This document shows, piece by piece, positions 1-51,280 of a stretch of 51,280 nt of DNA. Source of the stretch: Rhodospirillaceae bacterium (GTDB lineage: Bacteria; Pseudomonadota; Gammaproteobacteria; Steroidobacterales; Rariloculaceae). The translations under genes and the position numbers were made by a program. Under the pieces are notes generated by a model, which saw nothing but the letters and a program-made list of their open reading frames with translations, did not search any database and was not told where the DNA came from. The stretch covers positions 1 through 51,280 of the forward strand of contig JBBIJV010000002.1 in assembly GCA_037445815.1 (NCBI GenBank), given 5' to 3'. Numbering within the stretch: position 1 is the first letter of the stretch; each line of letters starts with the position of its first letter.

Positions 1-222
1 TCGATTCAGGCTAATTTGGACAGCAGTGGTGTCGGACAGTAGTGTCGCAAGGTCTCATGCGAGACTTCACGGATACGCAGATTCGCACCGGCGCGCCCTG
101 CGACCCAGCTAGTGATTTGCGGGGAGACACGACACCTACCCGCGCGCCGATGCAGAGCAAGACGCGGAGTGCAAGCAGGAGCCCCAACGGAGGCGTACCT
201 CGAGCGTCGGCCGCGAACGACC
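1..222 (-). pseudogene. Possible decayed 5' part of a second DUF692/MNIO gene, running off the window edge
   Basis: ORF 11..226(-) starts MRSFAADARGTPPLGLLL, which parallels the intact DUF692 N-terminus MTANARDTPRLGLGL at 4381. Further on, GAPVRICVSVKSRMRP weakly parallels GKPLRVLADVREHYP. The VDWFEV motif is absent. Confidence 0.25.
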
Positions 223-483
223 TCACGGCAGCATGTACTCACGGTCGGATGCCGCCGTCGGGTGAACGAACTTGGCGTACTTCAGATCTCGAGCCTCCGG
301 AGCCGAGCGCATCGCCAATGCGAAGAGATTCACCACCTCAGCCGCTTCTGGGCCCACGACATGGGCGCCTGGCACGCGATCCGTCTCCTTTTCGACGAGC
401 GTCTTGAAGCCGTAACAGGTTTCATTGACACGAGCCGCCGTACACCGCAAGCATGCCAGGGGGGCAGCGTGCTTCGTAGACGC
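223..483 (-). pseudogene. C-terminal remnant of a pyridine nucleotide-disulfide oxidoreductase (glutathione-reductase/dihydrolipoamide-dehydrogenase-like dimerisation domain)
   Basis: Translation is ...VNETCYGFKTLVEKETDRVPGAHVVGPEAAEVVNLFALAMRSAPEARDLKYAKFVHPTAASDREYMLP. It is homologous (about 80% nt by eye) to 4386..4650. The upstream frame hits a stop at 484..486, directly abutting the MerR-family gene stop. No FAD or NAD domains are present. Confidence 0.6.
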
Positions 484-488
484 TCACT

Positions 489-908
489 TCAACGCGAACG
501 ACCCACTCCTTGAGCCTGCTCACTCAAGCTTTCCAGAATGGGGCATCCCTCGCGCGCGTTTCGGCAGAGATGGATCAACAACGACAACTCGTTACGCAGC
601 GTTATGAGCTCGCAGAGCTGCTTCTCGATCGCATCGAGCTTTCGGCCGGCGAGTGCGCTCACTTCGTCGCGCACGTGCTGCGGATCCTCGCGCAGCTCGA
701 GCAGCTGTCTGATTTCCGCGAGCGTGAAATTCATGCGTTGCGCACGCCGAATGAATTTCAATCGAGAGACATCTCTGTCCGTGTAAACACGCGTGCGTGC
801 CGCGTCTCGCGCAACGGCGGGCAAGAGCCCGCTTCTTTCGTAGTAGCGAAGCGTATCGACGCTCACGGCGAGCGCCTTGGCAACTTCACCTATCCTATAT
901 TCCGCCAC
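489..908 (-). CDS. MerR-family metal-responsive transcriptional regulator (ZntR/CadR/CueR-like)
   Basis: A GTG start at 908 gives (M)AEYRIGEVAKALAVSVDTLRYYERSGLL, an HTH. The dimerisation helix and C-terminal loop HLCRNAREGCPILESL are present. The long Arg-rich N-extension of ORF 489..1211 looks spurious. Overlaps the 3' end of the upstream thioredoxin-like gene. Confidence 0.8.
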   Translation of the reverse strand: MAEYRIGEVAKALAVSVDTLRYYERSGLLPAVARDAARTRVYTDRDVSRLKFIRRAQRMNFTLAEIRQLLELREDPQHVRDEVSALAGRKLDAIEKQLCELITLRNELSLLIHLCRNAREGCPILESLSEQAQGVGRSR

Positions 909-1192
909 GCCGAGAATCCCGACTGCGTCGCCGCCGCGGCGGCGTCCTGCAGCATCGGCAGCAGCCTGCTCGCCGTCGTTTGGCCCGTGACCGCGAGCGT
1001 ACCGCCGATAGCGATCGCGGGTACCCGGAGCACGCCGATCGCAACAGCGCGATCGAGCTCTTCGACAACATCGACGATCCGGAGCTCGAACTTTTCCTCG
1101 CCAAGAGCGGCGACGGTCTCGGCGACGAGCTTCTCCGCGCCCGCGCAGCACGGGCACGCTTCCGTCACGAACACCTCGATCTTCACGCTCAT
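890..1192 (-). CDS. Small thioredoxin-fold protein (glutaredoxin-like, CPCC redox motif)
   Basis: Internal ATG of ORF 890..1438 gives MSVKIEVFVTEACPCCAGAEKLV...VPAIAIGG. This is typical of roughly 100-aa redox-active disulfide proteins. The start overlaps the upstream gene stop at 1189..1192. Confidence 0.7.
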   Translation of the reverse strand: MSVKIEVFVTEACPCCAGAEKLVAETVAALGEEKFELRIVDVVEELDRAVAIGVLRVPAIAIGGTLAVTGQTTASRLLPMLQDAAAAATQSGFSAWRNIG

Positions 1193-1950
1193 CGCTTTCT
1201 GTTCGGCGCAACGTGCCAGCGTAGACTCAAGAGCCCCAGCGTGTCCCTTGGGCCGTTCAGCTTGCGAATGACGCCGCCCTCGAGAACCCATTTGCGGTGG
1301 ATCCACTGGAGGCCGGCCGTCGCTTGATGGATGGTCTCGTTGCCTTGCTCGTAGCGACCGCCGAGCTCCAGGACCACGTCCCATTCCGACGTGAGACCCC
1401 ACTCCGGATACTCGGCCGGCGTCAGCCGATACTGCCACGAGACATCATAGCGCGCCGCATCCGGCCGGCTCGCGAAGCCCGGTTGATGGAGGAAATCGAA
1501 ATCCAATTCGTAGCGCTCGCGGTACAACGTCGCCACGAGTCCCGCCTGCGCAGCGCCGTGGCGGTCGCTGCCGGCTGGCACGATCGCACCGGCCAGCAAT
1601 GCCACGCGCGTCGTGCGGCCAGGACCGTCTTTCTGCATGGCAATGTGCCGATACAAGGCACTCACGTCGCCGAGTTGATCACTGCCTCCGGGCGACAGTC
1701 GATACGGCACCCCGAAAAGAAGCGTCTGTTTGCCGCTGAGCCCGTACGCGACGCTCATGAGCGCGCTGGTCCGATCGGCATCGTCGTTTCGCTCGAGCTG
1801 CTCGCGCACGATGGCGCCGCCGGCTTCGACGGGCAGTGCGACGAAAGAGGTCAGGCCCATCGCGGAGCTCGCACCCGCGGCGCCGAGACCGGCGGCCAGA
1901 GCCGCGAGCTGCGTCGCTGCGCGACGGAGCTCAGGTCGTGTTACGCACAT
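1189..1950 (-). CDS. Putative secreted/outer-membrane beta-barrel-like protein, function unknown
   Basis: Start taken at MCVTRPELRRAATQLAALAAGLGAAGASSAMG, a signal-like N-terminus. Alternating hydrophobic/polar strands rich in Tyr/Trp/Gly follow (YELDFDF, YDVSWQYRL, WDVVLELGGRY). The start is uncertain. Overlaps the HMA gene end by 20 nt. Confidence 0.4.
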   Translation of the reverse strand: MCVTRPELRRAATQLAALAAGLGAAGASSAMGLTSFVALPVEAGGAIVREQLERNDDADRTSALMSVAYGLSGKQTLLFGVPYRLSPGGSDQLGDVSALYRHIAMQKDGPGRTTRVALLAGAIVPAGSDRHGAAQAGLVATLYRERYELDFDFLHQPGFASRPDAARYDVSWQYRLTPAEYPEWGLTSEWDVVLELGGRYEQGNETIHQATAGLQWIHRKWVLEGGVIRKLNGPRDTLGLLSLRWHVAPNRKR

Positions 1951-2224
1951 CGCCGGGCGTGTACCCCGCATCGATAATCGCCTGCCTGATGACCCCAGCA
2001 TCGAGCTCGTGCTCCGGCTCGACCTCAATTCGGGCACGGCCGTGTTTGAGGCTGATCTCCACGCTCGCAACGCCCGGGAGCTCGCCGAGTTTCCGCCGCA
2101 GCCCCTCTGCGCAGAACGCACAGACCATTCCGCGCACGTCGATCTCGAGCACCGTGCCTCGATCAGCCGCAGTTGCGAGCGGAATGCAAACCAGCAACAG
2201 TGTTATGCACAGCAATCGCTTCAC
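1931..2224 (-). CDS. Periplasmic heavy-metal-associated (HMA) domain protein, MerP/CopZ-like
   Basis: GTG at 2224 is preceded by GGGGAGAG. The signal peptide is VKRLLCITLLLVCIPLATAA, followed by the GMVCAFC metal-binding motif in a ferredoxin-like fold. Confidence 0.75.
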   Translation of the reverse strand: MKRLLCITLLLVCIPLATAADRGTVLEIDVRGMVCAFCAEGLRRKLGELPGVASVEISLKHGRARIEVEPEHELDAGVIRQAIIDAGYTPGDVRNTT

Positions 2225-2240
2225 GGTCTCTCCCCTTCGA

Positions 2241-2621
2241 TCACATACCGAGCGCCGTGCGCAGCGGTAATGCGAGATACGCTGCAAAAAAGCCGAGACA
2301 CCAGACCGCCGCCGCGACCCACAGGGTCCGCCTGTTCCAGTGCGTGGCACGCCGGCAGAGCGCCGCTTCGGCGGGATCGGTCGGGCACGAGCGCCCGGCG
2401 CGGTACGCAAGCCAGGCCGCTGCGCTCAGCGTCAAAGCAGACAACGCAAACACGTAGCCTTTGTACGTGCTCAAGACGATCAGCACAGGCGCACTGCTCG
2501 TGAGCGCCGCGACAGCCGCCCCCATCCCGAGCGCGACGAGCGCGATCGGCAGCGCACAACAGAGGAGCGTGCTCACGCTTGCGAACAAGCTGATCCATGT
2601 AGCCGTCCGGTCGACTCGCAT
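2241..2621 (-). CDS. MerT-like three-helix membrane protein with a CC motif (second metal-uptake-type transporter)
   Basis: Starts MRVDRTATWISLFASVSTLLCCALPIALVALG, with vicinal Cys in TM1. A second Cys pair sits in a loop (RSCPTDPAEAALC), followed by a third TM. The topology mirrors MerT. Confidence 0.6.
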   Translation of the reverse strand: MRVDRTATWISLFASVSTLLCCALPIALVALGMGAAVAALTSSAPVLIVLSTYKGYVFALSALTLSAAAWLAYRAGRSCPTDPAEAALCRRATHWNRRTLWVAAAVWCLGFFAAYLALPLRTALGM

Positions 2622-2659
2622 GGCTCGGTGATCCTCTGTACTCGACTCGACACGGCTAG

Positions 2660-2690
2660 AGCCTACAACCTGGAGCCGACTCCAGGTCAA
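2660..2690 (-). promoter_or_regulatory. MerR-type promoter/operator: TTGACC - 19 bp spacer - TAGGCT with dyad CCTGGAG-N4-CTCCAGG
   Basis: The minus strand reads TTGACC TGGAGTCGGCTCCAGGTTG TAGGCT. It lies about 40 nt upstream of the ATG at 2621. A 19-bp spacer carrying a centred dyad is the hallmark of MerR-family activated promoters. The dyad resembles my memory of the E. coli zntA operator. Confidence 0.6.
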
Positions 2691-2775
2691 GCGGTCAAGC
2701 GTTCGTTGTCAGCCGAAGTGTATCCACGTGTTCTCGCGACATGACGGGACCGTCCCGGCGTCATTGCCGCCGAGC

Positions 2776-3558
2776 TCAGGCCCGCTCATCCGACACCGCT
2801 ATTATCCAACCCCCGTTGAGCGCTTGGCTGATCGCCCGCGCGACGACGTCGGCGATCCGGTCCGACGTGATCCACTCCAGCAACGCCTCGCATACGTTTT
2901 CGAGCCGCCGCTCAAGTCCGAGCTCGCGCAACGCCAAAAACGTCTCGTGAGTCACTTCACTGACGCGCGGGCTCTCGCGTACACGCCAGACGACCCATCG
3001 TCGTCGCGCGGTCGAGCACAACTGCGCGAATGGTTCGTCTCGCCGCAAGGAGCGCCAGACGTCGACGGCGTTACTGCTCGTTTCCAAGAGGTGCAGCGCG
3101 GGCGACAACTCGAATTTCAAGCGAGCCCACCGCGCGGCCTCGAGGCCCTCCAATGCATCGGGCGCTACCGGTTCTGTATCGGGCCGGTCGAACACGTCGT
3201 GCACCGCCCACTCGAGCGCTGCGAGATCAGATCGGAAGAGCCCGTCTCGTTCCGCTAGCCAGCCCGCAAGCTGGTTGCCCAGATCACGCAGCGAGGGCGA
3301 GCGTGACGGATGGGCGAGGACGTATTCACCGGCGACAAGAGCGAACGAGCGTTGTCCCAGCACCGTTCGAGTCGCCGGGAAATCATGCGCGAGCGCTTTC
3401 TCGAGTCGCGTGTTGTAAGCGCTTCGATAGACGCGCAAGCGCCGGACCCTTTCAGCCGAATCCCGACCGCGGATTTGTGCGCTCAGGCTCTCTTCCTGCG
3501 CGCCGACGACGAGGTAGCGTTGAAAGCTACGCTGAAGCGACCGTAAGCGCTCGTTCAC
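2776..3558 (-). CDS. DUF2063-family protein (BufC/HvfC-like partner of MNIO enzymes)
   Basis: GTG at 3558 has GGGGAG 10 nt upstream. Translation is (M)NERLRSLQRSFQRYLVVG...RVYRSAYNTRLEKAL, typical of DUF2063. Overlaps the DUF692 gene by 32 nt. Confidence 0.75.
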   Translation of the reverse strand: MNERLRSLQRSFQRYLVVGAQEESLSAQIRGRDSAERVRRLRVYRSAYNTRLEKALAHDFPATRTVLGQRSFALVAGEYVLAHPSRSPSLRDLGNQLAGWLAERDGLFRSDLAALEWAVHDVFDRPDTEPVAPDALEGLEAARWARLKFELSPALHLLETSSNAVDVWRSLRRDEPFAQLCSTARRRWVVWRVRESPRVSEVTHETFLALRELGLERRLENVCEALLEWITSDRIADVVARAISQALNGGWIIAVSDERA

Positions 3559-4381
3559 GATCGATCGACTCCCCGGCTCGCACGCGTCCGATCTCTCGTA
3601 GCAACTCGGCCAAAGCCGGGTAGTGGTCGTCGCGCTCGAGGCATACCGGCACCGGGCCGAAAGCGCGTCTCGCTTCGGCGTAAAGCGCCCACACCGCGTC
3701 ACAGACAGGATGGTCGTGAGTGTCGATCAGCAGCGGAGCGCTGCCGCTATGGCCCGCGAGATGATGCTGGGCGACTCGTCGCGCTGGGAGCGCGCTCAGG
3801 TATTCGCTCGGATCGAAACCGTGATTTACCGCGCTCACGTGCATATTGTTGAGATCGAGCAGGATGAGGCAATCGGCCTGTTCCGCCACGCCGCGGAGGA
3901 AGGCATGTTCGGTCATGGAACCCAAAGCGAGCTCCGCGTAGCTCGATACATTCTCGATAAGGATCTGCCGCCCCAAGGTGTCTTGCACTTCGCGGATACG
4001 CGCGGCGACGTGCTCGACCACGTCTTCGGCGTATGGCAAGGGCAACAGATCATGCAGATGGACGCCGTCATGACGCGTCCAGCAGAGGTGATCCGACACC
4101 GAGACGGGATCGTAGCGATCGACGAGCTGCTTGAGCCGTGCGAGATAGTCACGGTCGAGCGGATCGGTGCCGCCCAGATTCATCGAGACCCCGTGAAAGG
4201 CGATCGGATAGTGCTCGCGTACGTCCGCGAGGACGCGCAGTGGTTTGCCGCCTTCGACCATGAAATTCTCGGTGATCACCTCGAACCAGTCGACCGGGAT
4301 CTCTCCGCGCGCCGCGGCGGCGTAGAACGGCGGGCGGAGCCCCAGCCCCAACCTCGGCGTATCTCGCGCGTTCGCGGTCAT
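3527..4381 (-). CDS. DUF692-family multinuclear non-heme iron oxidase (MNIO; MbnB/BufB-like RiPP maturase)
   Basis: Full-length 284 aa carrying family motifs LGLGLRPP, VDWFEVITENF, HGVSMNLGG, VSDHLCW, ILIENVSSY, LLDLNNMHV, HLAGH. Confidence 0.9.
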   Translation of the reverse strand: MTANARDTPRLGLGLRPPFYAAAARGEIPVDWFEVITENFMVEGGKPLRVLADVREHYPIAFHGVSMNLGGTDPLDRDYLARLKQLVDRYDPVSVSDHLCWTRHDGVHLHDLLPLPYAEDVVEHVAARIREVQDTLGRQILIENVSSYAELALGSMTEHAFLRGVAEQADCLILLDLNNMHVSAVNHGFDPSEYLSALPARRVAQHHLAGHSGSAPLLIDTHDHPVCDAVWALYAEARRAFGPVPVCLERDDHYPALAELLREIGRVRAGESIDRERALTVASA

Positions 4382-4385
4382 TGCT

Positions 4386-5000
4386 TCACGGCAGCATGTA
4401 CTCGAGGTCAGACGCTGCGGTCGGATAAACGAACTTGGCGTACTTGAGATCTCGTGCCTTCAAACCCGAGCGCATCGCGAATGCGAAAAGGTTCACCACC
4501 TCGGCCGCCTCGGGGCCCACCACGTGCGCGCCGAGCACGCGATTCTGTGCCGTTCTCCACGAGGGTCTTGAAGCCGTAGCAAGGCTCATTGACCCGAACC
4601 GCCGTGTACCACTGCGGGACCTTGTCGTGCTTGACCTCGAAGTCCAATCCCGCCGCGCTCGCCTCGGCCTCGAGCATGCCGACCCGCGCGAGCGGAGGCA
4701 GTGTGAACACGGCGCTCGGGATGCCGTGTCGAGATCGCGGTCGAAGCGCGGCAGCGGGCGCGCGCTGCGATGCAGCACCGTGACTTCCGCGCCCGCGCGC
4801 GCCGCGATATCAGCAAACTGTAAGTCGATATAACCCCCGCCGATGACGAGGATGCGGCGCAACAACGCATCGAGCTCGAAGAGGTCATCGCTCAAAGCCA
4901 CGAGTTCCTCGCCCTCGATCGAAAGCGCGACAGGTTTGGCTCCCGCGGCGATGACAACATGGCGCACGTCGAGAACGTGATCACCGACTGGACAAGTGCG
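4386..5000 (-). pseudogene. Decayed pyridine nucleotide-disulfide oxidoreductase: N-terminally truncated, internally deleted and frameshifted
   Basis: One frame gives ...VGDHVLDVRHVVIAAGAKP...ILVIGGGYIDLQFADIAARAGAEVTVLHRSARPLPRFDRDL. A second frame gives FTLPPLARVGMLEAEASAAGLDFEVKHDKVPQWYTAVRVNEPCYGFKTLVE. The reading then returns to the first frame for VLGAHVVGPEAAEVVNLFAFAMR...LEYMLP. The FAD-binding N-terminus with the redox CxxxxC is missing, as is about 90 aa of the central domain. Confidence 0.75.
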
Positions 5001-5291
5001 CTAACCCTTCGCGGGATCGGCCGCCGACCCGGCGAGCGGCACGCCTCCCCGTATGGCGCACTCTTTTTCCGGTACGTTGAGAAACCCTTGCCCCTTGCAT
5101 TCGTTTTGTCCGGTGCACGCGTTGAAAGCGGTCGTGCAAGCGGATTGGCCTTTGCATTCATTGATGCCGAAGCAGGCGATCTCGCCGGCTTCGGCCGCCG
5201 GCGCGAATACGGCAACCGATTTGTGTAACCCATAGAACGCGGCGGCCGCGCCCGCGGCCAGCGCCCCGCCCGCCGCCACGCGCCGGGCCAT
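5001..5291 (-). other. BufA2-like Cys-rich precursor portion; possible independent CDS from internal ATG 5291
   Basis: ATG at 5291 opens a 96-aa product with a Sec-type signal (MARR + Ala/Gly-rich h-region + VFA). It has six Cys in a duplicated NECKGQ motif. No obvious Shine-Dalgarno precedes the ATG (upstream reads agcgagtggtcagcccagcgtcaat). Confidence 0.55.
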
Positions 5292-5711
5292 ATTGACGCT
5301 GGGCTGACCACTCGCTGGGCGCGCGGGCTCAGCCTTCCGGGACGCGGCGAGCCGGCCGTTCACGAAGTCCCACGCGCTGCCGGCGAACAATGCTCCGAGG
5401 CTGACGTACACGAGCCAAGGCAACGGATAAATGCCGGTGACCATCAGCCAAAGCGACACGGACCCCACGATGGCGCCCGAGAGAGCCAGCCAGAACGGTG
5501 CGAGCCGCCCGCGCCGGCGTGCCGAGCGGTACAGCACCCACGCGCTGAACGCAGCGAAGCCGACGAAGAGCGGCACCAAATAGGCATCATGAATGATGAA
5601 GCCGAGCCCGATGGCTCCGAGCCCCGCGAGCACCGCCGGGATGCCGAGACAGCAAGCCGCGGCGATCGCCGCGCCGATCAGGCCCGAAAACTGCTTCAGA
5701 AAATCCTTCAC
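5001..5711 (-). CDS. In-frame fusion of a MerC-like four-helix membrane domain and a bufferin-type (BufA2-like, 6-Cys) precursor domain
   Basis: The GTG start at 5711 overlaps the merD stop (GTGA). The N-terminal part, AACCLGIPAVLAGLGAIGLGF...WDFVNG, resembles MerC. After a 22-aa linker comes MARRVAAGGALAAGAAAAFYGL...VFA, which is signal-peptide or TM like. The C-terminal part is EIACFGINECKGQSACTTAFNACTGQNECKGQGFLNVPEKECAIRGG. No stop codon lies anywhere between the two parts. Confidence 0.7.
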   Translation of the reverse strand: MKDFLKQFSGLIGAAIAAACCLGIPAVLAGLGAIGLGFIIHDAYLVPLFVGFAAFSAWVLYRSARRRGRLAPFWLALSGAIVGSVSLWLMVTGIYPLPWLVYVSLGALFAGSAWDFVNGRLAASRKAEPARPASGQPSVNMARRVAAGGALAAGAAAAFYGLHKSVAVFAPAAEAGEIACFGINECKGQSACTTAFNACTGQNECKGQGFLNVPEKECAIRGGVPLAGSAADPAKG

Positions 5712-6118
5712 TGTTGCACTCCTTGAATATCACGCACTCCGCGGCACCCCTTGGCTTGGTAGCGCTCTGGCGATGCACAAGCTTGATTGAGCTCCCGCAC
5801 GAGCCGATCGAGCACAGCGCGCCGTTCATTCACGCGCGCCAAGACGGTTTCTGGGCTTCGCTGCAACGCGCCACAATCCTCGGCGTCGAGCGTCTCCAAG
5901 AACCTTCTGATGTCTTGCATGGACAATCCCGCGAGCAACGCGCGTCCGATCAAACGCAAGCGGCGCACGGCTTCCTCATCGAAGCGCATGTGCCCTGCGG
6001 GTGTTCGTGCACATGAGGGCACCAAGCGAAACTGCACGTAATTGCGCGCCTGGTTGATCGTCAGATGGGCTTTGCGAGCCGCGTCGCCCAATCGGTAAGT
6101 CGCCCCGGCGTCACCCAT
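5708..6118 (-). CDS. merD: MerD-like MerR-family co-regulator
   Basis: Sits immediately downstream of merA. The HTH is ATYRLGDAARKAHLTINQARNYVQFRLV, followed by MRFDEEAVRRLRLIGRALLAGLSMQDI, which parallels MerD. It has no C-terminal metal-binding Cys loop. The start is ATG 6118, or alternatively 6142. Confidence 0.7.
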   Translation of the reverse strand: MGDAGATYRLGDAARKAHLTINQARNYVQFRLVPSCARTPAGHMRFDEEAVRRLRLIGRALLAGLSMQDIRRFLETLDAEDCGALQRSPETVLARVNERRAVLDRLVRELNQACASPERYQAKGCRGVRDIQGVQQ

Positions 6119-6126
6119 CGCACGCC

Positions 6127-7782
<1,656 letters not shown>

Positions 7783-7788
7783 TCACGA

Positions 7789-8154
7789 TTAGAGCAATCG
7801 CGGCGCGAGCACGTTGACGGCGACCGCCGACAAAGCGAGCGCCGTGGCGATCCACAGCGCCACTTTCAGCACCATGTCCGACATCGGACTCGCGCAATAG
7901 CTGCCCTCTTCGCAGGCAACCTTCGGCTTGCGGTAAACGCGCCAGAAGCCGGCCGCGAGAAAACCAAACGTCGCCACGAGAAACACTGGTTGATAGGGTG
8001 CGAGCGCCGTCAAGTTTCCTATCCACGCGCCGCTGACGCCGAGGCTCAGCAGCAACAGCGGTCCGATGCAACACGATGAGGCGAGCACCGCACCGACGAC
8101 TCCGCCGGCTGCGAGTAGTCCGCGCTTCCCGGCTTCCTTGGCGATGGTGTCCAT
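7789..8154 (-). CDS. merT: Mercuric ion transport protein MerT
   Basis: ATG at 8154 follows AGGAGG. Translation is ...LLAAGGVVGAVLASSCCIGPLLLLSLGVSGAWIGNLTALAPYQPVF...ACEEGSYC. Strong similarity to Tn501/Tn21 MerT, including both Cys pairs. Confidence 0.9.
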   Translation of the reverse strand: MDTIAKEAGKRGLLAAGGVVGAVLASSCCIGPLLLLSLGVSGAWIGNLTALAPYQPVFLVATFGFLAAGFWRVYRKPKVACEEGSYCASPMSDMVLKVALWIATALALSAVAVNVLAPRLL

Positions 8155-8178
8155 CCGTCTTTCACCTCCTTGCAAACG

Positions 8179-8209
8179 AGGCTACAACCTATAGTGACTA
8201 TAGATGCAA
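8179..8209 (-). promoter_or_regulatory. MerR-type promoter/operator upstream of merT: TTGCAT - 19 bp spacer - TAGCCT with perfect dyad CTATAGT-N1-ACTATAG
   Basis: The minus strand reads TTGCAT CTATAGTCACTATAGGTTG TAGCCT, then about 10 nt, then AGGAGG and ATG(8154). It has the same geometry and the same GGTTGTAGsCT 3' flank as the promoter at 2660..2690. Confidence 0.65.
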
Positions 8210-8239
8210 GCGCTGCCGTCGATCTCCAATGAGACCGGT

Positions 8240-8467
8240 TCAGCGCGTCGAATCGAAGTGCCGAAAGGCGCGCAGCGCCGCGATCACGGCTACGGCGAAA
8301 AGCAGCGTCGACAAAACGAGCGCGAGCGTGAAATGCTCGTTCAGCAGTGCGCCGGACGCGGTGCCGGCAAGCAGCAGCGCGAGAACCGGCAGATGACAGG
8401 GGCAGCTGACGATCGCGACGAGCGCGAGAAGATAGGCGCTCGCGTGCGAACCGCGTTGAGCGCTCAA
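8240..8467 (-). CDS. merE: Mercury transporter MerE
   Basis: Starts at TTG. The sequence YLLALVAIVSCPCHLPVLALLLAGTASGALLNEH closely matches the MerE signature LTCPCHLPILAAVLAGT. Confidence 0.8.
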   Translation of the reverse strand: MSAQRGSHASAYLLALVAIVSCPCHLPVLALLLAGTASGALLNEHFTLALVLSTLLFAVAVIAALRAFRHFDSTR

Positions 8468-8478
8468 AAAGCGCCCCG

Positions 8479-8769
8479 TTAGCTCGCGTCTTTGACGTGC
8501 GCCGGGTAGCCCGCGTTCGTTGACGCGGCGGCAATCTCTTTGAGATTCGTGACCGAGTCTTCATACGTGACGACCGCTTCTTTGCGATCGAAGCTCACGT
8601 CGACCGCGGACACACCGTCGACTCGTTCGATCGCCTTGGCGACCGTCACGGGACACAGGGCGCAGTACATTTTTTCGACCGTCAACGTCACCGTCTGCTG
8701 ACCGGCCCAGGCCGAACTCGCGCCCGTCCAGAGCACCAATACGCTCACAGCCGTAAATAACTTCTTCAT
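8479..8769 (-). CDS. merP: Periplasmic mercury-binding protein MerP (variant metal motif)
   Basis: ATG at 8769 follows AAGGAG. Translation is MKKLFTAVSVLVLWTGASSAWAGQQTVTLTVEKMYCALCPVTVAKA...GVSAVDVSFDRKEAVVTY, clearly MerP-like. The motif is KMYCALC rather than GMTCxxC. Confidence 0.9.
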   Translation of the reverse strand: MKKLFTAVSVLVLWTGASSAWAGQQTVTLTVEKMYCALCPVTVAKAIERVDGVSAVDVSFDRKEAVVTYEDSVTNLKEIAAASTNAGYPAHVKDAS

Positions 8770-8791
8770 GAACAACTCCTTGGCTTTTTCG

Positions 8792-8812
8792 ATGGAGGTA
8801 TCGGACCTCCAT
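8792..8812. promoter_or_regulatory. Perfect 8-bp inverted repeat ATGGAGGT-N5-ACCTCCAT just upstream of the merP RBS
   Basis: Read directly from the sequence. It lies 10-30 nt upstream of the merP Shine-Dalgarno. It could be an operator or a 5'-UTR hairpin that sequesters SD-like GGAGG. Confidence 0.35.
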
Positions 8813-8815
8813 GCA

Positions 8816-8846
8816 AAGATAAAAGCTCGAGCTGCTACAGCTTCAA
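8816..8846 (-). promoter_or_regulatory. Weak candidate promoter for merP-merE: TTGAAG - 19 bp - TATCTT
   Basis: The minus strand reads TTGAAG CTGTAGCAGCTCGAGCTTT TATCTT. The spacer contains the palindrome AGCTCGAGCT, but it is off-centre. Confidence 0.3.
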
Positions 8847-9077
8847 GAGGTTTTTTTCGGGATTTCGTCACATTACGGCCCCTCAACGCGGGACCCTGCG
8901 TGCAAGTCATCCCCTCGCGAGCGCTGCCGGTTGATTCGCCTGAGAGCGACCTGGTGCAAAAGCGCGAAATAGTCATTCATTGACGGGACGCGCAACCCGC
9001 CAACTCTTCGGCGACCAGCGTGCCCTCGAACTCCAGATCCGGCCCGGCAGCATCGTGGACAACATATCGATCAGTGC

Positions 9078-9532
9078 TCATGAGCTCTCTCCCCTTGAGC
9101 CCGAGCTAGCCGCTTCGCCCGCTTCGGGTGCGGTCGGCGTGATAGTCCGGTTCTCCACACGCGGCGCGGACACGCGATCAAACTCTCGCGTGTCGTTCGT
9201 GACGACCGTCAAGTCGTTCGCAAGCGCGATCGCCGGGATCAACAAGTCGCAGTCGCCGATCGGATTGTGACGCAGCCGAAAGCGCAGATCACCGTGCATT
9301 TCTGCGGCCGTCCTATCGAAGGTGTAGACGGCATACGGGTCGAGAAACCGATTCCAAAGCTCGCGCTTGCCTGCTGGCTCGGCGTGCTTGGCGGCTCCAT
9401 GCACAGTTCCGCGATGCTGATCGCAGAGACCGCGACCTCCTCCGGACTGCGCCTTTGCAGGCGCTCGCGCACTGCAGTGGGCCGTCCTCGCTGAGCATGA
9501 ATCAGCGCGGTCGTGTCGAGCAGGCACGTCAT
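9078..9532 (-). pseudogene. vapC: Frameshifted PIN-domain toxin VapC
   Basis: The N-terminal frame gives MTCLLDTTALIHAQRGRPTAVRERLQRRSPEEVAVSAISIAEL. The C-terminal part is in another frame: ...NRFLDPYAVYTFDRTAAEMHGDLRFRLRHNPIGDCDLLIPAIALANDLTVVTNDTREFDRV. One frameshift lies near 9390. Confidence 0.7.
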
Positions 9533-9630
9533 GCGTCATCGTCGCTGGTGAGATCCGACAGCGCGCCGTCCAGCGGCTCGACCTCGCCTAGCTCGAGTTC
9601 GCCTTGATGCTGGTCGACCCAGTGCCATGC
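9529..9630 (-). pseudogene. Probable 5'-truncated antitoxin remnant
   Basis: A 33-codon open frame, AWHWVDQHQGELELGEVEPLDGALSDLTSDDDA, has its TGA overlapping the vapC ATG (ATGA). An in-frame stop sits immediately upstream and no start codon is present. Confidence 0.3.
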
Positions 9631-10027
9631 TCAGGGGCGCCGCTACTTGGCGCAGCGCTAGCGCTCGGTGGCGTATTTTGCGGGGTACCTTCCGGCGTCG
9701 ACCGGGTCAGAACCTAACCGCCATGCGGCCGGAGCCTTGACGTCGGCTCCGGCCCCGGGGGAGCCAACATCCTCGTAAAAACAATGGGGTACCCAGATCT
9801 GAGCTGGGTATCACCTTTCCTGCCACCGGGCGCCGATCTCGGCACATAGTTGGTCCCATACCGAACGAGCACGCCGCGGCCACGTTGGCCCAAAATCATT
9901 CGCGGCTCGGTCGCATATTGCCGAAATCATCGGCTCGCAATGATGACATCCATCGTCAGGCTGTTTACGAGCGCGGCCGTCGTCGGCAGAAACGAAGCAC
10001 AATGCAGCGAACGACGGCTCATCGCCG

Positions 10028-12142
10028 CTACTCGACTCGGAACTGAACGCCGAAGTACGCAGACCGCGGCTCGCCGGGATTGAGAATCCGATCGCTCGTG
10101 GCCGCAACGTTACGAACCGAGTGACTCACGACGTACTCTTCGTCTTCAAGGTTGCGGAACTCTGCGTACACCCGCCAGCGCTCGTTCGCCCAACCGGCGC
10201 GCATCCCGAGCAGTGTGTAGGAGTTGATGCGGTATGTGTTCGCGAAGTCGGCGAAGCGCTCGCCGACGAAGTCGAACGTCGGGCCGACGTAGAAGCCGTT
10301 CGCGGACCGATAGACAAGCTCGCCTCTCGCGAAATATTCCGGTGCAGCGGGGAGATCGTTGTCGCCGTAGTTCGAGTCGTTGTCGAAACTGTGGTCGTTG
10401 ATCGTCAAGCTGAGCAGCGGCGAGATAGCCCGATCCGACCGGCCACCGACTGCAAACGTCGCGCTCACCACAGCCTCTAGGCCCGAGTGGATCGTGCGGT
10501 CGATATTCGTCACGAGGCTCGTGCCGGGGGCGCTCGGGTCCTCGACTGACAAGATCTCGTCGTCGATCTCGGCGTAGTAGAGCGAGACATCCCAGCCCCA
10601 ACGATGGCCCGCGCTGAAGTCCCGCCCGCCGCGTGTGCCGACCTCTGCGACCGTGCCTTCCATGGCGCTCAAGGCCTCTCCGACCGCAACGTTGTCTTCG
10701 AGCTCGAAGCTCGTCGGTGGCTCGAAGAGACGGCTGAGGTTTCCATAAACACTCGCGCCGTCGCCGACAGCATGGACCACGCCGAGCCGTGGATTGATGC
10801 CGTCATATTTGCCCCGCGGATTGTAGAGGGCGCCGCTCGCGGCGTCGGTATTGCGAACCTCGCGATCGGCAGAGACCGCCTGAGCGGCTAGGATCAATTT
10901 GGTCCGATCGCTGACCCGCCAGCTGTCCGTCACGAACGCTTCGGTCGTCGAGGAATCATTGTCGACCGACGTCGTCAAGCCATTCGGTGCGCCGCGGAGA
11001 TTCCGGTAGTTGCCGCCCTCGACGTCGCTTTCGCCGTAGTTGAGACCCAAAAGCAAATCGTGATTGCCCGCGCGTCGGCTATAACGCAGCATCGCACCCG
11101 CGTCCCGGTGGTCGGTGTCGATCAGCAAGCTGAAGATCTCGACGCCGCCGAAGGCCACCCAGACGATCGGATGAAATAGCGACTGCTCCTCGATCGACAG
11201 GCCGAAGTCGAGCTGCCGATTCTCGTCGATCTGCCAGCTCGTCTTGTTCGCGAGCCGTAACGTTTCGACATTGAGCTGATAGTGGCCGTCGACCGCAGCT
11301 TGGCTCGCGCGGCCAGGATCCGCATCGAGCTCCGCACGCGTCAGCGAGCCCGGCAGCTCTTGGTCGTTCTCGAGGTACGCGACGAAGAAACGCGTCGCAA
11401 CGTTCTCGCCGGCCTGCCACCCCGCGTTGGCATAAAGCCCGCGGCGGTCTTGTTCATTGTGCTCACGATAGCCATCCCACCGTTTGCCTTCGAGCGTCAA
11501 CATGCCGTCGAACGACTCGTCGAACACCCCGCCGAGACTCAAACGCCCGAGCGTCTGCCCGTGACTGCCTGCGTTCAGCGCGACGTCCAGGCGCGAGCTG
11601 TCGCGCGCCGTCGGCGTGATGAAATTAATCGCGCCGCCGAGCGTGCTCGCGCCATACGTCAACGCGTTCGCGCCGCGGGCCACGGTGGCGTAGCGCGCGG
11701 CGAGCGGGTCGATGATGCGGTTGTGATTGTTGCCGTCCGCCGTCGTGACCGGCAGCCCGTCTTGCAACAGCTTGATGCCGTTCATGTCCCAATCGGTGGC
11801 GTCCAGATTGGAACCGCGGCTCGAGAAGAACATGTCGTCATTGCCGGTGTCGCTCACTGACCAGATGCCCGGCACGTATCGCAGCACATCAGCGAGACTC
11901 CCCACTTGACGCTCAAGGAAGTCCTCCATGTCGATCAGGCTTGCGCCGCCCGGCGTGAGCGCGATCTCCGCTTCGAGTGCTCGTCCGAGTTCATCGTCGC
12001 GGGCGCGCCCCGTGCGCGGGAAAACTTCGAGCCGCGATCTCGCTTCACTCTCCTGACTGTGAGCCGGCGACGCCGCGAAAAGCCAACAGAGCTGGGTTAC
12101 GCACACGGCCGCAACCAGTAGATCGAGGAGATGTCGACGCAA
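10028..12142 (-). CDS. TonB-dependent outer-membrane receptor
   Basis: The plug region is LADVLRYVPGIW...SSRGSNL...LLQDGLP...YGASTLGGAINFIT. A long beta-barrel follows and ends YFGVQFRVE. I chose the TTG start at 12142 (GGAG 8 nt upstream), which gives the signal peptide (M)RRHLLDLLVAAVCVTQLCWLFAASPAHS. The longer ORF N-terminus is Arg-rich and implausible. Confidence 0.85.
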   Translation of the reverse strand: MRRHLLDLLVAAVCVTQLCWLFAASPAHSQESEARSRLEVFPRTGRARDDELGRALEAEIALTPGGASLIDMEDFLERQVGSLADVLRYVPGIWSVSDTGNDDMFFSSRGSNLDATDWDMNGIKLLQDGLPVTTADGNNHNRIIDPLAARYATVARGANALTYGASTLGGAINFITPTARDSSRLDVALNAGSHGQTLGRLSLGGVFDESFDGMLTLEGKRWDGYREHNEQDRRGLYANAGWQAGENVATRFFVAYLENDQELPGSLTRAELDADPGRASQAAVDGHYQLNVETLRLANKTSWQIDENRQLDFGLSIEEQSLFHPIVWVAFGGVEIFSLLIDTDHRDAGAMLRYSRRAGNHDLLLGLNYGESDVEGGNYRNLRGAPNGLTTSVDNDSSTTEAFVTDSWRVSDRTKLILAAQAVSADREVRNTDAASGALYNPRGKYDGINPRLGVVHAVGDGASVYGNLSRLFEPPTSFELEDNVAVGEALSAMEGTVAEVGTRGGRDFSAGHRWGWDVSLYYAEIDDEILSVEDPSAPGTSLVTNIDRTIHSGLEAVVSATFAVGGRSDRAISPLLSLTINDHSFDNDSNYGDNDLPAAPEYFARGELVYRSANGFYVGPTFDFVGERFADFANTYRINSYTLLGMRAGWANERWRVYAEFRNLEDEEYVVSHSVRNVAATSDRILNPGEPRSAYFGVQFRVE

Positions 12143-12293
12143 AGGCGTTGCTCCATATCGACGGGCCTGCGAGAGATTGTAGAGAGCAACGCACTCGGAG
12201 CCGATGCGGCATATTGCCGCAGGGGTGTAACACTCTTGCTGAGCGCGCCGGTGCGACAAATCGTCGCGACGCAGTCGCACAAAATGACGAGAT

Positions 12294-12833
12294 CTACTCG
12301 GGCGTCGGCCGCTTCGCGAGCTTGCGCTGCAGCGTTCGTCGGTGCATTCGCAACGCTCGTGCCGTGGCGGAAACATTGCCGCCGTGCTCAACGAGAACGC
12401 GCTGGAGGTGCTCCCACTCGAGCCGCCGCGGCGACATCAGGACCGGCGCGTCAGGTTGCGATTCCGCGTTCCCGCGGCTCAACGCGGTGGCGACGACGGC
12501 GCCGGTGACCGGCTTCGCGAGATAGTCGTCGGCGCCGAGCTTGATCGCTTGCACGGCCGTCGCAATGCTCGCGTAGCCCGTCAGCACGACAATGCGCATG
12601 CAGGGGCTCGCCTCGCGGAGTGGCTTTATCAAGCTCAGGCCGTCATCCGTATCGAGCCTCAAGTCGACGACGGCAGCGTCCGGCACGGCCACGGAGACAG
12701 CGGCGAGCGCTCCGTGCGCGGAGTGCGCCATTCGCGTCGACCACCCGCGCCGCTCGAGCACTCGAGCAAGCGTGCTTGCAAACGGTACGTCGTCGTCGAT
12801 AACGAGAACCGACAAGGCCCTTTCAATGTGCAT
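12294..12833 (-). CDS. regA: RegA/PrrA/ActR-type response regulator (REC + Fis-type HTH)
   Basis: The receiver domain is VLVIDDDVPFASTLARVL...DLRLDTDDGLSLI. The C-terminus, NVSATARALRMHRRTLQRKLAK, is characteristic of the RegA family. Confidence 0.85.
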   Translation of the reverse strand: MHIERALSVLVIDDDVPFASTLARVLERRGWSTRMAHSAHGALAAVSVAVPDAAVVDLRLDTDDGLSLIKPLREASPCMRIVVLTGYASIATAVQAIKLGADDYLAKPVTGAVVATALSRGNAESQPDAPVLMSPRRLEWEHLQRVLVEHGGNVSATARALRMHRRTLQRKLAKRPTPE

Positions 12834-14110
12834 CGATCAACAATCCCTTGAGCGGCAAATCGATCCTCGCTTCGACGCCGCCGGCCGGCCGGCTCAGGAG
12901 CTTGAGATCGCCACCGAACCGCTGAAGTGCCGCGCGGGACAGCAAGAGTCCTATCCCGAGCCCGTGATCCTTGGTCGACAGCACTCTGACACCGATTTCG
13001 CTGCGTAGCGCCGGGTCGACGCCCACTCCGTTGTCGAGCACCGCTATCGCGAGCCGGCCGTCTCCGCAACGTGCGCGGACCTCGATCTCTGAACGGCGGT
13101 TCGACCGTGTCGCATGCGCGGCGTTGTCGAGCACACTGCGAATCGCCTGCTCGATCGTCGCCTCGGCGACGATCGACAATTCCGGCTCCGACAAGTCATA
13201 GCTCACCTTCACCGTGATGGCCGGATGCGCGTCGCTCCACTCGGCGATCACCTTCTCCAAGAAGGTTCTCACACCCACCCAGCGCGCGCCCTCGCTTCGC
13301 TCGGCGCCGACACGCTTGGCGATCGCATTGAGCCTGCGATTCATGAGTTCGATTTGCTCGTTCATGCCGTGAAGCTGGCGCTTGTGCTCCGGGTCCACGG
13401 TGGTCTCTTGGAGCTCCTCGACGAGCAACATCAACGTCGAGAGCGGCGTATTGAGCTCGTGCGCCGTGCCGGCGGCGAGCGTGCCGAGCGCGACGATTTG
13501 CTGGTCACGCAACGCGGCTTCGCGCATGAAAGCGAGCTCTCGGTCCCGCGCGCGGAGCAAGCGCGCCATGCGGGCGACGAAGAACAAGATCAGCGCGGCG
13601 GCGACGAGGAAGTTGATCCACATGCCGACGACGTGCAGGTCGAAATCCCCGCCGAACCGACCGTGCACGGAAGGCAGCGGAACGTGCCGCGCGAGGAGCA
13701 GCGAATAGCCTGCACCGCACAGGATTCCCAGGATCCATGCATAGCTGGCCGGAAGCGATGTCGCCGCCAGAGCAATCGGCACGAGATACAAGGAAACGAA
13801 CGGATTGGTCGGGCCGCCGGTCAGGTAGATGACGGAGGTGAACGCCGCAATGTCGAGGGCGAAATTGAGGGCTACCTCGCCATGAGACACGCTGCTCGCG
13901 CGGCGCAGCCGCCATAACACGAACGCGTTCCAAGCCGCGAGCGCGCTGATCGCGACGGCGAGCGGGCCGAGCGGCAATGCGATGCCAAGGCCCTCGTGCA
14001 CGCCCGCCACAACGAGGGCCTGCGAGGCAATTGCCACGATTCGAAGCCAAAACAGGAGGCGAAGCGCTTCGATGGGCTCGGCGGGTTCGCCGGCACTAGA
14101 ACAACTCATG
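12823..14110 (-). CDS. regB: RegB/PrrB/ActS-type membrane sensor histidine kinase
   Basis: Multiple N-terminal TM helices are present. The H-box is GTAHELNTPLSTL and the ATPase G-boxes are DNGVGV and GLGIGL. Overlaps regA by 11 nt. The start is ATG 14110 or GTG 14127. Confidence 0.8.
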
Positions 14111-14164
14111 ATCGGCCCGCCTTGCACGGACTTATTGTGTCACACGGAGATCGGAAGAGCATCC

Positions 14165-14181
14165 TGCGACAATTTGTCGCA
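14165..14181. promoter_or_regulatory. Palindrome TGCGACAATTTGTCGCA matching the RegA/PrrA/RegR-type box (GCGNC-N5-GNCGC)
   Basis: A perfect 8-1-8 inverted repeat, about 40-55 nt upstream of the regB start. The consensus is recalled from the literature on RegA, PrrA and RegR. Confidence 0.45.
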
Positions 14182-14429
14182 TGCGACTACCTCGGCCGTC
14201 TTCGCGCGCCCAGTGCGTCAGAACTTTCGAGTCAAATACGCGCACCGCCATCGCGTATAGCGGCCCCGCCGTTCAAGCTTTTCCAGAAACTTCCACGCAA
14301 AGAACCCGGCGTCAGTTTGCGACGCTCCCCCTCATGTACGACGCACGAGACTGACCGGAAGTGCCCTTCTTCTTCGCCATGCGGCGATTGCGGCCGCGGC
14401 CGGGCCCGATCGTCGGATCTTTCTCCCGT

Positions 14430-14450
14430 TCATGACACGTGATGTCATGA
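14430..14450. promoter_or_regulatory. Inverted repeat TCATGACA-N5-TGTCATGA upstream of the WYL regulator gene
   Basis: Perfect 8-bp arms, 22 nt upstream of the ATG at 14472. Candidate autoregulatory operator. Confidence 0.3.
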
Positions 14451-14471
14451 TTATCGGGTACGGTATAGCCC

Positions 14472-15515
14472 ATGCGAGCCGACCGACTCATCTCCATCGT
14501 TCTACTGCTCCAGGCCAACGGCCGGATGACGGCCGAGACGCTCGCCTCGCGCCTAGAGGTTTCGCAACGCACAATCCTGCGCGACATGGACGCTTTGAGC
14601 AGCGCCGGCGTCCCGGTCGTGGCCGAGCGCGGCAGCGGCGGCGGCTGGCGGCTCATCGGCGGGTACGAGACGAAGCTCACGGGCCTCACGCCGGCCGAGA
14701 TTCGCTCGCTGTTCCTCGCCCGCCCGCCGGCGTTGCTCGCCGAGCTTGGGCTCAAGGAGGCCGCGGACGCCGCGTGGCTCAAGCTTCGTGCCGCCCTGCC
14801 TGTCGGCATTCGCGAGCAGGCGGAGTTCGTGCGCGAGCGCATCTTGATCGACTCGCGCAACTGGCGCGACTCGACGGAATCGCTGACGAGCTTGCCCATG
14901 ATTCTCGAAGCGCTGTGGAGCGGCCAGAGGCTCCGTTTCCTCTACGAGAAAGCCGACGGCGAGGCCAGCGAACGGCAAGTCGACCCGCTCGGCGTCGTGG
15001 CGCGCGCGAACCGCTGGTACCTCGTCGCGGCCAAAGGCGAAGAGCAGCGCACGTACCGGGTGTCGCGGATCCAGTCCGCCGAGCTCCTGCCGGAGCGCGC
15101 GAGCCGGCCCGAGGGCTTCGATCTGTCCGCGTACTGGGAAGCGTCGACGAACCGCTTCCGCGAGCACCTGCCGCGTTACGAGGCGACGTTCCTCGTCACG
15201 CACGACATCCTGCCGTGGGTGTGCTATCGCAGCTGGCGCGTGCTCGAGCGCGTGCAGGACGGCGAGCGCTTCCGCGTGTCGATGCGCTTCGACGCACCCG
15301 AGGAAGCGCGGCAGTTCGCGCTCGCGTTCGGCAGGGAGCTCGAGGTGCTCGAACCGCAGGAGCTGCGCGACTACGTGATCGCCTCGGCGCGCGCCGTCGT
15401 CGCGGCGTACTCGACGCCGCCCGTTCCGCACGCCGCGCCGTCGAACCAAGAACTCATCGATGCTGCGGCGGCACCTGCGACATCAGCGCGAGGAACCGCC
15501 CCTCGGGGTCCTTGA
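14472..15515 (+). CDS. YafY-family transcriptional regulator (HTH + WYL + WCX domains)
   Basis: The HTH is MRADRLISIVLLLQANGRMTAETLASRLEVSQRTILRDMDAL. The WYL core is DPLGVVARANRWYLVA...RTYRVSRI, and the C-terminal domain follows. Confidence 0.85.
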   Translation: MRADRLISIVLLLQANGRMTAETLASRLEVSQRTILRDMDALSSAGVPVVAERGSGGGWRLIGGYETKLTGLTPAEIRSLFLARPPALLAELGLKEAADAAWLKLRAALPVGIREQAEFVRERILIDSRNWRDSTESLTSLPMILEALWSGQRLRFLYEKADGEASERQVDPLGVVARANRWYLVAAKGEEQRTYRVSRIQSAELLPERASRPEGFDLSAYWEASTNRFREHLPRYEATFLVTHDILPWVCYRSWRVLERVQDGERFRVSMRFDAPEEARQFALAFGRELEVLEPQELRDYVIASARAVVAAYSTPPVPHAAPSNQELIDAAAAPATSARGTAPRGP

Positions 15516-16122
15516 AGAACGCCATCCATTCCTCGGTGCCGTCGGCGTGCCTGTGGATCATGTGCGGCGCGCCCTTGAACTCGACGCCGCGCGCGACGAG
15601 CTGGGCGTACGCCGCGCCGATGTCGTCCACGCGCAGGTACAACGTGGATTCCGGCGAGGGTTCTGCGCTCTCGGCGCTCAGATAGAGCCGCGTGCCGGCC
15701 AGGTCGAAGAACGCAAGCTTGCCGAACGTGTAAAGGTGCTTGAGTCCGAGCACCTGGCCGTACCACGCACAGGCTTCGTCGATGTCGCGAACGGTGCGCG
15801 AGATTTGGCCGATGGGACCGAGGCGGATCTCTTGCGTCGGCGTCATTCTCTTCTCCTCATTGGCGGCGCGGCGATAGGCGGCGCTGTCTTTCGGCACGCC
15901 GGCCCAGCGCCGCAAGTCGGCGCGCCCGCGCAAACCGAGCTTCGCGAGCGCGTTGCGCACATGGAACTTCACGGCGTCGCGGCTGACGCCGCGCCGCGCC
16001 GCGATGCGCGCGTCGCTCAGTCCGTGCCGGACGGCATGGACCACAGCCCACTCGGCCGGCGTCAGCAGGTCGTCGTGCGGCGGACGGCCGCGGCGCTGCG
16101 CAGGCTTACGGTTGCGGTGCAT
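15454..16122 (-). CDS. LuxR-type HTH fused to a VOC/glyoxalase-fold domain
   Basis: Starts at ATG 16122. The LuxR HTH is LTPAEWAVVHAVRHGLSDARIAARRGVSRDAVKFHVRNALAKLG. The VOC domain is IGQISRTVRDIDEACAWYGQVLGL...HADGTEEWMAFFKDPEGR. Both lie in one frame with no stop between them. Confidence 0.7.
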   Translation of the reverse strand: MHRNRKPAQRRGRPPHDDLLTPAEWAVVHAVRHGLSDARIAARRGVSRDAVKFHVRNALAKLGLRGRADLRRWAGVPKDSAAYRRAANEEKRMTPTQEIRLGPIGQISRTVRDIDEACAWYGQVLGLKHLYTFGKLAFFDLAGTRLYLSAESAEPSPESTLYLRVDDIGAAYAQLVARGVEFKGAPHMIHRHADGTEEWMAFFKDPEGRFLALMSQVPPQHR

Positions 16123-16176
16123 GGCGCCGATGGTAGCCTTCCGCCACCTGCATTTCCCTCCCCCTACGGGGCTGCC

Positions 16177-17697
16177 ATGGCCATGCATCGGTTGACGCTT
16201 GCGACGCTGACCGTCCTGGCGCTTGCGGACTGCGGCCGGCCGGCGCGAGACGAGGCCGCCATCGTCGCGCTCGACGCCTCGGCGCTGCGTGCGGAGATAG
16301 CCGCGGGGCGCGTTTCGGCGCTGCAGGCGACGCGGGCGTATCTGCAGCGAATCGCGGCGCTCGACGACGCCGGCCCGATGCTCGGGGCCGTCATCGAGGT
16401 CAATCCAGACGCGGAAGCGATCGCCCGTGCGCTCGACGAGCGGGCGCGCAGCGGCGGCCCGCTCGGCGCTTTGCACGGCGTGCCCGTGCTGCTCAAGGCG
16501 AACATCGATACGGCCGACTCGATGGCGACGAGCGCGGGGTCGCTCGCGCTCGCGGATCACCGGGCGAAAGCGGACGCCGACGTCGTCGCCGCCTTGCGCG
16601 CGGCCGGCGCGGTCGTGCTCGGCAAGACGAACTTGAGCGAATGGGCGAACTTCCGCTCGATGGACTCGACGAGCGGCTGGAGCAGCCTCGGCGGCCAGAC
16701 GAAGAACCCCTATGTGCTCGATCGCAACCCGTGCGGCTCGTCGAGCGGCTCGGCCGTCGCGGTCGCAGCGCGCCTTGCGCCGCTCGCCGTTGGCACGGAG
16801 ACCGACGGGTCGATCGTCTGCCCGGCCGCCGTCAACGGCGTGGTCGGAATCAAGCCGGCCATCGGCACCGTGAGCCGGCGCGGCATCGTGCCGATCGCGC
16901 ACAGTCAAGACACGGCAGGGCCGCTCGCGCGCACTGTCGCGGATGCGGCACTGCTCATGTCGGTGCTCGTGGAGCCCGGCAGGAGCGCGGCCGCACCCGG
17001 CGCTCCGGCGGCGGCTGCCGGCCTACGCGTCGGCGTCGTTCATGCCCACCAGGGCGCCGACGCCGCCGTCGACTCGAGCTTCGCGCGGGCCCTGGTTTGG
17101 CTCGAACGCGCCGGCGTGAAGCTCGTCGATCCGGTGGCGGCCGGTCTGCCGCCTGCGGCCGGCGAGGCGGAGCTGCGCATCTTGCTCGCGGAGTTTCGCG
17201 ACGATGTCGCGGCCTACCTGGCGACGGTCGAAACCGGACCGCGCACGCTCGACGAGGTCATCGAGTTCAACGCCGCGAACGCCGCGGCCGTGATGCCGCA
17301 CTTCGGCCAAGATTTGCTGCTCGCGGCCCGTGACGGCGGCGGCACGGCCGACGACAGATACGCAGCCGCTCTGCGAACGGCCGCCGCGGCGCGCGATGCG
17401 CTCGGCTCACTGTTCGACGAGCACGATCTCGACGCCCTCGTCACGCCGAGCGGCGGCCGCGCCTGGCGCATCGACTACGCGAAGGGCGACGAGCTCGTGG
17501 CCTCGAGCTCGAGCCTCGCGGCCGTGACGGGCTATCCGAGTGTCACGGTGCCCGTGCTCTTGGCGGACGAGCTGCCTCTCGGCGTGAGCCTGATCGGCAA
17601 GCCCGGCGAGGAGTCGGCGCTGTTGACGCTCGGCGCGGCGATCGAACGCGAACGCGGCCCGTTCCCGGAGCCGCGCTTCTTGCCGTCGATCGATTGA
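16177..17697 (+). CDS. Amidase-signature family amidase, probable lipoprotein
   Basis: ATG at 16177 gives MAMHRLTLATLTVLALADC, a lipobox. The amidase signature GGSSGGSA-type stretch is CGSSSGSAVAVAA, with GTETDGSI following. Confidence 0.85.
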   Translation: MAMHRLTLATLTVLALADCGRPARDEAAIVALDASALRAEIAAGRVSALQATRAYLQRIAALDDAGPMLGAVIEVNPDAEAIARALDERARSGGPLGALHGVPVLLKANIDTADSMATSAGSLALADHRAKADADVVAALRAAGAVVLGKTNLSEWANFRSMDSTSGWSSLGGQTKNPYVLDRNPCGSSSGSAVAVAARLAPLAVGTETDGSIVCPAAVNGVVGIKPAIGTVSRRGIVPIAHSQDTAGPLARTVADAALLMSVLVEPGRSAAAPGAPAAAAGLRVGVVHAHQGADAAVDSSFARALVWLERAGVKLVDPVAAGLPPAAGEAELRILLAEFRDDVAAYLATVETGPRTLDEVIEFNAANAAAVMPHFGQDLLLAARDGGGTADDRYAAALRTAAAARDALGSLFDEHDLDALVTPSGGRAWRIDYAKGDELVASSSSLAAVTGYPSVTVPVLLADELPLGVSLIGKPGEESALLTLGAAIERERGPFPEPRFLPSID

Positions 17698-17704
17698 GCC
17701 ACGT

Positions 17705-18415
17705 TCAGCCGTTGCCCTTGTCGACGTCGGCGAGCGTGTCGTAGTAGACGAGCCCCGCCTTCGCGAGCGGCTCGCGCATCTTGTAGATATCGAGGCCGAG
17801 CTCGCCGGCCGCGAGCTTCGCACGCTTTTGCTCCTCGTTCGCGACGCGCTTCTTGGCGGCCTCGAGCACGGCCGGCGCGTTCTTGCGCGGCACGACGACG
17901 ACGCCGTCGTCGTCGGCGACGATCGCATCGCCGGGGTTCACGAGCATGCCCGCGCAGACGATCGGGATGTTGACCGAGCCGACGGTGGCCTTGACGGTTC
18001 CCTTCGCCGAGATCGCGCGGCTCCAAACCGGGAAGCGCATCTCCGTGAGATCCTTGACGTCGCGAACCCCGGCATCGATGACGAGGCCGAGCACGCCGCG
18101 CGCGCGGAACGAGGTCGCGAGCAAGTCGCCGAACATGCCGTCCGTGTTCTGCGCGCTGACGCCGACGACCATGATGTCGCCGGGCTTCGCGAGCTCGACC
18201 GCCACGTGCAGCATCCAGTTGTCGCCGGGGTGCAGCAACACCGTGATCGCGCTGCCGCCGACGCGCGCGCCGGCGTAGATCGGACGCATGTACGATTGCA
18301 GCAGCCCCGTACGGCCCTGCGCCTCGTGCACCGTCGCGACGCCGTGCTCGCCGAGCGCCCGTACCACTTCCGCATCGGCGCGCTCGATGTTGCGGACGGC
18401 GATGTTGTTTCTCAC
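17705..18415 (-). CDS. RraA-family 4-carboxy-4-hydroxy-2-oxoadipate / 4-hydroxy-4-methyl-2-oxoglutarate aldolase-like protein
   Basis: Contains [15 protein letters not shown]...[11 protein letters not shown]...[27 protein letters not shown], typical of LigK/GalC-type RraA-fold aldolases. Confidence 0.8.
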
Positions 18416-18494
18416 TGGGCTTTCCCCTTCGACTCGTGCGGAAAATTGCCGCTTATACTAGCCGCCGATCATTAGAGCACAAGCCGGAGAGGCC

Positions 18495-19667
18495 GTGACC
18501 GACAGCGCCCCGCTCACTGGAATCAAAGTCCTCGACATGACGGAAGCGCTCGCGGGTCCGTATTGCGCGATGCTGCTCGGCGACCTCGGCGCCGACGTGA
18601 TCAAGGTGGAGCGGCCGAAAGACGGCGACCAGGCGCGGAGCTGGGGGCCGCCGTTCCTCGAGGGCGAGAGCGCGTACTTCCTCGCCGTCAATCGCAACAA
18701 GCGCAGCATCGAGCTCGACGCGAAACAGCCCGACGACCTGCGCGTGCTCGAGACGCTGATCGGCCGCGCCGACGTGTTCCTGACGAACAACCCGCGGCTC
18801 GAATCGCTGGGGCGCTTGGGGCTCGACCCCGGCACGCTGCGCACCCGCCACCCGCGTCTCGTCTACGGCGCGATCAGCGGCTATGGCCACACGGGCCCGA
18901 AAGCGAACCGCGCCGGCTACGACATCATCGCGCAGGGCGAAGCCGGCCTCATGGCGCTGACGGGTCCGATCGACGGCGAGCCGAGCCGTTTCCCCTCGCC
19001 GATGGCCGACATCTCGGGCGGCATCTATACGTGCATGGGCGTGCTAGCCGCCTTGTACGCGCGCGACAACCGCGCGACCGGCACCGGGGTCGGCCAGTTC
19101 GTCGACGTGGCGCTCGTCGACGCGCAGCTCTCGTGGCTCGCGAACATCGGCGCCAGCTATTTCGCCACGGGCAAGCGGCCCGTTCGCCTCGGCAACGCAC
19201 ACCCGAACGTGACGCCTTATCAACCCGTGCGCGCGCGTGACAAGACGATGATCATCGCCGTCGGCAACGAGCGGCTCTGGGCCAAGTTCTGCAAGATCTT
19301 GGGGAGCGAGGCCACGCTGATGACGGACCCACGCTTCGCGACGAACGCCGAGCGAAACGCGCATCGCGAGGAGCTGATTCCTCTGCTCGAGCAGATTCTC
19401 GCGCGCCGCGACGCCGCCGACTGGGTCGAGGAGCTCGTCGCGGCCGGCGTGCCGGCGGGTCCGATCAATTTCCCCGACGAGACGCTCACCGACGAGCAGG
19501 TGCTCGCGCGGCGCATGATCGTGGAGCTCGAGCATCCGCTGATCGGCATCGTGAAGTCGATCGCGCTGCCGGTACGGTTCGAATCGAACGGGCCGACGTA
19601 TCGGCGCTATCCTCCGCGACTCGGCGAGCACAACGCCGAGATCCGCGCCGCGGCGGCGTGCTGGTGA
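18495..19667 (+). CDS. Family III CoA-transferase (CaiB/BaiF family)
   Basis: The N-terminus is LTGIKVLDMTEALAGPYCAMLLGDLGADVIKVERP. The family hallmarks are NRNKRSI...YDIIAQGEAGLM. Confidence 0.9.
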   Translation: MTDSAPLTGIKVLDMTEALAGPYCAMLLGDLGADVIKVERPKDGDQARSWGPPFLEGESAYFLAVNRNKRSIELDAKQPDDLRVLETLIGRADVFLTNNPRLESLGRLGLDPGTLRTRHPRLVYGAISGYGHTGPKANRAGYDIIAQGEAGLMALTGPIDGEPSRFPSPMADISGGIYTCMGVLAALYARDNRATGTGVGQFVDVALVDAQLSWLANIGASYFATGKRPVRLGNAHPNVTPYQPVRARDKTMIIAVGNERLWAKFCKILGSEATLMTDPRFATNAERNAHREELIPLLEQILARRDAADWVEELVAAGVPAGPINFPDETLTDEQVLARRMIVELEHPLIGIVKSIALPVRFESNGPTYRRYPPRLGEHNAEIRAAAACW

Positions 19668-19700
19668 CTCTCGCCCGGCGACTCAGCGCTTCGCGGTCGC

Positions 19701-20573
19701 TCAGCGCTCCCAGACGTTCTGCAGATACGCGCGGAAGCTGTCGCCGAGCTCGGGATGGCGCAGAGCGTACTCGACCGTTGCACGCAGATACCCGAGCTTG
19801 CTGCCGCAGTCGTAGCGGATGCCGGAGAAAGGCAGCACGTGCACCGGCTCGTCGGCAAGCAGGCTCGCGATGCCGTCCGTGAGCTGAATCTCTCCGCCGG
19901 CGCCGCGCTGGGTCTTCTCGAGCTTGCCGAAGATGGCCGGGCTCAAGATATAGCGCCCGACGACGGCGAGCGTCGACGGCGCATCCTTCGGCGTCGGCTT
20001 CTCGACGATGCGCGTGACGCGCTGTGCGCCGCTCGGCCCCTTCTCGACGGCCACGATGCCGTAGCTGCCGGTCTGGTCGCGCGGCACGTTCTCGACGCCG
20101 AGCACGCTCGCGCCATGTATGTCGAAGTGCTCGCGCATCTGCCTGAGACAGCCGACCTCGCTATAGATGAGATCGTCGGCAAGGTGCACGAAGAACGGCT
20201 CGTTGCCGACGGCCTCTTTCGCGCAGAGCACGGCGTGGCCGAGACCGAGCGGCACACCTTGGCGCACGAAGATGCAGGTCGCCGTCGGCGGGATGATGTC
20301 GCGTACGAGCGGCAGCAAATCGTGCTTGCCCGACTCTTCGAGCTGGCGCTCGAGCTCCGGGTCCGCGTCGAAGTGGTCCTCGATGGCCCGCTTCGACGAG
20401 CCCGTGATGAACACGAGCCGCTCGGCGCCGGCGTCGAGGGCCTCCTCGACGGCATACTGAATCAGGGGCTTGTCGACGATCGGCAGCATCTCCTTCGGAG
20501 AGGCTTTGGTGGCCGGTAGAAAACGCGTTCCGCGGCCCGCGACCGGAAACACGGCGGTTCGAATCCGTGGCAT
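19701..20573 (-). CDS. galU: UTP--glucose-1-phosphate uridylyltransferase
   Basis: The internal ATG at 20573 gives [40 protein letters not shown]..., 290 aa. The upstream part of the long ORF is Arg-rich junk. Confidence 0.9.
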
Positions 20574-20743
20574 CGATCTCTCTCGGTGACTGGTACCGAG
20601 ATCATACCTAACGCTGCGCCGCGGCGATGCGGCACCGGCGCTCCTTCGTTCCGGGTCGAGCCCGCCGCGCCCAGCGGCCTCGGGCTGGCGAGGGGATCGC
20701 GGGTGCGGGGCCACGGCCCCGCACCCAAACGCTCGAGCCTCGA

Positions 20744-21037
20744 TCAGCGCGCCGGCGGCGCCGGGTCGGCGACGAGGATGTTCCCCTTGTTGATCTCGAC
20801 GATCCGTGCGCCGATGCCCTTGACGCGCATCAGCTCCTCCGGTTTCGTGAAGTTGCCGTTCGCCCGGCGGTCCGCCACGATCGCTTCCGCGAGTGCGGGG
20901 CCCACGCCTTGCAGCTCGCTCGCGAGCTTTGCGGCGTCCGCCGTGTTGATGTTGACGGGGCCCGCGGCCGCGGCGAAACCGCCGCACACGAACGCGAGCG
21001 CCGAGCCGATCCGAAACAAGGTCGATTTCATGGCCAT
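20744..21037 (-). CDS. ComEA-family helix-hairpin-helix DNA-binding protein (secreted)
   Basis: [26 protein letters not shown] is the signal. [30 protein letters not shown]...ELMRVKGIG forms the HhH motifs. Confidence 0.8.
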
Positions 21038-21122
21038 TGCTCCTGAAGTTGAAGGAGCGGCCATGCTAGGCCGCGGCCTCGGGCCGAGCAGCCATCGAAT
21101 CTCGGCGCTTTGCGCAGTTTCG

Positions 21123-22307
21123 CTAGGGCCGGGCGAGCACGTTCTCGAGCGGCACGCTCTGAATCGGCCGCACCGTCTCCCAGAGCTTGCAGCTCGGGCA
21201 GTGCCAGATGAAGCGCTGCGTGCTATAGCCGCAATTCGAGCAGCGGTAACGCGCGTTCGCGAGCGCGACGCTGCGCAGCGCGTCGCCGATGCGCTGCATG
21301 GCTGCGGCGCGCGCGGCGGCGGGCAGCGTGCGGAGCTCGGCGGCGTTGACGAGATTCGCGAGCACGGGATGCTCGAACACGAAGCGCTCGACGGCCGCGG
21401 CGAGCGCGTTCGATCCGCCCAGGTTGCCGACGATCGCGGCGAGCGCGAGGTCGCGGTACAGGGTTGAATCCGCGGCGGCGAGCCGCTCGAGATAGGCATC
21501 GAGCTCGGGCAGGCGGTTAGACTCGCGATAGCACTCGAGCAACGGCGGCAGCACCTCGCTGATGAAGTGCCGATCGGCCGCGATGACTTGCTCGTAGAGC
21601 GGAATCGCCTGCGCGTAGTCGCGCTCCTCGCGCGCCAGCGTCGCGCGGATCAGCGTGCCGCGCAGGGCGCCGGATTCGCTGCGGACCGTGTTGCGCAGCA
21701 GCTCCCGCGCCCGAGCGCGATCGCCGGCGGCCCGCGCAAGCTCGGCGAGCTCGCAATAGTAGTGCGCCACCTGGCTCGACTTCCCTCCGCGCAGCATCTC
21801 GAGCTGGCGCAGCGCGTCGATCGCTTTCTGCCACTCTTGCTCGCGTTCGTAGATCGTGACGAGCTTCTCGAGAGCAGCCTCGGCGAGCGTCGTGCTGTCG
21901 CGCAGCTCGCCGAACAGTTGCTCGGCGCGATCGAAGAGCCCTGCGCCCATGTAGTCTTCGGCCAACGAGAACAGCGCCTGATGACGCTGCGCTTCGTTCA
22001 GATTCGGCCGAGCCAGCAGGTTTTCATGGACGCGGATCGCGCGCTCGATCTCGCCGCGCCGCCGGAACAAATGGCCGAGCGCGAAGTGCGTCTCGAGCGT
22101 GTCCTCGTCGACTTTCGCCATTTGCACGAACAGCTCGAGCGCCTCGTCGGTGCGCCGGTTCAGTACGAGATTGAGCCCGCGTATGTAGTCGGCGCTAATA
22201 CGGGGCGGCAAATCGCGGTCGCGGTCGCTGTAGAGCTTGTAGACATAGCCGATCGCACCGAGCGCGATGAACAGTGCGGCGAGCAGGAAGGTGGTTTCCG
22301 TCGGCAT
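21123..22307 (-). CDS. lapB: Lipopolysaccharide assembly protein LapB (YciM): TPR repeats plus a C-terminal rubredoxin-like zinc finger
   Basis: An N-terminal TM is followed by TPR repeats. The C-terminus is YRCSNCGYSTQRFIWHCPSCKLWETVRP. Confidence 0.9.
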   Translation of the reverse strand: MPTETTFLLAALFIALGAIGYVYKLYSDRDRDLPPRISADYIRGLNLVLNRRTDEALELFVQMAKVDEDTLETHFALGHLFRRRGEIERAIRVHENLLARPNLNEAQRHQALFSLAEDYMGAGLFDRAEQLFGELRDSTTLAEAALEKLVTIYEREQEWQKAIDALRQLEMLRGGKSSQVAHYYCELAELARAAGDRARARELLRNTVRSESGALRGTLIRATLAREERDYAQAIPLYEQVIAADRHFISEVLPPLLECYRESNRLPELDAYLERLAAADSTLYRDLALAAIVGNLGGSNALAAAVERFVFEHPVLANLVNAAELRTLPAAARAAAMQRIGDALRSVALANARYRCSNCGYSTQRFIWHCPSCKLWETVRPIQSVPLENVLARP

Positions 22308-22310
22308 CGG

Positions 22311-22601
22311 TCAGGTCGCCGGCGGGCGCGTGCGAAGCTCGGCTTCGACGTACTTGAGGTCTTGTTTCAGGCGCCGCTTTTCGCCGGCCGACCGCCACAG
22401 CGCGAAGCCCGCGGACAGCACGCCGAGCAGCCAGCCGGCCGCGAGCACGATGGTGAACGCCACGGCCATCGGCACCTGCTCGAACCGCGTGATGCCGACG
22501 TCGATGTCGATCGGCTCGGGGTTCGAGTAGGCGAAGACCCCCGTGGCGAGCAGCAGCAGGACGAGGACGGCAGCGAACGCGAGCCGGCGCAGCGTGACCA
22601 C
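22311..22601 (-). CDS. lapA: Lipopolysaccharide assembly protein LapA (YciS)
   Basis: A 96-aa two-TM protein directly upstream of lapB, with a basic coiled C-terminus KRRLKQDLKYVEAEL. Confidence 0.75.
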   Translation of the reverse strand: MVTLRRLAFAAVLVLLLLATGVFAYSNPEPIDIDVGITRFEQVPMAVAFTIVLAAGWLLGVLSAGFALWRSAGEKRRLKQDLKYVEAELRTRPPAT

Positions 22602-22630
22602 GATGTGTGTCCTCCCGCGTCGGCTGGGCG

Positions 22631-22933
22631 CTAGTCACGCACGGGCAGATGTCGAGACTGGTTGACTCGCTCGCGAAGGTCCTTGCCGGGCTTGAAGTGC
22701 GGAACGTTCTTGCCGGCCAGCGCGACGGCTTCGCCGGTCTTCGGATTGCGCCCCATCCGCGGCGGCCTGTAGTGCAGCGAAAAGGAACCGAAGCCGCGGA
22801 TCTCGATGCGCTGACCGTTCGCCAGCGCTTCGCTCATGAGCTCTAAGATGTGCTTGACGGCCAGCTCCACGTCCTTCGCAGGCAAATGTTTCTGACTGCG
22901 CGCGATTGACTCGATCAGCTCGGATTTTGTCAT
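22631..22933 (-). CDS. ihfB: Integration host factor beta subunit
   Basis: Translation is [11 protein letters not shown]...[29 protein letters not shown]. Confidence 0.95.
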
Positions 22934-22989
22934 CAGTAGGGCCTTTTACTCGATCACGGCTTGTCCCGCGCTCGGCGAGCGCGAAGACC

Positions 22990-24666
<1,677 letters not shown>

Positions 24667-24739
24667 GTTCCCTTCCACTTCCGCTCGGCATCCGGCCGAG
24701 GCGGGGTTGACGCGACGAACGGCGGCATCCTGCCCCCGC

Positions 24740-25441
24740 TTACCCTTTGGCTCGCTCCGTTACGACGCCCACACGTTCGAGCCACTGCAAGATGTGTGCG
24801 ACGACTTCCTCGGGCGTCAGACTCGTGGAGTCGATGACCTGCGCATCCGGCGCCGGTTTGAAAGGCGCCACCGTGCGGTTCGCGTCGCGCGCGTCCCGCT
24901 GCGCTATGTCCCAGGAAAGGTCGGGCAGGCTAACATCAATCCCCTTTTCTTTCAACTGCTTATGACGCCTCATCGCGCGTGCCTCGGCGCTGGCCGTCAG
25001 TACGACCTTCAGAATGGCGTCGGGGAAGACGACGGTGCCCATGTCGCGCCCGTCGGCGACGAGGCCCGGCGGCACGGCGAAGTCCCGCTGGCGCCGAAGC
25101 AGGGCGGCCCGGACCTCCGGGACCGCCGCCACCTTCGAGGCGGCATCGCCGGCCTGCTCCGTGCGGAGCTCGTCCGCGACGTCCTCCCCGTCCAGATAGA
25201 CGCGCTCGCCGGCTGCGGCCGGGGCAAACCGCACGTCTAGGCCGGCCGCTACGGCCCCCAGCGCCTTCGCATCCCCGAAATCGACTTGGCGCCTCAAGGC
25301 GGCCAGCGCCGTGAGCCGGTAGAGGGCGCCGCTGTCGAGGTAATGCCAGCCGAGCTTTTGCGCGAGCAGCTTGCCGATCGTCCCCTTGCCGGACCCGCTC
25401 GGCCCATCGATGGCGACGACGGGTACGGCCGGCTTGGTCAC
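24740..25441 (-). CDS. cmk: Cytidylate kinase
   Basis: Contains [35 protein letters not shown]. The GTG start overlaps the aroA stop (GTGA). Confidence 0.95.
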
Positions 25442-26775
25442 GCAGGGCCACCGTCGGCCTCGATCGCGAGGCCGGCCTGCCGGGCCACGTCGAGGAACGT
25501 CGGGAACGACGTCGCGACCTCGGCCGTGTTCAAAATCTCGATCGATGCCGCGGCGAGCAGGCTCGCGACCGCGAACGACATCGCGATGCGATGGTCGCCG
25601 CGGCTGTCGACGGTGCCGCCGCGAAGCGAGCCGCCGGTAATCCGCGCGCCGTCGGGCCGCTCCTCGACGTCGATGCCGAGGGCCCGGAGTCCCGCGGCCA
25701 TGACGGCGATACGATCCGTTTCCTTCTTGCGCAGCTCGTCAGCGCCGCTGACGACGGTCTCGCCGCGGGCCGCGGCCGCAGCCACGAACAGGATCGGGAA
25801 CTCGTCGATTGCGAGCGGCACGAGCTCCGGCGGCACGACGATGCCGCGGAGCTCGCTCCGCCGCACGAAGAGGTCCGCGACGGGCTCCGCGCCGACCGTG
25901 CGCTCGTTGCGCAGCTCGACGCGCCCACCCATCTCGCGCAGGATCGTCAAGAGACCGACACGCGTGGGGTTGATGCCGACGCTCTCGATCAGCAGCCCGT
26001 CTTGCGCCGCGAGACAGCCCGCGACGAGGAAGAAGGCCGCCGAGCTGAAATCGCCCGGCACCTGCACCTCGCCGCCGCGCAGTGTCGCCGGGCCCGTGAG
26101 GGCGACCGTGTGCCCGGGCCCCGCGGACTCGAGCGCCAGGCGCACACCCATCGCCTCGAGCATGCGCTCGGTGTGATCACGGCTCGGCCCCGGCGAGCGG
26201 ACGGTCGTCGTACCGCTCGCGGAGAGCGCCGCGAGCAGCAGCGCCGACTTCACCTGCGCGCTCGCCATTGGCAGGGTGTAGTCGATGCCCGTAAGGCGCG
26301 CGACGCCGCCGATCGTGACGGGCGGCCGGCCGCCGGGCGACGTCGTGATCCGCGCCCCCATGAGCCTGAGGGGCGCGGCCACGCGCTCCATCGGTCGCAG
26401 GATCAGCGACGCGTCGCCCGTCAGCGTGCTGTCGAACGGCTGGCCGGCGAGAAGGCCCATCAGAAGCCGAATTGCCGTTCCCGAGTTGCCGAGGTCGAGC
26501 GTTTTGCGCGGCGCTTTGAGGCCGTGCGGCCCGACGCCCTCGATGCGCACCACGCCGTCCGCACGCCGCTCGATCGCGACGCCCATGGACTCGAGCGCCG
26601 CTTGCGTCGCGAGGCAGTCGTCGCTCGCGAGAAAGCCGCGCACCGTCGTCGTGCCTTCTGCCACGGCGCCGAGCATCAGCGCACGGTGCGAAATCGACTT
26701 GTCGCCCGGTACGCCGATCCGTCCGCCGACGGCGGACACCGGCGACGCACGAAAACGATTGGGATGGTGCGGCAC
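25438..26775 (-). CDS. aroA: 3-phosphoshikimate 1-carboxyvinyltransferase (EPSP synthase)
   Basis: Contains [20 protein letters not shown]...[11 protein letters not shown]...[11 protein letters not shown]. Confidence 0.95.
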
Positions 26776-26787
26776 GGCCGTTCCGAG

Positions 26788-27966
26788 TCAAAGGATGGCT
26801 TTCGGGAACGACCCCAGCACTTTGAACAGCGCCGCTTGCGCCTTCATCTCGTCGAGCGCCTTACGAACGCGATCGTCGTCGGCGTGGCCGTCGAGATCGA
26901 GGAAGAAGACGTAGTCCCACTTCCGCTTGCGCGACGGGCGCGACTCGATGCGCGTCATGTTGATGCCGTGCTTCGAAAGCGGCGCGAGCAGGTGCAGCAG
27001 CACGCCGGGCCCTTCCGTCTCGCGCGCCGAGACCAGCACCGACGTCTTGTCGTTGCCGCTCGCCGGAAACAGCTTGCGCCCCACCACGACGAAGCGCGTC
27101 GTGTTGTCGTCGCGGTCCTCCACGGTATGGAACAGGATCTTGAGGCCGTAGACCTGAGCGGCCGACTCGCCGGCCAATGCCGCCGTGCCGTCTTCGTCGC
27201 GCGCGCGTCGCGCCGCTTCCGCGTTGCTCGCGACGGGCACGATCTCGACGTCCGGCAAGTGCTGTTTGAGCCAGCCGCGGCACTGCGCAAGGGATTGAGG
27301 ATGCGAGCACACGCGCTTGACGTCGCGCAAGTCCTGCATGCGGCCCATCAAGTGCTGATGTATGCGCAGCTCGATCTCGCCGCAGATCTTGAGCGGCGAG
27401 GTCAGGAACATGTCGAGCGTGTGGATGTTGACGGTACCCTCGCTCGAGTTCTCGATCGGCGCGACGCCGAAATCTGCCGCGCCGCTCTCGACTTCTTGGA
27501 ACACCTCGTCGATCGTCGGCACCGCGAGCGCGTGCACGGAGTGGCCGAAGTGCTTGAAAACGGCTGTTTGCGTAAACGTGCCTTCGGGCCCGAGATACGC
27601 GACTTTCAGCGGCTCTTCCTGCGCGAGGCAGGCCGACATCAGCTCGCGAAAGAGCCGCACCATCTCCTCGTCGCGCAGCGGCCCCGCATTGCGCTCGACG
27701 ACCTTGCGCAGCACCTGCGCCTCGCGCTCGGGGCGGTAGAACTCGACGGTCTGCGTCAGCCCCTTGACGAGCCCGATCTCCTTTGCATACCGGGCGCGCT
27801 CCGCGATCAGACGCTGAATCTGCTCGTCGACGGCGTCGATCTTGCCGCGCAGCTCTTTGAGCGGATCATCGCCCGCGCGCGGCGCCGCGCCGGTCGACGC
27901 GCGCTCGGGTACGGCACGGCGCTTCGCCGTGCCTTTCGCCTTCTTTCCGCTCCGACGCTTGGCCAT
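26788..27966 (-). CDS. pheA: Bifunctional chorismate mutase / prephenate dehydratase (P-protein)
   Basis: The CM domain is LRGKIDAVDEQIQRLIAERARYA. The PDT domain is VAYLGPEGTFTQ. The ACT domain contains ESRPSRKRKWDYVFFLD. Confidence 0.9.
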   Translation of the reverse strand: MAKRRSGKKAKGTAKRRAVPERASTGAAPRAGDDPLKELRGKIDAVDEQIQRLIAERARYAKEIGLVKGLTQTVEFYRPEREAQVLRKVVERNAGPLRDEEMVRLFRELMSACLAQEEPLKVAYLGPEGTFTQTAVFKHFGHSVHALAVPTIDEVFQEVESGAADFGVAPIENSSEGTVNIHTLDMFLTSPLKICGEIELRIHQHLMGRMQDLRDVKRVCSHPQSLAQCRGWLKQHLPDVEIVPVASNAEAARRARDEDGTAALAGESAAQVYGLKILFHTVEDRDDNTTRFVVVGRKLFPASGNDKTSVLVSARETEGPGVLLHLLAPLSKHGINMTRIESRPSRKRKWDYVFFLDLDGHADDDRVRKALDEMKAQAALFKVLGSFPKAIL

Positions 27967-27979
27967 ATGAGCGCCAGCC

Positions 27980-29173
27980 TCAAGCGTCGAAGACCGGCAG
28001 GACGCGCACGGAAAGAATGCCCTCGATGCTGCGGATGCGCGCGAGCGTCTCGGCCGACGGCGGCGCGTCGAGATCCACCAGCGTGTAGGAGAGCTCGTCG
28101 CGCGAATGGTTCAGCATGTCGGCGATGTTGATGTCCTGCTCCGCGAGACACGTGAGGATCTGCGCGACCATGTTCGGCACGTTGCGGTGCGGGATCGCGA
28201 CGCGATTCGGCCGCGTGCGCTGGAGCACGGTCTCGGGGAAGTTCACCGAACGCGTGACGTTGCCGTTCTCGAGGAACTCGCGCAAGTTGTCCACGACCAT
28301 GACGGCGCAGTTCTCCTCGGCCTCGACGGTCGAAGCGCCCAAGTGCGGCAGGCAGATCACCTTCGGATGGTCGAGCAGCTCGCGAGTCGGGAAATCCGTG
28401 ACGTAGGCGCGCAGCTTGCCGCTACCGAGCGCCTCGATGACGGCCGCCGAGTCGACGATCGCGTCGCGCGAGAAGTTCAGAACGACGGAGCCGCGGCGCA
28501 TCGCCTCGAGCCGCGCGCCGTTGACGAGCTTGTCCGTCGATTTCGTGAGCGGCACGTGCACTGTGACCACGTCGGCGCGCGCGAACAGGTCGTCCAAGTT
28601 CACGGCCTTCTGCACGCCCGACGACAGCTGCCACGCGTGCTGCACCGTGATCGAGGGGTCGTAGCCGAGCACGTTCATGCCGAGCTTCAGCGCCGCGTTC
28701 GCGACCTCGACGCCGATCGCGCCCAAGCCCACCACGCCGAGCGTGCGCTTCGGCAGCTCGAACCCGACGAACTGCTTCTTGCCGGCTTCGACAGCCTTGT
28801 CGAGCTCCTCGCCGGAGCCTTTCAGCGTGCGCACGTAGTCCAGCGCCTGCGGTAAGTTGCGCGCAGCCATCAAGAGCCCCGCTATGACGAGCTCCTTGAC
28901 GGCGTTCGCATTGGCGCCCGGCGTGTTGAACACGGGCACGCCGAGCTTCGAGAGCTTCGCAACGGGGATGTTGTTCGTGCCGGCGCCGGCGCGCCCGACG
29001 GCGAGCAGCGACGACGGCAGCTCCATGTCGTGCATCTTGAACGAGCGCAGCAGAATCGCGTGAGGCTGGCTGATGTCCGACGCCACCTCGTAGCGGTCGC
29101 GCGGCAGGCGATCGAGGCCGGCCACGGCGATGCTGTTCAACGTGCGAACTTTGAACATCGTCACGGCGCTCAC
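27980..29173 (-). CDS. serA: D-3-phosphoglycerate dehydrogenase-type 2-hydroxyacid dehydrogenase with a C-terminal ACT domain
   Basis: The NAD-binding motif is GVVGLGAIGVEVA and the catalytic stretch is LPHLGAST. An ACT-like tail is present. Located between serC and pheA. The GTG start overlaps the serC stop; an alternative ATG is at 29158. Confidence 0.8.
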   Translation of the reverse strand: MSAVTMFKVRTLNSIAVAGLDRLPRDRYEVASDISQPHAILLRSFKMHDMELPSSLLAVGRAGAGTNNIPVAKLSKLGVPVFNTPGANANAVKELVIAGLLMAARNLPQALDYVRTLKGSGEELDKAVEAGKKQFVGFELPKRTLGVVGLGAIGVEVANAALKLGMNVLGYDPSITVQHAWQLSSGVQKAVNLDDLFARADVVTVHVPLTKSTDKLVNGARLEAMRRGSVVLNFSRDAIVDSAAVIEALGSGKLRAYVTDFPTRELLDHPKVICLPHLGASTVEAEENCAVMVVDNLREFLENGNVTRSVNFPETVLQRTRPNRVAIPHRNVPNMVAQILTCLAEQDINIADMLNHSRDELSYTLVDLDAPPSAETLARIRSIEGILSVRVLPVFDA

Positions 29174-30252
29174 CCGTGCCGCTTCGCGAAGTCGGCCATG
29201 AACGAGATCAACGCGTCGACGCCGGCTTCGGGCATCGCGTTGTAGAGGCTAGCACGCATGCCGCCGACGACGCGGTGGCCCTTCAGATTGGTGAGGCCCG
29301 CGGCCTTCGCCTCGTCGAGGAACGGCTTGTCGAGCTTCGCGTCCGGCAGCGTGAACGGCACGTTCATCCACGACCGGCAGGCCTTGTCCACGGGATTCTT
29401 GTAGAACTCGGAGCCGTCGATCGCGGCGTACAGCTTCGCCGCCTTGCGCTCGTTGACCTTGCCCATCGCGGCGAGTCCGCCCTGCTCCTCGAGCCAATCG
29501 AAGACGAGCCCGGCGAGATACCACGACAATGTCGACGGCGTGTTCCACATCGAGTCGTTGTCGGCCATCGTCTTGTAGTCGATGACGCCGGGCGTCTCGC
29601 GGCGCGCGCGGCCCAGGAAATCCTCGCGCACGATCACGATCGCGAGCCCGGCGGGGCCGATGTTTTTCTGCGCGCCTGCGTAGATGACGCCGAACCGGCT
29701 CACGTCGAGTGGCCGCGACAGCAGCGTCGACGACATGTCGGCCACCAGCGGCGCGTCGGACACTTCCGGGATGCTGTGGAACTCGACGCCGAACACGGTT
29801 TCGTTGGGCGTGTAGTGGAGATACGCGGCCGAATCGGACACTTTCCATGTGCCCGGGTCCGGTATCGACGTGAAGTTCGTCGCCTTGCTGGTCGCCGCGA
29901 CGTTGACGCGCACGTAGCGCTCGGCCTCCTTCACGGCCTTCTCGCCCCAGTTGCCTGTGACGACGTAGTCGACGACGCCGCCGGGCGGCGCGAGATTCAG
30001 CGGCACGGCCGCGAACTGCAACGTGGCGCCCCCTTGCAGGAACAGCACCTTGTAGTTGTCCGGCACGCCGAGTAGCCGCCGCAACGTGCGCTCGGATTGC
30101 GCGGCGTACTCGATGAACGCCGTGCCGCGATGGCTCACCTCCATCACGGACATGCCACTGCCCTGCCAATCGAGCAGCTCGGCTTGCGCCTTGCGCAATA
30201 CGGCTTCCGGCAGCATGGCCGGACCCGGGCTGAAATTGAAAACGCGTTTCAT
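29170..30252 (-). CDS. serC: Phosphoserine aminotransferase
   Basis: Translation is MKRVFNFSPGPAMLPEAVL...VMEVSHRG...GAQKNIGPAG. Confidence 0.95.
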   Translation of the reverse strand: MKRVFNFSPGPAMLPEAVLRKAQAELLDWQGSGMSVMEVSHRGTAFIEYAAQSERTLRRLLGVPDNYKVLFLQGGATLQFAAVPLNLAPPGGVVDYVVTGNWGEKAVKEAERYVRVNVAATSKATNFTSIPDPGTWKVSDSAAYLHYTPNETVFGVEFHSIPEVSDAPLVADMSSTLLSRPLDVSRFGVIYAGAQKNIGPAGLAIVIVREDFLGRARRETPGVIDYKTMADNDSMWNTPSTLSWYLAGLVFDWLEEQGGLAAMGKVNERKAAKLYAAIDGSEFYKNPVDKACRSWMNVPFTLPDAKLDKPFLDEAKAAGLTNLKGHRVVGGMRASLYNAMPEAGVDALISFMADFAKRHG

Positions 30253-30270
30253 CGAGAGAGTCTCCCTACC

Positions 30271-32817
30271 CTACTCGGCCTGATTCTCGTCGCCGGGCTC
30301 GCGCTCGACGCGCGAGATGCCGACGAGGCGGTCACCTTCGTCGAGCCGAATGAGCCGCACGCCTTGCGTGTTGCGGCTCATCGTCGAAATGTCCGTGACG
30401 GGCGTGCGGATCATCGTGCCCGTGGACGTGATCAACATCACCTCGTCCTCCGGCGATACTTGCATGGCGCCCACGAGCCGGCCGTTGCGCTCGGACGTTT
30501 GAATGCAGATGACGCCTTGGCCGCCGCGCCCTTGCACCGGGTGCTCTTCGATCGGCGTGAGCTTGCCGTAACCGTTCTCGGTGGCCGTCAGGATCGAGCC
30601 CACGCCGATGATGCTGAGAGCGATCACCTCGTCGCCGGCGCCGCCGAGCTTCAAGCCGCGCACGCCGGCGGCCGTGCGACCCATCGGCCGCACCGCGTGC
30701 TCCGAGAAGCGAATCGCCTTGCCCGATCTCGCGAACAGCATGATGTCCTGATTGCCGTTCGTGATGCCGGCGCCGATCAGCCGGTCGTCCTCGCGCAGCT
30801 CGACGGCGATGATGCCGCTCGCGCGCTGGCGCGCGAACGCCGCGAGCGGCGTCTTCTTGACCGTGCCGTTCTTCGTGGCGAGGAACACGAACTTGTCCTC
30901 CTCGAATGCCTTGACCGGCAGCACGGCGTTGATGCGCTCGCCTTCCTCGAGCGGCAGCAGATTGACGATTGGCCGGCCGCGAGCGCCCGGCGCCGCTCGC
31001 GGCACTTGGTACACCTTGAGCCAGTACGCCTTGCCGCGGCTCGAGAAGCAGAGAACCGTATCGTGCGAGCTCGCGACGAAGAGCTGGTCGATGAAGTCCT
31101 CGTCCTTGAGGCGCGCCGCCGTGCGGCCGCGGCCGCCGCGGCGCTGCGCATGGTAGGCGCCGGCCGGCTGCGATTTCGCGTACCCCGCGTGCGAGAGCGT
31201 CACGACCACGGTCTCCTCGGGGATCAGGTCCTCGACGGTCAAGTCGTCGTAGTTCTCGACGATCTCCGTGCGGCGCGGATCGGCGTACGCGTTACGCACT
31301 TCGAGCAACTCGTTGCGGATCACTTCCTGCAGCTTGTCCGGGTTCGCCAGAATCTCCAAAAATCCTTGAATATTAGCGATTACCTCACTGTATTCGCTGG
31401 AAATTTTGTCCTGCTCCAGCCCCGTGAGCCGGTGCAGACGCAGATCCAGAATGGCCTGCGCCTGAGCCGTCGAGAGGCGGTACGTGTCGCCGGCGAGCCC
31501 CGACTCCTCGGTGAGGTCCTCGGGGCGCGTCGCCGCCGTGCCGGCGCGCTCGAGCATCGCCGTGACAGGACCGGCCCGCCACGCTGCGGCCGTGAGTCCC
31601 GCGCGCGCCTCGGCCGGCGACGGCGACCGCTTGATGAGATCGATGATCTCGTCGATGTTCGCGAGCGCGACCATCAAGCCTTCCAAGATATGCGCGCGCT
31701 CGCGCGCCTTGCGCAGGTCGAACAGCGTCCTGCGCGTAACGACCTCGCGACGGTGGCGTAAGAAAGCCTCGAGCAGCTCCTTCAGCGACAGCAGCTTCGG
31801 CTGGTTGTCGACGAGGCCGACCATGTTGATGCCGAATACGCTCTGGAGCGGCGTCTGCTTGAACAGGTTGTTCAGCACCACGTCGGACAGCTCGCCGCGC
31901 TTGAGCTCGATGACCACGCGCATGCCGTCCTTGTCGGACTCGTCGCGCAGCTCGCTGATGCCCTCGAGCTTCTTCTCGCGGACGAGCTCGGCGATACGCT
32001 CGATGAGCCGCGCCTTGTTGACCTGGTACGGCAGCTCCGTGATGACGATCGCCTCGCGTCCGCCCTCGAGCGGCTCGACATGCGTGCGGCCGCGCACGTA
32101 GACGCGGCCGCGGCCCGTGTTGTAGGCCTCGACGATGCCCTGGATGCCGTGGATTTGGCCTGCCGTCGGGAAATCGGGCCCCGGCACGAGCCGAATCAGA
32201 TCCGCGATGCCGAGCGACGGATCCTTGAGCAGCGCGAGGCAGGCGTCGATGATCTCGCCCAAATTGTGCGGCGGGATGTTCGTGGCCATGCCGACGGCGA
32301 TGCCGCTCGAGCCGTTGACGAGCAGGTTCGGGATCCGCGTGGGCAGCACCGACGGCTCGCGCTCGCTCTCGTCGTAGTTCGGGACGAAGTCGACGGTCTC
32401 CTTGTCGATGTCGGCGAGGAGCTCCTGCGTGATCTTCGCCATCCGCACTTCGGTGTAGCGCATGGCCGCCGGTGCGTCGCCGTCCACGGAGCCGAAATTC
32501 CCCTGCCCGTCGACGAGCAGGTAGCGCATGGAGAACGGCTGAGCCATGCGCACGACGGTGTCGTAGACGGCGACCTCGCCGTGCGGGTGATACTTGCCGA
32601 TGACGTCGCCGACGACGCGGGCCGACTTCTTGTAGGGCTTGTTGTAGTCGTTGCCGAGCTCGCGCATCGCGTGCAGCACACGCCGATGAACCGGTTTCAG
32701 GCCGTCGCGGACGTCCGGCAACGCCCGCCCCACGATCACGCTCATCGCGTAATCGAGGTACGACTGGCGCATCTCGTCTTCGAGATTGACTGGCAGGACT
32801 TCCTTACCTACGGCCAT
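30271..32817 (-). CDS. gyrA: DNA gyrase subunit A
   Basis: Contains [14 protein letters not shown]...[31 protein letters not shown], which includes the QRDR region. The C-terminal beta-pinwheel repeats are present. Confidence 0.97.
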
Positions 32818-33066
32818 CAGTTGCGCTCAATAAAATACAGGCCCGCCTCCACCCGCCCGCGACGGCGCGGAGGGACCCCAAAAATCGACGAGGTATGTGG
32901 TTTTCCGAGCGCTGCCGACGGCCGTTTACGCGGCTCTCGCATCGCCCCAACGACGCATCCAAGTGCCCAAAAAACAAGGCGGAAGTTTAGCACAGGCACC
33001 GCGGTCCCGTAGCGCCGGACGGCCTCTTTGAGGGCTATACTGGCTCGCCTTTCGCGAGCCCGGCCT

Positions 33067-34380
33067 ATGCAGAACATCGACGCCTTGATCTGTCCGCGAT
33101 GGACCATCTGCGTCGAGCCCGAAGTCGTCGCCCAGGAAGGTCTCGCCCTCGCGATCGACGCCGGCCGCATCCTCGACGTGCTGCCGGTCGCCGATGCCGA
33201 CCGCCGCTACGCCGCCCGGGTGCGTCACGAGCGCAGCAACCACGTCCTGATGCCTGGCCTCGTGAACGCCCACACGCACGCGGCCATGGCGCTCCTTCGC
33301 GGCTTCGCCGACGACGTGCCTTTCGACACGTGGCTGCGCGAGCGCATCTGGCCGGCCGAGGCGCGCTGGGTGAGCCCCGAGCTCGTCGCCGACGGCACGC
33401 GGCTTGCGATCGCCGAGATGCTGACGGGGGGCATCACGTGCTTCTCGGACATGTACTACTACCCTGACGTTGCGGGCGAGGCCGCGGCCGAGGCCGGCAT
33501 GCGGGCCGTCGTCGGCCTCATCGCGCTCGATTTCCCCACGGCTTGGGCCGCCGACGGCGACGAATACCTGCGCAAGGGCCTCGAGGTGCACGACCGCTTC
33601 AAGGCCGAGCCGCTGATCACGACGGCCTTTGCGCCGCATGCACCCTACAGCGTCGGCGACCGACTGCTGAAGCACATCCGCCTCCTCGCCGACGAGCTCG
33701 ATCTGCCCGTGCACATGCACGTGCACGAGACGGCCGCCGAGGTGGCCGACGCCCTCGCGGCGACGGGCCGCCGGCCGCTCGAGCGCCTTGCGGAGCTCGG
33801 CCTCGTGAATCCGAGCCTGATCGGCGTGCACGCGACGGCGCTCACCGAAAGTGAGATCGCCGCCCTCGCGACGGCCGGCGCGCACGTCGTCCACTGCCCT
33901 CGCTCGAATTTGAAGCTCGCGAGCGGGCTCTGCCCCGTCGCCGCGCTGCTCGAGGCGGAAGTCAACGTCGCGCTCGGCACCGACGGCGCCGCTAGCAACA
34001 ATCGCCTCGACCTCTGGGCGGAAATGCAGACGGCCGCGCTGCTCGCGAAGCAGGTTGCCGGCGACGCGGCGGCGCTGCCGGCCGCGGCGGCGGTTCGGCT
34101 CGCCACGATCAACGGTGCGCGTGCGCTCGGGCTCGCGGGCGAGATCGGGTCGCTCGTGCGAGGCAAGGCCGCGGACGTCATCTGCGTGGACCTGTCGGGC
34201 ATCGAGCACCAGCCGTTGCTCGATCCCGTCTCGCAGGTGGTTTACGCTGCCTCACGGCACGATGTGACCGACGTCTGGATCGCCGGCGAGCATCTCGTCG
34301 CGGAACGGGCCGCGCTGCGGCTCGACCTGGCCGAGATTCGCGCCGCGGCGGAGCGCTGGGGACAGAGGCTGCGCGGGTAA
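33067..34380 (+). CDS. TRZ/ATZ-family amidohydrolase (5-methylthioadenosine/S-adenosylhomocysteine deaminase-like)
   Basis: MQNIDALICPRWTICVEPE...LMPGLVNAHTHAAMALLRG carries the HxH metal site. Later motifs are HVHETAAEV and GTDGAASNN. It is adjacent to ubiG, as in pseudomonads. Confidence 0.8.
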   Translation: MQNIDALICPRWTICVEPEVVAQEGLALAIDAGRILDVLPVADADRRYAARVRHERSNHVLMPGLVNAHTHAAMALLRGFADDVPFDTWLRERIWPAEARWVSPELVADGTRLAIAEMLTGGITCFSDMYYYPDVAGEAAAEAGMRAVVGLIALDFPTAWAADGDEYLRKGLEVHDRFKAEPLITTAFAPHAPYSVGDRLLKHIRLLADELDLPVHMHVHETAAEVADALAATGRRPLERLAELGLVNPSLIGVHATALTESEIAALATAGAHVVHCPRSNLKLASGLCPVAALLEAEVNVALGTDGAASNNRLDLWAEMQTAALLAKQVAGDAAALPAAAAVRLATINGARALGLAGEIGSLVRGKAADVICVDLSGIEHQPLLDPVSQVVYAASRHDVTDVWIAGEHLVAERAALRLDLAEIRAAAERWGQRLRG

Positions 34381-34388
34381 GGAAACCG

Positions 34389-35099
34389 ATGAAGAACGTC
34401 GACTTGAGCGAGCTCGCCAAATTCGCAGCGCGCGCCGCCGAATGGTGGGACCCGCACGGGGCGTTTCGCACGCTGCACGACATTCACGACCTGCGCCTGG
34501 GCTACATCGCCGAGCGCGCGCGGCTCGCGGGCGCGCGTGTGCTCGACGTCGGCTGCGGCGGCGGCCTCGTCGCGGAAGGACTCGCCGAGCGCGGCGCCCA
34601 GGTCGTCGCGATCGACCTCGCGCCCGAGAACATCCTCGCCGCGCGCGAGCACGCGGCCGCCACGGGTCGGTCGATCGACTACCGCTGCGCGGCCGTCGAG
34701 CAGCTCGCCAGCGAGATGCCGGCGAGCTTCGACGTGGTGACGTGCCTCGAGATGCTCGAGCACGTGCCGGACCCGAGCTCGGTCGTCGCGGCCTGCGGAG
34801 CGGCGCTCAAGCCCGGCGGAACGGCGATCTTCTCCACGATCAACCGCAACGTGAAGAGCTTTGCGCTCGCGATCGTCGGCGCCGAGTACGTGCTCGGTCT
34901 CTTGCCGCGCGGCACGCACGAGTACGCGAAGCTCATCCGCCCGGCCGAGCTCGCAGCGTGGTGCCGAAAAGCGGGCCTGGAAATCGCGGATCTCACGGGT
35001 CTGCACTTCAATCCGGCCACGCGCACCTATTGGCTCGACGGAAACGTCGACGTCAACTACTTTGCCTGCGCCGTGCGCGCGCACCGAGGGACGGGATGA
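34389..35099 (+). CDS. ubiG: Ubiquinone biosynthesis O-methyltransferase
   Basis: Contains ELAKFAARAAEWWDPHGAFRTLHDIHDLRLGYI...VLDVGCGGGLVAE...EMLEHVPDP. Confidence 0.9.
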   Translation: MKNVDLSELAKFAARAAEWWDPHGAFRTLHDIHDLRLGYIAERARLAGARVLDVGCGGGLVAEGLAERGAQVVAIDLAPENILAAREHAAATGRSIDYRCAAVEQLASEMPASFDVVTCLEMLEHVPDPSSVVAACGAALKPGGTAIFSTINRNVKSFALAIVGAEYVLGLLPRGTHEYAKLIRPAELAAWCRKAGLEIADLTGLHFNPATRTYWLDGNVDVNYFACAVRAHRGTG

Positions 35100-36388
35100 C
35101 GGCGGACATCGTACTGTTCGTCGCTCTGGCCGCCGTTGCCGGGCTCGCGATCGGCCTCGCTCTCGGTCTCATGCGAACCATGAAGCTGACGCGCGAGCTC
35201 GCGGCGAAGGACGCGGAGCTCAAGAGCCGCGCCGCCGCCGACGTCGAGCGGCAGCGCATGCTCGAGGCCGCGTCGGATCGGCTCACCGCGGCATTCCACG
35301 ACCTGGCCGATCGCCAATTTCGCAGCCATTCCGAGACGTTTTTGAACCTCGCACGCGAGACGCTCGCCGTGCACACGGAGCGTGCCAAGGGCGAGTTGGC
35401 CGCGCGCGAGCAAGCCATCGGCAACCTCGTGACGCCGATCCGCGAGGCGCTCGAACGCGCCGAGCGGCAGATTCAGGAGCTCGACCGCTCGCGCCGCGAG
35501 ACGCACGGCAGCATCAGCGCTCAACTCGAAGCACTCGCTGCGAGCCAGCAGGCGCTCTCCGCGGAAACGCGCAACCTCGTGAGCGCGCTGCGGCGGCCCG
35601 AGGTGCGCGGCCAGTGGGGCGAGATCACGCTGCGCCGGCTCGTCGAGCTCGCGGGCATGGTCGAGCACTGCGATTTCGTCACGCAAAGTCATCAGCCCAC
35701 CGAGAGCGGCGCCGTGCGCCCGGACATGGTCATTCGCTTGCCCGAGGCGCGCGACCTCGTCGTGGACGTCAAGACGCCGCTCGACGCCTATCTCGAGGCG
35801 ACCGAGGCCGCGAGCGATACCGAGCGGCGCGCAGCGCTCGAGCGTCATGCGACCATCGTCGCGGGGCGCATCCGCGAGCTCGCGAGCAAAGCCTATTGGA
35901 GCCAGTTCGAGCGCAGCCCGGAATTCGTGATCCTGTTCATCCCGGGGGACCAGTTCCTGAGCGCGGCGCTTGCCGAGCGCCCCGGCCTGCTCGACGAAGC
36001 CCTGCGGCAGAACATCATCCTCGCGACACCGACGAGCCTCGTCGCGCTGCTGAAAGCCGTCGCCTACGGCTGGCAACAAAATGCGCTCGCACAGAACGCC
36101 GTGGAGATTCGCGGCTCCGCGGTGCAGCTCTACGAGCGCCTCGTCACGTTTGCGAGCCACCTCGGCAACGTGGGCAAAGCGCTCGGCGACAGCGTGCGCG
36201 CGTTCAACGCGAGCGTCGGGTCGCTCGAGCGCATGGTGTTGCCGAGCGCCCGACGGTTCACCGACCTCGGGGTGCAGCCAAGGCAGAAACTCGTGCCGCC
36301 GCGCTCGATCGAGGAGCTCACGCGCGACGTCGCCGCGGCCGAGTCGCAGGAGGCGGCCGCCGCCGACTCTACGGAGGGGCCGCGCTGA
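35096..36388 (+). CDS. rmuC: DNA recombination protein RmuC
   Basis: The ATG overlaps the ubiG stop (ATGA). An N-terminal TM and coiled coil are followed by RGQWGEITLRRLVELAGM...PDMVIRLPEARDLVVDVKTPL...FVILFIPGD. Confidence 0.9.
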   Translation: MTADIVLFVALAAVAGLAIGLALGLMRTMKLTRELAAKDAELKSRAAADVERQRMLEAASDRLTAAFHDLADRQFRSHSETFLNLARETLAVHTERAKGELAAREQAIGNLVTPIREALERAERQIQELDRSRRETHGSISAQLEALAASQQALSAETRNLVSALRRPEVRGQWGEITLRRLVELAGMVEHCDFVTQSHQPTESGAVRPDMVIRLPEARDLVVDVKTPLDAYLEATEAASDTERRAALERHATIVAGRIRELASKAYWSQFERSPEFVILFIPGDQFLSAALAERPGLLDEALRQNIILATPTSLVALLKAVAYGWQQNALAQNAVEIRGSAVQLYERLVTFASHLGNVGKALGDSVRAFNASVGSLERMVLPSARRFTDLGVQPRQKLVPPRSIEELTRDVAAAESQEAAAADSTEGPR

Positions 36389-36390
36389 CG

Positions 36391-37170
36391 ATGAGCACGT
36401 CGGAGACGAGCAGCGCCTGGCTCGACTATCGCCCCGCGCCCGGCGACTTCGCGGATCGAGTCATCCTCGTCACGGGTGCGACGGCGGGGCTAGGGCGCGC
36501 CGTGGCGCGCGAGCTCGTCGTGAGCGGCGCCACCGTCATCTTGCACGGGCGAAACGAGAAGGCGCTCGAAACGCTGTACCAAGAGCTCAAGCCATTGGGC
36601 CCAGAGCCGACCGTCGCGCAAATCGATCTCGAGCGCGCGCAGGGACCGCAATACCAGCAGCTCACGACCGAAATCGAAGCTCGCTACGGTCGTCTCGACG
36701 GCTTGCTGCACAACGCCGCGATCCTCGGCGACCTGAGCCCGATCGAGCACTACGACATCGGTACGTGGCAACGCGTGCTGCTCGTCGACCTGACGGCGCC
36801 GTTCATTCTGACGCGCTGCCTGTTGCCGCTGATGCGCGCCTCCGCCGATGCGTCGATCGTCTTCACAACGAGCAGCGTCGGGCAACGTGGCCGCGCGTTC
36901 TGGGGCGCGTACTCGGTGGCGAAAGCAGGCATCGAGAACCTCGCCGAAATCTTGAGCGACGAGCTCGAGAACACATCCGTGCGCGTGAACGTCGTGAACC
37001 CGGGCCGCACTCGCACACGAATGCGCGCGCGGGCGTATCCCGGCGAAAGCCCGGCCTCCGTACCGTCGCCGGAGACTAACTCCCCGCCGTTTCTCTATTT
37101 GCTGAGCTCGGCGAGCCGCGGGGTGCGCGGCCGCCGCTTGGACGTGCCCGAAGCGCGCGGCGAGCGTTAG
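36391..37170 (+). CDS. yciK: YciK-family short-chain dehydrogenase/reductase
   Basis: Contains ILVTGATAGLGRAVA...YSVAKAGIENL. The size matches and the position after rmuC fits. Confidence 0.75.
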   Translation: MSTSETSSAWLDYRPAPGDFADRVILVTGATAGLGRAVARELVVSGATVILHGRNEKALETLYQELKPLGPEPTVAQIDLERAQGPQYQQLTTEIEARYGRLDGLLHNAAILGDLSPIEHYDIGTWQRVLLVDLTAPFILTRCLLPLMRASADASIVFTTSSVGQRGRAFWGAYSVAKAGIENLAEILSDELENTSVRVNVVNPGRTRTRMRARAYPGESPASVPSPETNSPPFLYLLSSASRGVRGRRLDVPEARGER

Positions 37171-37811
37171 CGCGTGCGCTCGTCGGCCGCTGCGCGCAGC
37201 GCCGCCACGACGTCCGCGCGGCCGTCGTCGACGGCACCGTAGATCGTTGCAAGCTCCGCGACGGTCAGGTAATCGGGGTGATGGATCTCGACGAGCGCCG
37301 CGTATTCGACGACGCGGCCGTCCTTCTCGACGTCGAGCGCGTAGACGTGCTCGGCGAGGGGCGTGCCGGAGGCGATCTTCATCAGCGCCGCGAGCCGGCT
37401 CGACGCCGCGCGCTCGCCGTAGCGCAGGTGAGTCTTGCGAACGTTCCACCCGGCCGCGGCGAACACGGCGCCGATGGAGCCGCCCGCGAGAATAGCCGCA
37501 TGCTCGGCTCGAACGGCCTCGTCCATGGCGGCGGAGTAACGCACCACGGCAAAGGTTCGGCACGTCCGCTCGCCGCCGGCCGTGCTGTACAGATTCGAGA
37601 CCCGCACGCCGTCGCCCTCCTCGAGCACTTCGATGCCGTAATTGCCGAAGACCGCCTCGATGCGCTCGCTGTTCAACGGCTCCCCTGTGGGTTGCCCCGG
37701 CGCGGCCGCCGCCCAGGCGAGCGCAATTGCAGCTATATATAGATGTGTCGCGGAGGCGCAGTGCGCGGCCCAGCGCGGTATCGAGACGAGTTTCGAGGCT
37801 GTGAAGTGCAT
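37167..37811 (-). CDS. Hypothetical secreted protein
   Basis: A 214-aa ORF with a signal-like N-terminus (IAAIALAWAAAAPG). I recognise no family. Confidence 0.5.
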   Translation of the reverse strand: MHFTASKLVSIPRWAAHCASATHLYIAAIALAWAAAAPGQPTGEPLNSERIEAVFGNYGIEVLEEGDGVRVSNLYSTAGGERTCRTFAVVRYSAAMDEAVRAEHAAILAGGSIGAVFAAAGWNVRKTHLRYGERAASSRLAALMKIASGTPLAEHVYALDVEKDGRVVEYAALVEIHHPDYLTVAELATIYGAVDDGRADVVAALRAAADERTR

Positions 37812-37977
37812 CGCACCGAACCGTAAGATGACTAGAGAAACGTCAAAAACTTAAGTCGTGCCAATCAAAAAAAGTTGCGATATATACTAAGATCGAATGG
37901 CGACCGTTCATCGAGCCTGAGCGTACGCCCAGTTTCCTCCTTAAACGGTAGAATGCGAACACAACTCGGGAGGTCTC

Positions 37978-38379
37978 GTGGGCAAGAAACTCTACGTGGG
38001 TAATCTGCCGTTCTCTGCGACCGAAGAAGACATTGCCGCGAAGTTTGCGACCTGCGGCACTGTCGAATCGGCCAAACTCATCACCGATCGCGACACCGGC
38101 CGCAGCAAGGGGTTCGGTTTCGTAGAGATGAGCACCGACGCGGAAGCACAAGCCGCCATCGACAAGCTCAACGGCCAGGACTTCGGCGGCCGCCCGATGA
38201 CGGTGAACGAAGCTCGACCGCAGCAGAAGAAAGGCCCGCGCCAAGGCGGCGGTTATGGCGGCGGCGGTGGGCGCGGCGGCTACGGCGGCGGTGGCTACGG
38301 CGGTGGCGGTGGTTACGGCGGTGGCGGTGGCTACGGCGGTGGCGGCGGCTACGGCGGTGGCGGCGGCAATCGACGCTAA
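37978..38379 (+). CDS. RRM-domain RNA-binding protein with a glycine/tyrosine-rich tail
   Basis: GTG follows GGGAGG. RNP-2 is LYVGNL and RNP-1 is KGFGFVEM. The C-terminus is a (GGYGGG)n repeat. Confidence 0.85.
   Translation: MGKKLYVGNLPFSATEEDIAAKFATCGTVESAKLITDRDTGRSKGFGFVEMSTDAEAQAAIDKLNGQDFGGRPMTVNEARPQQKKGPRQGGGYGGGGGRGGYGGGGYGGGGGYGGGGGYGGGGGYGGGGGNRR
38247..38367 (+). repeat. Tandem, roughly 18-bp-period GGC/GGT/TAC coding repeat (Gly-Tyr tail of the RRM protein)
   Basis: Repeated units ggctacggcggtggcggy are read directly. The repeat generates spurious repeat-like ORFs in the other frames and on the other strand. Confidence 0.8.
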
Positions 38380-38405
38380 TCCTCGCGAACAAAGGAATCG
38401 AACAT

Positions 38406-38442
38406 GCGCGGGCGTCTCTCCGGAGCCGCCCGCGCTTGTTTT
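38406..38442. terminator. Rho-independent terminator between the convergent RRM and DMT genes
   Basis: The stem is GCGCGGGCG - 12 nt loop - CGCCCGCGC, followed by TTGTTTT on the + strand. Confidence 0.6.
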
Positions 38443-39346
38443 AGGGCTGGACGTTACGCTGCACGCTCGTGAGCAGCGCAAGCCCTGACAGGATCAACAG
38501 CATACCCGCGCCTTCGGCGGCGCTCGGCCGCTCGCCGAGCTGGATCCACGCGGCCGCGACGCCGACGACGGGCACGGCCAAGGCGTTGAGCCCGCTGATC
38601 GTAGCCGGCAGGCGCTGGAGGATGTAGAGCCACAGCAACGGCGCGATCGCCATTCCGCCGACGGCGTTGTAAAGCAGCGCCCATACGAAGTAACCGCTCA
38701 CGACGATCGGCCGCTCATCAACGAAGGCCGCGATCACGACGAGCGGGATCATGCCGAACGCCAACTGCCAGGCGGTCACGGACAGCAGGTCGTTGCGGCT
38801 CGTAACCGGCATTCGCTTGAAGATGATGACGCTGATCGCCCACGAGACGCCGGCGCCGAGCGCGAGGAGGCTGCTCACGGCGTCGGCCTGTCCCGCCCAA
38901 AGCTCGAGCACGAGCACGAGCCCAAACAGGATTAGGCCGGCGGCGGCCCACTGCCAGCCGCGCAGCCGATCGGGCAAAAACGGCCAGCCGAATACGATGA
39001 CCCAGAACGGCATCGTGTAGCCGAGCACCGCGCTCTTGCCGGCGGCCCCGCCGTCGAGCGCATAGGAGATGAGCCCAACGAATCCGGCCGTCTGGAACAG
39101 CCCGAGAAACAACGTCTTGCCGACGTGCTGCGGCTTGAGCGGCACGCCGAGCGCCCATAGCACGGCAAACAGGAACGCGGCGCCCAACACGCCGCGCAGC
39201 GCTGCGAAATCCATCGGCCCCACGTACTGAAGCGCGAGCTTCATGACGACCCAGTTGTAGCCCCAGATCGAAGTCAGCAGCGCAAGCGCGAGCAGCGGGC
39301 CGGTGTTGGCTGATCGCACCGGCGGCGAGGAGGGGGAAGTCGTCAT
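38441..39346 (-). CDS. DMT-superfamily (EamA-type) transporter
   Basis: The internal ATG at 39346 gives MTTSPSSPPVRSANTGPLLALALLTSIWGYNWVVMK... Ten predicted TM segments form two EamA halves. Confidence 0.85.
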   Translation of the reverse strand: MTTSPSSPPVRSANTGPLLALALLTSIWGYNWVVMKLALQYVGPMDFAALRGVLGAAFLFAVLWALGVPLKPQHVGKTLFLGLFQTAGFVGLISYALDGGAAGKSAVLGYTMPFWVIVFGWPFLPDRLRGWQWAAAGLILFGLVLVLELWAGQADAVSSLLALGAGVSWAISVIIFKRMPVTSRNDLLSVTAWQLAFGMIPLVVIAAFVDERPIVVSGYFVWALLYNAVGGMAIAPLLWLYILQRLPATISGLNALAVPVVGVAAAWIQLGERPSAAEGAGMLLILSGLALLTSVQRNVQP

Positions 39347-39448
39347 CGAACCGCTACTGTACCTGCTTGGACTATCGATATTCGATGACGCAAGTTGCCA
39401 GCCGAAGCCGCAGCCTCTTATCGTGACCGCTCGCACCGGAGGATACTC

Positions 39449-40420
39449 ATGACGACGAGCTCGTCGACGCTGTCGCGTCGCACCACTGTTCTTGCGGGCA
39501 TCGGCCTGGCGCTCGGCGCGGCGGGCGCCCGCACGTTTGCGCAATCGGCCGGCGATGAGCGCGTCCCCGAGAACGAGACCTACTGGGCGCAGATGGGCGT
39601 GTCGCTGGCCGGCAAGGTGGCGCTCGTCACGGGCTCGACCGACGGGCTCGGCAAGGAGGTCGCGCGCCAGCTTGGCGCCCTCGGCGCATTCGTCATCGTT
39701 CACGGGCGCAATCAGGAGCGCGGCGAGGAAGTCGTTCGCACGATTCGCACGGCCGGACGCGGCGACGCCGTATTTCATCGCGCCGACTTCGCGTCCCTCG
39801 CCGCCGTCGCCGGCTTCGCCGAACATATCCTCGAGACTTACGACCGCCTGGATCTCTTGATCAACAACGCGGCGGCCGTCAGCGGCCGCGAGCGGCAGAC
39901 GAGCGCGGATGGCCACGAGCTCGCGTTTGCCGTGAACTATTTGTCGCACTTCCTGCTCACGTACCGCCTGTTGCCTCTGCTCGAGGCAAGCGCGCCGGCG
40001 CGCATCGTGAACGTCTCGTCACTCGGCCAGGCGCCGATCGACTTCACGGACGTGATGCTCGAGCGCCACTACGACCCGGGCGACGCGTATCGGCGCAGCA
40101 AGCTCGCGCAGATCATGTTCACGATCGATCTCGCCACCGAGCTCGACCCGAGCCACGTCACGGTGAACAGCCTGCACCCCGCGCGCTCGATGAACACTGC
40201 GCGCGTCATCAACGGCGGCTTCAAGCCCTCGAGCACCGTCGAGGAAGGCGCCGAGGCGACGATGCAGCTTGCGGTATCGCCGGCACTCGCCAACCGGACG
40301 GGTCTCTACTTCAACGGCTTGAACGAAGCGAAGGCCATCGCGCAGGCTTACGACACCGGAGCCCGCGCGAAGCTGCGCGCGCTGAGCTTCGAGCTGACGG
40401 GGCTCGAACGCCGCGGCTGA
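39449..40420 (+). CDS. SDR-family oxidoreductase with a Tat-like signal peptide
   Basis: GGAGGATACTC precedes the ATG. MTTSSSTLSRRTTVLAGIGLALGAAGARTFA is followed by ALVTGSTDGLGKEVA (TGxxxGxG) and YRRSK (YxxxK). Confidence 0.8.
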   Translation: MTTSSSTLSRRTTVLAGIGLALGAAGARTFAQSAGDERVPENETYWAQMGVSLAGKVALVTGSTDGLGKEVARQLGALGAFVIVHGRNQERGEEVVRTIRTAGRGDAVFHRADFASLAAVAGFAEHILETYDRLDLLINNAAAVSGRERQTSADGHELAFAVNYLSHFLLTYRLLPLLEASAPARIVNVSSLGQAPIDFTDVMLERHYDPGDAYRRSKLAQIMFTIDLATELDPSHVTVNSLHPARSMNTARVINGGFKPSSTVEEGAEATMQLAVSPALANRTGLYFNGLNEAKAIAQAYDTGARAKLRALSFELTGLERRG

Positions 40421-40479
40421 CGGCCTCCCGACGTGCGAGGGCGCCCGGCGCGGCGGATCGCGTGCGCTACGCGGCCGAG

Positions 40480-40588
40480 AGCAACGGCGCCAATGCCCGG
40501 CCCGTGTGCGACGCCGTGCACGCGGCAGCATGCGCAGCGCGTAGCATATGTCGCGTCCGATGGATTCGATGCCTTCGATGATGTTCAT
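40480..40588 (-). pseudogene. Possible N-terminal fragment of an ADOP/MacB-like FtsX-family ABC permease
   Basis: GGGGAGG and an ATG at 40588 give MNIIEGIESIGRDICYALRML. This resembles the conserved permease N-terminus (...DLRYALRMLRK...). The homology then collapses and the frame runs into the SDR gene. Confidence 0.3.
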
Positions 40589-40763
40589 GGGCGGAGCCTC
40601 CCCGACGCGACGGACCCCCTGTGCGCGCGCCGACGCGACCTTCATGCCAAGCATCGAGCGAGCGCCAAGCCATTGATTCGGCCTGAAAAGTGCGGCTTCG
40701 AAGTTCAGCCGAGTCGGTGGGGACGTCCCGATTCCGCGCAACCGTGTCCCGGCTGCGGGACGC

Positions 40764-41174
40764 TCACAGCAGCCGCAACTGTGCCCCGCCGATCTCGGCT
40801 TCGAAGTTGAGCAGCACGCACCCGCCGATCAGGCAGTCCTCGATCAGCGCGCGCTCGGCCGCGCGCATCTCTGTCGAGTCCACGCGGGCGCGGACCACCA
40901 TCACCGGTAGGCGCTGGCCGTTTTCGTACAGCTCGCGAATCCACGTATAGAGGGGCCGGTACTCCGGCGACCGAATCCACCATGGTGTTTCGGCCGGCAA
41001 CCACAATCGTGCCGCGCCGACGTGCTGCAAGAAGCGGCGACGCGGCGCGAGCGTCTGGCCCACGTAGCGGACGGCTGCCACGTCGCGTGGATCCGAAAGG
41101 GTATAGATCGCGGTGCCGCCGTGGCGACACTCGCGCGCCTCATCGTGCCAGTGAGCCGCCACGCGCGAGCGCAC
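40764..41174 (-). CDS. Small GIY-YIG-like domain protein
   Basis: AIYTLSDPRDVAAVRYVGQTLAPRRRFLQH...RAAERALIEDC fits the GIY-(N10)-YVGQT...R...E pattern. 136 aa with a GTG start. Confidence 0.45.
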   Translation of the reverse strand: MRSRVAAHWHDEARECRHGGTAIYTLSDPRDVAAVRYVGQTLAPRRRFLQHVGAARLWLPAETPWWIRSPEYRPLYTWIRELYENGQRLPVMVVRARVDSTEMRAAERALIEDCLIGGCVLLNFEAEIGGAQLRLL

Positions 41175-41233
41175 GTAGCGCTGAGCTCGGGCTTCGTGGG
41201 CGACGACGAGGCGGCAAGACGCACGCGGACGTT

Positions 41234-41791
41234 CTAGTGTGACGGCTCAGCGCCCGGAATGTTCGGAAGCAAACCCGCTCGCTTCATGAACTCCCAGCGG
41301 AAGTCGGCGGCCTCGCGCTCCACGGCTTCGTAGTCGCTGACGTACCGCGCCGCGAATCCCTCGACGCCCCACTGCGCGAACTGCATCACGTGCTTGAGCT
41401 CGTGCGCCCAGAGCTTCGGATCCTCGAGCGCTGCGCGGCGCTCGGCGAACACTACGACGTGATCGAGCGTCGTCGCAGGCACGTGGCCGAAGCGGATGAC
41501 ATTGTGCGGCAAGGAGAGCTCACTCGCGCCTTCGCGCCAACGGACGCGGTCTAGGATCGGCTCCGGCACGTAGCCCGCGAGCGCCGCGCGAATCGGCTGC
41601 GGGATCGGCTCGACGCCCTGCGCGATCACCGCATCGCGCTCGTATGCGATCCAACCGGCGAGCAGCGACGCCATCGTTCGCACCATCAGGGAGCCCGACC
41701 CGGCGGCCGGCGCGCCCTCGGTCGGAGCCTGCCCGAAGGCGCCCGCAAAGGCGGCCAGGGCAAATCCCGCGAACAGGAGGCGCAGAGTCAC
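41234..41791 (-). CDS. Secreted DUF4157-like HExxH metallopeptidase-domain protein
   Basis: The signal peptide is [46 protein letters not shown] carries the HExxH motif. The GTG start overlaps the RidA stop (GTGA). Confidence 0.65.
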
Positions 41792-42189
41792 GGCCCCGCT
41801 CGGTCATCGCCGACGTACGCGTCGGCCTCGATCTCGATGAGCATTTCCGGCGCGATGAGCTTCGACACCTCGACCATCGTCGTCGCGGGCCGAATGCCCC
41901 CGAAGAACTCGCCATGCACTTTGCCCGCGAGCTCCCACTCGCCGATGTTCACGACGAACAGCCGCGTGCGCACGACGTCCGTGAGCTTGGCGCCGGCCTT
42001 CGCGAGCGCGCTCTCGATGTTGTGCAAGCACTGCCGCGTCTGCGCGGCCAAGTCGCCCACGCCGACGATCTCTCCACCCGCCCCCGTGGCCGTGGTGCCG
42101 GAGACGTGAACGTATGGGCCGATGCGGACGGCACGCGAATAGCCGACGATCGGCTCCCATTTCGAGCCCGAGGCAAAATTCTTGCGCAC
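41788..42189 (-). CDS. RidA/YjgF-family protein
   Basis: Contains [18 protein letters not shown]...[30 protein letters not shown]...MLIEIEADA. Confidence 0.85.
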
Positions 42190-42210
42190 GGTTCACCTAC
42201 CCTTCCAAAG

Positions 42211-43161
42211 CTACTTCGCCGCGGCACGCAGCCGCTCACGGTTATCGAGCAGCAGATCCCGGACGCTCGTCCCCGGCCGGCCCGTGAGATCTTGCACCGC
42301 CGTGCTCGGTTCGCGCAGGTACGGAGAATCGAGCTCTGCGGCGAACGAGATCGTGCCCTCGATCGACGCCTCCGGCATGCCGGAGTCGGCCAGGCGCTGC
42401 CGGTACTCGGCCTCGCTCAAGACGATCAGCTCGGCCGGCTTACCGCTAATCTCGCTCGCCAGCGCGACGAGCTCGCTCGGCCCGATCGCCTCGGGCCCCG
42501 TAATGTTGTACGCGCGGTTCTCGTGACCGGGCGTGGTGAGCACAACGGCGGCCGCCGCCGCACAGTCCTCGCGCGTGACGTAGGCGACGCGCGCGTCGGG
42601 CGTATGCGTCACGAGTCCGCCGTCACGAACGATCATGATCGCCTGGTCGACGAGGCCGTTCGCATAGATCTGGTTGCGCAGCATCGTCCATGCCACGCCG
42701 CTCTCCATGAGATACGTCTCCGTACGCCGGTGATCGACGGCGATCGTCGATGTGTCGTAACGGTCCGCGTTCACGTACGACGTATAAGCGATGTGCTTGA
42801 CGCCAGCGCGCACGGCGGCGTCGATGGCGGCCTTGTGCAGCTCGGGCCGATTGCCGCCGCCCGCGTTGATGCTGATCAAGAGCATCCGTGTGCCGCCCCG
42901 ATACGCGGCGTCCAGCGACTCCGGTTGCGTAAAGTCGCCGAACCGCACGCTCGCGCCGCGTGCGGCGTACGCCTGCAAGTGATCCGTGTTCGGCGTGCGG
43001 CTCACAAGAATCAGGTTCTCGGGCGCCACGTCGCGCTTCAGCAGCTCGTCGATGACGAGGCTGCCGAGCTGCCCCGAGGCACCCGAGACAATGATCTTGT
43101 CTTGCGCGAGCGCCGCGAACGGCAAAAGCCACAACGCGAGCCAGGCAACGATGCGTGCCAT
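42211..43161 (-). CDS. NmrA-family NAD(P)-binding protein with a signal-peptide-like N-terminus
   Basis: MARIVAWLALWLLPFAALAQ precedes IIVSGASGQLGSLVIDEL, a Rossmann GxxGxxG motif. Confidence 0.75.
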   Translation of the reverse strand: MARIVAWLALWLLPFAALAQDKIIVSGASGQLGSLVIDELLKRDVAPENLILVSRTPNTDHLQAYAARGASVRFGDFTQPESLDAAYRGGTRMLLISINAGGGNRPELHKAAIDAAVRAGVKHIAYTSYVNADRYDTSTIAVDHRRTETYLMESGVAWTMLRNQIYANGLVDQAIMIVRDGGLVTHTPDARVAYVTREDCAAAAAVVLTTPGHENRAYNITGPEAIGPSELVALASEISGKPAELIVLSEAEYRQRLADSGMPEASIEGTISFAAELDSPYLREPSTAVQDLTGRPGTSVRDLLLDNRERLRAAAK

Positions 43162-43162
43162 G

Positions 43163-43918
43163 TCAGCCGCTCGCTCGACGCCGCGGCGCCACGCCGGCGA
43201 GCGCGTAGAGCGCCTTCGTTTCTTCGGGCGACAACGGCCTGCTCGCGCCGCGGTAGAGATCGCCGAGAATCACGGCGTCGTAGCGAACGCGAATCACTCG
43301 GCTCACGGGAAGACCGACGGCCGCAAGCATCGGACGCAGATCGCGATGCCGAGCCTCGCGCAACGTCACGTGATGCCACGCATTGCTGCCGGTGCCTCGC
43401 CCGCCTTCGATTTTCTCCACCTTCGCGACGCCCGTGTCGAGCCGTATGCCTTCCTCGAGCTCGCGAATCTGGGCCGGCGACGGCGTCCCGAGCAGGCGCA
43501 CGGCGTACTCGCGCTCGACGACCGTGCTCGGATGCATGAGACGGCTTGCGAGCTCGCCGTCCGTGGTGAGCACGGAGAGACCGGACGTGTTCCGGTCAAG
43601 TGGGCTCACATCGATCCAACGCCCGTACCTCGGCCGCGGCAGCTCGAACGCGCCGTCGTCCGTCCCGCCACGCGTCGCGCCGGGTTTGTAATAGGCGAGA
43701 AAGTCCTCGTGCGGCGGTTGCGCGAGCTTGGATGGGCTCAGGCGGATCGGCTTGCCGTCGAAGCACACGCGCTCGCGGCCCTGAAGCCGCTCGCCGAGCT
43801 TCGCGACGCGCCCGTCGACCGTGATGCGGCCCTCCGCCACCCAGCGTTCGATCGAGCGCCGCGAGCCGAGGCCGGCGTTCGCAAGAACCTTGTGGATGCG
43901 CTCGGGCACGGCGATCAC
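43163..43918 (-). CDS. rluB: 23S rRNA pseudouridine synthase RluB-type (S4 domain + RsuA/RluB catalytic domain)
   Basis: Contains ERIHKVLANAGLGSRRSIERWVAEGRITVDG and PLDRNTSGLSVLTTDGEL. The GTG start at 43918 (alternative 43909) lies just downstream of scpB. The longer ORF N-terminus is junk. Confidence 0.8.
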   Translation of the reverse strand: MIAVPERIHKVLANAGLGSRRSIERWVAEGRITVDGRVAKLGERLQGRERVCFDGKPIRLSPSKLAQPPHEDFLAYYKPGATRGGTDDGAFELPRPRYGRWIDVSPLDRNTSGLSVLTTDGELASRLMHPSTVVEREYAVRLLGTPSPAQIRELEEGIRLDTGVAKVEKIEGGRGTGSNAWHHVTLREARHRDLRPMLAAVGLPVSRVIRVRYDAVILGDLYRGASRPLSPEETKALYALAGVAPRRRASG

Positions 43919-43929
43919 GCGCGCCGGAG

Positions 43930-44817
43930 CTATTGTGCTTCCTCGGACGCCCGCAACGGGATTACCTCCGCCGACTTGACGCTGGCGTCGTCGCCGTCGT
44001 CGACATCCTTCGCTGCGCCGCGCTCGGTGCGCGACGGCTCCTCGTCTTCGGCGCCGATGAGGTCGGGCCCGGCGAGCTCCGAGTCGTCGTTTGCGTCGTC
44101 CTCGCCGTCTGTGCCGGCGGCAAGCACCGTCACGCTGGCGCCCGGCTCGCCGCCGCCGGCCTCGTCCCCGTCCGGACCCTGGGAGGCGCCATCGGAAGAC
44201 CCGCCGTCCTGCGACAGGACGGCGTCCACGCCCTGGGCGTCGGCCTCGATCGCGTCGATGAGGTCCGTTTGCGGGCTCAGCTCCGGCATGCCGTCTTTGA
44301 TTTCCGCGAGCGTCGGAAGATCCTCGAGCTTCTTCAGACCGAAATAGTCGAGGAAATCCTTCGTCGTGCCGAACATCGCAGGCTTGCCGGGCACGTCGCG
44401 ATGCCCGACGACGCGAATCCAGTTCCTTTCGAGCAGCGTGCGAATGATGTTCGTGCTGACGACGACGCCGCGCACCTCTTCGATCTCCGCGCGCGTGATC
44501 GGCTGGCGATACGCGACGAGCGCGAGCGTCTCGAGCAGCGCGCGTGTGTAGCGCGGCGCACGCTCCTCCCACAGCGGTTGGAGCCAGTCGCTCATCGAGC
44601 GCTTGATCTGCACGCGCCAGCCCGAAGCGACTTCCTTGAGCTCGATGCCGCGGGCCGTGTAGTCCGCCTGAAGCGCTTCGACCGCGCGCTTCAGCGTCGC
44701 TCGATCGGGCGCACCGCCCCTCGCAGCGAAGAGCTCGCTCAAACGTTCGAGCGTCAGCGGCCGGCCGGCAGCCAGCAACGCAGCTTCCACCACGTGTTTG
44801 ATTTCCGTCTCATCCAT
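43930..44817 (-). CDS. scpB: Segregation and condensation protein B
   Basis: Contains VVEAALLAAGRPLTLERL...LALVAYRQPITRAEIEEVRGV. A long acidic C-terminal tail follows. Confidence 0.85.
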   Translation of the reverse strand: MDETEIKHVVEAALLAAGRPLTLERLSELFAARGGAPDRATLKRAVEALQADYTARGIELKEVASGWRVQIKRSMSDWLQPLWEERAPRYTRALLETLALVAYRQPITRAEIEEVRGVVVSTNIIRTLLERNWIRVVGHRDVPGKPAMFGTTKDFLDYFGLKKLEDLPTLAEIKDGMPELSPQTDLIDAIEADAQGVDAVLSQDGGSSDGASQGPDGDEAGGGEPGASVTVLAAGTDGEDDANDDSELAGPDLIGAEDEEPSRTERGAAKDVDDGDDASVKSAEVIPLRASEEAQ

Positions 44818-45754
44818 TGTATTGCTCGTCCGTGCCGCTGGCTTGAATACGATCCTCGGTGATCTCGCTCGGGCCGGGGCCCGCGTGCGCGGCGCGAATG
44901 TGAATGGGCCCGAACGCTTCGGCTTGCACGACGTCGACCAAGGATTCCTTCACGAGCTCGAGGATGGCGAGAAACGTGACCGTAACGCCCATGCGCCCTT
45001 CGACCGGATCGAACAGCCGCTGAAACTCGACGTAGCGCTCGGTTTGAAGCGTGAGCAGGATGTTCGACATGCGTTCGCGCACCGACAGCGGCTCGCGGCG
45101 CACGTGGTGATGCTGGAACATCTGCGAGCGGTCGAGCGCTTCCTTGAAGACGATGAGGAGCTCTTTCAGCGTGATGTCGGGCAGCTTCGTGACTACGGGG
45201 CGCTCGACGACGTCGGCGCTCGCCTGAAGCACGTCGCGCTCCAGGCGCTCGAGCGCGTCGATGTCGCCGGCGGCCTTCTTGAACCGCTCGTATTCCTGGA
45301 GACGCCGCACGAGCTCGGCGCGCGGATCCTCTTCTTCGTCCTCTCCGTCCGCCGAGCGCGGCAGCAGCATCCGCGACTTGATCTCTGCCAGGGTCGCTGC
45401 CATGACGAGGTACTCGCCGGCCAGCTCGAACTGCATCTCTTTCATCAACTCGATGTACTGCACGTACTGGCGCGAGATCTCGGCAATCGGGATATCGAGT
45501 ATGTCGAGGTTCTGCCGCCGGATCAGATACAGCAGCAGGTCGAGCGGGCCCTCGAACGCCTCGAGAAACACCTCGAGCGCGTACGGCGGTATGTACAGGT
45601 CACGCGGCAGCTCCGTGATCGGCTCGCCTTCGACGATGGCGAACGGCATCTCGCCCTGCGAGGGCGCCCCCGCTCCCTCCGCAACGATGGGCGGCGGCGT
45701 AGCGGGCACCAAGCGCAATCTCGGCTTGGCCGGGTTGGCGGCTTCTTCGGTCAA
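44810..45754 (-). CDS. scpA: Segregation and condensation protein A
   Basis: Contains LEVFLEAFEGPLDLLLYLIRRQNLDILDIPIAEISRQY. The TTG at 45754 abuts the upstream stop; an alternative ATG start is at 45649. Confidence 0.85.
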   Translation of the reverse strand: MTEEAANPAKPRLRLVPATPPPIVAEGAGAPSQGEMPFAIVEGEPITELPRDLYIPPYALEVFLEAFEGPLDLLLYLIRRQNLDILDIPIAEISRQYVQYIELMKEMQFELAGEYLVMAATLAEIKSRMLLPRSADGEDEEEDPRAELVRRLQEYERFKKAAGDIDALERLERDVLQASADVVERPVVTKLPDITLKELLIVFKEALDRSQMFQHHHVRREPLSVRERMSNILLTLQTERYVEFQRLFDPVEGRMGVTVTFLAILELVKESLVDVVQAEAFGPIHIRAAHAGPGPSEITEDRIQASGTDEQYNG

Positions 45755-46432
45755 CTAGACGATTCCTGCAGCTGAAAAAAAGAAATCGATGAAGAAACGG
45801 AGGAAGGGCTCCATGACGTTCCACAGCAGCGGAATCGGCCCCACCACGAGCAACAGCACGATGATAAAGCCAAAGGGCTCGATCCGCGCCAGAAAGTCGG
45901 CGCCGCGCTGCGGCAAGACGCCTGCAAGCACGCGGCCGCCGTCGAGCGGCGGAATCGGAATCAAATTAAAAACCATCAGCAACACGTTGAACCATATGCC
46001 AACACGTGCCGCCAGAACCATCATCCCGCCGAGAAACGTGTTCTCCATGCCGAGGCCGAACACCAACATCGCAACCAGCGCCCAGAACGTGGCCATGACG
46101 AGGTTCGCGCCGGGGCCTGCCGCGGCCACGAGAATCATGTCGCGCTTCGGGTTGCGTAGGTTCCCGAACTGGACGGGAACCGGCTTCGCCCAACCGAACA
46201 TCATCGATCCGCCCGACAACAGCGCCAGACCGATCGGCACCACCACCGTTCCGATCGGATCGACGTGGCGAATAGGGTTCGCCGAGAGCCTGCCGAGTCG
46301 ATGCGCCGTGGGATCGCCGAGCTGCTTCGCGGCCCAGCCGTGCGCTACCTCGTGCATCGTGATCGCGAATACGACAGGGACGGCCCCATAGGCGAGCGTG
46401 AGGAGCAGGTCCAAGGGGTCCATGCCGAACAT
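45755..46432 (-). CDS. Site-2 protease family (M50) membrane metalloprotease
   Basis: HEVAHGWAAKQLGD is the HExxH in a TM helix. NLIPIPPLDGGRV is the NxxPxxxLDG motif. Confidence 0.8.
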   Translation of the reverse strand: MFGMDPLDLLLTLAYGAVPVVFAITMHEVAHGWAAKQLGDPTAHRLGRLSANPIRHVDPIGTVVVPIGLALLSGGSMMFGWAKPVPVQFGNLRNPKRDMILVAAAGPGANLVMATFWALVAMLVFGLGMENTFLGGMMVLAARVGIWFNVLLMVFNLIPIPPLDGGRVLAGVLPQRGADFLARIEPFGFIIVLLLVVGPIPLLWNVMEPFLRFFIDFFFSAAGIV

Positions 46433-46564
46433 CGCGGCATTATACGTACTCGGCCTGCGCCGTCAGCTTCCGATACCTGCCCGCCGTCGCTCAGATCGAG
46501 CGCGGCTCGTCCGCGCCAGTGGCGGCGCTGCGGTGCACTCCGTCGAGTCGGTGAGCGAGGCCGC

Positions 46565-47581
46565 TCAGCGCGACGCAGGCTCGGGCACCGTCGTCGCCGG
46601 CAACGGCCAGTGGCCGTGATACGGCGGCCAGTTCGGCACGGCGAGCTCCGGTGGCGGATAGAACATCGACGTGTAGATCGTGCGAATCTTGCCCTCGTCG
46701 ATCGCGAACCATTCGCTGAACACGTTGCGAGGCGTCGTAGACCCGGGGCGGCGGATGAACACGCCGTAAGAGAGAACTACCTGCGCTTCCTCGTCGACGA
46801 GCGGAATTCGCCGAGCAACGACCATCTGGAGGTTGAAGTTCTCGAGGCCAGCGAGGCAGTCGCGGCTCCCGGGCCCCGGCGGTGCAGCCGGCGCGGCCGC
46901 GGCGTTCGCCGCAACAGCCGGGGGCAGGAATTGGCCAGCCGGCGCCGGCGAGCCGTTTTCGACTCGGCCACACCCCTCGTGAGCGAGCGCCACGGTGCGG
47001 TCGTGCGACGTGAGCGCATCGAAATAGCTCTCGACGATCCGGATCAGCGTCTGCCGGTCCACGCGCTCGTCACGCGGTACGACGCGCTGCGGCGGTTGAT
47101 TACGGGCGAGATACTCGGGGTTGTGCAGATTGGCCGGCGGGCGGCCGGGCTGGCGTGGGCCGCTCAAGCCCGGGTCGTTTTCCCGCGCGAGGTACCACTC
47201 GGCCTCCGTAATGGCGCGGTTTTCGACCCGCACGCGCACGGTTACGATCGCGACCGCATCGCCTTCTAACACCGTCCCGAAATAAGCCGCTTGGCCCGAG
47301 ACCGGATCGAAGTACTTCCGCTGCGCTTGGCCGAGGCCCGTCACGGAGCGCCACACGCCGTTGCCGGGCGCCACGTTGATCGCGTTCTCCGTCTGCCGAA
47401 ACCCGGTGACGACGGGTGCCGCGCTCGGATCGTGCGCGACGACGGCCGCGAGATAGCGATCGAGCATCGTCCGCAGGCAGTCCCGGTCGCACGAGCCCTG
47501 TCCGGAGGCGCTGCTCGTGACGCAAACCCAAACCGCCAACGTCGCTGCGGCGTGCAGCGCCGCTCTCATCGATCTTTCCAT
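46565..47581 (-). CDS. Hypothetical secreted protein
   Basis: The signal peptide is MRAALHAAATLAVWVCVTSSASG. 338 aa. I recognise no family. Confidence 0.55.
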   Translation of the reverse strand: MERSMRAALHAAATLAVWVCVTSSASGQGSCDRDCLRTMLDRYLAAVVAHDPSAAPVVTGFRQTENAINVAPGNGVWRSVTGLGQAQRKYFDPVSGQAAYFGTVLEGDAVAIVTVRVRVENRAITEAEWYLARENDPGLSGPRQPGRPPANLHNPEYLARNQPPQRVVPRDERVDRQTLIRIVESYFDALTSHDRTVALAHEGCGRVENGSPAPAGQFLPPAVAANAAAAPAAPPGPGSRDCLAGLENFNLQMVVARRIPLVDEEAQVVLSYGVFIRRPGSTTPRNVFSEWFAIDEGKIRTIYTSMFYPPPELAVPNWPPYHGHWPLPATTVPEPASR

Positions 47582-47900
47582 GCTCTCCCCCCTCTGTGGA
47601 ACGCGGCTGTCGAACGAATGGTCTGGTTTGGGTCGGCGCGCTTTAGGTCACTGCGCTCACGGTGCTGATGTTACCTCGGCGAGCGGTCTGCAAAGATTGC
47701 TCGAGGCCTTTTACCTGATCGGCGATGTTCGGCCGGCTGTCGAGGCCCGAGATGAGGAAGTTCATACCGGCGGTCGCCGACAGCCCGCGAAACTGCCGTA
47801 ATCAACGCCGGGAGCGGCGCAGCGCCCTCGCCCGGGTCGCGAGGCGATGCGCATGTGCCAACCAATGCTGTCGACACCAAACGTGATCGCCACGGCGCGG

Positions 47901-48524
47901 TCACGCCTCGAATTGCGAGACGTCGCCCTTCCCTTTTCGCACGACGGCCACCTCACCGGCGCTCAAGTCGAGCACAGACGTCGGCTCGATGCCGCAAGCA
48001 CCGCCGTCGACGATGAGGTCGACTTGACGCTCGAGACGATCGCGAATCTCCTCCGGATCCGTGAGCGGCAAAGACTCGTTCGGCAGCACGAGCGTCGAGC
48101 TCATCAGCGGCTCGCCGAGCGCGGCGAGCAGCGCCTGAGCGATGGTGTGATCCGGCACGCGGATGCCGATGGAGCGCTTTTTCGGGTGCTGTAGCCGCTT
48201 CGGCAGCTGATTCGTGGCTCGAAGAACGAACGTGTACGGTCCCGGGGTCAGCTGCTTGAGCAGCCGATACGCCCAATTGTCGACGCGCGCGTAAATAGCG
48301 ATGTCCGTGAGGTCGCGACAGACCAACGTGAAGTCGTGATCGCGGTCGATGCCCCGCAACTGCCGCACGCGGTCGAGCGCGGCCTTGTCGCCGAGGTGCC
48401 AACCGAAGGCGTAGCTCGAGTCCGTCGGATAGACGATGAGCCCGCCGGCGCGAACAATCTCGGCGGCCCGATTCAACAGGCGCAGCTGAGGATTGATGGG
48501 ATGGACTTTGAAGTATTGGCCCAC
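47901..48524 (-). CDS. YciO-type L-threonylcarbamoyladenylate synthase family protein (YrdC fold)
   Basis: MGQYFKVHPINPQLRLLNRAAEIVRAGGLIVYPTDSSYAFG...FTLVCRDL...VDLIVDGG is collinear with E. coli YciO. Confidence 0.85.
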   Translation of the reverse strand: MGQYFKVHPINPQLRLLNRAAEIVRAGGLIVYPTDSSYAFGWHLGDKAALDRVRQLRGIDRDHDFTLVCRDLTDIAIYARVDNWAYRLLKQLTPGPYTFVLRATNQLPKRLQHPKKRSIGIRVPDHTIAQALLAALGEPLMSSTLVLPNESLPLTDPEEIRDRLERQVDLIVDGGACGIEPTSVLDLSAGEVAVVRKGKGDVSQFEA

Positions 48525-48599
48525 GCTGCAATTCTAGGCCGGGTTGGGGGGCGCTGGCCAAGGGCGTTAAGATGCCCGCGAACAGGAGGACCGCCCCGA

Positions 48600-49173
48600 A
48601 TGCAGCTGCTCTTCGACTTTCTGCCGTTGATCGCGTTTTTTGGTGCCTACGTATTCTACGACCTGTACGTGGCGACCGCGACGATCATCGTCGTGATGGC
48701 ATTGCAAATCGCGTACCAATGGTTTCGGCATCGCAAGATCAACAAGATGCTGTTGAACGCCGGGTTGGAAGCACTTGATCTCGGGCGCGCTGGTCACCGT
48801 GTTCGGCGGCATAACGCTCGCGCTGCGCAATCCTTTGTTCATTCAGTGGAAGGTCACCGTCGTCAACTGGTTGTTCGCGGCCGCGTTTCTCGGCAGCCAG
48901 TACATCGGAGACAAGACGTTCACGCAGCGAATCATGGGCCAGGCCGTCGAGCTCGAGCGTCACGTGTGGCGCCAGCTCAATATGCTGTGGGTTGCGAACT
49001 TCGCCGTGATCGGCGCGCTGAATCTCTTCGTCATGTACAACTTCGACGAACAAACCTGGGTGTACTTCAAGACTTGGGGGATGATCGGCCTCTCGTTGCT
49101 CATGGCCGTCGGTCAAGCGATTTGGATTTCGTCTCGCACGAGTGACGGCAACGCAGGCAGTAGTAGCAAGTGA
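48600..49173 (+). pseudogene. yciB: Intracellular septation protein YciB, interrupted by a single frameshift (or a sequencing error)
   Basis: The frame from ATG 48600 gives MQLLFDFLPLIAFFGAYVFYDLYVATATIIVVMALQIAYQWFRHRKINKM, then loses homology. The +1 frame from about 48775 gives LISGALVTVFGGITLALRNPLFIQWKVTVVNWLFAAAFLGSQYIGDKTFTQRIMG... through to the stop at 49173. Confidence 0.7.
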
Positions 49174-49472
49174 TGCTGTACGCGATCATCGCGCGCGACG
49201 TACCAAACAGCCTGGCTCTGCGCCGGAACGTTCGCCCGCGGCATCTCGAGTACCTGCAGCCGCTCGTTGATCAAGGGCGCGTGGTATTCGCCGGCCCTCA
49301 TCCGGCCATCGATAGTCCAGACCCCGGCCCGGCCGGCTTTAACGGCAGCCTGATCATCGCCGAGTTCGACTCGCTCGAGCGTGCGCGCGCTTGGTCCGCG
49401 GCGGATCCCTATGTGGTGGAAGGCGTGTTCGGCGAGGTCGAGATCAAGCCCGTAGTTCAGGTGGCTCCATGA
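49173..49472 (+). CDS. YciI-family protein
   Basis: MLYAIIARDVPNSLALRRNVRPRHLEYL...AGPHPAIDSPDPGPAGFNGSLIIAEFDSLERARAW parallels E. coli YciI. The start abuts the yciB stop. Confidence 0.8.
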   Translation: MLYAIIARDVPNSLALRRNVRPRHLEYLQPLVDQGRVVFAGPHPAIDSPDPGPAGFNGSLIIAEFDSLERARAWSAADPYVVEGVFGEVEIKPVVQVAP

Positions 49473-49762
49473 CCGCCGACCGCGTGGCGCTGATTCGCAG
49501 CCGGCTCGAAGAAGCGCTCGAGCCCGAGGAGCTCGAGATCGTCGACGACAGCCGCCGACACGCCGGTCACGTCGGCGCGCGGGATGGCCGCGGCCATTTC
49601 AACGTGCGAATTCGCTCCCGCCGATTCGCCGGCAAGCGAAGCGTCGAACGGCACCGAATGGTCTATGCCGCGCTCGGGTCGCTGATGCAAACGGACATAC
49701 ACGCGCTCGCGCTCGTCGCTCTGAGCCCTGAAGATTCGGACAGCTCGAAGGTCAAATCATGA
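49469..49762 (+). CDS. BolA-family protein
   Basis: The ATG overlaps the yciI stop (ATGA). Contains LEIVDDSRRHAGH...HFNVRIRSRRFAGKRSVERHRMVYAAL...IHALAL. Confidence 0.8.
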   Translation: MTADRVALIRSRLEEALEPEELEIVDDSRRHAGHVGARDGRGHFNVRIRSRRFAGKRSVERHRMVYAALGSLMQTDIHALALVALSPEDSDSSKVKS

Positions 49763-50580
49763 GAATTCCACGGGTTCTGCGGTTCACTGCGCTCGCGACT
49801 CTGGCGGCTGCATGCTCACAAGAAGTAGCCAATACGCCTGCAAGCAACCTCGGTTCGACACGCGTAGCGGTTGTGAACGGCAAGCCCCTCGCCGAGTCCG
49901 TCGTTCGCACCTACGTGTTGGCAACGGAGCGCCAGCATCTCGACGATCTGAGCTCCGAGGATCGCGAACGCGTCATCAACGACGTCATCGGCTTGGAGCT
50001 CCTTGCGCAGGAGGCCGAGAAACAAGGATTGACGGACTCGCGCTCGCTCGCTGCGCAGATCGAGCTCCAGCGCCTGCAACTCGTGGCGCGCGCTATGGCT
50101 TCGGATTACACGCAGAAGAATCCGCCCACCGAAGCCGACATTCGAGCGATCTACGACGAGAACCTGCCTCGCTTGTCCGGACAGCAATTCAAAGCCCGCC
50201 ACATTTTGGTGAGCACAAAAGCCGAGGCGGACGCCGTTATTGAGGAGCTGAACCAAGGCGGCGACTTCGTTGAGCTAGCCGAAGCACGCGCAGACGGCCC
50301 GACAGGGCCAAACGGCGGCGCTCTCGACTGGTTCACACTCGACTCGCTGCCACCTTCTTTTGCCGCAGCGGTTCGACAAATGACCGTTGGCTCCTACTCA
50401 CGTGAACCGGTGCAGACGGATTTCGGATACCACGTGATCCTGCTCGAGGACATGCGCCAACAAGAACCGCCCCCGCTCGAGAGTCTGCGGGCCGACCTCA
50501 CCGAAGCCGCGGGAAGGAAGCGGCTGGACGACTACATCAAGTCGCTACGGGACGACGCGACGGTGAGTATCGAGCCGTAG
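49759..50580 (+). CDS. Parvulin-type peptidyl-prolyl cis-trans isomerase, probable lipoprotein
   Basis: The lipobox is LATLAAAC. The PpiC domain is FKARHILVSTKAEADAVIEELNQGGDFVELA...GYHVILLED. Confidence 0.85.
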   Translation: MRIPRVLRFTALATLAAACSQEVANTPASNLGSTRVAVVNGKPLAESVVRTYVLATERQHLDDLSSEDRERVINDVIGLELLAQEAEKQGLTDSRSLAAQIELQRLQLVARAMASDYTQKNPPTEADIRAIYDENLPRLSGQQFKARHILVSTKAEADAVIEELNQGGDFVELAEARADGPTGPNGGALDWFTLDSLPPSFAAAVRQMTVGSYSREPVQTDFGYHVILLEDMRQQEPPPLESLRADLTEAAGRKRLDDYIKSLRDDATVSIEP

Positions 50581-50583
50581 GTA

Positions 50584-51280
50584 TCACTCTTCTGATGAGA
50601 TGAAGTGATAAACACCCACTCCGGTCTTGATACGTCGCCCTCGTCTTCTTGAGAGTTGGGCACCCGTGTTGTCTTGAGCGGACAACCAGTTGTTCAGCTC
50701 TAGAATGAACTTGTAACCCTTGGCTCGTAACAGCGCATCAAATGCGGGCATCAGTTCCTCAGGCAGCCCGTTATCAGCAAATACGATTCGCTCGAAGCGC
50801 CCTTTCCCGGGCTGCTTGTCCATGTTGTATTCGTACGTGCTGACGAAATCTCGGACGACCTCTCCGAACCTATGAAGAGCGTCCGGATGGAAATTTCTCG
50901 GCATATACACGCGAATCAACACTTTAAGGTTGCCCGCAGCGGTTTGCTCGACTGCTCCAACTCGCATCAATTCGTCGAGCATTGCACGGGGCGCCATATC
51001 CCCGCTATGTCGCCGCACCAGACTTGCGAAGCTTGCCGAATTCGGAGACTCGAACGGCAACTCCATTGGGAGGCCGTACGGTCCTGTGAAAGCCGGATCG
51101 CTGTGCCAGCCTTCAAGCACACGAATCACTCGATTGAGATTGCTGTCGAAATTCAAGGCGCCGCTTTGAAGGATCTCCTTCTGCTTCGCGACCTCCTTCC
51201 TTGTGAGCCCAGTAAGGATTGCGATTCGCGATAGAGAGGTCTTGCGGTCAGGAAGATCGAAGTCGCGCGCAGCGACCTCC
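50584..51280 (-). CDS. Hypothetical protein with an HTH-like N-terminal segment; 5' end lies beyond the window
   Basis: The reading frame stays open upstream of the listed TTG: ...DRKTSLSRIAILTGLTRKEVAKQKEILQSGALNFDSNLNRVIRVLEGWH... The region has markedly lower GC than the rest of the window. Confidence 0.5.
   Translation of the reverse strand, partial: EVAARDFDLPDRKTSLSRIAILTGLTRKEVAKQKEILQSGALNFDSNLNRVIRVLEGWHSDPAFTGPYGLPMELPFESPNSASFASLVRRHSGDMAPRAMLDELMRVGAVEQTAAGNLKVLIRVYMPRNFHPDALHRFGEVVRDFVSTYEYNMDKQPGKGRFERIVFADNGLPEELMPAFDALLRAKGYKFILELNNWLSAQDNTGAQLSRRRGRRIKTGVGVYHFISSEE

Follow-up and report, generated by a model that had tools for sequence, protein, structure and literature searches.

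In the window, by which we mean the whole stretch of 51,280 nucleotides analysed here, a gene at the end of a mer operon joins a MerC-like membrane protein and a complete bufferin precursor of the BufA2 type in one continuous reading frame. This merC::bufA2 fusion is a genuine and widely conserved gene and not an assembly error. Judged by its sequence, the encoded protein is a further member of the MerC-Buf2 chimaeras, a class that has been described in silico together with the MerC-Buf1 chimaeras (Microb Genom 2025; PMC12452194). We consider it probable that the product acts as one inner-membrane polypeptide, in which a periplasmic Buf2 domain, tethered by a fifth transmembrane (TM) helix, serves as a Hg(II)-capturing module for the MerC moiety. 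In the following, we describe the gene, its homologs and its genomic context, weigh the possible fates of the Buf2 domain, and compare the protein with known systems.

The fusion gene and its product

The gene lies on the minus strand, and the following parts can be distinguished within it and directly in front of it:

5001..5711, minus strand: merC::bufA2 fusion ORF with 236 codons, a GTG start and a TAG stop; 62% full-length identity to OOO01496.1
5719..5724, minus strand: Shine-Dalgarno sequence AAGGAG, read from the sequence, 7 nt 5' of the GTG start
5352..5711, minus strand: MerC-family moiety (aa 1-120), PF03203 at 27.6 bits, with four predicted TM helices, Cys20-Cys21 in TM1 and WDF ending TM4
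5283..5351, minus strand: linker (aa 121-143), counterpart of the C-terminal tail of MerC; variable, positively charged and predicted to be cytoplasmic; holds the ATG at 5289-5291
5220..5282, minus strand: fifth hydrophobic helix (aa 144-164), the former Sec signal peptide of BufA2, conserved like TM1-4 and alignable with the signal peptides that stand-alone BufA2 paralogues carry
5043..5219, minus strand: pre-core A-E-A/G motif (aa 173-176) and six-Cys Buf2 core (aa 176-223), NF050166 at 75.5 bits
5001..5042, minus strand: C-terminal tail PLxGSxxDPxxG and stop codon, beyond the NF050166 match and specific to the subfamily

A preliminary description of this DNA had recognized a MerC-like N-terminus with four TM helices in the 236-codon ORF, as well as a stop-free continuation into a complete bufferin-like precursor with six cysteines, and we can confirm both. 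The motifs that it quoted (AACCLG, WDFV, and MARR followed by a hydrophobic segment and VFA) are all located in the ORF, and profile searches identify both moieties. The Pfam family MerC (PF03203) aligns to aa 10-116 over profile positions 4-107 of 108 in a marginal match, as its score is exactly equal to the gathering cutoff of 27.6 bits. The NCBIfam model NF050166 (BufA2 family periplasmic bufferin-type metallophore; cutoff 60 bits) aligns to aa 150-223 over profile positions 3-76 of 79, and the six cysteines of the core are C180, C186, C192, C199, C205 and C218. The NCBIfam equivalog models for Tn21-type MerC, NF010318 and NF033784, reach only 25 bits (cutoff 170) and 21 bits (cutoff 140), respectively, and since these scores lie so far below the cutoffs, we regard the N-terminal part as a distant member of the MerC family and not as an orthologue. 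Pfam contains no model for BufA2, and the C-terminal part yields only a sub-threshold match to DUF7640 there; a sequence search with the whole fusion protein against the PDB returned nothing at E ≤ 1.

In the topology that we infer, the N-terminus resides in the cytoplasm and is followed by four TM helices, a cytoplasmic linker and the fifth helix, which would place the six-Cys domain in the periplasm. [quoted passage not shown] The idea that this former signal peptide acts as a fifth TM helix, with the Cys-rich domain on the periplasmic side, had been part of the preliminary description, and several lines of evidence speak for it. Lys and Arg residues number five in the loop 62-69 and six in the linker region 117-144, with none in the two short predicted periplasmic loops. 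An AlphaFold2 model, computed with 35 homologs, shows helices at 2-39, 43-67, 71-92, 98-126 and 141-169, followed by a small domain of two strands and a helix; given its modest confidence (pLDDT 67), we took this model for secondary structure only. Compared with the PDB by Foldseek, the model had no match at E ≤ 0.001, the top entries being unrelated helical proteins. The same arrangement of five TM segments with a periplasmic bufferin domain, in mercury-detoxification clusters, has been predicted for the published chimaeras (PMC12452194), and it is further supported by the conservation of the reading frame and of TM5, which we describe below.

Conservation and genomic context of the fusion

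A search of 5.8 billion protein clusters found 254 clusters that match the fusion ORF at E ≤ 1e-3. The best 120 of these 254 are 227-271 aa long and 59-76% identical to the query; they cover 99-100% of it in 119 cases and at least 96% in all. In all, there are at least 156 distinct full-length fusion homologs, and the residue-conservation counts in this study refer to 156 distinct fusion proteins. On the genome level, a scan with one genome per species yielded 374 stretches related to the fusion protein, from which 77 loci were retained. In 50 of them, a BufA2-like part comes immediately after a MerC-like part, and in 48 of the 50 both lie in a single frame free of stop codons. As the linker may be as short as 13 or as long as 40 residues in the homologs, this fused frame must have been kept through many insertions and deletions.

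A second assembly leads to the same result. The Logan assembly of SRR11582143 is 99.78% identical at the nucleotide level to positions 4582-12187 of the window (7.6 kb), and it encodes the identical 236-aa protein, which is called as a single gene. The initial concern that a stop codon or an indel might have been missed at the junction is thus settled by this assembly and by the homologs. The two loci that depart from the continuous frame are of different kinds: one (L048) is a frameshifted copy, and the other (L035) has a TAA codon in the linker. We considered the latter as a natural unfused version and rejected it; no start codon follows the TAA, and the coverage given in the contig name is about 2x, so we take the TAA to be either an error or a nonsense mutation of recent date.

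Most carriers of the fusion are uncultured Gammaproteobacteria (Woeseiaceae, Thiohalobacter, Chromatiales, Acidiferrobacterales and Methylococcales), joined by some Beta-, Zeta- and Alphaproteobacteria. Among the plasmids in PLSDB, tblastn found no fused homolog and only one BufA2-like piece, on a Novosphingobium replicon. The window itself is chromosomal and carries gyrA and rpsA.

The alignment of the homologs, which had been suggested as a way to compare fused and unfused versions, brought up both: beside the 156 fusions, we found stand-alone BufA2 paralogues and an unfused MerC homolog from Methylobacter (L057). The latter ends right after its CxxxxC tail, at the point where the fusions go on. 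The C-terminal tail motif of Tn21-type MerC, RR..C....CE.P, which is cytoplasmic, recurs in most of the fusions, and together with the end of the Methylobacter protein just after this motif, this identifies the junction as the natural C-terminus of MerC. The linker of the window protein (LAASRKAEPARP) lacks the CxxxxC pair; 77 of the 156 homologs have two or more cysteines in this region.

The vicinal pair Cys20-Cys21 in TM1 is found in all 156 proteins, and each of the six core cysteines is conserved in at least 154. Arg144, at the start of the fifth helix, is invariant, as are Phe159 and Tyr160, which form a FYGxxKS motif with the near-invariant Lys164-Ser165 at the predicted periplasmic interface. 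Averaged over each segment, the frequency of the majority residue is 0.81 in TM5 and 0.72-0.84 in TM1-4, compared with 0.41 in the linker. The C-terminal PLxGSxxDPxxG motif is kept in the fusions and also in the stand-alone paralogues that lie beside them.

In the window, the fusion gene is part of a cluster on the minus strand with the order merP-merE-merT-merA-merD-like-fusion-oxidoreductase remnant-bufB-bufC. The genes around the fusion are the following:

8479-8976, minus strand: merP (PF00403)
8240-8467, minus strand: merE (PF05052, 60 bits)
7789-8175, minus strand: merT (PF02411, 103 bits)
6127..7755, minus strand: merA, for a mercuric reductase that has an HMA domain at its N-terminus (Pfam matches of the called gene)
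5708..6181, minus strand: MerR-family regulator in the position of merD (PF13411, PF09278; 48 bits with the MerD model TIGR02054, below its cutoff)
4386..4988, minus strand: what is left of a decayed gene for a pyridine-nucleotide disulfide oxidoreductase, situated between fusion and bufB (Pfam fragments)
3527..4381, minus strand: bufB, MNIO-family bufferin maturase (NF050167, 356 bits at a cutoff of 310; PF05114, 352 bits)
2776..3702, minus strand: bufC, DUF2063 partner of the maturase (PF09836, 68 bits); located after bufB in related loci

The GTG start of the fusion at 5711 overlaps the TGA stop of the merD-like gene (5708-5710) in the sequence GTGA, and this overlap, together with the Shine-Dalgarno sequence in front of it, is an arrangement typical of translational coupling. 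On the other side, the oxidoreductase remnant matches residues 127-213, 339-406 and 407-455 of an intact homolog of 456 aa in a related locus (L009), spread across reading frames.

The fusion is tightly linked to mercury resistance: in 32 of 37 related loci, its immediate upstream neighbor on the same strand is a merA homolog, with 58-66% identity. By contrast, a linkage to the maturase is seen in only about half of the loci: among those whose sequence extends at least 3 kb downstream, bufB-bufC follow the fusion in 16 of 32 (15 detected by script, plus L008, where bufB abuts the stop codon of the fusion). As about half of the fusion loci have no bufB or bufC within 7 kb, the modification of the bufferin domain may not be obligatory.

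Fate and possible role of the Buf2 domain

The way in which such a protein might work can be sketched as follows; its topology, its modification, the metal for which it is specific, the transfer of this metal and the continued attachment of the Buf2 domain are all inferred. The gene would be expressed as the last of the mer genes, after merP, merE, merT, merA and the merD-like gene, with translation from the GTG at 5711 coupled to that of the latter. In the nascent protein, the cytoplasmic tail of MerC would run without interruption into the former Sec signal peptide of the BufA2 precursor, now TM5. Before crossing the membrane, the Buf2 domain would probably be turned into a thiooxazole-bearing metal site by the cytoplasmic proteins BufB (MNIO) and BufC (DUF2063), and TM5 would then bring it to the periplasmic face. 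Tethered there, it would capture periplasmic Hg(II) and feed it to Cys20-Cys21 of the MerC moiety, from which the metal would move on to MerA for reduction. Its role would be analogous to that of MerP for MerT, or to that of the periplasmic module in MerTP fusions.

The modification step draws on a study of bufferins from Caulobacter vibrioides, the only ones for which the conversion of Cys to 5-thiooxazole and metal binding have been demonstrated; according to this work, the signal peptide is dispensable for modification (PNAS study, PMC11626156). The most specific form of the proposal is that the Buf2 domain is a RiPP-type substrate within a polytopic transporter, which would be modified after the insertion of TM1-4 and before the passage of TM5, and which would subsequently act as a tethered Hg(II) receptor that hands the metal to the MerC channel. 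We put this full sequence of events forward tentatively, as it is rather more doubtful than the tethering and capture themselves.

Whether the Buf2 domain stays attached is the first point on which another reading has to be weighed. That the fusion and its TM5 are conserved is observed, and to this extent the membrane-anchored domain of the preliminary description has held up; that the mature domain stays tethered is a matter of likelihood, given that an AXA-type signal-peptidase motif precedes the core in 111 of the 156 homologs and makes its release possible. Signal peptidase I might cut after A-E-A (aa 173-175), in front of Gly176, and so set free a soluble periplasmic bufferin while leaving behind a MerC protein with five TM helices. 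In this case, the fusion would be a delivery vehicle that serves only co-expression and co-localisation. The motif in the 111 homologs complies with the -3/-1 rule, and the A-E-A/G version is kept in the stand-alone BufA2 paralogues of four loci (L015, L017, L021 and L064), in the first three of which the paralogue sits between the fusion and bufB. Moreover, mature bufferins are known to arise by cutting at the predicted signal-peptidase site (PMC11626156). Against cleavage, the residue at -1 is Glu, Lys, Val, Thr or Gln in the other 45 homologs, and the motif follows some 11 residues after the hydrophobic stretch and its final, conserved Lys, so that the c-region would be long. A signal peptide that is to be discarded would not usually equal the other TM helices in conservation, as TM5 does; ordinary BufA2 proteins in other loci have divergent signal peptides. 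We favor retention, which we regard as probable, over cleavage, to which we give perhaps one third to one half of that credence.

A second alternative accepts the tether and concerns the purpose of the domain. Instead of relaying its metal to the MerC channel, the domain might act as a sink that sequesters periplasmic Hg(II) or Cu. This would be in keeping with characterized bufferins, which protect by chelating surplus copper in the periplasm (PMC11626156), and with two features of the family: the lack of bufBC in about half of the loci and the weakness of the match to MerC. However, both the tight and nearly exclusive linkage to merA and merT/P (the 32 of 37 loci described above) and the fact that the domain is physically joined to an uptake protein argue for a coupling to import and reduction. 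With a single domain for each transporter, the buffering capacity would also be small. We find a mere sink improbable, and more so than release by signal peptidase.

A third alternative, raised together with the fusion itself, is that the frame encodes two proteins. In this scenario, the internal ATG (5291..5289, codon 141) would give rise to an ordinary secreted BufA2 precursor, either beside the long product or in its place. The codon indeed stands in front of an n-region (MARR) and an h-region of the normal kind, and a Met is found at the corresponding position in 18 of the 156 homologs. Yet, as had been noticed from the outset, the ATG has no obvious Shine-Dalgarno sequence, and none was found by inspection of the 20 nt upstream. 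In most homologs, position 141 is occupied by Leu, Pro, Ala, Thr, Val, Phe or Arg, and only 31 of the 156 have any Met in the linker, so translation of the bufferin part on its own is not a trait of this family. The frame across the junction, which separate translation would not need, is kept in nearly all loci. A minor short product from the ATG at 5291 is possible in the organism of the window, but separate or dual translation is not supported as a general mechanism, and we consider this reading very unlikely.

Lastly, an artefact or a decaying gene, in which the stop codon was lost by sequencing error or by pseudogenisation in an eroding locus, might be suspected from the adjacent frameshifted oxidoreductase remnant, a split PIN gene nearby and the two defective homologous loci (L035 and L048), but with 156 distinct intact fusions, an identical protein in a second assembly and all family-invariant residues retained in the window copy, this explanation is exceedingly improbable.

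Significance and comparison with known systems

Bufferins constitute a very large family of RiPPs. To our knowledge, copper protection is the only function that has been shown for them experimentally. A bufferin that is hard-wired to a mercury importer in mer operons is the clearest genomic hint that bufferins also handle other soft metals. If the proposed mechanism is true, the fusion would represent the first case of an MNIO-modified domain that works within a membrane transporter, and the first in which a bufferin is shown to deal with a metal besides copper. It raises the mechanistic question of how a cytoplasmic maturase acts on a domain of a membrane protein that is inserted co-translationally, and it offers a simple test system: a single gene, with or without bufBC, and Hg uptake or resistance as the readout.

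The arrangement, which at first had seemed unusual, is not new, because MerC-Buf2 and MerC-Buf1 chimaeras were already reported in 2025. In our literature search, MerC and bufferins appeared together only in this report (PMC12452194) and its preprint, and we found no experimental work on a MerC-bufferin fusion. NCBI names several members of the fusion family 'BufA2 family periplasmic bufferin-type metallophore'. The report speaks of MerC fusions as 'a few instances', and we found no counts of them in its supplementary tables; our own count comes to at least 156 distinct proteins, with 48 loci at the species level, so the family is much larger. Further supporting details that we can add are that the fusion is obligate and lacks a conserved internal start, that the former signal peptide shows the conservation of a structural helix, that the junction lies exactly at the C-terminal tail of MerC, and that about half of the loci have no bufBC nearby.

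The example given in the published report, OOO01496.1, is the protein of one of our loci (L023) and the closest point of comparison. It shares with the window protein the MerC domain, the predicted fifth TM helix, the six-Cys Buf2 domain, the mercury context and the neighboring bufB and bufC genes, and nothing essential differs. The window copy stands out merely by the missing CxxxxC pair in its linker and by the decayed oxidoreductase gene in front of bufB.

The stand-alone BufA2 proteins (NF050166), of which CCNA_03001 from Caulobacter vibrioides is the type, are alike in the spacing of the six cysteines, the hydrophobic export segment and the adjacent genes for BufB (MNIO) and BufC (DUF2063). 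They start, however, with a Met of their own and a divergent, cleavable Sec signal peptide, are soluble in the periplasm and are associated with copper stress. In the fusion, by contrast, the signal peptide is internal, highly conserved and placed behind a four-TM transporter, and the context is mercury; in addition, the tail GGVPLxGSxxDP is peculiar to this subfamily.

On the MerC side, the reference is the Tn21-type protein of 140 aa. The sequence used for this comparison was checked on annotated plasmids and agrees with merC at 100% identity in more than 2000 records. The MerC moiety of the fusion resembles this protein in its four predicted hydrophobic helices, the Cys site in TM1, the WDFV motif ending TM4 and the location in a mer operon. 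It differs in its low identity (29%), in the vicinal CC that takes the place of CAAC in TM1, and in its continuation, by which the fusion protein is about 95 residues longer. The gene order differs as well: in Tn21, merC lies between merP and merA, whereas the fusion gene comes after merA.

The proposed division of labor has a parallel in MerP, which accompanies MerT, and in the MerTP fusions (NF033556). These follow the same logic, with a periplasmic Cys-containing module for Hg(II) beside, or fused to, an importer that has a Cys pair in TM1. Their module, however, is a CxxC domain of the HMA fold, as opposed to the RiPP-type bufferin domain of the fusion, and we mean this comparison as an analogy only; homology is neither claimed nor found.

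Finally, the MerC-Buf1 chimaeras, which we encountered in the cultured Alphaproteobacteria Aminobacter ciceronei (L050) and Tistlia consotensis (L053), are 48-50% identical to the window protein and have the same MerC-like moiety, linker and TM5. In place of Buf2, their periplasmic domain is of the four-Cys DUF2282/Buf1 type.

Unfused BufA2 paralogues and the tail of the fusion

In related loci from other genomes, stand-alone BufA2 paralogues adjoin the fusion gene or bufB, which encodes the MNIO maturase:

L015 3404-3697, stand-alone BufA2 paralogue, directly after the fusion gene
L017 7930-8223, stand-alone BufA2 paralogue, directly after the fusion gene
L021 7836-8072, stand-alone BufA2 paralogue, directly after the fusion gene
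L064 134-427, stand-alone BufA2 paralogue, adjoining bufB

These proteins have long polar N-termini (MKK...VDLSKRK), similar to the linker of the fusion, and also have the tail GGVPLKGSPADPKK in common with it. A single operon can therefore carry this subfamily both as a fusion and as a stand-alone protein. In the fusion, the conserved C-terminal tail PLxGSxxDPxxG (aa 224-236; window 5001-5042, minus strand) lies outside the BufA2 family profile and contains no metal-binding residues; it might serve as a recognition element for BufC, the DUF2063 partner, or as a contact surface for the MerC moiety.

A decayed oxidoreductase gene and a direct repeat

Between the fusion and bufB, the window holds the remnant of a further gene:

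4386-4988, minus strand, pyridine-nucleotide disulfide oxidoreductase remnant, frameshifted and internally deleted (intact form about 456 aa)

Its first 126 N-terminal residues, the redox-active Cys motif among them, are missing. An intact oxidoreductase gene is found at the same position in L009, L020 and L047, and the gene is located after bufC in L006, L019 and L024, which suggests that these mer-buf clusters have a conserved accessory reductase whose gene has decayed in the window. The 3' end of the remnant, together with the initial 38 nt of bufB, is spanned by a direct repeat (window 180-441 versus 4344-4605, 80% identity), within which the Logan contig L078 terminates, at window 4582. 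A second buf cluster, possibly decayed, may lie just outside the left end of the window.

Flanking genes

Downstream of bufC, we observed a second metal-handling module (window 489-2690, minus strand), and two further genes lie upstream of the fusion:

2241-2690, minus strand, MerT-like protein, 149 aa
1931-2410, minus strand, HMA-domain protein
1189-2121, minus strand, 310-aa ORF without family match; in L006 and L010 it again adjoins the HMA gene
890-1438, minus strand, thioredoxin-like protein
489-1211, minus strand, second MerR regulator
8240-8467, minus strand, merE (PF05052, 60 bits, CPC motif)
9078-9539, minus strand, PIN-domain (VapC-like) gene

The merE gene, a clear match flanked by merP and merT, was overlooked by the gene caller of the Logan contig, which called an opposite-strand ORF in its place. 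The PIN-domain gene is apparently divided over two overlapping frames (9078-9539 and 9239-9532) and is therefore probably a frameshifted pseudogene.

MerC|Buf1 fusions in cultured strains

MerC is also found fused to a four-Cys DUF2282-type domain, in two cultured Alphaproteobacteria:

L050 7001-7693, MerC|Buf1 fusion, Aminobacter ciceronei DSM 15910
L053 7001-7681, MerC|Buf1 fusion, Tistlia consotensis USBA 355

As practical hosts, these carriers of MerC|Buf1 would suit experimental work.
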